64,000 bases of DNA from an uncultured delta proteobacterium (lineage in GTDB: Bacteria > Myxococcota_A > Polyangia > Polyangiales > B10-G4): NCBI GenBank assembly GCA_963727445.1, contig CAVSGI010000009.1, positions 704,001 through 768,000 on the forward strand. Direction: 5' to 3'. Under the pieces are notes generated by a model that ran no database searches, was not told the DNA's origin, and saw nothing but the letters and a program-made list of their open reading frames with translations. Within the stretch, counting starts at the first letter, position 1, and each line of letters opens with the position of its first letter. Positions 1 through 64,000 of this stretch are shown one piece after another. A program made the position numbers and the translations under genes.

Positions 1-807
1 CTCCGGCGCGGGCGCGCCATCGCGGAGCGCGGGTGCTTCTGCCAGGCGAAGCTCGACGTCGGGCTCGACGCCGAGCGCGAGGTTCAGGGCCGCGCGTTCC
101 TCGACGACGGCGCGCGCCGCGTCGAGGCGAGCGACGCGCGCGTCCGCGAGGAGCCGGGCCGCGCGGGCCACCTCGACGTCGGTCACCGCGCCGGCCTCGC
201 GCGCGGCGGCGAGGCTCTCGGCGAGCGACGCCGTGCGCTCTTCGCGCGCCTCGGCGAGGGCGAGCTCCTGCTCCAGGTAGATCGCGCGAAGGGTGTGGAG
301 CCTCGCGCCCTGCGCCGCCTGCCATTCCTGCCAGGCGATGTCGAGCTCGACGGATTGCACGTGCTCGCGCGCCGCGTGGGTCCGGGCGCCCACCGCCAAC
401 AGGGGGCTCACGTTCCACGACAGACCCACACCGTATCCGAGGACCACCGCCTCGTTTCCTCCGGTGGGGGCACCGAGCCAACCCTCGAGGCGTGGGTTGG
501 GAAGGATCCCGGCGCGGATCAGCTCGGACTCCGCGAGGCCGCGCTCGGTGCGGGCGACGACCAGGCGTGGGTTGTTGTCGACGGCGAGGAGCGCGGCCTC
601 TTCGGGCGCGAGACCGTCGCGATCGTCGAGCACCACGTCGGCGCTGTCGTCGCTCACGCTTCGCTCGTGGACGATGCGCGCCCGGAGCGTCCGGGCTGGT
701 GACCAGGCCGCCGGGATGGGGTCCGGACCAGGCGGCGGCCTGCGCGCGCCGCATCCGCCCGTGATCGCGACGAGCATCGTCGCGACGAGCATCCTCCGCG
801 GGCTCAT
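1..807 (-). CDS. TolC-family outer membrane efflux lipoprotein (3' end beyond window)
   Basis: Not in ORF track. Manual translation from ATG at 807 (ATGA overlap with the RND stop): MSPRRMLVATMLVAITGGC... LAPEEAALLAVDNNPRL...AGILPNPRL, open to the window edge; last gene of an RND operon. Confidence 0.85.
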   Translation of the reverse strand, partial: MSPRRMLVATMLVAITGGCGARRPPPGPDPIPAAWSPARTLRARIVHERSVSDDSADVVLDDRDGLAPEEAALLAVDNNPRLVVARTERGLAESELIRAGILPNPRLEGWLGAPTGGNEAVVLGYGVGLSWNVSPLLAVGARTHAAREHVQSVELDIAWQEWQAAQGARLHTLRAIYLEQELALAEAREERTASLAESLAAAREAGAVTDVEVARAARLLADARVARLDAARAVVEERAALNLALGVEPDVELRLAEAPALRDGAPAPE

Positions 808-3800
808 CGCTCGACCTCGGGAGCGCTGCCGCCTCGCCTGCGTCCGGCCCGCCACAGGTAGAACGCGGGGACGGCGAGCAGGTTGAGGGCGGTGGAGGTG
901 ACGAGGCCCGCGCAGACGACGACGGCCATCGGCGCTTCGAGCTCGCTTCCAGGGGCGCCGAGGGACGCCGCGAGTGGCAACAGCCCGAAGAAGGCCGTCG
1001 CCGCCGTCATCGCGATGGGGAGCAGCCGCTCGCGCGCCGCGGCGAGGACGATCTCCTCCGTCAGCGCGCCCCCGCTCTCGCCGAGGAGCTGGTTCTTGTG
1101 CGCGACGAGCATGATGCCGTTGCGGCTGATGATCCCGAAGAGCGCGACGAAGCCCACCAGCCCCGCCATCGAGAGCCCCTCCGGGATCAGGAGCGCGGCC
1201 ACTACGCCGCCCACGAGTCCGAGCGGAAGGCCCAGAAGCACCACGGCTGCATCGACGAGGGACCGGAACGCCATCCAGAGGAAGGCGAACACCGCCAAGA
1301 GAACGAGGGCCACCGTCAACACGAGCCGCGTGCTCGCGGTCTTGCGCTCGGCCGCCTGGCCGGCGAGCTCGAGGGAGACCCCCGGCGGGGGCGCGACCTC
1401 GCGCATCATGGCCTCCACCCGGTCCGCCGCGACGCTGGTGTCGCCCGGGCGGGTCGTCGCGGTGACCGTGAGCAGGCGCTGGCCGGCTTCGTGATCGACG
1501 ACGGGAGGCTCCGCGCCGTGCGCGAGCTCGGCGAAGCGGGAGAGTGGAAGCACGGCCGAGGCGGTCGAGACGGGTACGTCGGCCAGGCGCGTGGCCGCGG
1601 CGTCACGCGACGTACCGGCGAGCACCACCGGCGCGAAGAATCCGCCCGGCGTGGCGACCGACGCCACCTCGAGGCCCTGGTGGTATGCGGCGACGGTGTC
1701 GACCAGCTCGGTCCGCGACAGCCCATGGACCGCGAGGCGCGTGTCGTCGGTTCGCAGGTCGGTCGTGGGGACGTCGGACAGGCCGGAGGCGCGCACGTCA
1801 CGGATCTCCTCGATCCCCTCCATCCGCCGAACGAGTGACGAGGCGACCACGCGGAGCGCAGCCAGATCGTCGCCGCGGAGCTTCAGCGCGATGGGCGCGC
1901 GCTCACCCGAGAGGAGCTCGTTGATGCGCTCGCCCAGAAAGCCTTCCACGCCGAAGCGCACGCCGGCGATGTCGGCGAGCCGCGCGGAGATCTCCGACGC
2001 GATCTCCTCGGGCTCGGCGTCCTTCGGCAGCACGAGATCGATCTCGAGTCGATTGACTGGCGCCGCGTCCTCGTCGAGGCTCGCCCGGCCCGCCCGCGCC
2101 GCCACGTGACGTACGTCGGTCTCGTTCCTCAGCGTCTCGTCGATGCGTCCGGCCAGACGCATGGTCTCCTCGAGGGACGTCCCCGCCGGCGCGGTCACCG
2201 CGGCGATGAGCACGCCCTCGCGCAGCTCGGGCAGGAAGGCACCGCCGATGAAAGGCGCCGCGCAAAGCGCGCCCAGGCCGAGGACCGCGGCCATCACCAC
2301 CACCCGCCCCGGCGCTCGCCGGACCATCCGAAGCGCACCGTCGTAGGCGCGCGAGAGCACCAGCGAGAGCCTCGTGGGCGACGGGGCGCGATCGGCGAGG
2401 CGCGGCAGCAGGAGCGCTGCCAGCGCCGGCGTCACCGTGAGCGCCACCGCGAGCGAGGCCACGACCGCCAGCGCGTAGGTCTCGGCGAGGGGGCTGAAGA
2501 TCCGCCCGGTCAGCCCTCCGAGCACCATGATCGGCGTCAGCACCGCGACGACGATCGACGACGCGTAGACGACGGTGCCGCGCACTTCGCGCGATGCGTC
2601 GTGGATCACCGCGAGCGCGCTTCGCGGCGCCTCCAGCGCGCGATTGTCGCGGAGGCGCCGCCAGATGTTCTCCACGTCGACGATCGCGTCGTCGACCACC
2701 TCGCCCACGGCGACCGCGAGCCCTCCGAGGATCATCCCGTTCAGGGTCGTCCCCGCGGACAGGAGCACGGCGATCGCGGCCGCGATCGAGAGCGGAAGCG
2801 CGGTGAGGCTGATCACCGCGAGCCGTGGCGAGCGGAGCAGCGCGATGAGGATCGCGACCACGAAGAGCGCGCCGAGCGCCATCGCGCGCGCGAGTGAGCG
2901 AATCGAGGTGTGGACGAAGTCGGACTGACGAAAGGTCGGCGTGTTGCGCACGGCGCCTTCGGGGAGCTCGTCGTCCAGCTCGGCGAGCGCGCGCTCGACC
3001 TCTTCGGTCAGCCTCAGGGTGTCGGCCCACGGGAGCTTCTCCACCTGCACGTAGATCGCCGGCTTTCCGTCGTAGGACGCGGCGCCGACCGCGGGCGCGT
3101 GTCCTTCGCGCACGCTCGCCACGTCCGCGACCCGCACGGGTAGGCCGTCTCGCATGCCGACGACCGTCGCTTCGATCGCGTGCACGTCCTTCCAGGACCA
3201 GACGATGGGCGCGCGGATGGGCTCGCGCATGGGGCCGTCGCGGACGAAGCCGAGCGGGGTGAGGCCGGACCTCGGCGTCAGGCTCTCACCCCGACTGATG
3301 CCATCCACCAGGTCCCTCAGCGTGACGTCACGCGCGAGCATGCTGGCGGCGCGCGGCACGATCTCGATGCGCGGCGCGGGGCCGCCGTGCACGGTCACGC
3401 GCGACACGCCTTCGATCGCGGCGAGACGAGGGCGGAGCTGCCATTCGGCGAAACGGGTGAGCGCCGCGAGCTCCTCCGGGGTGCCGCCCGCCGTGGTGTA
3501 GGTGAGCTTGATCAGCGAGCCCACCGGGGCGGTGATGGGGGCGAGGCGAGGCTGGGGGAGGCTCTGGTTGAGCGTCTCCCGCGCGTCGGCGATGCGTTCG
3601 GAGACCAGCTGCCGCGCACGGAAGATGTCGACGCCCTCTTCGAAGGTCATCTGGACGACGCTGAGGCCGGGCGATGAGGTGGAGCGGATGCGCGTCACCC
3701 GCGGGATGCCCAACAGGGCGCGCTCCAGAGGGTTGGTGACGAGCTCCTCCACATCCAGGCTGCCGAGGCCCGGGGCCTCGGTCTGCACCACGACGACCGA

Positions 3801-3965
3801 CGGGGTGAAATTCGGGAGCGCGTCCAGACGCGCGTCTCGCCCGAGCCAGACCGCGAAGCCCAGAAGCGCGAGCGCAAAGGCGATGACCAGCTGCCGATGC
3901 GCGATGGCACCACGGATGATCGCGTCGAAGAGCCAGCTCAAGGCGCCGCCTGCGCTTCGGTCCAT
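804..3965 (-). CDS. CusA/CzcA-type RND efflux permease
   Basis: 1053 aa; LDALPNF..VVVQTEAPG, GEVVDDAIVDVENI, RLLPIAMTA motifs; multiple TM segments. Confidence 0.93.
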   Translation of the reverse strand: MDRSAGGALSWLFDAIIRGAIAHRQLVIAFALALLGFAVWLGRDARLDALPNFTPSVVVVQTEAPGLGSLDVEELVTNPLERALLGIPRVTRIRSTSSPGLSVVQMTFEEGVDIFRARQLVSERIADARETLNQSLPQPRLAPITAPVGSLIKLTYTTAGGTPEELAALTRFAEWQLRPRLAAIEGVSRVTVHGGPAPRIEIVPRAASMLARDVTLRDLVDGISRGESLTPRSGLTPLGFVRDGPMREPIRAPIVWSWKDVHAIEATVVGMRDGLPVRVADVASVREGHAPAVGAASYDGKPAIYVQVEKLPWADTLRLTEEVERALAELDDELPEGAVRNTPTFRQSDFVHTSIRSLARAMALGALFVVAILIALLRSPRLAVISLTALPLSIAAAIAVLLSAGTTLNGMILGGLAVAVGEVVDDAIVDVENIWRRLRDNRALEAPRSALAVIHDASREVRGTVVYASSIVVAVLTPIMVLGGLTGRIFSPLAETYALAVVASLAVALTVTPALAALLLPRLADRAPSPTRLSLVLSRAYDGALRMVRRAPGRVVVMAAVLGLGALCAAPFIGGAFLPELREGVLIAAVTAPAGTSLEETMRLAGRIDETLRNETDVRHVAARAGRASLDEDAAPVNRLEIDLVLPKDAEPEEIASEISARLADIAGVRFGVEGFLGERINELLSGERAPIALKLRGDDLAALRVVASSLVRRMEGIEEIRDVRASGLSDVPTTDLRTDDTRLAVHGLSRTELVDTVAAYHQGLEVASVATPGGFFAPVVLAGTSRDAAATRLADVPVSTASAVLPLSRFAELAHGAEPPVVDHEAGQRLLTVTATTRPGDTSVAADRVEAMMREVAPPPGVSLELAGQAAERKTASTRLVLTVALVLLAVFAFLWMAFRSLVDAAVVLLGLPLGLVGGVVAALLIPEGLSMAGLVGFVALFGIISRNGIMLVAHKNQLLGESGGALTEEIVLAAARERLLPIAMTAATAFFGLLPLAASLGAPGSELEAPMAVVVCAGLVTSTALNLLAVPAFYLWRAGRRRGGSAPEVER

Positions 3966-5110
3966 CGGCCGGCGGCGATCACCTCACCGAGCAGCTCGAT
4001 CGCCCCTCGGGTCACGACGAGATCGCCAGCTTCGAGCGCACCGGTGACGACCACCCGATCCTGGTCGTCGCGCGCCACCACCTCGACGCGGCGGGGTGCG
4101 TAGTGCCCCTCCTCCCGCGCCACGAAGACGGCGGCCTCGCTGGCTCCCCGGACGACCGCGTCGCCGGGCACGACGAGCCCGCTCGCGCGGTGCTCGACCT
4201 CGACCGGCACCGTCGCTCCGGGAGGAAGCGACGCGGCGGCCTCGGGCGGCGCCTCCAGGCGATCTCTGCGCGTTCCGTCGGGATCCACCACGGCGCCGCG
4301 CATCACGAAGCTCACGCGGACCGCTCCCGTCAGCCCGATCGCGAGGTAGCCGTCACCGACCGAGTCGTCAGGAGCAGCCGCGAGGTCGATCCAGCGAGGC
4401 CCCTCGCGTACGATCCGAACGACCGTCGATCCCTGCTCGATGAGCGAGCCGGTGTCGGAGTCGACGAGGGCGACGATACCCGCGACCGGCGCCCTCAGCG
4501 TCATGTGGCCGCCGGTCATGCGCCCGAGCTCGGCGCGGGCGCGCTGCAGGCTCTCTGCGCGGGTGCTCAGGGCGGTCATCTCCGCGTCTGCACCGGCGAG
4601 CTCGGCTTCGGTGGCGAGGCCGGCCGCCGCGAGGGCCGCGACGCGCGCGCGATTCGATTGCTCGGCCGTGACGCGGGCGTGGGCCCCCTCGATCTGACCC
4701 GTGAGCTCCCGCCTCCGAGCTTCGAGTGCGGCGCGAGAAGCGCTGTCGACCAGGGGCTCGATCTCCGCGAGGGCGTCGCCCGCCTCGACGTGCGCTCCCA
4801 ACGTGACGAGGGGAGCGACGAGGCGCCCCATCACCGGCGCCGTCACGAGCACGTCCTCGTCCGGGCGGCCGATGACCCTGCCGTAGCGGGTCGCCGTCGC
4901 CGTGACCGATCCCTGTTCCACCGGCGCGGTCTCGAGGCCGAGCGCTTCCCGCTCGCGCTCGTTCAGGACGACGTTCCCCTCCGCGTCGACGCGGTCTCGC
5001 CCGAGCTGGCCTTCCTCCGCCTCCTCGTCCTGTCGTCCCTCGCCGCAGGCGGCGCCGGCGATCAGCGCAAGAGCGACCGCGGCGAGCGCAAGAGCGTGTG
5101 CCCTGCGCAC
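3938..5110 (-). CDS. RND periplasmic adaptor (membrane fusion protein), lipoprotein
   Basis: Likely GTG start at 5110 (VRRAHALAL...AGAAC); lipoyl-like halves (VTAPVMGR, LRAPVAGIV), coiled coil, C-terminal GDLVVTRGA. Confidence 0.88.
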   Translation of the reverse strand: MRRAHALALAAVALALIAGAACGEGRQDEEAEEGQLGRDRVDAEGNVVLNEREREALGLETAPVEQGSVTATATRYGRVIGRPDEDVLVTAPVMGRLVAPLVTLGAHVEAGDALAEIEPLVDSASRAALEARRRELTGQIEGAHARVTAEQSNRARVAALAAAGLATEAELAGADAEMTALSTRAESLQRARAELGRMTGGHMTLRAPVAGIVALVDSDTGSLIEQGSTVVRIVREGPRWIDLAAAPDDSVGDGYLAIGLTGAVRVSFVMRGAVVDPDGTRRDRLEAPPEAAASLPPGATVPVEVEHRASGLVVPGDAVVRGASEAAVFVAREEGHYAPRRVEVVARDDQDRVVVTGALEAGDLVVTRGAIELLGEVIAAGRWTEAQAAP

Positions 5111-5111
5111 G

Positions 5112-5963
5112 TCATCCCCCCACACCGGGGACGAGGGCGAGGATCGCGTCGCCGTACAGCGCCCCGAGGGTGAGCGAAGCCATGAGCGCGGCCGGTACGA
5201 GGAGGGACCATCGCGGGGCGCCGTGTGCTCCTGCGCGGGCCCGTGACTCGGCGTCCGCCGCGAGCAGGCGCCGAACGCGGAGGGCGAGCTGGTGGCCGTC
5301 CCCGATGATGCGCGCCGCGGCTGTGGTCCCGACGCCGGCATCGAGTCGGGCGGCTAGAAGGATGCTCTCCGCGAGGGCCGTCGGCGAGGCGCCGTCCCGA
5401 ATCGCCTCGTCGTCCCGCTCGGTTTCGAGGGCGAAGAGCCAGCGAGACAAGCGCGCCCTTCCGCCGCCCAGAGGGTAGGTGAGGTCCGTCGCGAGCTGTG
5501 CGAGCCAGATGCGAAGGGGATCGCGGTGTCGTGCGTGCGCGGCTTCGTGGGCGAGCGCTGCGGCGAGGACTTCGGGGCTGGCGGCGCGGGCGAACGCGTC
5601 GGAGACGACGATTCGGCACCGAAAGAGGCCCAGGGTCGCGATGGCGGGCCGTGAGCCGTGCGCGCCGAGGATCGACCGGCACGCGCGCAGCAGTGCGCGC
5701 GCGATCACCAGGCCGGCGAGGAGCGACAGCCCCTCGGCCAGTATCGGTGTGTGCTCGTCCGCGGGGCTGGGCTCGACGATGGCCCAACCCGCGAAGAAGG
5801 CGAGCGCCGCCCCCCCCGCGATCAGCGGCCCCCACATGGAACGCGCAGGCGCTTCGAAGCCGTCCCACCCGCGCGCCTTCAGAGAGGAGAGCGCTCCCGT
5901 CGACCAGAGGATCACGCTGGCGAGGGCGAGGCCGAAGGTGAAGAAGAAGAAGAGGGGACTCAT
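5112..5963 (-). CDS. BlaR1/M56-family membrane metallopeptidase
   Basis: LAHEAAHARHRDPL (HExxH) and downstream E (ETERDDEA); TM helices; follows a BlaI-type gene. Confidence 0.85.
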   Translation of the reverse strand: MSPLFFFFTFGLALASVILWSTGALSSLKARGWDGFEAPARSMWGPLIAGGAALAFFAGWAIVEPSPADEHTPILAEGLSLLAGLVIARALLRACRSILGAHGSRPAIATLGLFRCRIVVSDAFARAASPEVLAAALAHEAAHARHRDPLRIWLAQLATDLTYPLGGGRARLSRWLFALETERDDEAIRDGASPTALAESILLAARLDAGVGTTAAARIIGDGHQLALRVRRLLAADAESRARAGAHGAPRWSLLVPAALMASLTLGALYGDAILALVPGVGG

Positions 5964-6361
5964 TCGTCGTCCTTCCCCTTTTCCTGACGCGCGGCGAGCT
6001 CCCGCTCGAGCGCGCCCAGGAGGTCGGGGGACAGATCCTCGATGGCGCCGACCAAGGCTGCCATCGCGGGCACCGGCTCACCACCGGTGAGCTGCGCGAG
6101 AAAGCTCCGCGCCATCGCGCGCTGTGTCTCGGCGCGGGTCGTCACCGCGGAGTAGATGAACGCGCGCCCCGCCTTGCGGCGAGAGAGCAGGCCCTTCGTG
6201 ACCAGGCGGTCGAGGACCTTGGCGACGGTGGTGTAGACGATGCCGCGCGGCTCCCCGACGGACTCGAAGAGCTCGCGCGCGGTGCGACCCTCCCCAGCCA
6301 CCCAGAGCTCGTTGAGGAGGGTGAGCTCGAGCTCGCCTCCTGGAATCACCTCTTCGGCCAT
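5960..6361 (-). CDS. BlaI/MecI/CopY family repressor
   Basis: GELELTLLNELW...YTTVAKVLDRLVTKGLL...GRAFIYSA winged-HTH signature. Confidence 0.92.
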   Translation of the reverse strand: MAEEVIPGGELELTLLNELWVAGEGRTARELFESVGEPRGIVYTTVAKVLDRLVTKGLLSRRKAGRAFIYSAVTTRAETQRAMARSFLAQLTGGEPVPAMAALVGAIEDLSPDLLGALERELAARQEKGKDDE

Positions 6362-6374
6362 CGTCCGAGCATGA

Positions 6375-6413
6375 TACGACGGGCGTCGTAGATTGGCTAC
6401 GACAAGCGTCGTA
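6375..6413. promoter_or_regulatory. Twin BlaI-type operator TACGAC-N4-GTCGTA overlapping the -10 (TATCAT, 6371-6376, minus)
   Basis: Two perfect inverted repeats, at 6375-6390 and 6398-6413, directly upstream of the repressor gene. Confidence 0.8.
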
Positions 6414-6463
6414 TGTCGGCCAGGACGCGGCCAGTAATTGCCCGATTTCGGGGACTTGGCCCC

Positions 6464-7324
6464 TCATCGCCGGCGCTGCTGGGACACGCCCAGCGCGATG
6501 CTCCCGAGGGTGACGACGCTGGCGATGGCCAGCCTCGAGGTCACCTCCTCGGAGAGGAAGGCGACGCCCCCCGCCGCGGCGATGACGGGAACCGAGAGCT
6601 GCACCAGCGCGGCTCGGGTGGCGGTCAGGTCCCGGAGCGCGAGATACCAGATCGCATAGCCCAAGCCCGAGGTGACGCCGCCACTGATGAGGGCGTAGAT
6701 CGCGCCCTCGGTGCTCATCGACAGCCGTCCGTGAAAGATCACGGCCACGGGGGTCACCAGAAGGGCGGCCCTGCCGAAGGCAGCGGCGGTGCGTGCGGTC
6801 GGGTCGTCGAGGCCCTGGCCGGCGATCGAATACAAGCCCCAACCGGCGCCCGCGACGAGCATGAGAACAGCGCCCAGCGGGTCGGGCGCGGTGACACCGG
6901 GCGAGACCAGGTAGACCAAGCCGGCGCCCGCCCCCACGATCGCCATCCACTCCGCGGGGCTGGGTCGTTCGCCTCTGCGGATCCCCAGGCCGAGCATCGT
7001 GAGCTGCACGCCACCGAAGAGCAGGAGGGCCCCGGTGCCGGTGTCGAGCACCACGTAGGCCAGGGAGAAGGGTAGAGCGTAGCCGAGGAGGAAGAAGGCG
7101 CGCTTCCAGTCACCGAGGCCGCCCGCCTCGACACTCCGTCGCCCGCCGATCGTGAGCGCCAGCAGCACCAGCGCCCCCGCCACGACGCGCAGCGTGGTGA
7201 ACGAGAGGGGATCGATCGCCTCGTCCGCCAGCGCGAGCCGACAGAGCACCGAGTTGGCGGCGAAGGCCACCATCGCGACCGTGGTCAGGCCGAGGACACG
7301 CGCGCCGGCTCGTCCCTGTCCCAT
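6464..7324 (-). CDS. DMT/EamA family transporter
   Basis: 286 aa, about 10 TM; AFAANSVLCRLAL, SGLGYAIWY, VQLSVPVIA. Confidence 0.9.
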   Translation of the reverse strand: MGQGRAGARVLGLTTVAMVAFAANSVLCRLALADEAIDPLSFTTLRVVAGALVLLALTIGGRRSVEAGGLGDWKRAFFLLGYALPFSLAYVVLDTGTGALLLFGGVQLTMLGLGIRRGERPSPAEWMAIVGAGAGLVYLVSPGVTAPDPLGAVLMLVAGAGWGLYSIAGQGLDDPTARTAAAFGRAALLVTPVAVIFHGRLSMSTEGAIYALISGGVTSGLGYAIWYLALRDLTATRAALVQLSVPVIAAAGGVAFLSEEVTSRLAIASVVTLGSIALGVSQQRRR

Positions 7325-7349
7325 GCCCTCTCCTCGGGCATGGATGCTA

Positions 7350-7820
7350 CTACAGGGTCATCCCGCCGGAGATGCTGACGTTGTCGAAGCCGGCGCCGTT
7401 CGCCAGATCCATGGCGTTGATCATTTCCTCGAAGCGGACTCCGTCCTCTGGGGACACGATGAGGTCGTGTGGGTTGCGGGCCAGGCGCTGCCGCTGCTGG
7501 AGCGCCTCCACCAGGCTCTCGTCGTCGTAGCGCTCCCCGCTCTTGGGGATGCTGGTGGACTCGCCCAGGGTCGAGCCCAGGACGTAGCCGTCGGGGGTGA
7601 CCTGGAGGATGACCCGTTCGATGTCGTTCTCCGAGACCGAATCCGCGGTGTCGCCGGGGATCTGCTGATTGGCCTCGATCGCGGCGAGCTGGTTCCACAC
7701 CGCCGAGACCAGAAGAAACATCACGCAGCACAGGAGCAGGTCGATGAAGGGGATCAAAGGGATCTCCGCGTCCACCGACTTCTTGCCTCCGCTGCCTCCA
7801 CCCACCGCGATCTGCGCCAT
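7350..7820 (-). CDS. ExbD/TolR-family protein, orphan AglQ-like paralog
   Basis: EIPLIPFIDLLLCCVMFLLV TM with conserved Asp; N-terminus nearly identical to 11676-12152; GGAGG RBS. Confidence 0.88.
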   Translation of the reverse strand: MAQIAVGGGSGGKKSVDAEIPLIPFIDLLLCCVMFLLVSAVWNQLAAIEANQQIPGDTADSVSENDIERVILQVTPDGYVLGSTLGESTSIPKSGERYDDESLVEALQQRQRLARNPHDLIVSPEDGVRFEEMINAMDLANGAGFDNVSISGGMTL

Positions 7821-7872
7821 TTCGGCCTCCTCTCCCTCTTGAGAGGCCAGGGACGCTCAAAAGTTCCAGGCG

Positions 7873-9333
7873 TCAGCAGGAACCGGAGGGGTTGCAGATG
7901 ATGCGACCACCCCCGCAGTCGACCTCGGTCTGGTCGCAGCGCGTGAAACCGCAGGTGATCGCGCCCGTGCAGAGGACCTCGCAGTCCGCACCACTGCGGC
8001 AGTCGACCCCGCAGTCCGTGGCGCCCTGGCAGTCCACCGTACACGTGGTGCCGGCGTTGTCGCAGCGGGAGGTGACCGGATTGGTGTTGTATCGGAAGTC
8101 CGATCTGCAGGTGGCACCCCCGCTGCAACGCGAGCTCGCCGTCGCGTCGTTGCCGAGGATGACGCACTCGATCCCGCTGCCCTGACAGTGCGAGTCACAC
8201 ATGGGGTCGGTGCAGACGTATCCACAGGTGCCGCTGTCGCACATGCACGTCGAGCCCGCGGGACAGCCGGTGCACGTGGTGCCGAGGCAATCGGTGTAGC
8301 AGGTGGTGCCGTTGCAGACGCCCGCGCAGGGACTGCCGCACGAGCCGCAGTTCGACTCGTCGAAGGCGGTGTTCGCTTCGCAGGTCACCCCGTCGCCGTC
8401 GCAGTCGGCGAAGGGCTCTGTGCACGGGCCGACCACGCAGGTACCCGTGGAGCAATCGCCGGTCGCCCCGGTCGGTGCGCAAGGCACGCCACATGCGCCG
8501 CAATCGGTCGCGGAGTGGAGGTCGTTCTCGCAGCCGTTCGTCGTGTCCCCATCACAATCACCGAAGCCGATGTCGCACGTGTAGCCACACGACCCGGCGT
8601 CGCAGTCCGATGTGGCGTGGGCGGCCGAGCAGACGTTGTCGCAGGTGCCACAGGTCGCCGCCAGCGTCAGGTCTGCCTCGCACCCATTCGACATGTCGCC
8701 GTCACAGTCTTCGAAGCCGGGGTCGCAGCTGAAGTCGCAGCTGCCGCCGGAGCAGGTGGGTGTGGCGTTCGTCGGCGCCGGGCAGTCGTGGCCGCAAGAG
8801 CCGCAGTTGGAGGGATCCGTGCCCAGGTCGGCGCAGCTCGTCCCACACAGCATCGTTCCGCCGCTGCACATGGCCACGCAGCTCCCGGCCTGACAGAGCG
8901 GGGCGGTGGAGTTGCAGGTGGTGGCGCAGGAGCCACAGCTGGTGGGTTGGTTGAGCGACGCTTCACAGCCGTCGCCGGGGTCATCGTTGCAGTTCGCGAA
9001 GCCGTCGTCGCATCGCGGTTCGCAGCGCCCGTCGACACAGGCGGGGGCCGCGTTTGCCGGGGCCGGGTTACAGAAGTTGCGGCAGGAGCCACAGTTCTGT
9101 GGGTCGCGACTGGTGTCGAACCCCTCGTCGGTCAGCCCGTCGCAGTCGTCGTCGGCGTCGTTGCAGCTCTCCGCCCGAGGCGTGCAGGCGTCGGGAGGCG
9201 CGACGGTGGTGTCCGGACGCCCCGAATCCGTTCGGGGGGCGTCCATCGACGCATCGCTGCTCGGCGCGATGGCGGTGGACTCGAGGGAACACGCCGCGAG
9301 GCTCGCGAGTAGGAGTGCGAAGAGGGGTCGCAC
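7873..9333 (-). CDS. Cysteine-rich repeat lipoprotein (myxobacterial type)
   Basis: Lipobox LAAC; CNDADDDCDGLTDEG module; repeated DPxNCGSC and GFxDCDGDxxNGCE units. Confidence 0.85.
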   Translation of the reverse strand: MRPLFALLLASLAACSLESTAIAPSSDASMDAPRTDSGRPDTTVAPPDACTPRAESCNDADDDCDGLTDEGFDTSRDPQNCGSCRNFCNPAPANAAPACVDGRCEPRCDDGFANCNDDPGDGCEASLNQPTSCGSCATTCNSTAPLCQAGSCVAMCSGGTMLCGTSCADLGTDPSNCGSCGHDCPAPTNATPTCSGGSCDFSCDPGFEDCDGDMSNGCEADLTLAATCGTCDNVCSAAHATSDCDAGSCGYTCDIGFGDCDGDTTNGCENDLHSATDCGACGVPCAPTGATGDCSTGTCVVGPCTEPFADCDGDGVTCEANTAFDESNCGSCGSPCAGVCNGTTCYTDCLGTTCTGCPAGSTCMCDSGTCGYVCTDPMCDSHCQGSGIECVILGNDATASSRCSGGATCRSDFRYNTNPVTSRCDNAGTTCTVDCQGATDCGVDCRSGADCEVLCTGAITCGFTRCDQTEVDCGGGRIICNPSGSC

Positions 9334-9351
9334 CTCAACAGTATAGTAGGA

Positions 9352-10002
9352 TCAGTGCAGGGCTTCACGAAAGGCGCGCTCCGCCGCCTCGGCGGGCGTG
9401 TCGACGAAGGCGGCGATCAGGCTCATCAGGCCCATGGAGGCGGTTCCCACCGCGATGCTCGTTCCAGCGCTGCCGTCGATCTCCCCTGCCGCGGTCAGGC
9501 CGATCATGATGGACGAGGCGATCACCAGCGCCACTCCGAGGCCGATCGAGAAGCCGCGGCGGAGGCGGGATGTGCTCGCCTCTTCTGCCAGCTCGCGCTC
9601 GAAGACGTGTAGCTCTTCGTGGGTGAGCCCGTCGGCGCGCGCGGCTCTGAATCGTCTCAGCCGATCCCACCCTTCCGAGTCGTCGCTCATGGCGGCGATG
9701 CGAAAGCCGGTCATCACCAGGAGCGCTGTCGCGCCGACCAAGCAGCCGATCCCCAGCCCCACGTCGCCGGCCTGCACGCCGTCGGTCCCGGGGTCGGGGA
9801 TCAGGTAGTCGACCCCGCAATAGATCTCGTACACGCCGGTGGTCGCGCCACGCGCCGCGTTGATGAACTGAATCGCGTCGAAGCGCTCCATCGGGATGCG
9901 GAGCGCGAGCTCGAGCGCCTCGGGATCGGGGGACTGCGCCTGGGCGGCGGCTGGAGCGGCGATGACGATGAGGAAGGTGAGCGGGAGGAGGAGGCGCGTC
10001 AC
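9352..10002 (-). CDS. Hypothetical membrane protein with signal peptide
   Basis: 216 aa; signal-like N-terminus and 3-4 hydrophobic segments; ATGA overlap with the upstream gene. Confidence 0.7.
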   Translation of the reverse strand: MTRLLLPLTFLIVIAAPAAAQAQSPDPEALELALRIPMERFDAIQFINAARGATTGVYEIYCGVDYLIPDPGTDGVQAGDVGLGIGCLVGATALLVMTGFRIAAMSDDSEGWDRLRRFRAARADGLTHEELHVFERELAEEASTSRLRRGFSIGLGVALVIASSIMIGLTAAGEIDGSAGTSIAVGTASMGLMSLIAAFVDTPAEAAERAFREALH

Positions 10003-11066
10003 TCGTTCGCCCCGGGTGCCTCGTCCTCGACGCTTTCGTCGCTGGTGGTGGCGGTGCTCGCAGCGCTGTCGTCGCCGTCGGTTCCGTCTTCGTCGCCGCC
10101 GGCGCCGTCCTCGTCGCCGCCGGCGCCCTCCTCGTCGCTGCCGGCGCCCTCCTCGTCACCGTCCTCGTCCTCACCCGGTACCTCCGACCCCCATCCCATC
10201 GCGGGCTCGCCCGCGGCGGCCTTCACCTGCGCGGCGATGCCGCAGTCGGTGGCCAGGATGCTGTCGTTCAGCTCGGGGGTGGCGGTGCGGGGAACGTCGA
10301 CGCCGGGAAGGGCGATGCGGACGGGGACCAGACGCCCGACCGGCTCGGTACGAACGCTGAGGAGCAGCTTGTCGTCGCGTAAATCCCAGATGTAGACGTC
10401 GCTCGGTGACTCGGCACGAAGGTTCGTCTGCTGGATGATCACCAGCAGGTACTGAGCCTGCATCGCGGTGGCGATGCCCGGCAGATCGCGATCGACCCGG
10501 CGGGTGAGATCGGCCTCGAGGACCTCGAGGCGGGCCAGCGACGCGGTCTCCACCTCCTCGGGCCACGACGGAAGGAGGAACTCCCCCGACTCGTAGAAGC
10601 CTCGCAGGCTGGTCGGAGCGATCCCGAGGCAGCGGCCGATGCCGTCCCGGAGGAAATCCTTCGCGGCGAGGGCGATCCCCTCGGAGGTCTGGGCCTGCTC
10701 GCGCGAGAGGCGCAGGTAGAGGCCCTGACCCTGGTGCAGCGCGCTCAGGTTGAGGCGGGGGTCGGCGTAGGTCTCGGGCGGATCGTTGTCCTTCACGCTC
10801 AGGACCAGCCCATCGATCTTCTCTCGGAAGGCCTCGTACCGCTCGATGAACGGGCTCAGCTCACCGTGATAGCTGGCGAGGATGCGCGTCCGAAGGGTGA
10901 CGGTCTTGTCGTGCTGCCGCCACAGGTAGCTCCCCACCAGGAAGCCGACGGCCACGACGCCCAGAATCACCCACCTCCACGGAAAACGCGGCATGAAAGC
11001 CGCGCGTTCGTCGAGGTCGGTGCTCGGCCGGGCCGGCTCGAGCTTTTTCTGTGGGTCCTCGGCCAT
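9999..11066 (-). CDS. Hypothetical single-TM protein with acidic C-terminal tail
   Basis: 355 aa; TM (WVILGVVAVGFLVGSYLW); GDE/D-G-A-G repeats at the C-terminus; follows aglS. Confidence 0.75.
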   Translation of the reverse strand: MAEDPQKKLEPARPSTDLDERAAFMPRFPWRWVILGVVAVGFLVGSYLWRQHDKTVTLRTRILASYHGELSPFIERYEAFREKIDGLVLSVKDNDPPETYADPRLNLSALHQGQGLYLRLSREQAQTSEGIALAAKDFLRDGIGRCLGIAPTSLRGFYESGEFLLPSWPEEVETASLARLEVLEADLTRRVDRDLPGIATAMQAQYLLVIIQQTNLRAESPSDVYIWDLRDDKLLLSVRTEPVGRLVPVRIALPGVDVPRTATPELNDSILATDCGIAAQVKAAAGEPAMGWGSEVPGEDEDGDEEGAGSDEEGAGGDEDGAGGDEDGTDGDDSAASTATTSDESVEDEAPGANE

Positions 11067-11125
11067 CAGGCAGAGGCTAATTCCGGGGCCTCGGGCCGGC
11101 CCCCTTCAGCCCCCGGGCCATCAAA

Positions 11126-11665
11126 CTACTCGCCGGTCGCGTTCACCGCGAAGCTCACGTTCGAGTAGCCGGCCTGAGCCGTCGAGAACATGACCTTCTT
11201 CACCACCCGGTAGTCCGTGTTGATGTCGGCCTGAATGATGACGACACCAGCGAAGGGCTGCTGGGGGTGGAGGATGCCCCAGTTGCGCTTGAGCGTCTCG
11301 AGGTCCTGCACGAGCTGCTCGATGCGAGTCGATCTCCGCCGAGGAGGCGAGGGACGCCGTGTCCGCCATGCGGCGGCCGTCGAGCATCACGACCTGACGG
11401 GTTGATCGCGATGATGGGTGCTATCCTCCAGCGCTTCGGTGTTCACGCCGTCCGGCAGGCGCAGGAGATCGTCCTGCGCCGCCGTGACGATCTGCGCGCT
11501 GAAGTTGGTCAGCAGGAAGACGACCAGCACGATGAGGAAGTCGATGAACGGGACGAGCGAGATCGACGTGTCGACGCTCTTCCGTCCACCACCGCTGACA
11601 CGATCCGGGACGAACTTCAGCGGGATGTGGTGAAGGAGGACCTTATGTGGCGTGTGAATGGGCAT
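11126..11665 (-). CDS. aglS: AglS-like ExbD/TolR gliding-motor subunit, split by indels (about 11420 and 11330-11370)
   Basis: MPIHTPHK...ISLVPFIDFLIVLVVFLLTNFSA...LPDGVN and, in another frame, IIQADINTDYRVVKKVMFSTAQAGYSNVSFAV, resembling the AglS C-terminus; third gene of a TolQ-TolR-TolR operon. Confidence 0.75.
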
Positions 11666-11675
11666 CGGGTCGTCC

Positions 11676-12152
11676 TCAGAGTGCCGCGCCGTCGGAGAGC
11701 GACATGTCGTGGAAGCCTTCGCCCACCACCAGGTCCATCGCCGACACGACGTCCTCGTAACGCACCCCGTCCTCGGGGGCGACGATGATGTCGCGGCGGT
11801 TCGGCTCGATGCTGGCGCCGCTCCTGAAGCTTGGAGCGGAGCTCGTCGATGTCGAGGTCTCGCCGTTCTTGGCGATGGTGATGCGATCTCCGGCCGTCGC
11901 CGCGAGCACGTAGCCGGTGTTCTGGATCTGGAGGAACAGCTTGACCCGCTCCTCGGGCGGCGGCTGATCGTCCTGGGCCTGCTGACCGGGCTGCTGCTGG
12001 TTCGCGTTGATGCGCGCCAGCTGGTTCCACACCGCCGTGACGAGAAGGAACATGACGCAGCAGAGGAGGAGATCGATGAACGGGATGAGCGGGATCTCCG
12101 CGTCCACGTTCTTCTTTCCGCCACCACCGCCTTCGACGTTTACGCCACCCAT
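11676..12152 (-). CDS. aglQ: AglQ-like ExbD/TolR gliding-motor subunit (compensating indels about 11810-11860)
   Basis: ATG 12152 with GGGAG RBS; MGGVNVEGGGGGKK...IPFIDLLL..MFLLVTAVWNQL; the segment DIDELRSKLQERRQ lies in an alternative frame. Confidence 0.78.
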   Translation of the reverse strand: MGGVNVEGGGGGKKNVDAEIPLIPFIDLLLCCVMFLLVTAVWNQLARINANQQQPGQQAQDDQPPPEERVKLFLQIQNTGYVLAATAGDRITIAKNGETSTSTSSAPSFRSGASIEPNRRDIIVAPEDGVRYEDVVSAMDLVVGEGFHDMSLSDGAAL

Positions 12153-12202
12153 CGTTTGCTCCCTTATCGAAGAAACAGCTGGAGCCCCTCCGATGGAGGC
12201 GG

Positions 12203-12860
12203 TCAGGCGATCAGCCTGCTGAGCGCCCTGAAGGTTGACCTTCGAGCGGTTGTTCACGACCAGGTTCATCACCTGGACCGTCGCGCCGTTGATGTCGTCG
12301 AGAAGGCACTGCGTCTTGCCGTTGAGCGACGGCGAAGCCGATCAGCGCGATGATCGCGCTCAAGAGGCCGAACGCCGTGCAGTTCATCGCCTCGGAGATA
12401 CCCTGCGGCGAGCAGCAGCGCCTTCGAGCCGCGTCCGCGTTGGCGACCGCGCCGAACGCGATGATGAGACCGATGACCGTGCCGAGCAGACCCGAGAGCA
12501 TCGCGAGGTTCGCGAGAAGGGCCAGGTACGGGGTGCGAGCTTCGATCTTCGGAAGCTCGCGAAGAGCGGCCTCGTCCATGGCAGCCTGAACCTCGGCGTC
12601 GGGGCGGTTGACCTTCATGAGGCCCGCCTTGACGATGCGGGCGAGAGGCGCGTTCGCCGCGGAGCAGAGCTTGATGGCGCGACCGATGTCTCCGGCGAGG
12701 ATGCACTTCTGCATCGTCGCGAGGAAGACGTCCTTGTTGATGGAGCTCTTGTACAGATAGATCGCGCGCTCGACGATGACGCCGATCGCGATGATCAGCC
12801 AGAAGAGGATGGCGTACATCCCCATCCGCCTTCCTCGAAGTGGTGCGCAATACTCGACAT
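12203..12860 (-). CDS. aglR: AglR-like MotA/TolQ/ExbB proton channel subunit, several indels; 3' end approximate
   Basis: ATG 12860 (MSSIAHHFEEGGWG/MY) with GGAGG RBS; VERAIYLYKSSINKD, MDEAALRELPKIEART, AMLSGLLGTV, GISEAMNCTAFGL. Confidence 0.8.
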
Positions 12861-12992
12861 CGTCCTCTGTCCTCCTGAAACGATCCTTGGGGCGCCGAAT
12901 CCCGTGCCGACGACCGCCTTCGATCAGCGTATCCCGTAGCGAATCTGATTGTGATTCTAAGGGTCTACGCCTTCTGCTCGCTTGACCGGGCG

Positions 12993-13020
12993 ATGATACC
13001 GACCCGAATGGTGAAGTCAA
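12993..13020 (-). promoter_or_regulatory. Sigma70-type promoter for aglRQS
   Basis: TTGACT-N16-TATCAT on the minus strand. Confidence 0.6.
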
Positions 13021-13207
13021 TACTGATCCATTGGGCTCGGTGACACCCCCCACACGTCTCGGAAGGGTGATCCTTTAGTGTCCATCCGGCCAAGAAAGTT
13101 CCCACCGACATCGCCCTTCACCGGCCCCCTGGGGCCGCCCCGACGTCACCCCCGAAGACGGAGGGGGCTCGCGCTGTCACCCCTCGGGGAACGACCTGGA
13201 CGTAGCG

Positions 13208-13237
13208 TTGACAAGGCGAATCCCGCTAGGGTAGCGT
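13208..13237 (+). promoter_or_regulatory. Sigma70-type promoter for the second motor operon
   Basis: TTGACA-N18-TAGCGT. Confidence 0.45.
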
Positions 13238-13327
13238 CCTGCCTGTTTTCGGCGATTGCCGCTGCATTTTCGCGGCATTCGGACCATCTGACGACCAGTA
13301 CCGAGAGGACGTAAGGAGCCTCAGCTG

Positions 13328-13954
13328 ATGGAAGCAATTTGGCATTTCATGCTCGATGGAGCCCCCTTCACCTTCATCAACGTCGGCGTGCTGGCGTTCG
13401 TGCTTGCGATCATCGTCGAACGATTCGTCTTCATTCTCACCAAGTACCGGGTCAACAGCCGTGAGTTCATGGCGCAGATCCGGAAGCTGGTGCAGGCGGG
13501 GAACATCGATCGCGCCATCAAGCTCTGCGAGGCGGCGCCGCTGCCGCTCCTTCAGGTCGTCAAGGCGGGCCTCACCCAGGTGAATCGTGGTGAAGAGGCG
13601 GTCATCGCTTCGATGGAAGAGCGCATGAGCGAGGTCATGCCCGAGCTCGAGAAGCGCATCGGCGCCCTTTGGTCGCTCGCGAACATCGCGACCCTGATCG
13701 GCCTCCTCGGCACCATCTCGGGTCTGATTCGCGCGTTCGGCGCCGTGGCCTTCGCCGACCCCTCCGAACAGCAGCGCATCCTCTCGAACGGTATCTCCGA
13801 GGCCATGTACAACACGGCGCTCGGTCTCGGCATCGCCGTGCTCTGCATGATCGCCACCTGATCCTCCACGGCATGGCAGAAGAAGCAGAAGCAGGACATG
13901 GAGCGCGCCACGATGAAGCTCGAGAACCTGCTCGCCCTGCGCCGTCAGGGCTGA
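13328..13954 (+). CDS. MotA/TolQ/ExbB proton channel protein (second copy), indels at about 13855 and 13878
   Basis: AAGGAG RBS; IIVERF, ATLIGLLGTI, GISEAMYNTALGL; continues HLILHGM..KKQKQDMERATMKLENLLALRRQG* after frame correction. Confidence 0.82.
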
Positions 13955-13981
13955 GCCCGCATCACGCGTTATCGGTAGACG

Positions 13982-14538
13982 ATGGCCGAAGCTCACCCCA
14001 GCCCAGCGTCAATACATTCGGAAGCGCACGAAGGTTCACGACCTCGATCCGTCCGAGATGGCCGGCGAGCTCAACATCGTTCCGTTCCTCGACATCGTCG
14101 TGAACCTGATCATGTTCCTGCTCGTCACCACCATGAGCGCGGTGGCCGCTTGCGCAGATCGATTCTCAGCTCCCGGAGTATCGGCGCGGCGTCGGTGGAC
14201 GCAGCTCGAACCCCGAGGCGACGCTGAACCTCAACGTCACGATCGTCGAGCAGGGCGTCATCGTCACCGGCTCGGGCGGCAAGCTCGCACCGGGCTGCGA
14301 CACCGTCGGCTCGGGCAACGTCATCACGGTGCCGAAGAACGGCAACGACTATGATTGGGCGGGCCTGACCGCGTGCGTCGCGAAGGTGAAGGAGCAGTTC
14401 CCGGAGGAGCGACAGGTCACGGTCACCGCCGACCCGCTCATCCAGTACCGCTACCTCGTGCAGGCGATGGACGCGATTCGTGAGAAAGACACCGAGGAGC
14501 TCTTCCCCGAGGTGCTGATCTCCGCGGGTGTGCGCTGA
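13982..14538 (+). CDS. ExbD/TolR family protein, indels at about 13988 and 14150
   Basis: Reconstructed KLTPAQRQYIRKRTK..GELNIVPFLDIVVNLIMFLL ... VTVTADPLIQYRYLVQAMDAIR...FPEVLISAGVR. Confidence 0.8.
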
Positions 14539-15113
14539 TGGCCGGCCCGGATACACAAGGCGGACACGACGAGCCCGTCGCCACGATGGGGCAGGTGAAG
14601 TCCATCATTCGGCGCAAGCTCCGCAAGATGGACCCCGACCAGGAGAACCATCTCAACATCTATCCGATGATGGACATGATGACGATCCTGCTCGTCTTCC
14701 TCATCATGCAATTCGCTGCGACCAGCGCGGACACGGTGCAGTCGGACGAGCTGCGCCTGCCCTACTCGACCTCGGAGACCGAGAAGCTCGACGCCCTGGT
14801 GGTGAAGATCTCGCGGATCTCGATCCTGGTCGAGGCGAATCAGGTCGTCACCCTTCGTAACGGGCAGGTCGACCCCGGCGACAAGCAGGGTGGCGGTACC
14901 GGCTTCCTGATCACGCGCCTGCATCGCGAGCTCCAGCAGCACCGCGATCGCCTCAAGATGATCGCTCAGCAGCGCGGCCAGCCGTTCCGCGGCGAGGTCC
15001 AGATCATCGCGGACGAACGAACCCCGTTCCGAACCCTGACCGAGGTCATCTATACGCTCGGTCAGAGTGAGTTCAAGAACCTCAGGTTCGTCGTACTCCA
15101 AGAAGGTAGTTAG
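14538..15113 (+). CDS. ExbD/TolR family protein
   Basis: LNIYPMMDMMTILLVFLI TM with Asp; IIADERTPFRTLTEVIYT; intact 191 aa. Confidence 0.88.
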   Translation: MAGPDTQGGHDEPVATMGQVKSIIRRKLRKMDPDQENHLNIYPMMDMMTILLVFLIMQFAATSADTVQSDELRLPYSTSETEKLDALVVKISRISILVEANQVVTLRNGQVDPGDKQGGGTGFLITRLHRELQQHRDRLKMIAQQRGQPFRGEVQIIADERTPFRTLTEVIYTLGQSEFKNLRFVVLQEGS

Positions 15114-15134
15114 TCGGCGCGCCATTCGCCGGCT

Positions 15135-15266
15135 TCGCCACCAATGACCGGAGAAATTGGTGAGGAGGGCTCAGGCCCCCTTGGCCTTGGCCTTGGCCTT
15201 GGCCTTGGGCTGGCGGAGGGCGGCTGAACGTACTCCCTGCGTGAGACGACCAGTGGGAGGGTGTTC
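15135..15266. repeat. Intergenic element copy 1, containing a (CCTTGG)n microsatellite at about 15179-15208
   Basis: GCGGAGGGCGGCTGAACGTAC at 15213-15233 is identical to 43598-43618; flanking CAGGCCCC and GGGTGTT blocks are also shared. Confidence 0.65.
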
Positions 15267-15270
15267 GACG

Positions 15271-16656
15271 CTACCGGCAGCGGCCGCGTTGGCAGCGTTG
15301 ACCGGCAGCGCACATGGTGTCGCAGGCGCCGCAGTGGGCCGTGTCGGTGTCGAGGTCGACGCACTCGGTGCCGCACGTGGTGGCGGGGCAGTCGCAGAGG
15401 CCGGCGACGCAGGTGGCGAGGGGGCCACAGTCGTTGCCGCAGCCGCCGCAGTTTGCGCCGTCGGTCATCGGGTCGACGCAGGTGTCGCCGCAGAGGAGCT
15501 GTCCCATCGGGCACTCGCAGGCGCCCGAGGTGCACACCCGACCACCCGCGCAGGCCATCGTGCAGCCGCCGCAGTTGGCGTCGTCGGTCATCGGGTCGAC
15601 GCAGGTGCCGGCGCAGAGCAAGAGACCCGCCGCGCATGTGGGTACGCAAGCGCCGCCATCGCAGGTCTCTGCTGCCGCGCAGGCGTTGCGGCAGGCGCCG
15701 CAGTTCGCGGGATCGGTCGCCGCGTCGGTGCAGCGCCCGCGGCAGAGCGTCTCGCCGCTCGGGCAACGGCAGACGCCGTCCTGGCAGGTGCGCCCGCCAG
15801 CGCACACCACGCCGCAGTCGCCGCAGTGTGAGTTGCTCGTCGCAGTGTCGACGCAGCTCGCGCCGCAGGCCGTGAGCCCTGCCGGACATGCGGGCTGACA
15901 GGTTCCGTCCGCGCAGAGCTCTCCCGAGGCGCACGCCACACCGCATCCACCACAGTTCGCGGCGTCTGTGCTGGTGTCGACGCATCCACTCGCGCCGCAC
16001 GGCGAAAGCGTGCCCGGACAGACGCACGCGCCATCAGAGCAGTACCGCCCGCTCGCGCACGCCATCGAGCAGCCGCCGCAGTGGTAGGGGTTGTTCGAGA
16101 CGTCGACGCAGGCGCCCTCGCACTCGGTGAGGGTCATGCCGCAGCTCGAGGCGCACAGCCCCGCCGTGCAGACCTCGCCCGCGGGGCAGGCCATGGCACA
16201 CGCGCCGCAGTTGGCCGGATCGGAGCGGAGATCCACGCAGCCGCTGCCACAGTCGCTGAGGTCCGTGTCGCAGATGCAGATTCCGTCGGAGCAGGTCTGG
16301 TTGGTGGCGCAGGCCACTCTGCAGGCGCCGCAATTCTCCGGATCGCTGTCGGGGTTGACGCACGCGTCGCCACAGTCGGTCAGCCGCGGAGAGCAGGCCG
16401 AGGCGCACACACCGAGATCGCAGACCTGGCCGTCGGCGCAGGCGGTGCCGCAGGCGCCACAGTTGGCCGGGTCGGTGGAGAGCGTCGTGCAGACTCCGTC
16501 GCAGCGCGTCTGGCCCGCGGTTGGACAGGCACCGCCATCCGCCACCGTCGAATCCATCGTGGGGCCCACGCCGCTGTCGGTAGTGGCGGACCCATCGTCG
16601 CCGCATCCGAAGAGTGCCAGCGCCGAGACCCAGGCGACGAGGATGCGAAAAGCCAC
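15271..16656 (-). CDS. Cysteine-rich repeat lipoprotein (about 11 CVDxxxDxxNCGxCGxxC units)
   Basis: True start probably GTG 16656 (VAFRILVAWVSALALFGC-GDDG lipobox); tandem Cys modules of about 37 aa. Confidence 0.85.
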   Translation of the reverse strand: MAFRILVAWVSALALFGCGDDGSATTDSGVGPTMDSTVADGGACPTAGQTRCDGVCTTLSTDPANCGACGTACADGQVCDLGVCASACSPRLTDCGDACVNPDSDPENCGACRVACATNQTCSDGICICDTDLSDCGSGCVDLRSDPANCGACAMACPAGEVCTAGLCASSCGMTLTECEGACVDVSNNPYHCGGCSMACASGRYCSDGACVCPGTLSPCGASGCVDTSTDAANCGGCGVACASGELCADGTCQPACPAGLTACGASCVDTATSNSHCGDCGVVCAGGRTCQDGVCRCPSGETLCRGRCTDAATDPANCGACRNACAAAETCDGGACVPTCAAGLLLCAGTCVDPMTDDANCGGCTMACAGGRVCTSGACECPMGQLLCGDTCVDPMTDGANCGGCGNDCGPLATCVAGLCDCPATTCGTECVDLDTDTAHCGACDTMCAAGQRCQRGRCR

Positions 16657-16680
16657 GGACCCGATGTTAGCAGACGCACG

Positions 16681-16712
16681 AAGGCCCCACCGTCTCGCGA
16701 CGGCGGGGCCTT
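16681..16712. terminator. GC-rich hairpin, terminator-like, downstream of the knottin-repeat gene
   Basis: AAGGCCCCACCGTC-TCGC-GACGGCGGGGCCTT. Confidence 0.6.
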
Positions 16713-16735
16713 TCTTCGTGGCGATCGCGCGCGAC

Positions 16736-17542
16736 TCAGGCGCGGGCCGGAGCGCACTGGTCCGAGCTGTTGCAGTAGCCGCTGCAGCAGTCGCTGCCGG
16801 CGCCGCAGGAGGCGCCGGTGTCGCCGCAGGCCGGAGCGCGGGCCGGTGCACACTCGTTCGAGCTGTTGCAGTAGCCGCTGCAGCAGTCGCTGCCGGCGCC
16901 GCAGGAGGCGCCGGTGTCGCCGCAGGCCGAGGCGCGGGCCGGTGCACACTCGTTCGAGCTGTTGCAGTAGCCGCTGCAGCAGTCGCTGCCGGCGCGGCAC
17001 GATGCGCCGGTGTCGCCGCAGGCCGAGGCGCGGGCCGGTGCACACTCGTTCGAGCTGTTGCAGTAGCCGCTGCAGCAGTCGCTGCCGGCGCTGCACGATG
17101 CGCCAGTGTCGCCGCAGAGCGCGGCGCGGGCCGGGGCGCAGACGTTCGAGCTGTTGCAGTTTCCGCTGCAGCAGTCGTCGTTCGCGGCGCAGGCGCTGCT
17201 ATCTGCGAAGCACGCGGGAAGTGCCCGGGACGGAGCGCAGGCATTCGAGCTGTTGCAATAGCCGGAACAACAGTCCTCGTCGATGCTACAGACCGTGCCG
17301 TCCGCCTCACACATGGGGTCGGGCATGGCCGCGTCGTCTCCCGGAAGCGTGGTGCCACCGTCCGCGGTGCCCATCATCATGGGATCGGGCGTGGTGCTGG
17401 CGTCGTCGCCCATGGTGCCCGCGTCGTCGTAGAGCGGGTCGCCACCCGTGCTCCCCGTTGGACGCGTGTCGTTGCCACACCCGAGCCCACCGATCACCAG
17501 AAGCGCAGCCAAACAAATCCCGAAGTTCCGTCCCATCGTCAT
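16736..17542 (-). CDS. Lipoprotein with six tandem C-C-CC-C-C (knottin/conotoxin-like) modules
   Basis: Lipobox GGLGC; acidic linker; 6 x about 32 aa CGDTGASCxAGSDCCSGYCNSSNECAPARAxA; GGGAG RBS. Confidence 0.85.
   Translation of the reverse strand: MTMGRNFGICLAALLVIGGLGCGNDTRPTGSTGGDPLYDDAGTMGDDASTTPDPMMMGTADGGTTLPGDDAAMPDPMCEADGTVCSIDEDCCSGYCNSSNACAPSRALPACFADSSACAANDDCCSGNCNSSNVCAPARAALCGDTGASCSAGSDCCSGYCNSSNECAPARASACGDTGASCRAGSDCCSGYCNSSNECAPARASACGDTGASCGAGSDCCSGYCNSSNECAPARAPACGDTGASCGAGSDCCSGYCNSSDQCAPARA
16739..17311 (-). repeat. Coding tandem repeat, 96-bp unit x6 (last four near-identical)
   Basis: Repeated CGAGCTGTTGCAGTAGCCGCTGCAGCAGTCGCTGCCGGCG on the plus strand. Confidence 0.92.
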
Positions 17543-17580
17543 TTCTCCCTTCGCCGTGTGGCGTGATGACAGGGAGCTTC

Positions 17581-17597
17581 AGCACGGCCCGTGCCGA
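17581..17597 (-). promoter_or_regulatory. Sigma54 (-24/-12) promoter for the knottin-repeat gene
   Basis: Minus strand TCGGCACG-GGCC-GTGCT (GG-N10-GC), about 40 nt upstream of the start codon. Confidence 0.65.
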
Positions 17598-17632
17598 AGC
17601 GCCGAGGACCCAGAAACACCGAAAAAACCGGC

Positions 17633-17689
17633 GTGGACCGCGCAGTTCACCCTGGACCAGGGCGGTCCAGCGCTGGACCATTGGTCCAC
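17633..17689. promoter_or_regulatory. Three palindromic TGGACC...GGTCCA boxes (putative enhancer/UAS)
   Basis: GTGGACcgcgcaGTTCAC 17633-17650; CTGGACCagggcGGTCCAG 17652-17670; TGGACCA-T-TGGTCCA 17674-17688. Confidence 0.7.
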
Positions 17690-17695
17690 GCCCGC

Positions 17696-20600
17696 ATGCG
17701 AATCGAAGTCGAGAGGCCGTCGCCATCCTCCGCGCGCACCTTCGGCCCCTACCGAGTGATCGCGCCCCTCGGTCGCGGGGGCATGGCGACCATCTATCGC
17801 GCGGTGCACGTCGAGAGCACAGAGCAGGTCGCCGTCAAGACCGTGAGCGCGGCCAACGAGAAGGTGGTGCAGAGCATTCGCCGTGAGGTGCGCGCGCTCT
17901 CGCGGATCCGTCATCCGGGTATCGTTCGGATCGTCGCCGATGGGGTGGAGGACGGCCTGCCCTGGTATGCGATGGAGCTCATCGAGGGCACGACCCTCGC
18001 TCAGCTCGCGCAGAAGCCCCGCTCTTCGACTGGTGATCTGGGCTCCGCGGAGGACGCGGATGGGGGCGGAGCGGATGTCGCTGGCAAGCGCCTGGAGTTC
18101 GAGGCGCTGATCACCCTCGCCCGCGCGATCTGTCCGGGGCTCGCCTACCTGCATGGCGAAGGGCTCGTTCATCGCGACCTCAAGCCCGACAACATCGTGC
18201 TTCGCGACGACGACAGCCCGGTGCTCGTCGACTTTGGTCTGGCCAGCGTCTCGCGGCGCACGAGTCGTGAAGCCCTCGAGGTGCGCCCGGACCTGTCGGG
18301 AACCGCCGCCTACGTGTCGCCCGAGGCGATCCGGGGAGACGCGGTGGACGCCCGCTCCGACCTCTACGCCCTCGGCTGCATCCTCTACGAGATGGCCACC
18401 GGCCGGACGCCCTTCGCCGCCTTCACCAAGTCGGCGGTGCTTCGCGGCCATCTCGAGTCCACCCCGACCCCGCCCTCCAGCCTGGCGGCCGGGCTCCCGC
18501 CCGCATTCGACGCCCTGGTCCTCGCCCTGCTCGAAAAGGAGCCGCGTCATCGGCTCGGTCACGCCGACGACGTCGCGCGCGCCCTGGGCGAGATGGGGGC
18601 CCGGCCGCTCCGACGTGCTCTTCCCACCTCGCGCGCCTACCTCTATCGGCCGGGCTTCGTGGGACGCCGGCCGCAGGTGGAGCGCATCGAGGCCGCGCTC
18701 GGACGCGCGCGCGCCTCCGCTGGATCGCTCCTGCTGGTCGGCGGGGAGAGCGGCATCGGCAAGACGCGGCTCGTCAACGAGATGGGGCTGCGCGCGGCGC
18801 GGAGCGGCTTCCGCGTCTACTCCGGCGAGTGTCGCGCAGAGGGGGGCGGCGCCCTCGGCGCATTTCAAAAACCGCTCGCGCAGCTCGCGGATCGGTGCCG
18901 CGCCGGAGGGGAGGCGCTCACCGCACAGCTCTTCGGTGAGGGCGCCAAGATCCTCGCGCCCTACGAGCCGACCCTCGCGGCTCTGCCGGGGGTGGAGGCG
19001 ATGCCGGATCCGCCGCCGCTACCCACAGCCGATGCGAAGCTGCGCGTGTTCCGGGCCATGAGCGAGGTCCTGACGCGGCTCGCTGAGGACGCGCCCCTGC
19101 TCTTGATCCTCGACGATCTCCAATACGCCGACCGCCTCAGCCTCGACCTGCTCGCATTTCTCGCGCGACAAGTCGGGACCAGCCCCATCCTGTTGATGGC
19201 GACCTACCGGACCGAGGAAGCGCACGCCGCTCTCGAGTCGCTTCTTCGAAGCACCGATACCGCACATCTGTTGCTCGAACGCCTCGACGACGACGATGTC
19301 GCGGCGATGGTGAGCGACATGCTCGCCGACGAGGGGCCGGCCCACCTCGGCGCGTATGTGGCGAAGCACGCCGAGGGCAATCCCTTCTTCGTCGCCGAGT
19401 ACCTGCGCGCCGCTCTCGAAGCCGAGCTGCTATCCCGCGATGCGTCCGGGAGCTGGAAGCTGCGCGAGTCGGTGGCCGACGCGCCCGAGCTCGAGCTGCC
19501 CCTGCCGAAGGTGCTCCGGGAGCTGGTGCATCGCCGATTGGAGAACCTCTCCGCCGACGCCGGCGCGCTTCTCTCCGCCGGTGCGGTCATCGGCCGGGTG
19601 GTCGACGTGGAGCTGCTCCTCCGCGTCAGCACCCGCGACGAGAGCCGGGCCTTCGACGCCATCGAGGAGCTCGTGCGCCGGCAGGTCCTCGAGGACGCGG
19701 GGCCAGGGCGGGTGCGCTTCACCCACGACAAGCTCCGCGAGGTCGCCTACGGGGCGATTGATGAGGCGGAGCTCCCCGACCTCCACCGCCGGGTCGCGGA
19801 GCTCCTCGAAGGGGAGGGTTCGGCCGATGGGCCCATCCCCTACGCCGCCATCGCCCACCACTACACACGGGCGGGGCTGCCGAAGCGCGCCGTCGAAGCG
19901 CTGCATCACGGAAGCGCCGAGGCGTTGAGCCGCAGCGCGTACGGCGCGGCCGCAGAAGGCTACGAGCAGCTGCTGTCGGTGGGCGACTTCTCCGACATGC
20001 GGCGGACCGAGTGGGAGCACGGCCTGGGCGAGGCCCTGCTCGGCCTCGGCGACGTGCAGCGCGGCAAGGAGCGCCTGGTGCGCTCCCTCGAGCTCGATGG
20101 GCTGCCGGTGGCCGACGACAAACCGCGCATCGCGGCTGGGCTCGCGGCACAGTTGAGTCGGCAGATGGGCCACCGCCTGTTGCCCCAGACGATGATCGAG
20201 CGACCGGGTGAGCGCGCCCAGCTCCTGCGCACCACGCGGACCTATCAGCGCCTGGTGGAGACCCACTGGTTCGAGAACGACGTCGGGCGGATGGTCTTCT
20301 CCGCGCTTCACGCGCTCAACTTCGCCGAGCGCGCCGGCCCCTCCATCGAGCTCGCCCGCTGCTACGCGATCGTGGGCCTCGCCGCCGGAAGCATCCCCGT
20401 GCACCGCGTCGCCGAACACTACGCGCGCCTCGCCTCTTCGACCGCGTCCGCGGTGGGAGATCCCGCGACCGAGGCCTATGTGCTCTTCATCAGCAGCGTC
20501 TACAGGCTCGGCACCGGCGCCTTCACGCGCGTCGAGACCGACCTCGGGCGCGCCGCCGATTCTCAGCCTGCGCATCACCGACCCCCGCTACCACGGCGAG

Positions 20601-21251
20601 AGCCTCACGGTGCTCGGGCTGTCGGCGCTCTACCGGAACGACCTCGACCGCGCCGACGAGCTCTTTCGCTCGGTGGGGGACTCGGGACGTCGATACGACA
20701 ACCAGCAGCATCGCGTGTGGGCCGCCGTCGGGCGCTCGGTGGTGCTCTACCGGCGCGGACAGTACGCGGACGCGGAGACGCTCCTTCGCCAGGCCGAGGA
20801 GCTGCTCTCGGTGTCGGGGCCACCCCTCGAGTGGCTACGTCTTCACGGCCTCAGGGCCAGCATCCTCCTCGAAGCGGGCGACGTCGCCGGCGCCGAGCTC
20901 TCGGCCGCGCGCGCCGAGACGTTGATGGCGAACATGTCGGTGCCCACGTCTCATTACCTGCTCGAAGGCTTCGCCGGCATCGCCAACGTGCGACTCGCGC
21001 TCTTCGAGCCGGTTCGGCGCCTGTCGGTGGCGCGCGCGAAGCGCGCCGTCGGCTCGCTGACGCGATACGCCTCCCTCTTCGCCATCGGTCGTCCCCGCGC
21101 CTTCGCCGCGCGGGCGGGCCTCGACCTCCTCGAGGGCCGAAAGTGGCGCGCGCGACGGGGCTTCGCCCGGGCGGAGGAGGAGGCGCGGCGGCTGGGGATG
21201 CTCCACGAGATCGACCACGCGCGCGCGCTCGCGAACCGCCTCGGGCTCTGA
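17696..21251 (+). CDS. Ser/Thr kinase - P-loop ATPase (STAND/AAA_16-like) - TPR protein; +1 indel at about 20560
   Basis: LGRGGMA, VAVK, HRDLKPDN, DFG, SPE; GESGIGKT and LILDDLQ; helical repeats; the C-terminus continues in ORF 20208-21251. Confidence 0.88.
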
Positions 21252-21273
21252 CTCACCCGGGCGCCGCTCGTGT

Positions 21274-22671
21274 ATGATGCGGGCGGTGACGGAGACCCTC
21301 AGCTCCAGCAGTGGCAAAGTGACCCTCGAAGGGGATCGGGCCGTGCTCCGCGGTGGGCAGCTGGTCCTCGCGATGAACCTCGCGCGCCCCACCGATCGAC
21401 CCGCCGGGTTCGCCCTCGCCTTCGTCCGGCACGTCTTCGTCGGACGCGGTGAGGAGCGGAGCTGCGAGCGCGACAGCAAGGGCAAAGCGACCACCCTCAA
21501 CATCCGTGTCCCGGACAACTTCATGTCGGGCGCCCACTTCCATCTGGAGCACGTGGCCGGCACATGGGTCGCGGAGGACGCCGGGTCCAAGAACGGAACC
21601 AAGCTCAACGGCGCACCGCTCAAGCGCGCCAACCTCGAGGACGGCGACATCCTGGTGAGCGGCAAGACCGTCTTCCTCTTTCGCGCCGACGTCCCGGTCT
21701 TCGAGGACGAGCCCGACCTGGATCTCTCCGGCACCAAGGTGGAGGACGCCGCGACCACCACCCTGCACACGCGCTTCGCGAGCGAGCTCGGGCGCCTGTC
21801 GCGCGTGGCCCCCTCGCAGATCCCGATCCTGGTGCACGGCGAGACGGGGACCGGCAAGGAGCTGGTGGCTCAAGCCATCCACCGGATGACCGGACGCAGC
21901 GGACCCTTCGTGGCCGTCAACTGCGGGGCCCTGCCTCCCACGCTCATCAGCAGCGAGCTCTTCGGCGCCAAGAAGGGTGCGTACTCCGGGGCGACCGAAA
22001 ATCGCGCCGGCCTGGTGCGGAGCGCCGACGGTGGCACGCTCTTTCTCGACGAGATCGCCGAGCTTCCCCTCGAGGCACAGGCCGCCTTCCTCCGCGTTCT
22101 GCAGGAGAGCGAGGTCATGCCGGTGGGCGGCGACAAGCCGGTGCCGGTGGACATCAAGCTGGTGGCCGCGACTCACCGCGACCTGCCCGAGCTCGTCGAG
22201 GAGGGCAGCTTCCGGGAGGACCTCTACGGCCGCGTCGCCGGCTACGAAGTGCATCTGCCCCCGCTGCGCGAGCGGCGCGAGGATCTGGGCCTGTTGGTGG
22301 GCAACATCCTCGAACGCAAAGGGCTCACTCAGACGACGCTCACGGAAGAGGCGGCGATGCTCCTCTTCGAGTACGCGTGGCCGCGCAACGTGCGCGAGCT
22401 CGAGCACGCGCTGATGAGCGCTGCGGTGGTGGCAGGCGAGGAGGCGATCGACGTGGCGCACCTGCCGGCCAGTGTCCGCGAGCCCGAGAGGACGAGCTCC
22501 CGCCCTCCGTCGGTCTCTCCCTCGGAGCCCGATTTCGTCGCGCTCATGAAGAAGCACGACGGCAACGTCAGCCAGGTGGCGCGCGAGCTCGGCACCTCGC
22601 GCTCGCAGGTCCGTCGTCTCGCGAAGCGCTACGAGCTGGACCTCGACCAGCTGCGTCGAACCACCGATTAG
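21274..22671 (+). CDS. Sigma54-dependent enhancer-binding protein with N-terminal FHA domain
   Basis: FHA motifs (VGR, MSGAH, DAGSKNGTKLNG); GETGTGKE, ELFG..KGAYSGA, FLDEI, FREDLYGR, WPRNVREL; C-terminal HTH. Start may be GTG 21286. Confidence 0.93.
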   Translation: MMRAVTETLSSSSGKVTLEGDRAVLRGGQLVLAMNLARPTDRPAGFALAFVRHVFVGRGEERSCERDSKGKATTLNIRVPDNFMSGAHFHLEHVAGTWVAEDAGSKNGTKLNGAPLKRANLEDGDILVSGKTVFLFRADVPVFEDEPDLDLSGTKVEDAATTTLHTRFASELGRLSRVAPSQIPILVHGETGTGKELVAQAIHRMTGRSGPFVAVNCGALPPTLISSELFGAKKGAYSGATENRAGLVRSADGGTLFLDEIAELPLEAQAAFLRVLQESEVMPVGGDKPVPVDIKLVAATHRDLPELVEEGSFREDLYGRVAGYEVHLPPLRERREDLGLLVGNILERKGLTQTTLTEEAAMLLFEYAWPRNVRELEHALMSAAVVAGEEAIDVAHLPASVREPERTSSRPPSVSPSEPDFVALMKKHDGNVSQVARELGTSRSQVRRLAKRYELDLDQLRRTTD

Positions 22672-22730
22672 CACTCCTTGATCAGCCTTCTGCCTGGGAA
22701 GCGTTGGAAGCCGCGGCGACCGTTTCGACG

Positions 22731-22767
22731 AACGCGCCCGGGGTGAGCCTCTCACCGCGGGCGTTTT
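22731..22767. terminator. Hairpin between convergent genes
   Basis: GCCCG-G-GGTGAG-cct-CTCACC-G-CGGGC followed by GTTTT. Confidence 0.55.
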
Positions 22768-22770
22768 CGA

Positions 22771-23778
22771 TCAGTCCTCCGGGTACGCCGAGGGGAGCCG
22801 GGCGTCGAAGCCACCGTGCCTGCCCCACGACACGCCGAGGGTGACCCCGGAGGCGTCGATCGGGTAGGCGTGGCGCGTGATCACGTCGGGTGACTGATCG
22901 CCGTCGAGGTCGACCAGCCCGGTGATCCGTTCGCAGCACGTATCGCCGAACGAGAGCTCCATCTCTTCGTCCTCGATCGGTTGCCCCGCGTCGAATACCT
23001 CGAAAGACTCGTCGTTGGTCTCGCACGGCCCTCGACGCGGACACGTGCGCAGCCGAACGTAGAGGCGTTCCCCCTGGCGCCAGGCGACGGTCTCGATTCG
23101 CTTGCCCCGCGGAGTCGGGCGGTCGCGGTCCCGGTGGATGAGCGCTTCCTCTTCGGCGGTCGGCTCGCGAACGAGCAGCTCCCGCGGTCGCGCGTCGCCC
23201 CTGGCAAAGATCCCGAAACGGACGGCCTCCTCGCCCCCCTCGCATCCTTCGACGCCCACCGCGGGGACCCACTCGGCGTCGTCGCGTGTCACGGGCCCAG
23301 ATGCGTCGAGCGTATCCACCAGCCCCACGAACACGGGCTGGCCCGTCGTTCCTTCACAGACCGCGCCGTTGGGTCGGACGACGAAGATGGGCTCGCCGCT
23401 CGTATCCGCCGCGTCGCGTGGCGCGACGAAGAGCTGAAAGCCACATCGGTCGGGCGCGCAGCTCGCGAGCAGTTCCGCTCCCTGATCGGGCGCCTCTCCG
23501 CCCTCTACCGTGACGTAGAGGTGGCCGCGCCCGTCTCGGTAGACCGCCCGGAAGTCGATCGCTGGATCGGATTCCTCCACCGCCGTCCGAGCCGCCGGGG
23601 GCGTCTCCATCTCCGACCCAGCCTCGGTCTCCGTCTCCGAACCCGATGCGGGCTCCGAAGTGGTTTGCGTGTTCGCCGCTTCGACCGCGTCGTCAGGGGC
23701 CGGTCCCGCGGGCTGCGCGTGAGATCCGCCACACGCGAGGGCGAAGCAAGCGAGCCACATGGCCAAAGGGCGGGACAT
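22771..23778 (-). CDS. Hypothetical lipoprotein
   Basis: Lipobox FALAC; acidic linker; DLDGDQSPD motif. Confidence 0.7.
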   Translation of the reverse strand: MSRPLAMWLACFALACGGSHAQPAGPAPDDAVEAANTQTTSEPASGSETETEAGSEMETPPAARTAVEESDPAIDFRAVYRDGRGHLYVTVEGGEAPDQGAELLASCAPDRCGFQLFVAPRDAADTSGEPIFVVRPNGAVCEGTTGQPVFVGLVDTLDASGPVTRDDAEWVPAVGVEGCEGGEEAVRFGIFARGDARPRELLVREPTAEEEALIHRDRDRPTPRGKRIETVAWRQGERLYVRLRTCPRRGPCETNDESFEVFDAGQPIEDEEMELSFGDTCCERITGLVDLDGDQSPDVITRHAYPIDASGVTLGVSWGRHGGFDARLPSAYPED

Positions 23779-23831
23779 CGAGCGCTGATGCTACGGATCA
23801 GCGATGCACGTGTCGATGGCGCACAACCGAC

Positions 23832-24956
23832 TCAGGCCGCAATCTCGGCCGCGATCCGCCGCGCTTCGATCCCGATCTCGCGCAGCATACCGGTGGGCGC
23901 GACGTAGAAGCCGCAGAAGTAGAGCCCCGGGGCGGCTGCGCAGCCGCTCTTCTTCGGGTTCCCGCGCTCGTCACAGACCTGGTCTTCGCCCGCGAGCATG
24001 TCGGTGATCTTCGGCTGGTAGCCGGTCGCGAGCACCACCGCGGCGAACTCGTCTGTCACGCCGTCGACGAAACGTACGCCGTTCTCGGTGAAAGACTCGA
24101 TCCCCTGGCGCACGGTGATGTGACCTTCGCGGATGAGTGCGATGGTGCCGATGTCGAGGAGGGGGATGCGGCCGTCGCGGCGGATCTGGGTGTTCGGGCC
24201 GTAGGGGAGCTTCCTCAAGCCCAGCTTCTCGATGTCGCCGACGAACGCTCGTACCAGCGGTTTCGAAAGGAAGTCCGCGACGCGCATGGGTAGGACGCTC
24301 ATCGCGATGCCGACGCCGAGCACGGGCACGCCGAAGAAATCCCGCGGCACCACGTTCACCCGGCTCCGTACCGAGATCGTGGGGCGCGCGCCGTGTTCGT
24401 GGAGATCGATCGCGATCTCACCACCCGAGTTGCCGAAGCCCACCACCAGCACTCGCTCGCCGCGCCACCGCTCACCGTCCGCGTATTTCGAGCTGTGAAC
24501 GATCTCGCCGCGAAAGCTCTCCATCTTCGGCCAGCTCGGCACGTGGGGGACGCGGGTGTAGCCGGTGGCGAAGACGACGTTCGTCGCTGCAAAGGAGCCC
24601 TGGGACGTCTCCACCTCGAAGCCATCGCCGTCGCGCCGCACCGAGGTGACCTCGTGCCCGAAGCGCGGCGCGAGGCCCTGCACCCGCGCGTACCGCTCGA
24701 GGTACGCGACCACCTGCTCCCGCGGCGGATAGCGCGGCGCGTCAGCTGGCCAGGGCATGAAGGGAAGCGCCGACAGGCCCTTGGTGGTGTGCAGGTGCAG
24801 ACGTCGGTAGTGATGCCGCCACGCGGTTCCGACGACCTCCGTCTTCTCGAGCAGTACGTGCTCGACGCCTTCGTGCTTCAGGCAAGCCGAGGTCGCGAGA
24901 CCCGCGGCGCTCGCCCCGATCACGACGGTGTTCGTTCGCTCCACTTCATCCAGCAT
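23832..24956 (-). CDS. Flavin-containing monooxygenase (FMO/YUCCA-like)
   Basis: IGASAAG FAD motif, LHLHT, FRGEIVHSSKY (FxGxxxHxxxY), GFGNSG, LATGY. Confidence 0.9.
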   Translation of the reverse strand: MLDEVERTNTVVIGASAAGLATSACLKHEGVEHVLLEKTEVVGTAWRHHYRRLHLHTTKGLSALPFMPWPADAPRYPPREQVVAYLERYARVQGLAPRFGHEVTSVRRDGDGFEVETSQGSFAATNVVFATGYTRVPHVPSWPKMESFRGEIVHSSKYADGERWRGERVLVVGFGNSGGEIAIDLHEHGARPTISVRSRVNVVPRDFFGVPVLGVGIAMSVLPMRVADFLSKPLVRAFVGDIEKLGLRKLPYGPNTQIRRDGRIPLLDIGTIALIREGHITVRQGIESFTENGVRFVDGVTDEFAAVVLATGYQPKITDMLAGEDQVCDERGNPKKSGCAAAPGLYFCGFYVAPTGMLREIGIEARRIAAEIAA

Positions 24957-25016
24957 CTCAGGTCCCTTTCAGAGATGTAATGGGCGTGCAGCGATCCGCT
25001 GGTGATGTTGCTCTCC

Positions 25017-26378
25017 ATGCAGAGTTGCGCCCGCGCTCGATTCGCCCGTGTCGGGGCGGTCTTCGCGTCCGTCGCCACCCTCACGCTGGTGGGTTGCGGG
25101 ACCGCCATGGGCGACCGCCCGGCCCATGAACCGAGCCGCAGCGAAGCCGCGCAGGACGAGATCGAAGTGCTGCGCGCGGCCGCGCGGCCGATCGAATCGC
25201 CGGACGACCTCGGACAGGTGATCGCGTGGGTCGGCGACGCGCCCTTCGTGCTGATCGGCGAGGCCTCGCACGGCACCGAGGAGTTCTATCGCTTGCGTGC
25301 CGAGCTCACCAAGCGCCTCATCTTCGAGAGCGGCCTCGACGCCGTGTTGATCGAAGGTGACTGGTCGAGCGTGGCCCGCGTGGATCGTTACGTCCGCGGG
25401 CTCTCCGGGGATCTGAGCGCGCATCACTCGCTCGCCGAGTTTCGGCGTTTCCCGCTCTGGATGTGGCGCAACGAGGCGGTGGTCGACTTCATCGAGTGGC
25501 TGCGCCAGTACAACGAAGGACTCCCGGCCGAGCAGAGGGTCGGCTTCTACGGACTCGATCTCTACAGCCCCCAGCAGTCCGCTGCCGCGCTGTTCCGGTC
25601 GCTCCCCCCGGACGCCGCCGCCCGCGCCCGCGCGCGCCTCGACTGCTTCGTCGGCCCTGGTGTGTCTCCGGGCGGACACGTTCGCGAAAACGAGCGCGAG
25701 GGCAAGATGGAGGCCTGTTCCCGCGACCTCGCCGCTGAGGTGACCGAGCTCGAGCGCTCCGGTGCGACCCTCGACCAGGTCGAGAACGCCCGCGTCGTGC
25801 GCGACGCCGCACGCTACCGCACCGTCGAGGGCGAGCCGTCGTGGAACGTCCGCGACCGCCACATGGCCGAGGCCGTCGACGCCATCCGCGCGCACTACGC
25901 GGCCTCGCGCGGCACGCCCCGCCTCGCGATATGGGCGCACAACTCGCACCTGGGCGACGCGCGCGCCACCGACGCGAGCCTCCGCGGTCAGGTGAACCTC
26001 GGCCAGCTCCTGAAAGAACACTACGGCGACAAGCAGGTCTTCAACATCGGCTTCAGCACTTACACCGGCGAGGTGACCGCGGCGTCGGAGTGGTACGAGC
26101 CCGCGCACAAGAAGCAAGTGAACCCAGGTCGTGACGACAGCTACGAGGGCGTCCTCCACGACGTCGGCGGCGGCACCTACGCCCTCGACCTCCGGGACCC
26201 TGCCGTGGCTCGGGCCCTCGAAGAGCCGCGCCTCGCGCGCGCGATCGGCGTCGTCTACCGGCCCGACACCGAGCGCCAGAGTCACTACTTCTCCTCCGAG
26301 CTCCCGGCGCAGTTCGACGCGGTGATCCACGTCGACACCACCACCGCGCTCGAACCGCTCGACGGGTGGCAGGAGTAG
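25017..26378 (+). CDS. Erythromycin esterase family protein (probable lipoprotein)
   Basis: IGEASHGTEEFY, FPLWMWRN, GFYGLDLYS, WNVRDRHM, WAHNSHLGD; lipobox LVGC. Start approximate. Confidence 0.9.
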   Translation: MQSCARARFARVGAVFASVATLTLVGCGTAMGDRPAHEPSRSEAAQDEIEVLRAAARPIESPDDLGQVIAWVGDAPFVLIGEASHGTEEFYRLRAELTKRLIFESGLDAVLIEGDWSSVARVDRYVRGLSGDLSAHHSLAEFRRFPLWMWRNEAVVDFIEWLRQYNEGLPAEQRVGFYGLDLYSPQQSAAALFRSLPPDAAARARARLDCFVGPGVSPGGHVRENEREGKMEACSRDLAAEVTELERSGATLDQVENARVVRDAARYRTVEGEPSWNVRDRHMAEAVDAIRAHYAASRGTPRLAIWAHNSHLGDARATDASLRGQVNLGQLLKEHYGDKQVFNIGFSTYTGEVTAASEWYEPAHKKQVNPGRDDSYEGVLHDVGGGTYALDLRDPAVARALEEPRLARAIGVVYRPDTERQSHYFSSELPAQFDAVIHVDTTTALEPLDGWQE

Positions 26379-26394
26379 CGGCGGCCGAGCCCTC

Positions 26395-28323
26395 TCAGAT
26401 CGCGCCCAGGTCCTCGGCCGGCTCGGGGACGGGCAGGCTGCGGGCGTCGAGGTTCGAGCCGTTGTCGACGTACTGAACCCCGTCGGAAATTCGCCCGGTG
26501 TCGAAGGACGGCTCCGCGACGCACGCGCCGATCTCACACGAACCCACCACGCCCGTCGAAGCGTCGGCGTCCGCGCCTTCTCCGACGTAGAGGCCACAAA
26601 GCGCTGCGCCTCGGATGTCGAAAGCGCTCAGCCGAAGGGTTGCACCGGTGTAGGCCGCGGCGCCGTGAGCGAAGCTGGCGCCGTCCGTACAACCGTCTTC
26701 CGCGCACGTCCACGGATCGATCTGGTCGACGCGTAGGTCGTTCACGGTGAGCGTGGCGCGCGAGGTCGCGAGAGCGCCGAAGCCATGCGCCCTCTGCACA
26801 CGCACGCGGTCGAGCTCGACGCTCGCCCCCGTCTGGGCATGCACGCCGTGGCCCCAGGCGCCGGAGGCGCCGTCGCCTGCGAGGCCCTGAAACACCAGGT
26901 CCTCGAGCGTGGCCTGGCTTCCTTCGTCCCCGATCAACAGCCCGAAGCCGCCCCCGTCGACGACCGCCACCCGGGCTCCGGTGAGCTCGCTGGCTTCGAA
27001 GGCCTCGATCGCGCGCGAGGAGGAGCCATCCAGATCGGCGCCGCTCACTCCGTCGATCACGACGTCTGCGAAGCTGATCTGGGCGTCTGGTCCGTGCGCG
27101 GACGCGCCGCAGACGCGGGAGCGCGCCACGCTCACGCGCTCGAGCTCCAGTCGCCCTCCGAGCTGCGACGAAAGACTGCGGCCGCTCAGCTGGTCGACCA
27201 TGCGTGACTGCACGTCCTCGATCCGCGCGTCCCGTAGATGCAAGACCGCCGCCGTCCCTTCCACACCGGCGCCCACTTCGTGGACATGGCCGATGAACGC
27301 CCGCTCGACCGTCACCTCCGCGCCTTCGCTCATCTCGAGCCCTCGGCCGAAGCGCCCGGCGCGCGCCGTCTCCTCGTAGGGGCTGACATCTCGAACCGAG
27401 ACGTCCGTGAGACTCGCTCGCGTCCCTTCGTTTCCGATCCAGATCCCGGTGGCGATCACCCGCTCGATGACCAACCCGTCGATCATGGCGTTGGCGCCGT
27501 ACTCGACCTGGAGGCCCCGCCCGAGCCCGGTCATGGGATCGCTCCGCATGTCGCGGACGGCGATGCGATGACCCTGAAGCTCGCCGTAGCTCACCAGCAA
27601 GCCGAAGCCCTGTGCGTCGTGAATCTCGACGTTTTCGAGGACGCCGGTGCCTTCGAGGACGTGGACGCCGAGCTTGTCGGCCTCGCCGATGGTGATGTTG
27701 CGGAGGCCGCCCCCCGCGCCGCGAATGAGCAGGGTGGGGACGTCGAGCGGCGCGGTGGTGGTGAGCACGGTGTCGCGCACGCACGCTCCCCAAAGGGTCG
27801 CGCCGTCGTCGAGGTAGACCGCCTCGTCGTAGTGCCCCGCCGCGAGGGCGACCACTCCGCCGGACGCTGCAGCGAGGCCGTCCCAGATGCTGCCGAAGGG
27901 GTTTGCGCGGGTCCCGTCGCCTCCGGTGGCGCCGGCGCGCACGTACACGACCGTCCCATCCGTCGGCAGATCGGGCGCCCATCCGTCGGCCGGGCAGGCG
28001 GTGCCGATGTCCTCGCATCCGGTGGCGCCGGGTGATTGCATTTGACCGGCTGGGCAATCGGCGGGCCCGCCTCCGCCGAAGGGCAGGCAGATCGTCAGGG
28101 CCTCACCCACCGTCGACTCCGTCCACCCGCTGGGACAAGGCGTCATGGCGGGGAGGGAGGGTGCGGCGGCAGGCGAGGTATCACCGCCTCCATCGCCTGC
28201 ATCCGTGCCGCCGTCACCGTCTCCCGCATCGTCCGAGCACCCCACCGTGGTCGCGAGCACGGCCACGAGGAGAGCGAAGGAGCGCCGGCAGAGAGGAGCC
28301 AATCCACCTCGAGAGGACCACAC
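26395..28323 (-). CDS. Right-handed beta-helix repeat lipoprotein
   Basis: Lipobox TVGC; VVYVRAGATGGDGTRANPFGSI motif; about 55-aa GRGL repeats; paralog of 58070-60353. Confidence 0.75.
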   Translation of the reverse strand: MWSSRGGLAPLCRRSFALLVAVLATTVGCSDDAGDGDGGTDAGDGGGDTSPAAAPSLPAMTPCPSGWTESTVGEALTICLPFGGGGPADCPAGQMQSPGATGCEDIGTACPADGWAPDLPTDGTVVYVRAGATGGDGTRANPFGSIWDGLAAASGGVVALAAGHYDEAVYLDDGATLWGACVRDTVLTTTAPLDVPTLLIRGAGGGLRNITIGEADKLGVHVLEGTGVLENVEIHDAQGFGLLVSYGELQGHRIAVRDMRSDPMTGLGRGLQVEYGANAMIDGLVIERVIATGIWIGNEGTRASLTDVSVRDVSPYEETARAGRFGRGLEMSEGAEVTVERAFIGHVHEVGAGVEGTAAVLHLRDARIEDVQSRMVDQLSGRSLSSQLGGRLELERVSVARSRVCGASAHGPDAQISFADVVIDGVSGADLDGSSSRAIEAFEASELTGARVAVVDGGGFGLLIGDEGSQATLEDLVFQGLAGDGASGAWGHGVHAQTGASVELDRVRVQRAHGFGALATSRATLTVNDLRVDQIDPWTCAEDGCTDGASFAHGAAAYTGATLRLSAFDIRGAALCGLYVGEGADADASTGVVGSCEIGACVAEPSFDTGRISDGVQYVDNGSNLDARSLPVPEPAEDLGAI

Positions 28324-28366
28324 CGAGCGTCGATAGACAACGACGGATCGAGCAGCGGCGCTCGCG

Positions 28367-30667
28367 CTATCGCGCTTCCGTGAAATCGATCCGCGCGAGC
28401 CAGTCGTCGGCGTGGACCTGATCGCCGACCGTCGCGTCGCTGCGCGCGTGAAAGGCCAGGACCACGGATCGGGCCCGTTCGAGGTCGCCCTCGGCGAACA
28501 GCGCGGTGATCAGCATGCGCTTCGACTCGCGGCGGAGGAGCTCGGTAGGCAGCCCGCGCGCTTCGGCGTCCTCGATCCGCGGCAGCGCCAGATCGTAGCG
28601 CCCGCTCGCCATGAGCTGTCGCGCTTCGAGGTAGGGGCCGAGCCCGTCGAGGCGGCTCGCGCTCAGCTCGCGGTCCTGGGAGACGGCGACGGCGCGATCG
28701 GCCGGGACGCCATCGTGTCCGACGAGCATGTCGAGGATCCGCCGGCCGTCCGCTTCGGGCATCTCCGCGGCAGCGATGAGCTTCACTTCGAGGTTGCGGC
28801 GCGCGTCCTCGGCCTGGGGCCGGTTCAACAGGGAGCGATAGAGCGCGGCGGCTTCTTCTCGGCGCCCTTCGATCCACGCGGCGTCGGCCACCGATTCGGT
28901 GCCGAGGACGATGTAGGGCTCGGGCGCCGGCGGGTCCCCTTCGAGGGACCGGAGCGTGGCGTCGGCGTCGGCGTCGCGACCGTCGCGAGCGAGCGCGCCT
29001 GCATATCGGGCCCGCGTCGCGACGTCGCCGGGATCGATCGCGAGGAGCTCCTCACAGGTGGTCACCGCCGCCGGGGCGTCGCCGGCTGCGAGATCCTCTC
29101 CGAGTCGTTGCTTCAGTCGGGCGACCTCGTGGGGGCACACCGCGGAGAAGATGCTCACCCGCTCGAAGCGAACGCGCGCGAGCGCCAGCGCTTCGTCGGG
29201 AAGCGGCTCCTCGTCGAGGCGCGCGCGCCACCCGCGTTCGAGCTCGGGGAGGGGGACGCCCACGGCGGCTTCGATGTCGCCCGTGCGGTACGCCTCTCGC
29301 ACCACCTCCGCGCCGTGCTCCTCGAGGAGGTAGCGGACGAAGGAGCCGGACACGGTGTACGCGTTGCTCGCGGGCTGCCCCAGGAACGACAGCCCGAAGA
29401 CCGCCGAGAGCGGCGGCATCAGATCCAGCTCGACCATCGCCTTGGCCCACTGGTGGGGCGTGAGGCCGTCGCGCTCGTCCCAAGCGACGGCGACCGCGAC
29501 TCCTTCGATGAGCGACGGGTCCGGCAGATAGCCGCCGAGCTGCCCGCCGACGCGGAACGGACCGGAGGCCGTCTGGCCCGCCACCACGTGCGTGATCTCG
29601 TGAAAGAGCACGGGATGCGGCCAGCCCGAGAGCTGGAGATAGACCTCGTTCCGCCACGGTTCCGCGATGTAGGTGCGCCCCGCGCCCATGTAGCGACGCT
29701 TCTCCTCCTGGTTGCGGAAGAAGAAGGCGGTGACCATCTCGCGTTGATGAACGCCCAGGGTCTCTTCGGCCTCGGTGACGCGAAAGTCGCAGTCCGCAAC
29801 GAGGCGCGTGAGCTCTTCGCGCCGCATCTCCCGCGGTGCGTGCACGATGCAGCGCTCGCCGCGCTCGGTCGCGCCTAGCTCTTCCGCGATGAAGCGGGCA
29901 GAGGAGCGATGCCCGAGCTCTTCTCCGTAGAAGTGCACCAGCGCCGCGCCAGTGAGAAGCGCGAGGCCGAGTGCCGTGGCCAGGGGCGCGCGCAAGAGGC
30001 CGCCGAGGGCGGGGCGCCCGTCGATCTTCGAGGTGCCCAGGTGCACCAGTAGGAAGGTCCCCGCGAGCAGCGCGAGCGTGCCGGCGCGAAAGGTGACGTA
30101 GGCGAGCGGGATGCTCGTGCCTTCGTCGTAGATCGTGCCGGGAAACCAACCGGCGAAGAGGCCGTAGACGAAGATCGCCGGGGAGCTCCAGAAGCGATAG
30201 AGGCCGGTGGCGACCGCCGCGAGGGGCAGGGCGAGGGCCAACGCCGTGGCGAGACGGGGCTGGCGGAGCAGGATCGCCGGGAGCGTTCCGAGGATCGCGG
30301 CGGCGTAGCAGCCGAGGACCGGACCGAGGAGCATGAACGCGACGCCCATGCCCGGCGTGCACTGCTTGATCCTCAGCAGCGCGTCGAGCCAGAGGATCAG
30401 GATGGGCGCGCCCACCACGAAGGTCGCCATCTTCAGCGCGACCAACATCGCGGAGCCGGCGGCGATCGCCGCCCCGCGCCGACGCCGCGCGACCACCAGG
30501 CGGGCGGCGGCCACCGCGACGAAGGGCGGCAACAGAACGCCGAGCACCAGCCCACTCTCCACACCGTGAACGCCGGTGAGGGGCGAGACGCACATGCCCA
30601 GGCCCGCGATTGCGGAGACGATCAGCGCGACCCGCGCGCTCGTCGGGCCGAGTGCCTCGCGCATCAA
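28367..30667 (-). CDS. Multi-TM membrane protein with gluzincin (HExxH...E) domain and TPR-like C-terminus
   Basis: About 7 N-terminal TM segments; FHEITHVV ... LIEGVAV; helical repeats. Confidence 0.72.
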   Translation of the reverse strand: MMREALGPTSARVALIVSAIAGLGMCVSPLTGVHGVESGLVLGVLLPPFVAVAAARLVVARRRRGAAIAAGSAMLVALKMATFVVGAPILILWLDALLRIKQCTPGMGVAFMLLGPVLGCYAAAILGTLPAILLRQPRLATALALALPLAAVATGLYRFWSSPAIFVYGLFAGWFPGTIYDEGTSIPLAYVTFRAGTLALLAGTFLLVHLGTSKIDGRPALGGLLRAPLATALGLALLTGAALVHFYGEELGHRSSARFIAEELGATERGERCIVHAPREMRREELTRLVADCDFRVTEAEETLGVHQREMVTAFFFRNQEEKRRYMGAGRTYIAEPWRNEVYLQLSGWPHPVLFHEITHVVAGQTASGPFRVGGQLGGYLPDPSLIEGVAVAVAWDERDGLTPHQWAKAMVELDLMPPLSAVFGLSFLGQPASNAYTVSGSFVRYLLEEHGAEVVREAYRTGDIEAAVGVPLPELERGWRARLDEEPLPDEALALARVRFERVSIFSAVCPHEVARLKQRLGEDLAAGDAPAAVTTCEELLAIDPGDVATRARYAGALARDGRDADADATLRSLEGDPPAPEPYIVLGTESVADAAWIEGRREEAAALYRSLLNRPQAEDARRNLEVKLIAAAEMPEADGRRILDMLVGHDGVPADRAVAVSQDRELSASRLDGLGPYLEARQLMASGRYDLALPRIEDAEARGLPTELLRRESKRMLITALFAEGDLERARSVVLAFHARSDATVGDQVHADDWLARIDFTEAR

Positions 30668-30686
30668 CCCAGTCGGTCCCCGGCGC

Positions 30687-33059
30687 TCACGCAGGAGGCG
30701 CCGCGGGTGCCTGCGCGTTTTCCGCCGTGTCCAGGTCGAGCGCCAGCTCGAGCACCTCGTCCACCTTCGAGACGAAGTGGATGATGAGGCCCTTGCGGAT
30801 CTGCTCCGGCACCTCGTCCATGTCGGGCTCGTTTCGCTTCGGCAGGATGACGTGCTTGATGCCGGCGCGGTGCGCGGCGAGGCACTTGGCCTTGATCCCG
30901 GTCACCTTCAGCACCGTGCCGCGGAGCGTGACCTCGCCGCTCATGGCGACATCGGGGCGCACCCGCATACGCGTCAGCATCGACGAGAGCGCGACGAAGA
31001 TCGCGATGCCCGCCGCGGCGCCGTCCTTGGGCACCGCACCCTGGGGCAGGTGGATGTGCACGTCGATCTTGGTCAGGAAGTCCTCGGGCAGGCCGAGCTT
31101 GTCCGCGCGCGCGCGGATGTAGGTGAAGGCGGTCGCGACCGACTCCTTCATGATGCCGCCGACGCTCCCGGTGAGGTGCACCTTGCCAGTGCCGGGCATG
31201 CGCTCGGCCTCGACGAACATCAGGTCGCCGCCTGAGGGCGTCCACGAGAGGCTGGTCGCGACCCCGGGGCGCCCGGTCTTCTCGATGGACTGCGGCTTCA
31301 CTCGGGCGGGACCGAGCACGTCCTCGATGTATTCGGGATCCGCCAGCACGTGCACGTCCTCGCCGTCGGCCAGACGAACGGCGACCGCACGACAGACGCT
31401 CGCGACCTTCTGTTCGAGATTGCGGACGCCGGCTTCACGCGTGTACTCCTCGATGAGCCGAACGGTGGCTTCGTCGGTGAACTCCAGGCGCTCCGGCGAC
31501 AATCCGTGCTCCGAGAGCTGCTTGGGGATCAGGAACTGCTGCGCGATGGCCATCTTCTCCTCGCGCGTGTAGCCGGGCAGCTCGATCAACTCCATCCGGT
31601 CGAGCAGGGCGCGCGGGATGGTGTCCTTGCGGTTCGCCGTGGCGATGAACATCACCTGCGACAGATCGAAGGGCACCTCGAGGTAGTGATCGACGAACTC
31701 GAAGTTCTGCTCGGGGTCGAGGACCTCGAGGAGCGCCGAGCCCGGGTCGCCGCGGAAGTCGTTGCCGAGCTTGTCGACCTCGTCGAGGAGCATCACCGGG
31801 TTGCGGGACCCCGCCTTCTTGAACGCGCCGATGATGCGTCCGGGGAAGGAGCCCACGTAGGTCCGGCGATGGCCGCGGATCTCGGCCTCGTCCTGAACGC
31901 CGCCCAGGGAGACGCGCGTGAAGTTGCGCCCCGTGGCGCGCGCGATCGATTTGCCGAGGCTCGTCTTGCCGACGCCGGGCGGGCCGACGAAGCAGAGGAT
32001 CGGCCCCTTCTTGTCGCTGCGCAGCTTGCGCACCGCGATGTACTCGAGGATGCGCCGCTTGATCTTGTCGAGGCCGTGGTGGTCCTCGTCGAGCACGCGC
32101 CTCGCTTCGGCCACGTCGAGGCGGTCGGCGGTCACCTTGCCCCAGGGCAGGTCCGCGAGCCACTCCACGTACTGGCGTGACACGTGATACTCGTTGCCCG
32201 CCGGCGACATCGACCGCATGCGCGAGAGCTGCTTCTTGGCCGCGCGCTCGGCCTCCGGGGGAAGCTCTGCGCGCGCCAGTCGGTCGCGCAGGTTCTCGAT
32301 ATCGTCCTCGTCGTCCGCGTCCTCGCCGAGCTCGCGGCGGATCGCCTTCATCTGCTGGCGCAGGAGATACTCGCGCTGTGAACGCGACATCTCCTCCTGC
32401 ACCATGGTGTTGATCTCCTTCTTGACGCGGTGCACCTCGTTCTGGCGCCCCACCAGCTCGGAGACCTTGCGGAGCCGCTCGCGCACGTCGAGAATCTCCA
32501 GCACCGCCTGCTTGGACTCGGTGTTCACCGGCAGGTTGCTCGCGACGAGATCGGCGAGGGAGCCCGGGTCCTGCACGTTGTCGAGGACCTGACTGGTCTC
32601 GCGCGACTGACCCGGCAGGAAACCGGAGAGCTTGCGCATCGACTCGCGCAGGCTCTCCGCCAGCGCGTCGATCTCCACGTCGCGCATCGGCGTCTCGTGA
32701 ATGCGGCTCACCCGCGCGCGCATGCACGGCGAGCGCGTGATGCCTTCGAGGATCTGCATGCGCGCGACGCCCTGGAGCACGACGCTGTAGTTGCCGCTGC
32801 TGAGGCGGATCACCTTGAGCACGCGTGCGACCGTGCCGAGCTGGTGGACCTCCTCGAAGGTCGGGTCTTCGAACTCGAGCTTCTTCTGAGCGACGACGCC
32901 GATGGTGGGGCGCTCCTCGCCGAAGGCTTCTTCGATCAGACGCACCGAACGGGGGCGGCCCACGTTGACGGGCACCACCGAGGCGGGAAAGAGAACCGAG
33001 TTGCGAAGGGGGAGGATCGGCAGCACTGCTTCGCCGCCGGGGATGACCGAGTCACTCAT
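30687..33059 (-). CDS. lon: Lon (endopeptidase La) homolog with catalytic Ser replaced by Ala
   Basis: LPLRNSVLFP N-domain, GPPGVGKT, IRGHRRTYVG, LLDEVDK; protease motif reads PKDGAAAG instead of PKDGPSAG. Confidence 0.93.
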   Translation of the reverse strand: MSDSVIPGGEAVLPILPLRNSVLFPASVVPVNVGRPRSVRLIEEAFGEERPTIGVVAQKKLEFEDPTFEEVHQLGTVARVLKVIRLSSGNYSVVLQGVARMQILEGITRSPCMRARVSRIHETPMRDVEIDALAESLRESMRKLSGFLPGQSRETSQVLDNVQDPGSLADLVASNLPVNTESKQAVLEILDVRERLRKVSELVGRQNEVHRVKKEINTMVQEEMSRSQREYLLRQQMKAIRRELGEDADDEDDIENLRDRLARAELPPEAERAAKKQLSRMRSMSPAGNEYHVSRQYVEWLADLPWGKVTADRLDVAEARRVLDEDHHGLDKIKRRILEYIAVRKLRSDKKGPILCFVGPPGVGKTSLGKSIARATGRNFTRVSLGGVQDEAEIRGHRRTYVGSFPGRIIGAFKKAGSRNPVMLLDEVDKLGNDFRGDPGSALLEVLDPEQNFEFVDHYLEVPFDLSQVMFIATANRKDTIPRALLDRMELIELPGYTREEKMAIAQQFLIPKQLSEHGLSPERLEFTDEATVRLIEEYTREAGVRNLEQKVASVCRAVAVRLADGEDVHVLADPEYIEDVLGPARVKPQSIEKTGRPGVATSLSWTPSGGDLMFVEAERMPGTGKVHLTGSVGGIMKESVATAFTYIRARADKLGLPEDFLTKIDVHIHLPQGAVPKDGAAAGIAIFVALSSMLTRMRVRPDVAMSGEVTLRGTVLKVTGIKAKCLAAHRAGIKHVILPKRNEPDMDEVPEQIRKGLIIHFVSKVDEVLELALDLDTAENAQAPAAPPA

Positions 33060-33135
33060 GAGGCGTGTAGTGTCGCTGAGTTACGCGTTTCTTCAACCAT
33101 CGCCCTTTGCCAACCGCCATTCACCTGTTACAAGT

Positions 33136-33177
33136 TTGACCTCCCAGGTAGGGGTGTAGGATAAATACCTACAGGTA
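33136..33177. promoter_or_regulatory. Promoter/operator region between the divergent lon and small gene
   Basis: TTGACC at 33136; inverted repeat TGTAGG-ATAAATA-CCTACA 33155-33173 overlapping TACCT-AC-AGGTA 33166-33177; locally AT-rich. Confidence 0.55.
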
Positions 33178-33198
33178 ACCCCGCCGAGGTCGTACAGA

Positions 33199-33396
33199 AT
33201 GAACAAGACGTCGCTCACCCTCCTGGCTCTGACCCCGCTACTCCTCGCTGGCTGTCATGGGGCCATCCTCGGAAACCTCCTGGTCCTGGGGATCACCGTG
33301 GGCATCTTCGTCGGCACCCTGGGCCTCGGTCGCGTCACCGCCACCGGCGCCGCGCGCGCCCGCAACGCCGAGACGAGCACCAGCTCGCACGGCTGA
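33199..33396 (+). CDS. Small membrane lipoprotein-like protein (65 aa)
   Basis: GAGG RBS; MNK + hydrophobic + LAGC, then a second hydrophobic stretch; GC3-rich codons. Confidence 0.65.
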   Translation: MNKTSLTLLALTPLLLAGCHGAILGNLLVLGITVGIFVGTLGLGRVTATGAARARNAETSTSSHG

Positions 33397-33408
33397 GGCG
33401 AGCACCGC

Positions 33409-35703
33409 TCAGAGGGCGGCGCGTGCGCTCTCGAGCGCGTCGGCCATCTCCGACGCCGAAGCGAAGCGCGCTTCCTGATCACGGCTGAGCGCGCGGAGGA
33501 CGACCTCCTCCACGGGGACCGGGATGTCCGGGCAATGGGCGCGAAGGTCCGGCTCGGGGCCGTTCGTGATCGCGTAGAGGAGGGCGTGGACGACCTCGGC
33601 CACGAAGGGGGGCTGTCCCGCGAGGAGCTCGAAGAGCACCACGCCGAGGGCGTAGATGTCGGTGCGGGCGTCGACGTCGTCGGGCCGCCTGATCTGTTCG
33701 GGGGCCATGTAGAAGGGCGTGCCCACGATCTGGCCCGTCTTGGTCTGGCCGCCGTCTCCATGTTTGGAGATGCCGAAGTCGAGGACCTTCACGCCGCGAT
33801 TCGACACGAAGATGTTGCCCGGTTTGAGGTCGCGGTGGATGACCCCCGCCTCGTGGGCTGCGGCGATGCCCCGGGCGGCCTCGGTGCAGATCTCGAGGGC
33901 GCGCTCGACGCGGAGCGCTTCCCCTTCGGCGAGCATCGCCTCGAGCGATCGTCCTTCGAGTCGCTCCATCACGATGTAGGGCTCGTCTCCGTGCATCCCG
34001 GCGTCATAGATGTCCACGACGTTCGGGTGCTTGATGCGACCGCACGCCCGCGCCTCGGCGAGGAAGCGCTTGCAGTGGGTGGAGTCTCCGCAGACCGTTC
34101 GCTTGAGCACCTTCACCGCCACATCGCGGCCGGTGATCAGATGCCGGCCGGCGTGAACGACGCCCATCCCACCGATACCCAGCACGTCGCCGATCTCGAT
34201 CTTGTCGTCCAGCGTCTGACCTTCGCGAAGGGGTACCGACTGAATCAAGGGTGGCGGCACCTCCACGTCCAGGGCCGACATGGTCTCCGCCAGGACGGGG
34301 CTGTCGGCGTCGATGCGATTCGGGGTGATGGACTCCAGCGTCGCGCGGGCGCGGGAGCGTTCGACCTTCGCTCGGCCCGCGTCCCCCAGGGCGTCGTAGG
34401 CGTCGGCGAGTAGGCCGCGCGCTTGCCCCAGGTCGTAGCACGCACCCAACAGCTTCCAGGCGCGCACGGCGCGCTTGGCGCTGCTCACCGCGGAGGTCAC
34501 CTCGCCATGTGCGAGGTGCAACCGGGTCCGCGCCGTGGCGGCCTGCGCCTGGATCCCCAGCGTCCCGAATCGTGCCGCCGATTCGGCGAGCTCCTGGGCG
34601 GCGGCTTCTGCCGCTTCGAGGTCCTCGAGCTCGACGCAAGCGGCCACCAGGGCGGGGAGGTGACGCGTTCGCCCGTGCGGGTCGTGCGCGAGGTCGTTCA
34701 GCTTGGCCTCGCACAGCTCACGGGCGGTCTTGGCGTCCCCGCGCTCGAGGGCGAGTAGCGCGAGGCCAGGCATCGGATCGAGTCCGAGCTCCTCGGCGTC
34801 GTGGAACGCGGCCTCGGCCTGGTCGAGGGCTCCGCCTTCGAGCCGAAGGTAGCCGAGCTCGCTATGGGCGAACGCTTTCGCGATCGTGAATCGATGCTTC
34901 TCGAAAACCACGAGGGCTTCGCGCACTTGCTCCTCCGCGCGCTGGTGGTCCCCCACGAAGCGCAGCAGCTCGGCTCGATGAACGCGGCACAGACCGGGGA
35001 AGCCGCAGACGCGTCGTTGGTCGATCCAGGCCCCGGCGGCCTCCGTCCACTCGAGCGCGCGCTCCAGGTCGCCCAGGTTGCGACAGAAGTCGATGGTGTT
35101 GCAGTAGATCATCGCGCCGGTGATGGGGCGGGTTCGGTCTCGGTTGACCAGGAGCATCGCCTCGTCCACGTCGGCGGTCGCTTCTTCGACGCGACCCTTT
35201 CGCATCATCAGCGCTGCTCGACGACTGAGGGCGAGCGCTTCGTTGTCTTCGTCGTCGTGCTTGCGTGCGAGGGCGTGTCCCCGCTCCACCATCTCCACCG
35301 CCTGGTCAATCTGACCGCCGATCACCGCGAGGAACCCCTGCAGGATGGCGGCCCGGGCGTGGCCGGCGCCTTCCGGGGCTTCCGCCGCCATCCGGAAGAT
35401 GCGCCGAGCCCACCCCTTGGCCTGCGCCGTGTCTCCCACGACGCCGTGGTAGTCGGCGACGTCGGCGGCGACCCGGATGGCGTCGTGGATCCGACCCTCT
35501 TCCATGTAGGCGTCGTACGCGCGCGCAAAGAGGTCCGCAGGCTTTTCACCGATGAGCCATGCGTCCATCGCCATGCGTTCGAGATCTTCGGAGCCGAGCC
35601 TGTGTCCTGCCTCTTCCGCCGCCCGATAGAAGGCGTAGGCCTCCTCCCACGCCCTGGCCTCGTGGGCTTGCCTACCTTTCTGCGAAGCCAGCTCCCCGCT
35701 CAC
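33409..35703 (-). CDS. TPR-like sensor domain fused to a C-terminal Ser/Thr kinase
   Basis: About 460-aa helical N-terminus; LGIGGMG, VAVK, HRDLKPGN, DFG, GTPFYMAPE. Confidence 0.88.
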   Translation of the reverse strand: MSGELASQKGRQAHEARAWEEAYAFYRAAEEAGHRLGSEDLERMAMDAWLIGEKPADLFARAYDAYMEEGRIHDAIRVAADVADYHGVVGDTAQAKGWARRIFRMAAEAPEGAGHARAAILQGFLAVIGGQIDQAVEMVERGHALARKHDDEDNEALALSRRAALMMRKGRVEEATADVDEAMLLVNRDRTRPITGAMIYCNTIDFCRNLGDLERALEWTEAAGAWIDQRRVCGFPGLCRVHRAELLRFVGDHQRAEEQVREALVVFEKHRFTIAKAFAHSELGYLRLEGGALDQAEAAFHDAEELGLDPMPGLALLALERGDAKTARELCEAKLNDLAHDPHGRTRHLPALVAACVELEDLEAAEAAAQELAESAARFGTLGIQAQAATARTRLHLAHGEVTSAVSSAKRAVRAWKLLGACYDLGQARGLLADAYDALGDAGRAKVERSRARATLESITPNRIDADSPVLAETMSALDVEVPPPLIQSVPLREGQTLDDKIEIGDVLGIGGMGVVHAGRHLITGRDVAVKVLKRTVCGDSTHCKRFLAEARACGRIKHPNVVDIYDAGMHGDEPYIVMERLEGRSLEAMLAEGEALRVERALEICTEAARGIAAAHEAGVIHRDLKPGNIFVSNRGVKVLDFGISKHGDGGQTKTGQIVGTPFYMAPEQIRRPDDVDARTDIYALGVVLFELLAGQPPFVAEVVHALLYAITNGPEPDLRAHCPDIPVPVEEVVLRALSRDQEARFASASEMADALESARAAL

Positions 35704-35755
35704 GTGCTGACCCTAACATTGCCGAGCGATGATGAGCGCAGGTCCAGGATCGGTC

Positions 35756-35783
35756 TTGACACGTCGCGTCAAACGGGTATATG
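35756..35783 (+). promoter_or_regulatory. Sigma70-like promoter with palindrome upstream of lrp-gltBD
   Basis: TTGACA-N16-TATATG; TTGAC-N7-GTCAA inverted repeat at 35756-35772. Confidence 0.5.
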
Positions 35784-35793
35784 TAAGGTGCGA

Positions 35794-36333
35794 ATGGGGT
35801 CCAACCTAACAAAATTAGAAAATGAGCCCCTGGACCGAACGGATGCTCAATTGGCGGACGCGCTCCAGCGCGATGCCAAGCAGAGCCTCGCGGATCTGGG
35901 AGCGTTGGTCGGCCTCACTGCCCCCGCAGTGCACGAACGGGTGCGCAAGCTCGAACAGCGCGGCGTGATCCGCGGCTACCACGCACTGCTCGACGGAAAG
36001 GCCGTTGGTCTCGACATCACGGCCTTCGTCGGAGTGGGCGTGCGCGATCCCGCATGCGTGGCGGGGGTCGAGGCATGGGTCGTGGAGCGGCCCGAGATCC
36101 TCGAGTGCCATCACGTGACCGGCAACTACACGCTTCTGCTCAAGGCGAAGGTGAAGAACACCGGCGCCCTCGAGACGCTGATCAACGCCACACGCGCGCG
36201 CGAAGGCGTGACCGGCACCGACACGATGGTCGTGTTCTCGACGAGCGTCGAGCGCATCCCCGTCGCGCTCGACGTCCCCGATGCCGAGCCCGGTGTTCGG
36301 CGTCGCGGCCGGCCCCGCAAGAAGGCGAGCTGA
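35794..36333 (+). CDS. Lrp/AsnC family transcriptional regulator
   Basis: [43 protein letters not shown]. Confidence 0.92.
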
Positions 36334-36356
36334 GGCCCTTCTCACAGAGAGTGGAG

Positions 36357-40906
<4,550 letters not shown>

Positions 40907-40907
<1 letters not shown>

Positions 40908-42373
40908 TGGGCGACCCCACCGCGTTCAAGGAGATCGAGCGGCGCGAGCTGCCCAAAGAGGATGCGAAGCGGCGCCTCGCCCATTTTCGGGAGTTCGTCA
41001 GCGAGCCCCCCGATTCGCACGTCGTTTCTCAAGCGGCGCGGTGCATGGACTGCGGCGTTCCCTTCTGCCAATCCGACCGCGGCTGTCCTCTCGGCAACCG
41101 GATCCCCGAGTGGAACGATCTCGTCTATCAGGGGCGCTACCGGGAAGCGTGGGGACGGCTGCACGCGACGAACAACTTCCCCGAGGTCACCGGACGCGTG
41201 TGCCCGGCGCCGTGCGAGACCGCGTGCGTGCTCGGCATCGATTCCCCGCCCGTCACCATCGAGGACATCGAGCGTTCCATCGCCGACCACGGCTTCGAAG
41301 CGGGCTGGCTCGAGCCGCGGCCGGCGATGCATCGCACGGGCAAGAAGGTCGCCATCGTCGGCTCGGGGCCCGCGGGTCTCGCCGCAGCCCAGCAGCTCGT
41401 CCGTGCCGGTCACGACGTCACGGTCTACGAGCGCGAGGACCGCGTCGGTGGCCTGCTGACCTACGGCATCCCCAACATGAAGCTCGACAAGGAGCTCGTC
41501 GAAAGGCGCGTCGCCCAGCTCACGGCGGAGGGGGTGATCTTCGTGACGGGCGCCAACGTGGGCGTCGACGTGGACGTCGCGGCGCTCCACGAGCGCAGCG
41601 ACGCCCTCCTCCTCTCGATCGGCTCCACGCGCCCGCGCGATCTCTCCATCCCGGGGCGCGATCTCGACGGAGTCCACTTCGCGATGGACTTCCTGACCAG
41701 CACCACCAAGAGCCTGCTCGATCATCAGATGCGCGAGGGAACGTATCTGTCGGCGAAGGGAAGGCGGGTGGTGGTGATCGGCGGTGGGGACACGGGCACC
41801 GACTGCATCGCGACCGCGCTGCGTCACGGGTGCAAGGAGCTCACCGCCTTCGAGATCCTCGAGCGGCCGCCGGAGGCGCGGGGCCCGGACGCCCCCTGGC
41901 CCGAGTGGCCGCGCATCTTCCGGGTCGACTACGGGCACGCCGAGGCGAAGGCCCGCGACGGTCACGACCCGCGCGTCTTCGGTGTGCTCACCAAGGGCTT
42001 CGTCGGTGATGGCTCGGGGCGTGTGGCCGGGATCGTCACCGCCAACGTGGAGTGGGAGGCCGACGAGGCGGGGCGACCTTTGCTCCGCGAGGTCCCCGGC
42101 AGTGAACGCACGTGGGAGGCGGATCTGGTGCTGCTCGCGATGGGCTTCGTCGGCCCGGAGAACACCCTCGGTGATCAGCTGGGCCTCGCGCGCGACGGTC
42201 GCGACAACTACGCAGCCCAGGATGGGCGCTTTCGCACCAACGTCGCCGACGTCTTCGTCGCCGGGGACTGTCGCCGCGGCCAGTCCCTGGTGGTGTGGGC
42301 GATCGCCGAAGGGCGAGGTGCCGCGCGGGCCATCGACGAGTACCTCGTGGGCGAGTCGGTGCTCCCGGTCTGA
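40907..42373 (+). CDS. gltD: Glutamate synthase small subunit
   Basis: [52 protein letters not shown]. Confidence 0.97.
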
Positions 42374-42386
42374 GCCGGACGAGCGC

Positions 42387-43518
42387 TCACTTCTTCTTTT
42401 TCTTCGTCGTTCGCTTCGCCGGCGTCTTCTTGGTGCTTCGTTTGCGGCGCGGGGGCTCGAGGCCGACCTTGAGGCGGCGCATCACGGCGAGCTTCTGCCG
42501 CTCCTTGTAGCTGGCGTGACTCGCCTCCCCCATCTCGTTGAACTGCTCGGTCTCGCGATCGATCACCTGGAACTCGGTCTGGACGAAGATCACGTTCCCC
42601 AGCGCCCACGCGGCAGGTGGGGCGGCTTCGATCATCTCGTCCGGCAGGCGCACCGGCATGTCGACGACGAAGTGGACCACCCGGTAGTCCTTCGCGGTGA
42701 AGCGGTTGTCGACCCAGATCTCGTCGTCTTCGAGAATCGGGTGAGAGCTGCAGGTTGTCGACCATCGGTGCGAGGTTCTCGTGTCGCTCGCAGTAGCCGC
42801 GAAAGTGGAAGAGCGTGTTCGTGGACTCTCCGGGGATCACGTAGTTGAAAGGGAAGACCTCGCGCATCAGATAGTTGAGCACCGGGAAGATGTCGTCGGG
42901 CTCACGGGTCACGATCCGGAAGCGCAGCTTGTCGTAGATGGCAGCGGCGACCGTCTCCTGCTTCGACAGGAGCTTCGTGTAGAGCGAATCCTTGTTCTTG
43001 CGGCCGCCGATGAATTCCAGGATGGGAAGGCCCTTTGCCAGCATCGCGCCGATCACCCGGTAGACCTTCTGCTCGACCAGGTGAAAGACCTCCTGGTCGG
43101 ACACCGGGAGCATGAAGAGGAGCTCGCGGGCCTCGAGGTGATGGATGATGTGCATCACCTTCAAGATGGTGCAGGCGCAGAGCTGCCGGTGGCCCCGGCT
43201 GGAGGCGAGCATGAGCAGCGACTCGATGTCGGCGTTCGCCACCGGCTTCGGGATGGGGAAGTCGAAGTTGCGCTTGAGGTAGCTGATCGCGGAGTTCTTC
43301 ACCGCCTCGGCGCGCGCGACGTCCGCCGGGTTCGACGGGGCGTGCTCCTGGGCGCCCAGAAACGCCTGCGCCGCGCTCCGGTCCTCGAAGTTCAGGCGAT
43401 GCCAGTCGATGACCGAGCCGCCGCGCAACAGAAGACGGATCGCCTCGAGGTCGGCCAGCGAGAGCTGATCGAGCGACTTGTAGCCGGGAGGCGGAGGCGT
43501 CAGCGAAGAGGTCGCCAT
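42387..43518 (-). CDS. TIGR04552-like myxobacterial protein (RelA/SpoT-type nucleotidyltransferase-like); +1 indel at about 42735
   Basis: LLRGGSVIDW, LKVMHIIHHLE, KDSLYTKLL, IYDKLRFRIVT; corrected frame continues DLEDDEIWVDNRF..YRVVHFVVD..TEFQV. Confidence 0.78.
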
Positions 43519-43539
43519 CGGAGACGCGCACTATAGCGC

Positions 43540-43633
43540 CATCACCACCCTCGTGGGTGGTCGGTTGCGGCGCAGGCCCCACTGGGCGTTTGGCGGAGCG
43601 GAGGGCGGCTGAACGTACGTGCTGGGTGTTTCG
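43540..43633. repeat. Intergenic element copy 2
   Basis: Hairpin ACCACCC-tcgt-GGGTGGT, CAGGCCCC, GCGGAGGGCGGCTGAACGTAC (43598-43618), GGGTGTT. Confidence 0.65.
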
Positions 43634-43648
43634 TCCCGAGATCGCCGG

Positions 43649-46186
43649 TTAGAGGCGCTTCGAGATGCGGACCGTCTCGCCGGGGCCGACCTCGACGCGG
43701 AACTCGTGCATCTGCTCGTCGGGCGTTCGCAGACCGACGCGGCGCGTCCCGGCGCGTACGCGCAGTGAGCGAACCGGGGTGTTGCGCTGGGTGTCGTTGC
43801 CGTCGATGAAGACGCGCGCCCAGGGCAGGCTGTTGATCACCAGGGTGCCGAAGGCGCTGTCGCCGTCGTCCATGGGGGACGCCATCTGGGTCTGCATGTT
43901 CACCCGCGCCGCTACCATGCGAGGCGTGGTGGACTCCTCGGTCGCGGCCGCCATGTGTGGTCGCTCTTCCCGAGGCTCTTCGCGCGTCATCGCGGCTTCG
44001 CGCGGCGCTTCTTCCTCGGCGGAGGCAGACTCCTCTTCCTCGGCAGGATCTTCTTCCTCTTCGGCCTCGTTGGCCGTCGCGCCCTCTTCGCCTTCGGCCT
44101 CTTCGCCTTCGGCGTTCGTCGTCTCTGCCTGAGCGACGGCGCCGACATCGCTCGTCGCCGCCGGCGATCGCACCAGCGCGACCTCGAGCATGGCGGTCGC
44201 CCCGCCCTCGACGTGCACGCGCCTCTCTGTCGACTCGAAGCCCGACGCCTCGAACTCGATGATGTGGTCGCCCGTAGCCACGTTGTCGACGCGAAGCGGC
44301 GCGCTACCGCGCGGCTCGCCGTCGATGGTGATGGTCGCCGCGACGGGGGGGACGGTGCGGATCTCGATGGTGCCGCTCGAGCCGCCGCCGAGGAGCACGT
44401 ACGCCGCGCCGACGCCGACACCCAGCATCACCACCGACGCCACCAGGAAGAGCAGGACCATCTTGCCGGTGCTGGGCTTCTGCTGCTGCGCCGCCATGAG
44501 GGCGGGTACCTGACTGGCCTGGACCTCGATGGTCTCCTTCGAGCGCTGCGGGCTGGCGAGCGACGGATCGATCTGAATTCCCGACGGCGTGCCCGGCTGA
44601 TAGCCGCCCGGCGGCGCGGTGAACGCGGGCTGCTGCTGCTGTTGTTGTTGCTGCTGCTGAGAGAACGCCGGCGCGGGCTCCGACTGACCGGGCTTGAAGG
44701 TCGGGATGGGCTTCTGTCCCTGCTGCGCGCTCGGCTGGGCGAAGGGCGGGTGCTGCTGCGCTTGCTGATGCGCCGGGTACTGCGGCTGCTGCGCGTAGCC
44801 CGGCGCGGGGCCCGGCATGCTCCCGAGGGGCGCCGAGCGCGCGGCTTCTTCCGCCTCTTCCGCGCTGAAGAAGATCTGTGTGGGCTGCGCATTCAGCTCG
44901 TCGTCGGTGATCTGCGCATACTCCTCGACGTCCATCGCCTCTTCGTCGAAGGGCGAAGCGCTCATCACCGTCGCTTCGCCTTCGATCCCATCCTCGTCGA
45001 TGAGGTCGAAGTCCGAGGCGGAGAGCTCGTCGGGCGGGACGGCCAGACCAGGCGCGGCCGGCGCTCGCTGGGGCTGAGGCGCGGGCGCCTCGTGCCTGCC
45101 GCCGTGGCCGGGGAGGGTGTTGCCCGCGGCGTCGGCCGCGCGCGGCCGACGCGGACCGCCGAGCACCGACGGCCGGCCGATCGACGCGAAGCCGTCGAGG
45201 CGCGCTTTCTCTCGCGCCATCTCGGTCGCGAAAGCGGTCTTCATCCAGGCGCCGAGCTTGCTCGTCCCGAAGGGCGGGCGCTGCGTCGCCAGGAACTTCA
45301 TCAAGAGCTCTTGCAGCTCGGCGCCGCTCTGCGGGCGGTCCGCCGGCTCGCGCTGCAATGCCTGCATCACGATCTGGGCGAGCTGGGGCGGGATGTCCCG
45401 CACCACGGATTGGATGGGCCGGACGTCTGCGTTGCGCACCTTCTCGAGGGTCGAGAAGTCGCTCTCGCCCATGAAGAGGCGATCGCTGGTCAGCATCTCG
45501 TACATGCAGGTGCCGACGGCGAAGATGTCCGAGCGCGGATCGATGGGCAGACCACGCACCTGCTCCGGGCTCATGTAGCCGAACTTGCCCTTGAGGACGC
45601 CGGCCTGCGTCTTGGTGGTGCGCGACGCGGCCTTGGCGATGCCGAAGTCGATGACCTTGACCTCGCCCTCGTAGCTGACGAGCACGTTCTGTGGTGAGAC
45701 GTCGCGGTGGATGATGTTCAGCGGCTGGCCGCGGCGGTCGCGCTTGTGGTGTGCGTAGTCGAGCGCCTCGCACATCTTCGAGGCGACCCACGCGACCATC
45801 GCCGGCGGCATCTTCTTTCGAAGGCGCCGGAAGCGATTCATGATCTGGAGCAGGTCCTTGCCCCAGACGTACTCCATCGCGATGTAGTGGGACTCCCCGA
45901 TCTTCCCGAGCTCGAAGATCGGGGCGATGTTCGCGTGGTTCAGCTGGCCGCTGATCTTCGCTTCGTCGACGAACATCTCGATGAAGTCGTCGTCCTCCGC
46001 CATCGTCGGCAGGATTCGTTTGATCGCGAGGAGCTTCTCGAAGCCTTCGATGCCAAAGGACTTCGCCATGTACACCTCGGCCATGCCGCCGATCGCGATT
46101 CGCTCCAGCAACAGGTACTTCCCGAAGGGGATGACCCTCGGACGCTTTCCCTGTTGTCTACTGCCCCCACTGGGGCTGGGCATACC
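43649..46186 (-). CDS. Membrane Ser/Thr kinase with PEGA-like domains
   Basis: GGMAEVY, LAIKR, HRDVSPQN, DFG, KGKFGYMSPE; Pro/Gln linker with poly-Q; TM; two PEGA-like beta modules. Confidence 0.92.
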   Translation of the reverse strand, partial: GMPSPSGGSRQQGKRPRVIPFGKYLLLERIAIGGMAEVYMAKSFGIEGFEKLLAIKRILPTMAEDDDFIEMFVDEAKISGQLNHANIAPIFELGKIGESHYIAMEYVWGKDLLQIMNRFRRLRKKMPPAMVAWVASKMCEALDYAHHKRDRRGQPLNIIHRDVSPQNVLVSYEGEVKVIDFGIAKAASRTTKTQAGVLKGKFGYMSPEQVRGLPIDPRSDIFAVGTCMYEMLTSDRLFMGESDFSTLEKVRNADVRPIQSVVRDIPPQLAQIVMQALQREPADRPQSGAELQELLMKFLATQRPPFGTSKLGAWMKTAFATEMAREKARLDGFASIGRPSVLGGPRRPRAADAAGNTLPGHGGRHEAPAPQPQRAPAAPGLAVPPDELSASDFDLIDEDGIEGEATVMSASPFDEEAMDVEEYAQITDDELNAQPTQIFFSAEEAEEAARSAPLGSMPGPAPGYAQQPQYPAHQQAQQHPPFAQPSAQQGQKPIPTFKPGQSEPAPAFSQQQQQQQQQQPAFTAPPGGYQPGTPSGIQIDPSLASPQRSKETIEVQASQVPALMAAQQQKPSTGKMVLLFLVASVVMLGVGVGAAYVLLGGGSSGTIEIRTVPPVAATITIDGEPRGSAPLRVDNVATGDHIIEFEASGFESTERRVHVEGGATAMLEVALVRSPAATSDVGAVAQAETTNAEGEEAEGEEGATANEAEEEEDPAEEEESASAEEEAPREAAMTREEPREERPHMAAATEESTTPRMVAARVNMQTQMASPMDDGDSAFGTLVINSLPWARVFIDGNDTQRNTPVRSLRVRAGTRRVGLRTPDEQMHEFRVEVGPGETVRISKRL

Positions 46187-46405
46187 CACACGAACCTCCG
46201 ATCGCGAGAATCCCAACCTGTGATGCCAGGATCAACCATGTCCTTGGCATTCATCGGATTTTGGTGGGACAGGCGCGCCGAGCGGCCGACATGGAGGCAC
46301 ATCGTTTCGGGGGCACCAGGTTAGGGGCCACAGACCCCACTTTCCGGGCCTGGGGAGCGCGTACCCCTTCGGAACGCGGGCTTGTGAAAAGAAGACGCCT
46401 CGCCC

Positions 46406-47764
46406 ATGGTCCTGGCCGGCATGCGTGACGACGGCCGAGGGGAACAGGATGCTGCTTCCGACATTCCCGTTCGCGTTCACGATGACAAGGACGCGCGCCT
46501 GCGCGCGGTGATGAACCTCGGGGAGCTCGCCACGCAGCGCCGTCCGCTGCCCCGGATCCTCGGGGCGATGTGTCGCGAGGCCAGCACCCTGCTCCAGAGC
46601 GACGTCGTGAGCGTCTACCTGCGCGAGGGCGACCCGGACAGCGGCGTGCCCGAAGAGCTGGTGATGCGGGGCAACGTCGGCCTGGTCGGTACGGTCGTCG
46701 ATCAGGTGCGGCTGCCCATGGGTCGCGGCATCGCAGGGCTGGCGGCCGAGTCCGGTCGCGTGGTCTCGCTGGGGTCGGCTTCGCAGTCGAAGCACTGGAC
46801 GCCCATCCCGGGCATCGGCGAAGAGCGCTTTGGGGCCTATTGCGCGATCCCGCTGCGCGCCGCCGGGCGCATCATCGGTGTCCTGGTCCTGCAGCGCCGA
46901 CCTGCGTTCCGCGACGAGGAGATCCTGTTGGCCACCGCGGCCTCGAGCGCGTTCATCGCGGCGATCGAGCGCGCGACCGGGCGCTATCGCCAGCTCCGGC
47001 GACCGCCGCCCCGCAACCGATCGGTTCGCCTCAACGGGATGCCCGTGGTCTGGGGGACGGCCCTCGGTGTGGCACAGGCCCTGCCGAGCTTCGACGCGAT
47101 CATCGGCGCCCCCGAAGAGCCGATGAGCCCGCAGGGCCTCGGCGAAGGGTGGTCCGATCTCTTGAAGGAGCTCGCCCGCGGTCGTCGCAAGCGCGCGCCA
47201 CAGACCTCGGACCCCGAGCTCGACAGCATCCTCGCCGACGGACGCCTCGCCCACTCTCTGGTCTCGGCGTGCGCGAGCATGGGCGTCGCCAAAGGGGCGC
47301 GCCACGTGGCGGGCCAATACGCGCTCACGCCGGAGCGCCTGCGCCGCGCGGACGAAGAGACCGCGAACTACCTCTCGCGCCGCGCCCGCGAGGTCTCGGA
47401 CCTCTGTCTCCTCTTCGCGGCGACGCTCACGCCCCGTGCGAAGATCCTCTCCGCGCGCGGCAGCGTCCTGCTCGTGCCGGAGATGCCGAGCCGCGTCGTC
47501 ACTCTGATGGCGCTCTGCCGTGGTGTGGGCGCGGTGCTGATCGGCGGCCCGGTGGAGCGAAACGATCCGGCCATCGGTCTGCTCGCCGCCGCCGACGTGC
47601 CCGTGGTGGCCGAGCTCGTTCAGCTCTTTTCGTGGATCGAGGCGGGCGACAAGGTGTTGGTCGACGGAACGACCGGCCGCGTACGCGTCCATCCCACGCC
47701 CCTCGAGGTGATCCGCGCCCGCCGCGGCCGCGGCCGCACCAACCCGGGCACGCGCGTGCCCTGA
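46406..47764 (+). CDS. GAF domain protein with degenerate PTS enzyme I (PtsP-like) N-terminal half
   Basis: SDVVSVYL, VRLPMGRGIAGLAA, IGEERF, IIGVLVLQ (PtsP-type GAF); DVPVV..IEAGDKVLVDGTTGRVRVHP swivel-domain end; no PEP-binding domain. Confidence 0.72.
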   Translation: MVLAGMRDDGRGEQDAASDIPVRVHDDKDARLRAVMNLGELATQRRPLPRILGAMCREASTLLQSDVVSVYLREGDPDSGVPEELVMRGNVGLVGTVVDQVRLPMGRGIAGLAAESGRVVSLGSASQSKHWTPIPGIGEERFGAYCAIPLRAAGRIIGVLVLQRRPAFRDEEILLATAASSAFIAAIERATGRYRQLRRPPPRNRSVRLNGMPVVWGTALGVAQALPSFDAIIGAPEEPMSPQGLGEGWSDLLKELARGRRKRAPQTSDPELDSILADGRLAHSLVSACASMGVAKGARHVAGQYALTPERLRRADEETANYLSRRAREVSDLCLLFAATLTPRAKILSARGSVLLVPEMPSRVVTLMALCRGVGAVLIGGPVERNDPAIGLLAAADVPVVAELVQLFSWIEAGDKVLVDGTTGRVRVHPTPLEVIRARRGRGRTNPGTRVP

Positions 47765-47765
47765 G

Positions 47766-48761
47766 TCACGGGTAGGGAAGGCGAAAGCGATCGATCTCGT
47801 GGACGCCGAGCTGGCCGCTCGCGAAGCCGCGCACGATCACGTCCACACCCGTCGGCCCCGGCTCGAGGCGCAGGTAGTGGAAGGGGCGCGGGGAGGGGCC
47901 GTCGAAGAGGTCCGTGTGTCGGGCTTCGTCGCCTTCGAGCAGGGTGACGCGCGGGCCACCGCCGCCGCCGCTGACGAGGAAGGTCTTGTCGTCCTTCTCG
48001 AAGTGCTCGTAGGCGTGGGCATGACCGCTCAGGAAGGCCAGGGTCTTGTCGGATGCGAGGAAGGGCCCGACGAAGGCTTCTTCGACGTGTGTCTCGTCCG
48101 AGGTGACCGTGCTGTTGGTGAAAGGCGGATGGTGGGTGATGACGAAGACGCCGCGCACTGACGGGTCGCGGTCGAGGGCGTCGAGCTGCTCCTCGAGAAA
48201 GCGCACCTGCACTTGCCAGCGATCGCCCAGCACGTCCTGATTCGATTCGAGCTGCACGAAAGCGAGGTCGCCGACCCGGGTGACGCCCCAGGGCGCCTCT
48301 TTCAGGCGCGCGAAGCGGGCGCGCAGCTGCTTTTCGCAGATGGAGTCGCGTCCCTGCCAGTCGTGGTTGCCGGGAGCGAGGAGGAAGCCGGCGTGGGTCT
48401 CGCGAAGGGGTGCGAGGAGGCGGTCCGCGCGCGCCCAATCGCGGCAGCTCTCCCCGTCGAAGACGAGATCGCCGAGGAGGATCACGAAGCGGGGATCTTC
48501 GTCGGCCATCGCGCGGAGCAGCTTGTCGGGCGCGTCGCCGCTGTCCTCGCGACCGAGAAAGACGCGCTCGACGAAGCTCGTCGGCTGGATGTCGCCCACC
48601 ACCAGGATGGGCCCGCTGTCGCTCGGCGCTTCGGAATAGGCAGGGGCGTCGCTGAGCTCGGTGCAGACGTTGCCCCAGGCGATCCAGGTCCCCGCACCCA
48701 CCACCCCCAGGGCGAGGGCCAGGACGAGGGCGCGCCGCACGCGTGTCCTGCGCGAGGTCAC
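47766..48761 (-). CDS. Calcineurin-like metallophosphoesterase
   Basis: GTG 48761; VGDIQ, LGDLV, GNHD, HHP, SGHAHAY; N-terminal TM/signal. Confidence 0.88.
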   Translation of the reverse strand: MTSRRTRVRRALVLALALGVVGAGTWIAWGNVCTELSDAPAYSEAPSDSGPILVVGDIQPTSFVERVFLGREDSGDAPDKLLRAMADEDPRFVILLGDLVFDGESCRDWARADRLLAPLRETHAGFLLAPGNHDWQGRDSICEKQLRARFARLKEAPWGVTRVGDLAFVQLESNQDVLGDRWQVQVRFLEEQLDALDRDPSVRGVFVITHHPPFTNSTVTSDETHVEEAFVGPFLASDKTLAFLSGHAHAYEHFEKDDKTFLVSGGGGGPRVTLLEGDEARHTDLFDGPSPRPFHYLRLEPGPTGVDVIVRGFASGQLGVHEIDRFRLPYP

Positions 48762-49408
48762 TCGCTCTCGCCGAGCCCGAAGCCAGGCCAGTCGAGGGTT
48801 CCGACCAGCGCGAGGGTCAACACCACGATGTCGTTGCCGGTGTCCACCGTGACCCGTCCCTCGAGGCCGAGCTGCCGGCCTTCGTCGCTCCGGTAGAGGT
48901 AGCCGGTCACACCGAAGACGTAGCCGAAGTCCCAGCGCGACGTATGCGCTTCGGCCCCGCCGGTGCGCGAGTCGAGGCCGATGTTCACCACGCCGCTGCC
49001 GCCGCGCAGGCGAAAGCGCCAGAGGTCGACCAAGAGGCCGAAGGTCATGAAGACCATCTCCATGCGGTTGTCGACGCGCGCCTCGTCTCCCGAGGGCAGC
49101 CGCACGCGCTGGGTCGAGCCGCCGAGGCCCGCGTAGCCGACGTCGATGGCCGGGGTCACGAAGAAGACGGTGCGGATGCCCGCCGTGAACGCCGCCATGA
49201 CGCCGAGGGGCGCGCCCGACTCCGTCGACAAGACCTGGGGGCCGTCCTGGGCGGTCGTCCCGGCCATGCCCATCGAGACCTCGAGGACCAGCGCGTGCGG
49301 CGCGAGGCCGCCGCGGAGCGTCTCGGCCAGGCTCTCGTCGTCGGCGCGCGCGGGGCCGGCCCACGCGAGGAGCGACAGAAACGAAAGAGTGCCCGCCAGC
49401 CCCTTCAC
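48758..49408 (-). CDS. Hypothetical secreted protein, probable outer-membrane beta-barrel
   Basis: GTG 49408; signal peptide ending ARA; alternating amphipathic strands. Confidence 0.6.
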   Translation of the reverse strand: MKGLAGTLSFLSLLAWAGPARADDESLAETLRGGLAPHALVLEVSMGMAGTTAQDGPQVLSTESGAPLGVMAAFTAGIRTVFFVTPAIDVGYAGLGGSTQRVRLPSGDEARVDNRMEMVFMTFGLLVDLWRFRLRGGSGVVNIGLDSRTGGAEAHTSRWDFGYVFGVTGYLYRSDEGRQLGLEGRVTVDTGNDIVVLTLALVGTLDWPGFGLGESE

Positions 49409-50685
49409 TCGAGCGCTCCGTGGGTCATCTGGTAGCGGTGGAAGACGAGGTGCGGACGGTTGGACAGGATGCCGCTGGGATCGGAGTCGGTGAGGAGCAA
49501 GTCGACGAACTCCTGGCCGTCCACGGTCCAGAAGATGGTCTCGATGCCGGCGGCCTTCGCGCGTTCGACCTCGTCCGGCATGGGGCCGAGGGTGTAACGT
49601 GGGCCCCAGATCTCGCAGCCCGCGGCGATGGTCTCGTCGAGGCCCAGCTCCACCAGGCAGGGGGCGTCGGGGCGTTCCTGGGCGAGGAGCGCGTCGTAGA
49701 CCTCCTGGCTCGGGCAGCCGATGTGCACTTTCAGGTCGCGGCCCATCTCGGCGGCGCGTGCATGGATGCGGTCCGTGATCTCGAGGAGCACGGGCACGTG
49801 GTCGGCCTCCTTCACGTCGAGCCAGACCGCGGACAGGTGCGTCTCTTCGAGGACGACGGTGAGCGCTTCTTCGAGGGTGGGGATCGCTTCGCCGAAACGC
49901 AGGCGGCAGTTGGCGTCGAGGTGGGCGAGGGTGAGGTCCGCGATGAAGCCCACGCAGTAGCGCCCCATGGAGAGGCGCGCGCTCAGCTTGTCGTCGTGAA
50001 AGACCACGGGGACGCTGTCGGCCGTGAAGCGCACGTCCATCTCGATGAGCGTCGCCGCGAAGCGCTCCGCGAAGCGGAAGGATTCGATCGAGTTCTCCGA
50101 GGGCCCACATTCGTCCGAGGTGCGACAGGAGCCGCGGTGTCCCGCGATGATGAAGTCGCCCATCGGAACGAGGGGCGCGCGGAAGCGCGCCGACGCCGGA
50201 TCTCCGGGCGGGTCGTCGCCGCTGCCGAGGACGCCTTCGAGCCGCGCGCCGTCGTGAAGGGCAGGATCGCTCGCGGTCACGTCGCCCGCGCAGAGCGCCG
50301 TCGCGAGGGAGGCGGGCTGAACCTCCAGTCGAATGAGACCGGTCTTCGCCGATATGGCGACCCTCTGCTCGCCCTCGAGGACCACCCGAGACCCGCCGTC
50401 CAGGCAGCCTGCATCGAGCAGGGCGTAGCGCGCGTCCTGATCACCGAAGAGCGACACTGAGGTCGCGGTGGAAAAGACGCTCACGTAGGGGCCGAAGTCG
50501 CGCAGCGCGCCGTCCGTCTCGAAGATCCCGCGGAGCGCGACCAGGCTCGCCTCCGGAACCGGATCGGCCGCCCCGAGGAGCCCGCCATCGGCGAAGTGCG
50601 GATGGTGCACCGAGGCGCGGCCGTCGCAGCCGATGGCGACCGCGAGCAGGAGGAGCGTGGCCCAGCGCGCGCGCTCAGAACGCAT
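49405..50685 (-). CDS. Glycerophosphodiester phosphodiesterase family lipoprotein
   Basis: Lipobox AIGC; IIAGHRG, ENSIESF, IEMDVRFTADSVPVVFHD, IPTLEE, WTVD. Confidence 0.88.
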   Translation of the reverse strand: MRSERARWATLLLLAVAIGCDGRASVHHPHFADGGLLGAADPVPEASLVALRGIFETDGALRDFGPYVSVFSTATSVSLFGDQDARYALLDAGCLDGGSRVVLEGEQRVAISAKTGLIRLEVQPASLATALCAGDVTASDPALHDGARLEGVLGSGDDPPGDPASARFRAPLVPMGDFIIAGHRGSCRTSDECGPSENSIESFRFAERFAATLIEMDVRFTADSVPVVFHDDKLSARLSMGRYCVGFIADLTLAHLDANCRLRFGEAIPTLEEALTVVLEETHLSAVWLDVKEADHVPVLLEITDRIHARAAEMGRDLKVHIGCPSQEVYDALLAQERPDAPCLVELGLDETIAAGCEIWGPRYTLGPMPDEVERAKAAGIETIFWTVDGQEFVDLLLTDSDPSGILSNRPHLVFHRYQMTHGALE

Positions 50686-51409
50686 AGGCCACCTCGATGC
50701 GGGGGAAGAAGAGGCGGCCCGTCTCGTCGGAGAAGGCGGGCCAGAGCACGGCGTAGCCCTCGCGCGACACGAGGCCCACGCGATAGATCAACAGGTGCCC
50801 GTTCCTCAGGGAGTTCTCGACGGTGATCATGGCGTGGGCACCGACGTATTGGACCGGGTCGGTCTGGCCCACCACCACGCCGCCGATACTCGCCCAGCGG
50901 CCGAAGAGGATGTCGGCGCCCACCTCGAGGGTGAGGTGCACGCGCTCGAAGTGGACGCCCGCGCGCACGATCGGCTGGTTCGAGACGGACCAGGTCAGCG
51001 TGTCGAAGCCGAAGCCGCCGAGCCATCCGAGGAACGGCACCGCGAGGTAGCCGATCATGAAGCTGAAGCGCCCGGCGTCGAAGGAGAGCGCAGGGCCGAA
51101 GGCCAGGGTGTTGGCGACGATCTGGGTGCGCAGCTCGGCGATGAGCGACAGGCCGTGGGCGAAGCCCACCCGGCTGTCGACTGTCATGGTGGGGATGCGG
51201 CGTGGCCCGCCCTCGACGATGCGGCTCGGCGCGATGTCGATCGACAGGCCCAGCCCGAGGCGAAAGGCGCCGGCGCCGGGGCCGTCGGGGTGGGTGAGGA
51301 GAGAGGGCGCTCGGGTGGGCTCCGCGGCGTCGTCGGCGCGCACGGGCGTCGCGCTCGACAGGGTCGCGAGCACGGCACAGACGGCAGTTGCGCGGAGGGC
51401 GGCCTTCAT
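50675..51409 (-). CDS. Hypothetical outer-membrane beta-barrel protein
   Basis: Signal peptide (VRA-DD); amphipathic strands; C-terminal IEVAYAF beta-signal. Confidence 0.65.
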   Translation of the reverse strand: MKAALRATAVCAVLATLSSATPVRADDAAEPTRAPSLLTHPDGPGAGAFRLGLGLSIDIAPSRIVEGGPRRIPTMTVDSRVGFAHGLSLIAELRTQIVANTLAFGPALSFDAGRFSFMIGYLAVPFLGWLGGFGFDTLTWSVSNQPIVRAGVHFERVHLTLEVGADILFGRWASIGGVVVGQTDPVQYVGAHAMITVENSLRNGHLLIYRVGLVSREGYAVLWPAFSDETGRLFFPRIEVAYAF

Positions 51410-51431
51410 GGCGCTCGAGGACCCGCCTTAA

Positions 51432-51468
51432 CGACGAAGGGGACCGGCCAGAGCCGATCCCCTCGTCG
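51432..51468. terminator. Long hairpin downstream of the 51488 lipoprotein gene
   Basis: CGACGAAGGGGACCGGC-CAGA-GCCGATCCCCTCGTCG. Confidence 0.6.
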
Positions 51469-51487
51469 AATCAGGCGAGCATTCGGC

Positions 51488-52429
51488 TCACATGGCGGGT
51501 GCGACGTCGCCCTTCACGGCGGGGATGCCCTCGAAGGTCAAGCCCACCGAGACGGCGGTGCAATTGCCCAAGTCGTCCGGCTCGAGGTCGGCTTGGGCTT
51601 CGAGCACCGAGGTGGCCAGCGTCTCGGGGATGGCCGTCGGGTCGATGGCGACGATGGTCATCACGGTCTCGTCGACGTTGAGCGCGCCGCCGATGATGCC
51701 GGAGGTGACGTTGTCGCCCGAGAGGGTCATCCGCACCTGCGCGTTGCGGATGTTGAGGCTCAGGACGGTGTCCATGATCGGGATGTTCAGGGAGATGTCG
51801 ACCGGCCCCGCCTTCATGCGGCCGTTGACGATCTCGCCCTGGACCGACACGAGCGGCATGCCGCCCATGAGGGACGCCGGGTCGATGAGGATGGTCTGGC
51901 CGGGGTCGATGATTCCGTCGCCGTCCGCGTCGGCCGGCATGCCCATGTCGGGCATCTGGCCGAGGTAGAGGTTGAGCGTGACGCAGCCGTCGTTCATCGA
52001 GTCATCGACGTTCTGGAGCTCGAAGAGGATGAGCAGCTTGCCCATCAGGATGTTGTCGGCGATGGTCCCCGTGACGTCGAGGGAGCTACCGACGGCCGAG
52101 AGGATCGGGCCGAGCTGGTTGTCGACGCCCGGCTCGTTGTCGGGCGGGGGCGAGGTGAAGTCCTGGTGGAGGCAGCCGGCGGGGTCCATCGCGTCGCTGA
52201 CCTTGTCGTCGAGGTTGAATCCCGGGACGATGTTCGGATCGCCCGTCGGGTCGGCCTGACCGACGTCGAGGACGCTCGCGACGTAGAACATCGTGTCCCC
52301 GGTCATGCACATGTCGCTGCTACCGGTGTCTCCGCCGCCGCCGTCACCCGTGGTGCCGCCGTCGTCGCCGCACGCGCCGAGCAAGGTGCCGGCCACGAGC
52401 AGCATGAAAGCTACTTTCAATCCATTCAT
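51488..52429 (-). CDS. Acidic hypothetical lipoprotein
   Basis: ATG 52429 with GGAGG RBS; lipobox LGAC-GDDG; GFNLD, GVDNQLG, DADGDG motifs. Confidence 0.8.
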   Translation of the reverse strand: MNGLKVAFMLLVAGTLLGACGDDGGTTGDGGGGDTGSSDMCMTGDTMFYVASVLDVGQADPTGDPNIVPGFNLDDKVSDAMDPAGCLHQDFTSPPPDNEPGVDNQLGPILSAVGSSLDVTGTIADNILMGKLLILFELQNVDDSMNDGCVTLNLYLGQMPDMGMPADADGDGIIDPGQTILIDPASLMGGMPLVSVQGEIVNGRMKAGPVDISLNIPIMDTVLSLNIRNAQVRMTLSGDNVTSGIIGGALNVDETVMTIVAIDPTAIPETLATSVLEAQADLEPDDLGNCTAVSVGLTFEGIPAVKGDVAPAM

Positions 52430-52562
52430 TACAACGAGCCTCCTGCCTCGAGCTCCGGGGGGAGCTCGGTGCGGTTTTCTATCACGACCCCCAATCAGGG
52501 CCAAGCCACCTGGCGGAATGTAGCACGTGGCCGAATTTCGGCCCGAATCACCGTCTTTTGAC

Positions 52563-54595
52563 TCAGCGCGTCAAGGTCACCTCGGCGCTCACCGAGTTGC
52601 CGCCCGCATCCCACGCCCGCACCGCGACGAGGTGGCTGCCCGGATCCACGCTGCTCAGATCGAGGTCGAAGCGCTCGTCGCGCGTGTCGAGGAGATCGTC
52701 CACGGGGAAGAAGGGCCGGAACTCGTGACCGTCCACCGCGAACTCGAGCTTGGCGATGGGCCCCATGCCGTCGACCACGCGACCCACCACGTGCGCCCCG
52801 TTCGCTCGGATGCTCTCCACCCGAGGCGGGTGGTTGTCGATCAACAGCGGCTCGCTCCGCTGCCGCGTTCGCTGCACCAGGGACGCCGGGTTCGCCAGCT
52901 CGTCCGAGGCCTGGACCTCGACCACGTACCACCCGTCCGGCAATGCGCTGGTGTCCCATTCGTACTCGTCGCTCGTGAGCTCCTCGCCGGGACGCAGGAT
53001 CTCGCGCCACTGCCGCTGTGACTCGTTGCGGAAGCGCAGGTGGTAGAGCATCTCGTCGTCGTCGGGGTTGTCCACCTTCCAGGTGAGCTTGATCTTCGTG
53101 CTGGGCTCGGGCGGATCGTCCGCGCTCCGGTGACTGTCGCCGTTCTTGCTCGCCGCCTTCTTCGCGCGCTTGATCCCCACGTCGGAGATCCGTGCGCGCT
53201 GGTTCTGCGGCAGGTAGTTCGCGACCACCGCGAGGATCCGCGCGTCCGGGTCACGCGGGAAGCGCGCGCGCACCTGTAAGAAGCGCGCCCCCGCGCTCCT
53301 GATCGGACCCGGGTTGGTCATCGGCGCCGACCATTCGCTCCAGGTCTCGTCGGGCTCTTCCGAGTTCCCGCTCCGCGTCTGGAACTGCAGCGCCCCCGAC
53401 CCCCGCCAGGTCAGCTGCCCATATCGGGCCGAAAAGCTCGCGTCGAGCACCTTGCTGGTCCAGGTGGCGCTGTGAGGCTCGCCCTGCACCACTCGGTAGA
53501 TCGCGGCGCCGTCGCCAGTCACGAAGAGCGGGTCGTCCCCCGTCATGTCGAGGGCGAGCACCTGCCGCTCGTCGACGTCGATCCACACGGCGGAGTCGTC
53601 GTCCGGGCTCACCCGATCGATGCGGCCCTTCTGGCCCAGGCCCGCGTAGATGGTGCCGTCGTCGGTGATCTGGACCGAAGTGAAGTGGCCGTCGTCGTCG
53701 GCGAGGATGCGCTCGGTGCGCCCGTCGCTCCCCACGCGATAGAGCCGTCCCTTGCCGGGCCGCGGCCGCCCCGCGCTGCTGCTGCGTCGTCTTCGTCTTG
53801 GTGCTGCGTGCCGCTCGGCGGGTTCGGGAACTCGTTGGCGGCCACCGCGAGCACTCCGCCCTGCACGGCGATCGCGGTGACCTCGTTGCCCGGGAAGTCG
53901 TAGACCACTTCGGCGCGCCCCGGCCCGCGCAGGTGCACCACGAGCGCCTCGTCGCTGGTGCCGGCGTAGAGCGTGCCGTCGTCGGCGAGGGCCAGGGTCA
54001 TCACGTGCCCGGCCTCGGAGTCCCAGTAGACCTGCGCGTTGCCCGTGCGATCGATGGCGAAGACCTTCCCCTCTGGGCCGGTCGCCGCGAAGAGCGTGCC
54101 GTCGTGATAGACGAGCTCCCACACGTGCTCGACGCCGTCCGGTCGCGTGAGCTCCTGCACCTGCCCCTGCGCGTCGATCTTGTAGATCCGGCCCTCGGGC
54201 AGCGTGCCGGCGTAGAGGTCGCCGCCGGCGAAGACCAGGGAGGTGACGGCGAGCTGTCCGGTCTCGGCGAACTCGCTCACGGCGTCGCCGCGGAGCTGGA
54301 AGATCTTGCCGTCGTTGCCGGTGCCGATGAAGACCGCGCCGTTGCCCCGCGCGAAGCACCAGGCGGACGCGGCGTCGTCGAGGCCGATGCGGCGCGTGGA
54401 GACGCCGAGGGTGACGGATCCGTCGGAGAGGACCGCGGTCCCGTCGAGCTCGCCCGCGGCGAGGGCGTCCGAAGAGTCGAGGACGAACTGCCGGGTGGAG
54501 ACGGCGTCGGCCGGGGGCGCGAGGATCGCGACGCCGAGGGAGAGCAGGGCGGCGGACCCCGCCAGCATCGAAGCGCGTCTCGGGATGTCGTTCAT
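52563..54595 (-). CDS. Secreted beta-propeller protein with C-terminal Ig/FN3-like domains; indel(s) at about 53770-53810
   Basis: Signal peptide; repeated LYAGT-xx-GKIY blades; joins ORFs 53609-54595 and 52563-54359. Confidence 0.78.
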
Positions 54596-54599
54596 TTCT

Positions 54600-56510
54600 C
54601 TATCGTCCTCGGGGCGTCTCTCGGACCCGAAGGGTCAGGGTGGCGGAGCCGTGCAGCACGCTCCCGATGTCGTGGATCTGCCGGTCGTAGGTCACGAAGG
54701 GCCGGCTGTTCTCGGTGTCGTTGACCATGGAGAGGTTGTCGAGCGCCGAGGGCGGCAGGTCGTTCACTACATGGCCGGAGAAGGTCATGCCGCGGGAGGG
54801 CATCTTCAAGCTCACCACCAGATCGGTGGAGGGGAGGCGGTTTTCGACGATGCGCACGAGGTCGTCGATGCTCCGGGGCTGGGGCTGCTCCAGATCGACG
54901 CGGCTGCCCGAGGTGATCTTGATCTGCACCGAGTCACCGGCGGCACGCATGGGCACCTCCACCGGGATGATGCGCGTGCGATCGGGACGCCCGCGGCGGC
55001 GCAGCCGGACGTGGACGTCGACGGTGCTCCCCGGGTCCACCTCGGCGCTGGTGATGGCCGCGTCGACGATCTCGTCGACATCGCGCTCGAAGCGAACGGC
55101 GAGCTCCACGTCGACGCGGCGCACCCGCGTCTCCTCGAAGGGGTTGCCGTAGGCGACCTCCATCAGGTCGAAGAGACGCAGCCGGCTGAGGGTTCCGGGA
55201 TCGTTGGGACCGGCGGACATGTAGCCCACGTCCTCGACCTCGATGGGCGACCGGCCCTCCATCTCGACGGTGGAGGTCGCCGTGTACGTGACGTCGGTCT
55301 GGTCGCTCGCCGTGGTCTGAACGGCGTTGGCGATGGCCGAGAAGACGAGGATGGGCGACAGGATGCGGTGCGCCGCGACCTCGACGTCCCACTCGGTCTT
55401 CGGCGCCGCGGGCACGCCGGTGATCCGGATGTGAACCGGGATGGTCTCGGCCTGATGCGCGTTGTCGATGACGATCGCCGGCTGTCGGTCCTGGATCAGG
55501 GTGCCCAGTGGATCCTGGCCCTCGGCGATCTTGAAGGAGCGCGACTCGCTCGCGAGGATGTGAAGGACGCGCGCCGTGCCCGTGGGAAGGCCAACCTCGC
55601 CGGCGTTCATCATCGGGTGACCGAAGGCGACGGTGCGCGTTCGACCGACGTGGGTGATGGTCCCGATCGGCGTCGCCGACATGTCGCCGCGGATCAACTG
55701 CACCGCGATCGCGCCTCCGTTCACGAAGTGCGGCGCGGCGCTCCGGCTCTGGGCCGCGGCGCTCCCGCCCGCCTGAAGCGCGACCAGTCCGAAGGGCTCG
55801 AGGCGCTCGGCGAGGAGGTTCGCCACCGCGTCCGTCATGCCGCCGAGCATCACCGGCGTCGCGGCGGGGATCATCCCGCGCGGTCCGGGCGCTGGCGTGC
55901 GGTGTACGCGCGCCGCGTGATCCTCGAGCGGCGAGAACGCGGTGCGGGGGGCGTCACCGACATAGGGCGCGAGCCCCGCGAGGCGGGCGCGCGACGGGCG
56001 GAGGTGCGCGGCCTGGGGTCGCCGGCGGCGGGGAAGGGGCGAGAGCTGATCGGCGCCGGGAAAGGCGTCGGGCCGCACGGGTCGATCCCTTTCGGCCAAC
56101 ATGGAGGCGATGGGTGTGACGCCGGCGACGGGGTCGAGGCCGAAGGGCCAACCGTAGGCGTAGGCGCCAGCGAGGCGACCGTCGAGATAGATGGGCGAGC
56201 CGCTCATCCCCGCCACCGTGCGCGCGTGCTCGAGGATCGGATGCTCGGTCCGCACCAGGATCAGATCCATGTCCGGGCGGAAGTTGTGCAGGACGTCGAT
56301 GACCTCGACCTCGAAGCGCTCCGGCTGCGTCCCCTGAAAGACGGTCAACCCGTAGCCGCGCATCCCGCGCGTGATCTCCGAGACGTCGATGGTGGTGCGC
56401 CCGCGCGACTGCCCGACGGCCGCGGCCGCGACCAGGGTCAGCCACCCGACGAGGAGCAGGACGAAGGGGCTGGGGGACGAGCCGCGGGTTCTACGATGCG
56501 CTCTACGCAA
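54600..56510 (-). CDS. SpoIVB peptidase S55 domain protein (start approximate)
   Basis: GMRGYGLTVFQG, AGMSGSPIYLDGRLAGA, GVTPI, AFGHPM. Confidence 0.87.
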   Translation of the reverse strand: MRRAHRRTRGSSPSPFVLLLVGWLTLVAAAAVGQSRGRTTIDVSEITRGMRGYGLTVFQGTQPERFEVEVIDVLHNFRPDMDLILVRTEHPILEHARTVAGMSGSPIYLDGRLAGAYAYGWPFGLDPVAGVTPIASMLAERDRPVRPDAFPGADQLSPLPRRRRPQAAHLRPSRARLAGLAPYVGDAPRTAFSPLEDHAARVHRTPAPGPRGMIPAATPVMLGGMTDAVANLLAERLEPFGLVALQAGGSAAAQSRSAAPHFVNGGAIAVQLIRGDMSATPIGTITHVGRTRTVAFGHPMMNAGEVGLPTGTARVLHILASESRSFKIAEGQDPLGTLIQDRQPAIVIDNAHQAETIPVHIRITGVPAAPKTEWDVEVAAHRILSPILVFSAIANAVQTTASDQTDVTYTATSTVEMEGRSPIEVEDVGYMSAGPNDPGTLSRLRLFDLMEVAYGNPFEETRVRRVDVELAVRFERDVDEIVDAAITSAEVDPGSTVDVHVRLRRRGRPDRTRIIPVEVPMRAAGDSVQIKITSGSRVDLEQPQPRSIDDLVRIVENRLPSTDLVVSLKMPSRGMTFSGHVVNDLPPSALDNLSMVNDTENSRPFVTYDRQIHDIGSVLHGSATLTLRVRETPRGR

Positions 56511-56564
56511 GGCAGGACGAGACTAGCAGGTTGGCGCGCCCCGCTGCGTAGTCGAATCTCGCGG

Positions 56565-57026
56565 CTATTCGGCCGGTTCGGCGATGGGCACGGCTTCGGG
56601 AAAGAGGCGCTCGACCAGATCGGCCAGGGTGTCGCCGCGGAACGGCTTGATCAGGGTCTCCACCACGCCCGCGAGGCGGGCGGCGATGTGGAGCTCCTCG
56701 GTCTCTTCGCTCGCCATGAGGACCACGGGGATCTGCGGGTGCTTTTCGCGGAGCACGGTCGCGACCTCGAGGCCGTTCATCCCGGGGAGCTCTTCGTCGA
56801 CGAGGATCAGGTCCACCGGCCACTGGGAGACCAGGGCCAGGGCGCCATCACCGCTGCTGGTGCCCACCACGCGGTGACCCTGCACCGTGAGCATGCGGGC
56901 CAAGGTCCACTGCAGGTCCGGGTCGTCCTCGACGACGAGGATCCCACCGAGCAGCGGCGCGACCGACTTCGCGGCGCGCACGGCCCCCTGTAGCTTCCTC
57001 CGGTCCCCTCTGGACATCTCGGTCAA
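56565..57026 (-). CDS. Single-domain response regulator (receiver)
   Basis: ILVVEDD, DLILVDEELPGMNG, LIKPF. Confidence 0.88.
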   Translation of the reverse strand: MTEMSRGDRRKLQGAVRAAKSVAPLLGGILVVEDDPDLQWTLARMLTVQGHRVVGTSSGDGALALVSQWPVDLILVDEELPGMNGLEVATVLREKHPQIPVVLMASEETEELHIAARLAGVVETLIKPFRGDTLADLVERLFPEAVPIAEPAE

Positions 57027-57142
57027 CGAACCCCCCTCATCGGACCGCTCCCGCTTGGCCCTCGTTTCCCGACCTCCGACACGCGAGGCAAACGAACTAT
57101 TCCCGCCGTTGCCCGATGAAGTAAGTGGGGAAGGAGGTCGTG

Positions 57143-57171
57143 TTTATAGTCGCCGTTCGTGCTTTGCGCAA
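57143..57171 (-). promoter_or_regulatory. Sigma70-type promoter for the response regulator
   Basis: TTGCGC-N17-TATAAA on the minus strand in an AT-rich intergenic region. Confidence 0.55.
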
Positions 57172-57299
57172 CGGGTTTCTCAATACTTCTGCAAACCTAC
57201 GAAATTTCCGCCCCCGGCTCTCCCCCAGAGCCGAAAAGGCCTGGCCCCGCCTGCTCCACGCGGTTGGCGGGGGGCTGGCCCTCGGGCTACCGTCCCCCC

Positions 57300-58040
57300 G
57301 TGCGTCCGCCCCCATTGCCCCAGCAGGTCGACGTCCTTTCGGGGATCCTCGAACAGATCCCCGTGCTTCGCGAGAACGGGGGCGAGCCCGTGGTCGTCTT
57401 CGACCTCGACGGAACGCTCTACGACAACCGGCCGCGCACCCTGGCGATCCTCGCCGAGTACGCCGACGACGTACGCGCCGAGTACCCGGACGTGGCCGAG
57501 CAGCTCGATCAACTCGACGTCGAGCGCCTGCACTACCTCTTGAGCAACACCCTGCGCGAGGTGGGGCTCACCCACGTCGACGTGGTGCGCGACATCACCA
57601 AGTTCTGGCGCGAGCGCTACTTCCACGACGACTACCTCGCGCACGACATCCCCTTCGACGGCGCGCCCGAGTTCGTCACCGCCTGCTACGAGTCGGGCGC
57701 GGGCATTCTCTATCTCGGCGGCCGCGACATCCCGAGCATGCTCCTGGGTACGGTGGCCAGCCTTCGCGATCACAACTTCCCCATCGGCGTCGTGGGCGTG
57801 CAGCTGGTGCTGAAACCGGACGCGACGATGGGTGACGAGGCCTTCAAGCGCTCCGCGATCCCCACGCTCGGGCTGATCGGCGACACCATCGCCTTCTTCG
57901 ACAACGAGCCCGCGAACTGCAACCTCGCCAAAGAGCATTTCCCGGACGCCTACGTCGCGCTGGTGGAGACGCAGAAGGTGCCGGGCGCACCCGATCCCGA
58001 CGCGGGGCTGCATCACGTGACGGATTTTCGGACGTTCTGA
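57300..58040 (+). CDS. HAD-superfamily hydrolase
   Basis: VVFDLDGTLYD motif I, YLGGR, FK, FFDNEPAN; GTG 57300. Confidence 0.85.
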   Translation: MRPPPLPQQVDVLSGILEQIPVLRENGGEPVVVFDLDGTLYDNRPRTLAILAEYADDVRAEYPDVAEQLDQLDVERLHYLLSNTLREVGLTHVDVVRDITKFWRERYFHDDYLAHDIPFDGAPEFVTACYESGAGILYLGGRDIPSMLLGTVASLRDHNFPIGVVGVQLVLKPDATMGDEAFKRSAIPTLGLIGDTIAFFDNEPANCNLAKEHFPDAYVALVETQKVPGAPDPDAGLHHVTDFRTF

Positions 58041-58069
58041 CCGAGCGCTCTGGTACGCTTCGAGCGTAC

Positions 58070-60353
58070 GTGCGCGCTCTGTTCTCGTTGCTGCTCGTCG
58101 CTGTCTGGTCGGCCGCCTGCTCCGACCCGCCGACGAGCGATGACGGAGGCGCCATGGGAGACGCGGCGGTCGATGCGGCCACCGGGCCTGCCGCCCCCGC
58201 TGAGCCGATGCCGCCCGCCGCGCCGGCGCAATCGTCGCGGTCTTGCCCGACCGGCTGGGTCGAGGGCGCCGCGGGCTGCGCGCCCTTCGCCACCGAGCCG
58301 ACTTGCATGGGCGCCGAAGCCGCCCTCGTCGGGGAAGCGGCCTGCGTGGCGGTCGGCGGCGCCTGCCCGTCGGGAGACTTCGCCGATCCGCCTGCCTCCG
58401 GTGAGGTGATCTACGTCAGCGCCAGCGCTTCGGCGCCCGGTGACGGCTCGGCGGCCTCGCCCTACGACCAGCTCTGGCGCGCCATCGCGCGTGCCACGGC
58501 GGGATCCACCATCCTCCTTTCGAAGGGAGAGCACCTCGGTCACGCCGAGCTCCCGCCGGGCGTGCATCTGCGCGGAGCCTGCGCGGCCGAGACCACGCTT
58601 CGCGCCGACACAGCCGACCTGATCTATCCGACCCTCATCGTGAACGGGGCCGATTCGGCGGTCTCGGATTCTCACGATCACCGGTGACCGCGCCGGCATC
58701 GCCGCGATCGGCGCGGCCGCCAGCGTGACGGTTCGAGGCGTCGTCCTCGAGTCGGTCGTCGCCCTCGGGCTCATCGCTCAGGGGGGGACGGTGGACGCGG
58801 CGGAGGTGATCGTGCGCGGGTCGCGTGCTGTCGGCGGCAGCCCGGGCCGGGGCGTGGACGCCATCCGTGACGGGACGCTCTCGCTCAGTCGTTCGCTGAT
58901 CGAATCGACCGACGGGGCGGGGTCGCTCTTCGGATCGGGGGCGCAGGTGACGATCACCGACGTCCTCTATCGTGACACGGGCCCGAGCGCGATCGGTGTG
59001 CAGGAGGGGGCCGTGGTGAGCCTTTCACGCGTGGCCATGCTTCGCGCAACCGACGTGGGCTTCAACGCCAACAACGACGGAACGATGGTGACGGTCGAGG
59101 ACGTCTACGTCGCCGGAGATGGGATGACCGCCGATCGCGGCATGGGGCTCGGCGTGGGCGCGCAGCTCGAGGCGACCGGTGTGTACCTCGAGCACATCGG
59201 TGAATTCGCCCTGTTCGTGACGGACGCGGGCTCGGCGGCGACGATCAGTGACGTGTATGTCGCCGACGCGGAAGGGCGCGCCTTGAACGCTCAGCGCGGA
59301 GGCTCGATCGATGCCCAGCTCGTCGCTCTGTCGGACGTCCGCGACGTCACGGTGCTCGCTTCGTCGGAGGGCAGCATCACGATCTCGGACACGACCATCG
59401 ACGGATCCGGGCGCGGGCTTCGCGCGCAGACCGCGGGCACTCTCCAAGCGAGCCGCGTGCGACTGACCGGCGTCGTGCAGGACGCCATCCAGTCCAGCGA
59501 CGAAGGCACCACCGTGGTGGTGGAGGACCTCGACGTGCAGGGCGGTACGCCCGGTATGGACACGGCGCGCGGAGGGGCGGCCTTCAGCGGATCGAGCCTC
59601 ACCGTCCGTCGGGCCGTCGTTCGTGACGCCGTCTGGGGCGGATTTTCGGTCCATGGGCCCACCAGCACCGTGCGGCTCGAGGACGCGGTGATCGAGGACA
59701 TCGAGAGCTACTTCGACGGCACCGCAGGATATGGGCTCGCCGCCCTCGAAGGAACGCTCGACGCCGAGCGGGTGCGCATCACGAACGCCCACACGATGGG
59801 AGTCGGTACGGGCTTCGGGGCCCACGTCACCCTCACCGACGTGTTCGTGAGCGGCACGCAGTCGGAGCCGGCGAGCGGGCTCTGGGGGCGCGCCGTCAGC
59901 GCCCAGGGGCCCGACGACATGCTCACGGTCGTGCGGGGCGTCTTCGAGGACAGCATCGCCGCCGGCGTCTTCGCCGGCACGTCGACCTTCGACCTTCGGG
60001 ACATCGTGATTCGCACCACCAAGCGGCGCGACTGCATGGCGGTCCGGTGCGCCGAGGAAGGCGGCGTCGGCCTCGTGTCCTACTACGATGCGAGCGTCCA
60101 TCTCGAATCCTTCCTCCTCACGGACAACGACATCGCTGGTGCGCAGCTCGGGGAGGGTGGGGAGCTGGACCTCGTCGACGGTGTGGTCAGCAACCAGCCC
60201 ATCGGCGTCAGCATCCAGACCCCGGGCTACGATTTCGGACGCCTGACCGACAGCGTTCGCTACGAGGACAACGGATCGAATCTCGACACCAACGACCTGC
60301 CCGTTCCGCAGACGAGCACCATCGCCAGCACGGACGAGCCGCCCGAGGACTGA
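58070..60353 (+). CDS. Right-handed beta-helix repeat lipoprotein; +1 indel at about 58670
   Basis: Lipobox SAAC; VIYVSASASAPGDGSAASPY; C-terminus YEDNGSNLDTNDLPVP matches the paralog at 26395. Confidence 0.78.
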
Positions 60354-60394
60354 AGCGCCGACAACTCACGGCGCTGCCGTAGACTCGGGGTGGC

Positions 60395-62065
60395 ATGCCT
60401 TCCGACCCGAGCGACGACCGCATCGGCACCCTCATCGGTGGGCGCTACCGCATCGAGCGTCGCCTCGGCGCTGGGGGCATGGGTGAGGTCTACGTCGCGC
60501 TGGACACGCGTGAAGAGGTGGAGGTCGCCATCAAGCTCCTCAACCCCGCGCTCGCCAACGAAGAGCAGTACCTGGAGCGCTTTCTCCGGGAGGCCGAGGT
60601 CACGTCCCTCCTCGATCATCCACACGTGGTGAAGGCGATCGACTCGGGGACGCACGACGATGGATCGCCCTACCTCGTGATGGAGCTGGTAGCCGGCAAG
60701 TCGCTTTCGGCCTACATGCGCGAGAGAAATGGTGAGCCCCTCGATCTTCCCATCGTGATCTCGATCGCGCGTCAGATCGCCTCCGCCCTCGCCGCCGCCG
60801 CCGAGATCAACGTCATCCACCGTGACCTCAAGCCGGCCAACGTGATGATCGCCGAAGCACCAGGCGGCGAGCTCCGCGTGAAGGTGCTCGACTTCGGCAT
60901 CGCGCGTTTCCTCCGGAGCCCGACGTATCAGACGCTCACCATGACCGGGCAGGTGCTCGGAACGCCCGCCTACATGTCGCCCGAGCAGGCCTTCGGCGAG
61001 CGCGTCGACCTCACGACCGACATCTACTCCCTGGGGGCCATCCTGCACGCGCTCCTGACGGGGGAGCCGCCCCATGGCCGCGGCCCGGAAGTGCTCGCGC
61101 GTCTCCTCGCTGGGGAGCGAGAGCGCCTCACCGAAGTCCGGCCCGACCTCGGCCCGGCGGCAGCGGTCATCGAGCGTTGTCTCGCTCCCGCGCCGGCCGA
61201 TCGCTATCCGAGCGCCGAGGCCCTGGACCGGGATCTCGCCTCGCTCGAGCGAGAGGGAAGCAGGACCGTGGTGGATTGGGTTCGGCCCGACATCCTTCCC
61301 TCGCTGATTCTCGACCGCGACTCGGTGCTGGACACCACCCCTGCTCCTGACCTCGGGGCGGCTCCCTCGCCAGCGCCTCGGGGGCGGGCTCTGCGCCCGT
61401 CGGCGCGACGCGCGCCTTTCGTGTCTTCGGAGCGAAGGCGCTTCGGGTGGTGGATCGCGTTGGCGCTGCTCTCCGTGGTAGCGGGCGTCCTGGTGGTGAT
61501 GGTGCTCTTCGGTGAGGGGCGAGACAGCACGCACACGGGCGAGCCGGTGCCGGTCTTGCCCGTCATGATCCACGGGGCGGGCGTCGACGCCGGGGCACAG
61601 AGCGCGACGGCGCCGGAGCTTCGAGACGCGACCACCGACGACGGCGCCCTCGCAGCGGATGCCGCCGCGGCGGATTCTTCCGCCGAAGAAGTCACGCGAG
61701 CTCCCCACTGCCCCGGCGACACCGACTGGCACGCCCTCATCGAAGACGGAAACGACAACTACATCTCTGCCGCCGAGTCGCGGATTGAACCGGGCATCAT
61801 CGCCATCAACGCGCGCTGCTATTCGACGCGCAGCGTGCCCACGGAGTCGACCCTTCGCTTCGGCGTCGACCGCAGCTACCACGTCACCCACCTGCGCTTC
61901 ACCGATCCCGGCAGGTTGAACGCGGCGGAGCGCGCCTGCGTGTTGCGCTCCTTGCGCCACGACACCAGGTTCGAGCCCTTCGTCAGCGGTGTCTTCACCT
62001 TCGACTTCGTCGGCAAGTCTCTGGTCTTGCGCCTCGACCACCGCCCGGCCTGCGGCGCTCGTTGA
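60395..62065 (+). CDS. Membrane Ser/Thr kinase
   Basis: LGAGGMG, VAIK, HRDLKPAN, DFG, GTPAYMSPE; TM; small extracytoplasmic domain. Confidence 0.92.
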   Translation: MPSDPSDDRIGTLIGGRYRIERRLGAGGMGEVYVALDTREEVEVAIKLLNPALANEEQYLERFLREAEVTSLLDHPHVVKAIDSGTHDDGSPYLVMELVAGKSLSAYMRERNGEPLDLPIVISIARQIASALAAAAEINVIHRDLKPANVMIAEAPGGELRVKVLDFGIARFLRSPTYQTLTMTGQVLGTPAYMSPEQAFGERVDLTTDIYSLGAILHALLTGEPPHGRGPEVLARLLAGERERLTEVRPDLGPAAAVIERCLAPAPADRYPSAEALDRDLASLEREGSRTVVDWVRPDILPSLILDRDSVLDTTPAPDLGAAPSPAPRGRALRPSARRAPFVSSERRRFGWWIALALLSVVAGVLVVMVLFGEGRDSTHTGEPVPVLPVMIHGAGVDAGAQSATAPELRDATTDDGALAADAAAADSSAEEVTRAPHCPGDTDWHALIEDGNDNYISAAESRIEPGIIAINARCYSTRSVPTESTLRFGVDRSYHVTHLRFTDPGRLNAAERACVLRSLRHDTRFEPFVSGVFTFDFVGKSLVLRLDHRPACGAR

Positions 62066-62067
62066 CC

Positions 62068-63348
62068 TCAATGGACGATCGCGGTCTCGCTCAGGTCCTT
62101 GCCCTTCGTCTCGGGGAGCATCGCGTAGATCATCCCGATGGCGACGATGGGGAAGATGGCGGTGACCTGTAGCACCGGACCCCAGGCGCCCACCGACTCG
62201 GCGATGACGCCCACCAGGCCCGGGGAGAGCACGTAGCCGATGCGGCCGATGAGGTTGTTCGACCACGCGAAGGCGTCGCCGCGGAGATCGGTGGGGAAGA
62301 GCTCCGTGTTGTAGGCGTTGAGCACCGGCATGGGGGCGCTCGCGCCGAAGATGCCGAAGACCAGGGCGATGGTCAGGGGGATCATGCCGTGGAGCGTGTA
62401 GGCGAAGAAGACGCCGGCGGCGCCGGCTGTGAAGATGACGGCCGCTCCGTGTCGGCGGCCGATCACGTCGATCAGACGCCCGGCGAAGAAGATCAAGGGC
62501 ATGGCGCCGAGGGCGGCGATGCTGATCGCCATGCCCACCTCCCCGTCGGTCAGGCCGGCTTCTCCGACGGCGTACTCCTTCCAGAAGGAGACGCCGTTCT
62601 GAGTGCACAGGTAGGTCGTGAACCAGATCGCGCCGAGCTGCAGGACACGCTTCTTGTGCGGCGTGCGAAAGACGTGGAAGAGGCTCCGGTGTTCTCGCAC
62701 CGCGGTCCCGACTTCGTCCTCGAAGCGCTTGGTCTCTCGGAGGTTGCGGCGCGCGAAGGCGAGGATGATCAGAGGCGCGACGCCCACGAAGTAGATCGTG
62801 CGCCATCCCCAGTCGGTGCCGTGGGGGAGCCAGAGGAAGCCGGGGCCGTCGACGGGCGCGAGCTTCTTCAGCACGGGGACGACGCCGGCGCAGATGATCG
62901 CGCCCAGGCTCACGAAGGCCTGGATCACGCCGATCACCATGCCGCGCCTCGCCGCGGGGAATTCCTCGGCCGCGATCACCATGCTGGTGGCCCATTCGGC
63001 GATCAAGAAGACGCGCGCCACGAGCTGGAGCCCGCCGAAGATCCACACGTTGGGCGCGAGCCCGCTCAGCCCGGTGAAGACGGTGTAGCCGGCGATGGTC
63101 ACCGTGAGCACGCGGCGGCGGCCCCACGCGTCTGCCTTTCGGATCAGGAGGTAGGCGATGACGGTTCCGGCGTTGATCACGCCGAGGAGCAGCCCACCGC
63201 CGGCGCGGTCGAGGCCGAAGTCCGCGCGCAGCTCCGGGAGGATCTGCGTGAGGGCCATGAAGTCGTAGCCCTCGAAGAAGGTCGCGACGCTCAGGAAGAC
63301 GAAGAGACGTTTCTGGTAGGCGTCGAGGGTGAAGGGGACCTTGGGCAC
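62068..63348 (-). CDS. MFS transporter
   Basis: FFEGYD, ADAWGRRRV, EEFPAARRG, ELFPTDLRG, LPETKG. Confidence 0.92.
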   Translation of the reverse strand: MPKVPFTLDAYQKRLFVFLSVATFFEGYDFMALTQILPELRADFGLDRAGGGLLLGVINAGTVIAYLLIRKADAWGRRRVLTVTIAGYTVFTGLSGLAPNVWIFGGLQLVARVFLIAEWATSMVIAAEEFPAARRGMVIGVIQAFVSLGAIICAGVVPVLKKLAPVDGPGFLWLPHGTDWGWRTIYFVGVAPLIILAFARRNLRETKRFEDEVGTAVREHRSLFHVFRTPHKKRVLQLGAIWFTTYLCTQNGVSFWKEYAVGEAGLTDGEVGMAISIAALGAMPLIFFAGRLIDVIGRRHGAAVIFTAGAAGVFFAYTLHGMIPLTIALVFGIFGASAPMPVLNAYNTELFPTDLRGDAFAWSNNLIGRIGYVLSPGLVGVIAESVGAWGPVLQVTAIFPIVAIGMIYAMLPETKGKDLSETAIVH

Positions 63349-63452
63349 GATGGCGGCGAGGGTAGGGCAGAGCGAGGGCGGCGTCGCGCATTTCTCGACC
63401 GCGCGCCCGCTGTTCTGCGACAGTGATGAACACGGTTCACCTCGGAGGAACG

Positions 63453-63984
63453 ATGACCCGCTGCCTGATCGCGTTCGTGCTCTCGCTCACCCTCGTCGGC
63501 TGTGGTGACGATGGTGCCCCGTCGGACTCCAGCACCGGGAGTGACACCGGCGCCGCGGGCGACACCGGCGACCGCGGGCGACACCGGGACCGCGGGCGAC
63601 ACCGGGACCGCGGGCGACACCGGGACCGCAGGCGACACCGGGACCGCGGGCGACACCAGCACCACCGGGGATGCAAGCGCCATGATGGGTGCTTGCACGA
63701 ACGCCGCGGACATGGCCGTCGTCGACTCCATGGACATCGCGGCTGCTGCGGAGGGCTGTGGCCGCGACTGCTTCGGCGGCGCGATGTGCGTCACCAACTG
63801 CATGCGCGACGACGTCGGGCTCTCGATGGATTGCGCGAGCTGCTTCGGCGACACCGCGGGCTGCACCCTCGACAACTGCCTCACCCAGTGCCTGGGCACC
63901 GACGAAGCGGCTTGCACGATGTGCCGCCGGGACGCGGGCTGCATCGACTCCTTCGAGATGTGCTCGGGGCTGCCCGGCTCCTGA
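63453..63984 (+). CDS. Small Cys-rich lipoprotein with (DTGTAG)n linker; +1 indel at about 63569
   Basis: GGAGG RBS, MTRCLIAFVLSLTLVGC-GDDG; C-terminal Cys-rich helical domain in ORF 63502-63984. Confidence 0.8.
63543..63657 (+). repeat. Coding tandem repeat, 18-bp unit x6
   Basis: GACACCGGGACCGCGGGC; the second unit is 19 bp. Confidence 0.9.
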
Positions 63985-64000
63985 AGCACGGCGCGGCCCT

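Follow-up and report, generated by a model that had tools for sequence, protein, structure and literature searches.

We found that lon4, a LonA paralogue gene in the window (the whole 64,000-nucleotide stretch of DNA that was analyzed), is intact and selectively maintained but encodes alanine at the position of the catalytic serine. Because this Ser is Ala, Lon4 is predicted to be unable to cut via the Ser-Lys mechanism, and the protein probably acts jointly with a membrane metallopeptidase encoded directly downstream, as an unfoldase or holdase driven by ATP. The features of the gene are as follows:

30687 to 33059, minus strand: lon4, a full-length LonA paralogue of 790 aa in a single uninterrupted ORF.
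32451 to 33026, minus strand: N-terminal Lon substrate-binding domain of Lon4, residues 12-203 (PF02190, E 2e-47).
31584 to 31997, minus strand: AAA+ ATPase core, residues 355-492 (PF00004, E 3e-25).
30738 to 31334, minus strand: Lon_C protease-fold domain, residues 576-774 (PF05362, E 3.9e-76).
31008 to 31028, minus strand: active-site loop KDGAAAG, residues 678-684, from the codons and the HMMER alignment.
30885 to 30902, minus strand: T720-G-I-K-A-K725, in which the dyad Lys is kept and Thr replaces the first Gly of the canonical GG.

The Lon4 protein scored 924.6 bits with TIGR00763, for which the cut-off is 608, and HMMER comparison with solved LonA chains gave 758.8 bits for the Thermus thermophilus Lon (7p6u). 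Four Pfam domains were recognized, PF02190 (LON_substr_bdg), PF00004 (AAA), PF22667 (Lon_lid), and PF05362 (Lon_C), and the three-domain architecture of LonA (Lon N-domain, AAA+ module, and Lon_C) was complete. The original prediction had described the Walker A/B and pore-loop motifs as intact and the ORF as uninterrupted, and both descriptions were borne out. Walker A GPPGVGKT (359-366), the pore-loop TYVG (400-403), Walker B DE (426-427), the sensor TAN (474-476), LLDR (R488), and GVR (R546) were all present; the ATPase and translocation machinery (Walker A/B, pore loop, sensors, and Arg finger) was therefore intact, and all AAA+ motifs were unchanged in 18/18 orthologues. Lon4 belongs to an order-wide (Polyangiales-type) clade of paralogues, referred to here as the fourth Lon.

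At the active site, the minus strand reads ccc aag gac ggc gcc gcg gcg ggc, which encodes P-K-D-G-A-A-A-G. Counting codons placed GCG (A682) at the catalytic Ser position at 31014-31016, exactly to the base where it had been placed before, and A681 (GCC, 31017-31019) occupies the Pro position. HMMER aligned 'pkdgaaagia' of Lon4 with 'pkdgpsagit' of 7p6u, and 'lkvtgikakclaah' with 'lpiggvkekllaah', in which K725 (AAG, 30885-30887) stood opposite the Lys of 'vkek' and Thr720 is encoded by ACC at 30900-30902. By this alignment to solved LonA chains, the Ser-to-Ala change is real, as are the Pro-to-Ala and GG-to-TG changes that had been read from the sequence before. LonA is defined by PKDGPSA around the Ser of the Ser-Lys dyad (PMC2605481). 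Lon4 has PKDGAAAG in place of the PKDGPSA(G) of the LonA endopeptidases, with no Ser, Thr, or Cys elsewhere within the motif, and retains the dyad Lys. Since the catalytic Ser is missing, we filed Lon4 as a LonA-derived non-peptidase homologue, a category that MEROPS S16 includes, and not as an endopeptidase. Public records label the fourth-Lon proteins 'endopeptidase La', which is probably the wrong enzyme name for the Ser-less members.

Directly downstream of lon4 and on the same strand, a partner gene was observed in 17/18 genomes from many families. Its features in the window are as follows:

28367 to 30667, minus strand: partner gene, 765/766 aa, encoding a membrane protein with 7 TM helices, a gluzincin-type HExxH...E domain, and TPR repeats at the C terminus.
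30668 to 30686, minus strand: 19-nt spacer from the lon4 stop (TGA) to the TTG/ATG start of the partner, without a terminator-like site.
29930 to 30643, minus strand: seven predicted TM helices, residues 8-245, from the AF2 model and the positive-inside count.
29504 to 29602, minus strand: zinc-site motif H355-E-I-T-H359 with E387 (in IEGVAVA), from orthologue conservation.

A scan of 28000-33600 revealed no promoter-like site, and no terminator in the spacer between the two genes. H355, E356, H359, and E387 of the partner were unchanged in 18/18 orthologues. The AF2 model of the partner (pLDDT 90.7) placed the TM helices at residues 8-24, 35-62, 69-97, 104-132, 136-160, 187-210, and 227-245, and a beta hairpin at 165-175. 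In Foldseek searches, the modelled domain 250-505 matched the peptidase domain of the M9 collagenase 7esi (E 5.3e-6, TM 0.64), and the whole model gave weak matches, among them 6ait and 6sar at E 6-7e-3. The fold matched both M9 and M1 peptidase domains, so that HExxH, the Glu, and a thermolysin-like fold, the marks of a gluzincin (clan MA), were all found. Searches of Pfam and NCBIfam returned TPR families only and no curated peptidase family, a PDB profile search returned nothing below E 0.1, and public clusters of the partner are named 'hypothetical protein'.

The positive-inside count favored an N-in/C-out topology for the partner (K+R sum 10.1 inside vs 2.7 outside) over the alternative (6.9 vs 5.9), and the peptidase and TPR domains are accordingly predicted, from the model, to be periplasmic. 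Direct hand-over of substrates from the cytoplasmic Lon4 to the peptidase site is therefore unlikely, and a split FtsH-like machine, in which a cytoplasmic AAA+ protein feeds a zinc peptidase, would not fit, because the active site is predicted to lie on the opposite side of the membrane. A co-fold of Lon4 residues 1-310 with partner residues 1-265 (an 18-row alignment each) scored 0.00, which is no answer either way. A Ser/Thr kinase was also considered as a conserved third gene; kinase-domain matches of ~30% identity occurred in 13/18 loci at varying distances and on varying strands, and they were treated as unrelated kinases.

The presence of other active lon genes had been suggested as a point to check, and the source genome was found to carry four Lon genes, lon4 and three active-looking canonical paralogues with KDGPSAG, one of which lies directly after clpX. 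The closest paralogue of lon4, the C14-type Lon, forms the sister clade of the fourth Lon. Of the protease-domain positions with at least 93% conservation among 42 canonical Lon sequences, all were kept in the fourth-Lon clade except 637 (an M/L swap), P788 (C-terminal tail), and, at the active site, P681, S682, A683, A705, T707, and G720. This conservation includes the ring-building positions and, together with the coexistence of three active-looking paralogues and the sister relationship of the closest one, would suit a regulatory subunit of mixed hexamers that tunes the activity or specificity of an active Lon, by analogy with ClpR in its complexes with ClpP. Among FtsH proteases, too, there are inactive paralogues that function alongside active ones (FtsHi; PMC8197885). 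However, Lon4 is only about 55% identical to its nearest paralogue, and the conserved partner in its operon suggests a distinct role, so that we consider a regulatory one unlikely.

The nucleophile position of the fourth-Lon clade varies among Ser, Ala, and Gly in the manner of an ordinary variable site. Ser was missing in 72/135 rows of the clade vs 0/43 outgroup rows, and the column underwent 17 changes on the clade tree against a median of 10, which ranks it at the 68th percentile among all columns, whereas K678, D679, G680, G684, and K725 changed only 1-4 times each. Well-supported branches forced at least 13 changes of nucleophile state, and a single origin of the Ser-less rows was rejected (AU p 2e-56). 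A conserved Ser-less clade had been suggested as a point to look for: the immediate 6-row subclade of lon4 is entirely Ser-less and Ser is absent in 16/17 rows of a larger subclade, but across the paralogue clade the state flips at least 13-17 times. By parsimony, 3-10 of the 17 changes are regains of Ser. The codons agree with regain, since Ser is encoded by AGY in all 11 canonical paralogue genes, whereas the fourth-Lon clade uses AGY (10), GGN for Gly (2), GCN for Ala (10), and TCN for Ser (7), and the TCN codon arises 5 times in 200/200 bootstrap trees. Ser was thus not lost in a single event; its state has changed many times among these sequences, and it appears to have been regained.

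These repeated changes and regains, the mixture of codons, and the retention of Lys and of the remaining active-site loop raise the question of whether the active site is kept ready as an evolutionary toggle, with lineages switching adaptively between a degrading (Ser) and a holding (Ala/Gly) state. However, a site that has lost its importance would show the same pattern if small residues replaced one another there by neutral drift. In addition, 13 independent pairs showed no coupling of Ser loss with changes at G720, T707, or P681 (median sign-test p 0.6-1), and the ratio of protease- to AAA-domain divergence was alike whether the pairs were Ser/Ser (1.49) or Ser-less (1.37), which indicated that the constraint on the domain is independent of the nucleophile. 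We therefore regard adaptive switching, too, as improbable.

It is considerably less likely still that Lon4 cuts by means of a non-canonical nucleophile, such as Thr720, five residues before K725, or a Lys-activated water. K725 is retained in 71/72 Ser-less members and position 720 is Thr or Ser in 44/72 of them, as such a mechanism would predict; however, the same position is Asp or Glu in 21/72, varies in Ser-bearing members too, is among the fastest sites of the clade (43 changes), and is uncoupled from Ser loss. Moreover, Lon is routinely inactivated by changing this Ser to Ala, as in the solved chain 7ypj_A, which reads KDGPAAG at this motif in the HMMER alignment with Lon4, and in E. coli Lon S679A, which is termed catalytically inactive (PMC8244335).

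Whether the motif is genuine was addressed by comparison with independent data. KDGAAAG was common to four independent assemblies; it was found in three independent metagenome proteins (P0001-P0003) with about 90% identity to Lon4 over the protease domain, and also in a genome of the same genus (G001, 84% identity). A base-call error, which had been considered less likely from the outset, is on these comparisons excluded in practice. The public sequencing runs that matched the source were six metagenome runs, each at 5-8% of sampled words, with no RNA run among those listed; contigs from four of these runs were short, derived mostly from other organisms, and fell on the conserved ATPase part, and none was usable over 31014-31016. 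We calculated dN/dS by the Nei-Gojobori method for each domain, both against the same-genus orthologue and in another genus. Against the same-genus orthologue, the values were 0.13 for the N domain, 0.12 for the AAA domain, and 0.20 for the protease domain; in the other genus they were 0.05-0.09, with 0.07-0.09 for the protease domain. The protease-domain values were higher than in the other domains or in the closest paralogue by a factor of 1.6-3, and some relaxation is therefore real. Purifying selection, which the original prediction had proposed to look for, thus acts on lon4 as a whole and on its presumably dead protease domain. Although the source genome is at draft level, with 27 contigs and 85.6% completeness, an artefact or an incipient pseudogene has a negligible chance of being the explanation, given the shared motif, 790 codons of open frame, dN/dS of 0.12-0.20, and an old and widespread clade with conserved orthologues, which together refute it in practice. 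As judged from the sequences compared, lon4 is neither an error nor a decaying gene, and the missing nucleophile, the conserved ATPase and protease domains, the purifying selection, the three active-looking Lon paralogues, and the existence of a Ser-less clade support the earlier proposal of a natural pseudoprotease.

Taken together, we propose that Lon4 would still assemble into a hexamer, hydrolyse ATP, and grip and translocate its substrates, and that the selected function of the whole fourth-Lon clade may need no cleavage of peptide bonds by Lon. This function is probably tied to the partner; for example, Lon4 could act on the cytoplasmic parts of envelope or membrane proteins that are cut by the periplasmic peptidase, or alternatively could control the partner itself. 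The three active Lon paralogues, or other proteases, would then deal with the substrates that Lon4 releases or holds. Several observations count against this proposal. The near-universal retention of the dyad Lys is unexplained if catalysis is irrelevant, although this Lys may have a structural role. Ser is still present or has been regained in about half of the clade, so that some lineages may still have a use for proteolysis, whereas in others the lack of Ser could be a recent and mildly deleterious state. Among chaperone, trap, DNA binder, and hetero-oligomer, the computation singles out none for Lon4. A broader and more tentative possibility is that an entire clade of LonA paralogues has been freed from the need to cut, with the nucleophile repeatedly lost and re-acquired (AGY Ser to Gly to Ala to TCN Ser) while Lys, chamber, and motor were kept. 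Such a clade would amount to a natural AAA+ machine that can switch between 'degrade' and 'hold' and is firmly linked to a membrane metallopeptidase facing the periplasm, in a previously undescribed two-compartment module of envelope proteostasis.

Lon is among the best-studied ATP-dependent proteases, and its proteolysis-independent roles are usually probed with engineered Ser-to-Ala mutants; in the fourth-Lon clade, the same experiment has been done repeatedly by nature. Otherwise comparable orthologues with Ser or with Ala, found even inside a single genus, offer a test of what a non-cutting Lon motor does, and a conserved, uncharacterised membrane peptidase partner is now available for study. 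A Ser-bearing member of the clade (P0100) is present in Sandaracinus amylolyticus, a representative of Polyangiales that can be cultured. A search of the openly accessible literature found no account of a natural Ser-less LonA or of the fourth-Lon clade.

The partner resembles the M9 collagenase peptidase domains in its gluzincin HExxH...E site and resembles BepA, a periplasmic HExxH peptidase with TPR, in joining a peptidase to TPR repeats; it differs from both in its seven-TM anchor and in having neither a Pfam/NCBIfam peptidase family nor a PDB relative by sequence. Lon4 shares the N-domain/AAA+/Lon_C organization, the ATPase motifs, and the dyad Lys with canonical LonA (endopeptidase La, MEROPS S16; 7p6u, E. 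coli Lon), but differs in the Ala at the catalytic Ser and at the preceding Pro and in the TG in place of GG before the Lys. Engineered substrate traps (E. coli S679A, 7ypj_A) carry the same substitution at the same position; unlike in these traps, the change in Lon4 is natural, conserved in its clade, and accompanied by further changes in the active-site loop. ClpR is a pseudoprotease paralogue that likewise keeps its scaffold without the catalytic residues. Plastid FtsHi is a conserved paralogue with the ATPase or ring scaffold kept and catalytic residues missing (PMC8197885), but it belongs to another protease family and its site was lost once, whereas the fourth-Lon nucleophile flips repeatedly. 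For mitochondrial LONP1, a chaperone-like activity that requires ATP hydrolysis but not protease activity is described (PMC8368198), and in this a Lon hexamer works with ATP but without proteolysis, as we propose for Lon4; however, LONP1 has retained its Ser and acts as a protease as well, whereas proteolysis by Lon4 is predicted to be absent altogether. LonC of Meiothermus taiwanensis (PMC3391209) is a further member of the Lon family with one of the two activities naturally disabled, and is the mirror image of Lon4: its Ser-Lys protease is kept and its ATP-powered unfolding is missing.

By domain content, lon4 is a full-length LonA: its Pfam domains are the Lon N-domain, AAA, Lon lid and Lon_C, and it scored 924.6 bits against TIGR00763 ('endopeptidase La'; cut-off 608). 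The gene and the two codons at issue are located as follows.

30687..33059, minus strand: lon4, a single uninterrupted ORF of 790 aa (ORF listing)
31014-31016, minus strand: GCG codon at the canonical Ser position (codon reading)
31017-31019, minus strand: GCC codon at the canonical Pro position (codon reading)

The minus-strand codons of the active-site loop (ccc aag gac ggc gcc gcg gcg ggc) read PKDGAAAG. In the alignment with the best solved relative, Thermus Lon (7p6u; 758.8 bits, residues 13-774), lon4 'pkdgaaagia' lies opposite 'pkdgpsagit', and 'lkvtgikakclaah' opposite 'lpiggvkekllaah'. This alignment confirmed the Ser-to-Ala (A682), Pro-to-Ala (A681) and GG-to-TG changes of the original prediction, with the dyad Lys (K725) kept. 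The frame was likewise found unbroken and the motor motifs intact, as had been claimed; Walker A, Walker B, the pore-loop Tyr, the sensor Asn and two conserved Arg are present in lon4 and invariant in 18/18 orthologues. The draft genome (9.47 Mb, 27 contigs, 85.6% complete) contains four full LonA genes. A search for other active lon genes, as originally suggested, returned the remaining three, all active-looking with KDGPSAG, one of them directly after clpX in the classical housekeeping arrangement.

A sequencing error or a decaying gene was rejected, because KDGAAAG also occurs in three metagenome proteins (P0001-P0003, ~90% identical over the protease domain) and in the same-genus genome G001 (84% identity), and dN/dS is low. 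Between lon4 and its G001 orthologue, dN/dS (Nei-Gojobori) was 0.13 in the N domain, 0.12 in AAA and 0.20 in the protease domain, compared with 0.09, 0.07 and 0.13 for the clpX-linked paralogue. For the fourth Lon of another genus, a Ser-less versus Ser pair gave 0.05-0.09, and the protease domain of its closest paralogue there gave 0.026. Taken together, these values indicate that the lon4 protease domain is somewhat relaxed yet clearly constrained, and the suggested dN/dS check came out in favor of the prediction.

Of the 40 related genomes compared within the order (24 family codes), most contained a fourth-Lon orthologue at 55-84% identity, set apart from the other three types of Lon, matching lon4 at about 54%, 48% and 44%. 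The motif was readable in 29 of the 30 orthologue loci fetched (L032 was cut); Ser was kept in 17 and absent in 12, which carried AAA, PAA, PAG, PAQ, PAL, PGH or APGT, and the 120 best database matches to the protease domain were also mixed. A FastTree phylogeny was computed without the motif columns from 176 rows, made up of the 29 loci, the 3 paralogues, 104 hits that were 700 aa or longer, and 40 cluster representatives (clustered at 50% identity). It recovered a 135-row fourth-Lon clade with support 100, sister to the C14-type paralogue, the nearest of the three canonical ones. The clade held 72 Ser-less rows and 63 with Ser, and the outgroup had Ser in 43/43. At least 16 Ser/non-Ser state changes were required within the clade, 13 of them forced by well-supported branches; IQ-TREE on 111 rows thinned at 93% identity gave 17, again with 13 forced. 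A single origin of the Ser-less rows was rejected, as the best tree uniting them was 2027 log-likelihood units worse (AU p 2e-56). Rooted parsimony ranged from 14 losses and 3 regains to 7 losses and 10 regains, and required 23 losses when regain was forbidden. The Ser motif was read in 141 of the 150 best general LonA representatives; the other 9, truncated or extended proteins, were unmatched by the motif pattern. The most degenerate fourth Lon was that of G013 (L026), with the loop ADAPGTG, in which the Lys, Gly and Ser of KDGPSAG are all altered, an open frame, and intact Walker A and B. In G002 (C31:75710-77960), the fourth-Lon match is broken: two pieces (query 1-407 and 391-751; 72-73% identity) overlap and lie in different frames, which reads as a frameshift or an assembly error.

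The codons bear on the direction of these changes. The catalytic Ser was encoded by AGC or AGT in 11/11 canonical paralogue genes examined. Nucleotide sequence was available for 29 fourth-Lon genes; their nucleophile codon was AGY in 10 (5/6 basal ones, 2 of family f14 and 3 of f8), TCN in 7, GCN (Ala) in 10 and GGN (Gly) in 2. AGY and TCN cannot be interconverted by single steps that keep Ser; a one-step chain runs through Gly and Ala, the sole other residues seen (AGC-GGC-GCC-TCC). On the LG+C20+F+G4 tree with ultrafast bootstrap used for codon mapping (clade support 97/95), five TCN origins were recovered in 200/200 bootstrap trees, and the 12-row subclade containing lon4 had GCN, TCN and GGN only. 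The codon series and the five TCN origins thus suggest that some or more of the Ser-bearing members most likely reacquired Ser from Ala, either by neutral drift or by adaptive switching. Among the basal KDGPSAG members of family f11, the Ser codon is TCC in L030 and AGC in its relatives L031 and L033, a difference that implies either a double change or an intermediate codon that does not encode Ser.

The protease-domain positions conserved to 93% or more across 42 canonical sequences are also kept in the clade, except at P681, S682, A683, A705, T707 (mostly Ser) and G720 (Thr, Ser, Asp or Glu) in the active site and, outside it, an M/L swap at 637 and P788 in the C-terminal tail. K725 was retained in 71/72 Ser-less rows. 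When changes were counted per column over 103 clade rows, the nucleophile column had 17 (68th percentile; median column 10), the G720 column 43 (96th percentile), and those of K678, D679, G680, G684 and K725 only 1-4 each. Given this rank and the restriction to Ser, Ala and Gly, the position behaves like an ordinary small-residue site and not a catalytic one, as judged from substitution patterns. Pairs with Ser in both members (112; median 1.49) and Ser-less pairs (259; 1.37) had the same protease/AAA divergence ratio, a descriptive figure because the pairs are non-independent. Ser loss showed no coupling to changes at 681, 707 or 720 in 13 independent pairs. With no nucleophile, a complete motor, a conserved chamber and three active-looking paralogues, the proposed reading of lon4 as a natural pseudoprotease is supported.

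The genes around lon4 are as follows.

23832-24956, minus strand: flavin monooxygenase-like gene, downstream of the partner
26395-28323, minus strand: right-handed beta-helix protein (PF13229), downstream of the partner
28367..30667, minus strand: partner, a 7-TM HExxH/TPR protein of 765/766 aa, starting 19 bases past the lon4 stop codon
33409-35703, minus strand: 764-aa protein combining a MalT-like TPR region with a Ser/Thr kinase domain at the C-terminus, directly upstream of lon4 (gap 349 nt)
36054-40907, plus strand: glutamate synthase large subunit, 1617 aa (GATase_2, Glu_syn_central, Glu_synthase, GXGXG)

A scan of the 19-base spacer between lon4 and the partner found no terminator-like site. 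A partner homologue lay directly downstream of the fourth Lon in 17/18 genomes of the order with flanks fetched, and was not found in L051. In 20 genomes from beyond the order (6 from the same class and 14 from the same phylum), the upstream stretch of about 1.3-4 kb next to the partner homologue contained no Lon (two of the stretches were cut by contig ends), so the pairing is, on gene order, specific to this order; the partner family itself occurs in 181/301 sampled genomes of the phylum. The pairing is also present in the basal, canonical-looking clade members L052-L054, and so predates Ser loss. It is not universal in the order, since two small genomes of family f4 (G004 and G026) have a partner homologue with no Lon match near it and no fourth-Lon orthologue found (best Lon matches at most 53%). 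Outside the order, the f33 homologues (L080:1175-3499, L082:635-3211 and L083:1108-3402) are preceded by a same-strand HEAT-repeat protein of 765-859 aa, not Lon. The upstream kinase gene is probably not a conserved neighbor, because matches near other fourth Lons were only about 30% identical and varied in position, and no beta-helix (PF13229) or flavin monooxygenase-like gene lay beside the pair in the other genomes examined.

Pfam and NCBIfam detected TPR repeats only in the partner, with no peptidase family; HExxH and a Glu 28 residues past the second His are invariant in 18/18 orthologues. In its AlphaFold model (pLDDT 90.7, pTM 0.88), seven long helices at the N-terminus and a beta hairpin (165-175) are accompanied by an alpha/beta domain and a domain of helical repeats. 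Loop K+R counts over 18 orthologues favored seven TM helices, N-in/C-out (10.1 inside vs 2.7 outside), over an eight-TM alternative (6.9 vs 5.9), which predicts a periplasmic location for the peptidase and TPR domains. Modelled alone (pLDDT 92.3), domain 250-505 resembled M9 collagenase peptidase domains (7esi: E 5.3e-6, TM 0.64) and, more weakly, M1 peptidases; the whole model weakly matched BepA, a periplasmic HExxH-TPR protein.

A motor with complete motifs and a conserved chamber, without a nucleophile and in a conserved gene pair with a membrane metallopeptidase, would hydrolyse ATP and grip or translocate substrates without cleaving them, and selection in the clade may act on a function that needs no cleavage. 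ATP-dependent, proteolysis-independent activity is established for LONP1 (PMC8368198), and Ser-to-Ala Lon serves as the standard inactive form (PMC8244335). A split FtsH-like arrangement is unlikely because the catalytic domain of the partner is predicted to lie across the membrane from Lon. More plausibly, lon4 may handle the cytoplasmic parts of envelope proteins cut by the partner, dislocate their fragments, or control the partner itself.

Public records call relatives of lon4 endopeptidase La; judged on its residues, lon4 is LonA by descent and, lacking the catalytic feature that defines the enzyme, is not an endopeptidase La. The literature searched contained no account of a naturally Ser-less LonA clade. 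Known here from sequence and models, lon4 would surprise specialists and has directly testable consequences. In its mode of working it may be likened to the engineered S679A Lon; it resembles the FtsHi-type pseudoproteases, and LonC is its mirror case.
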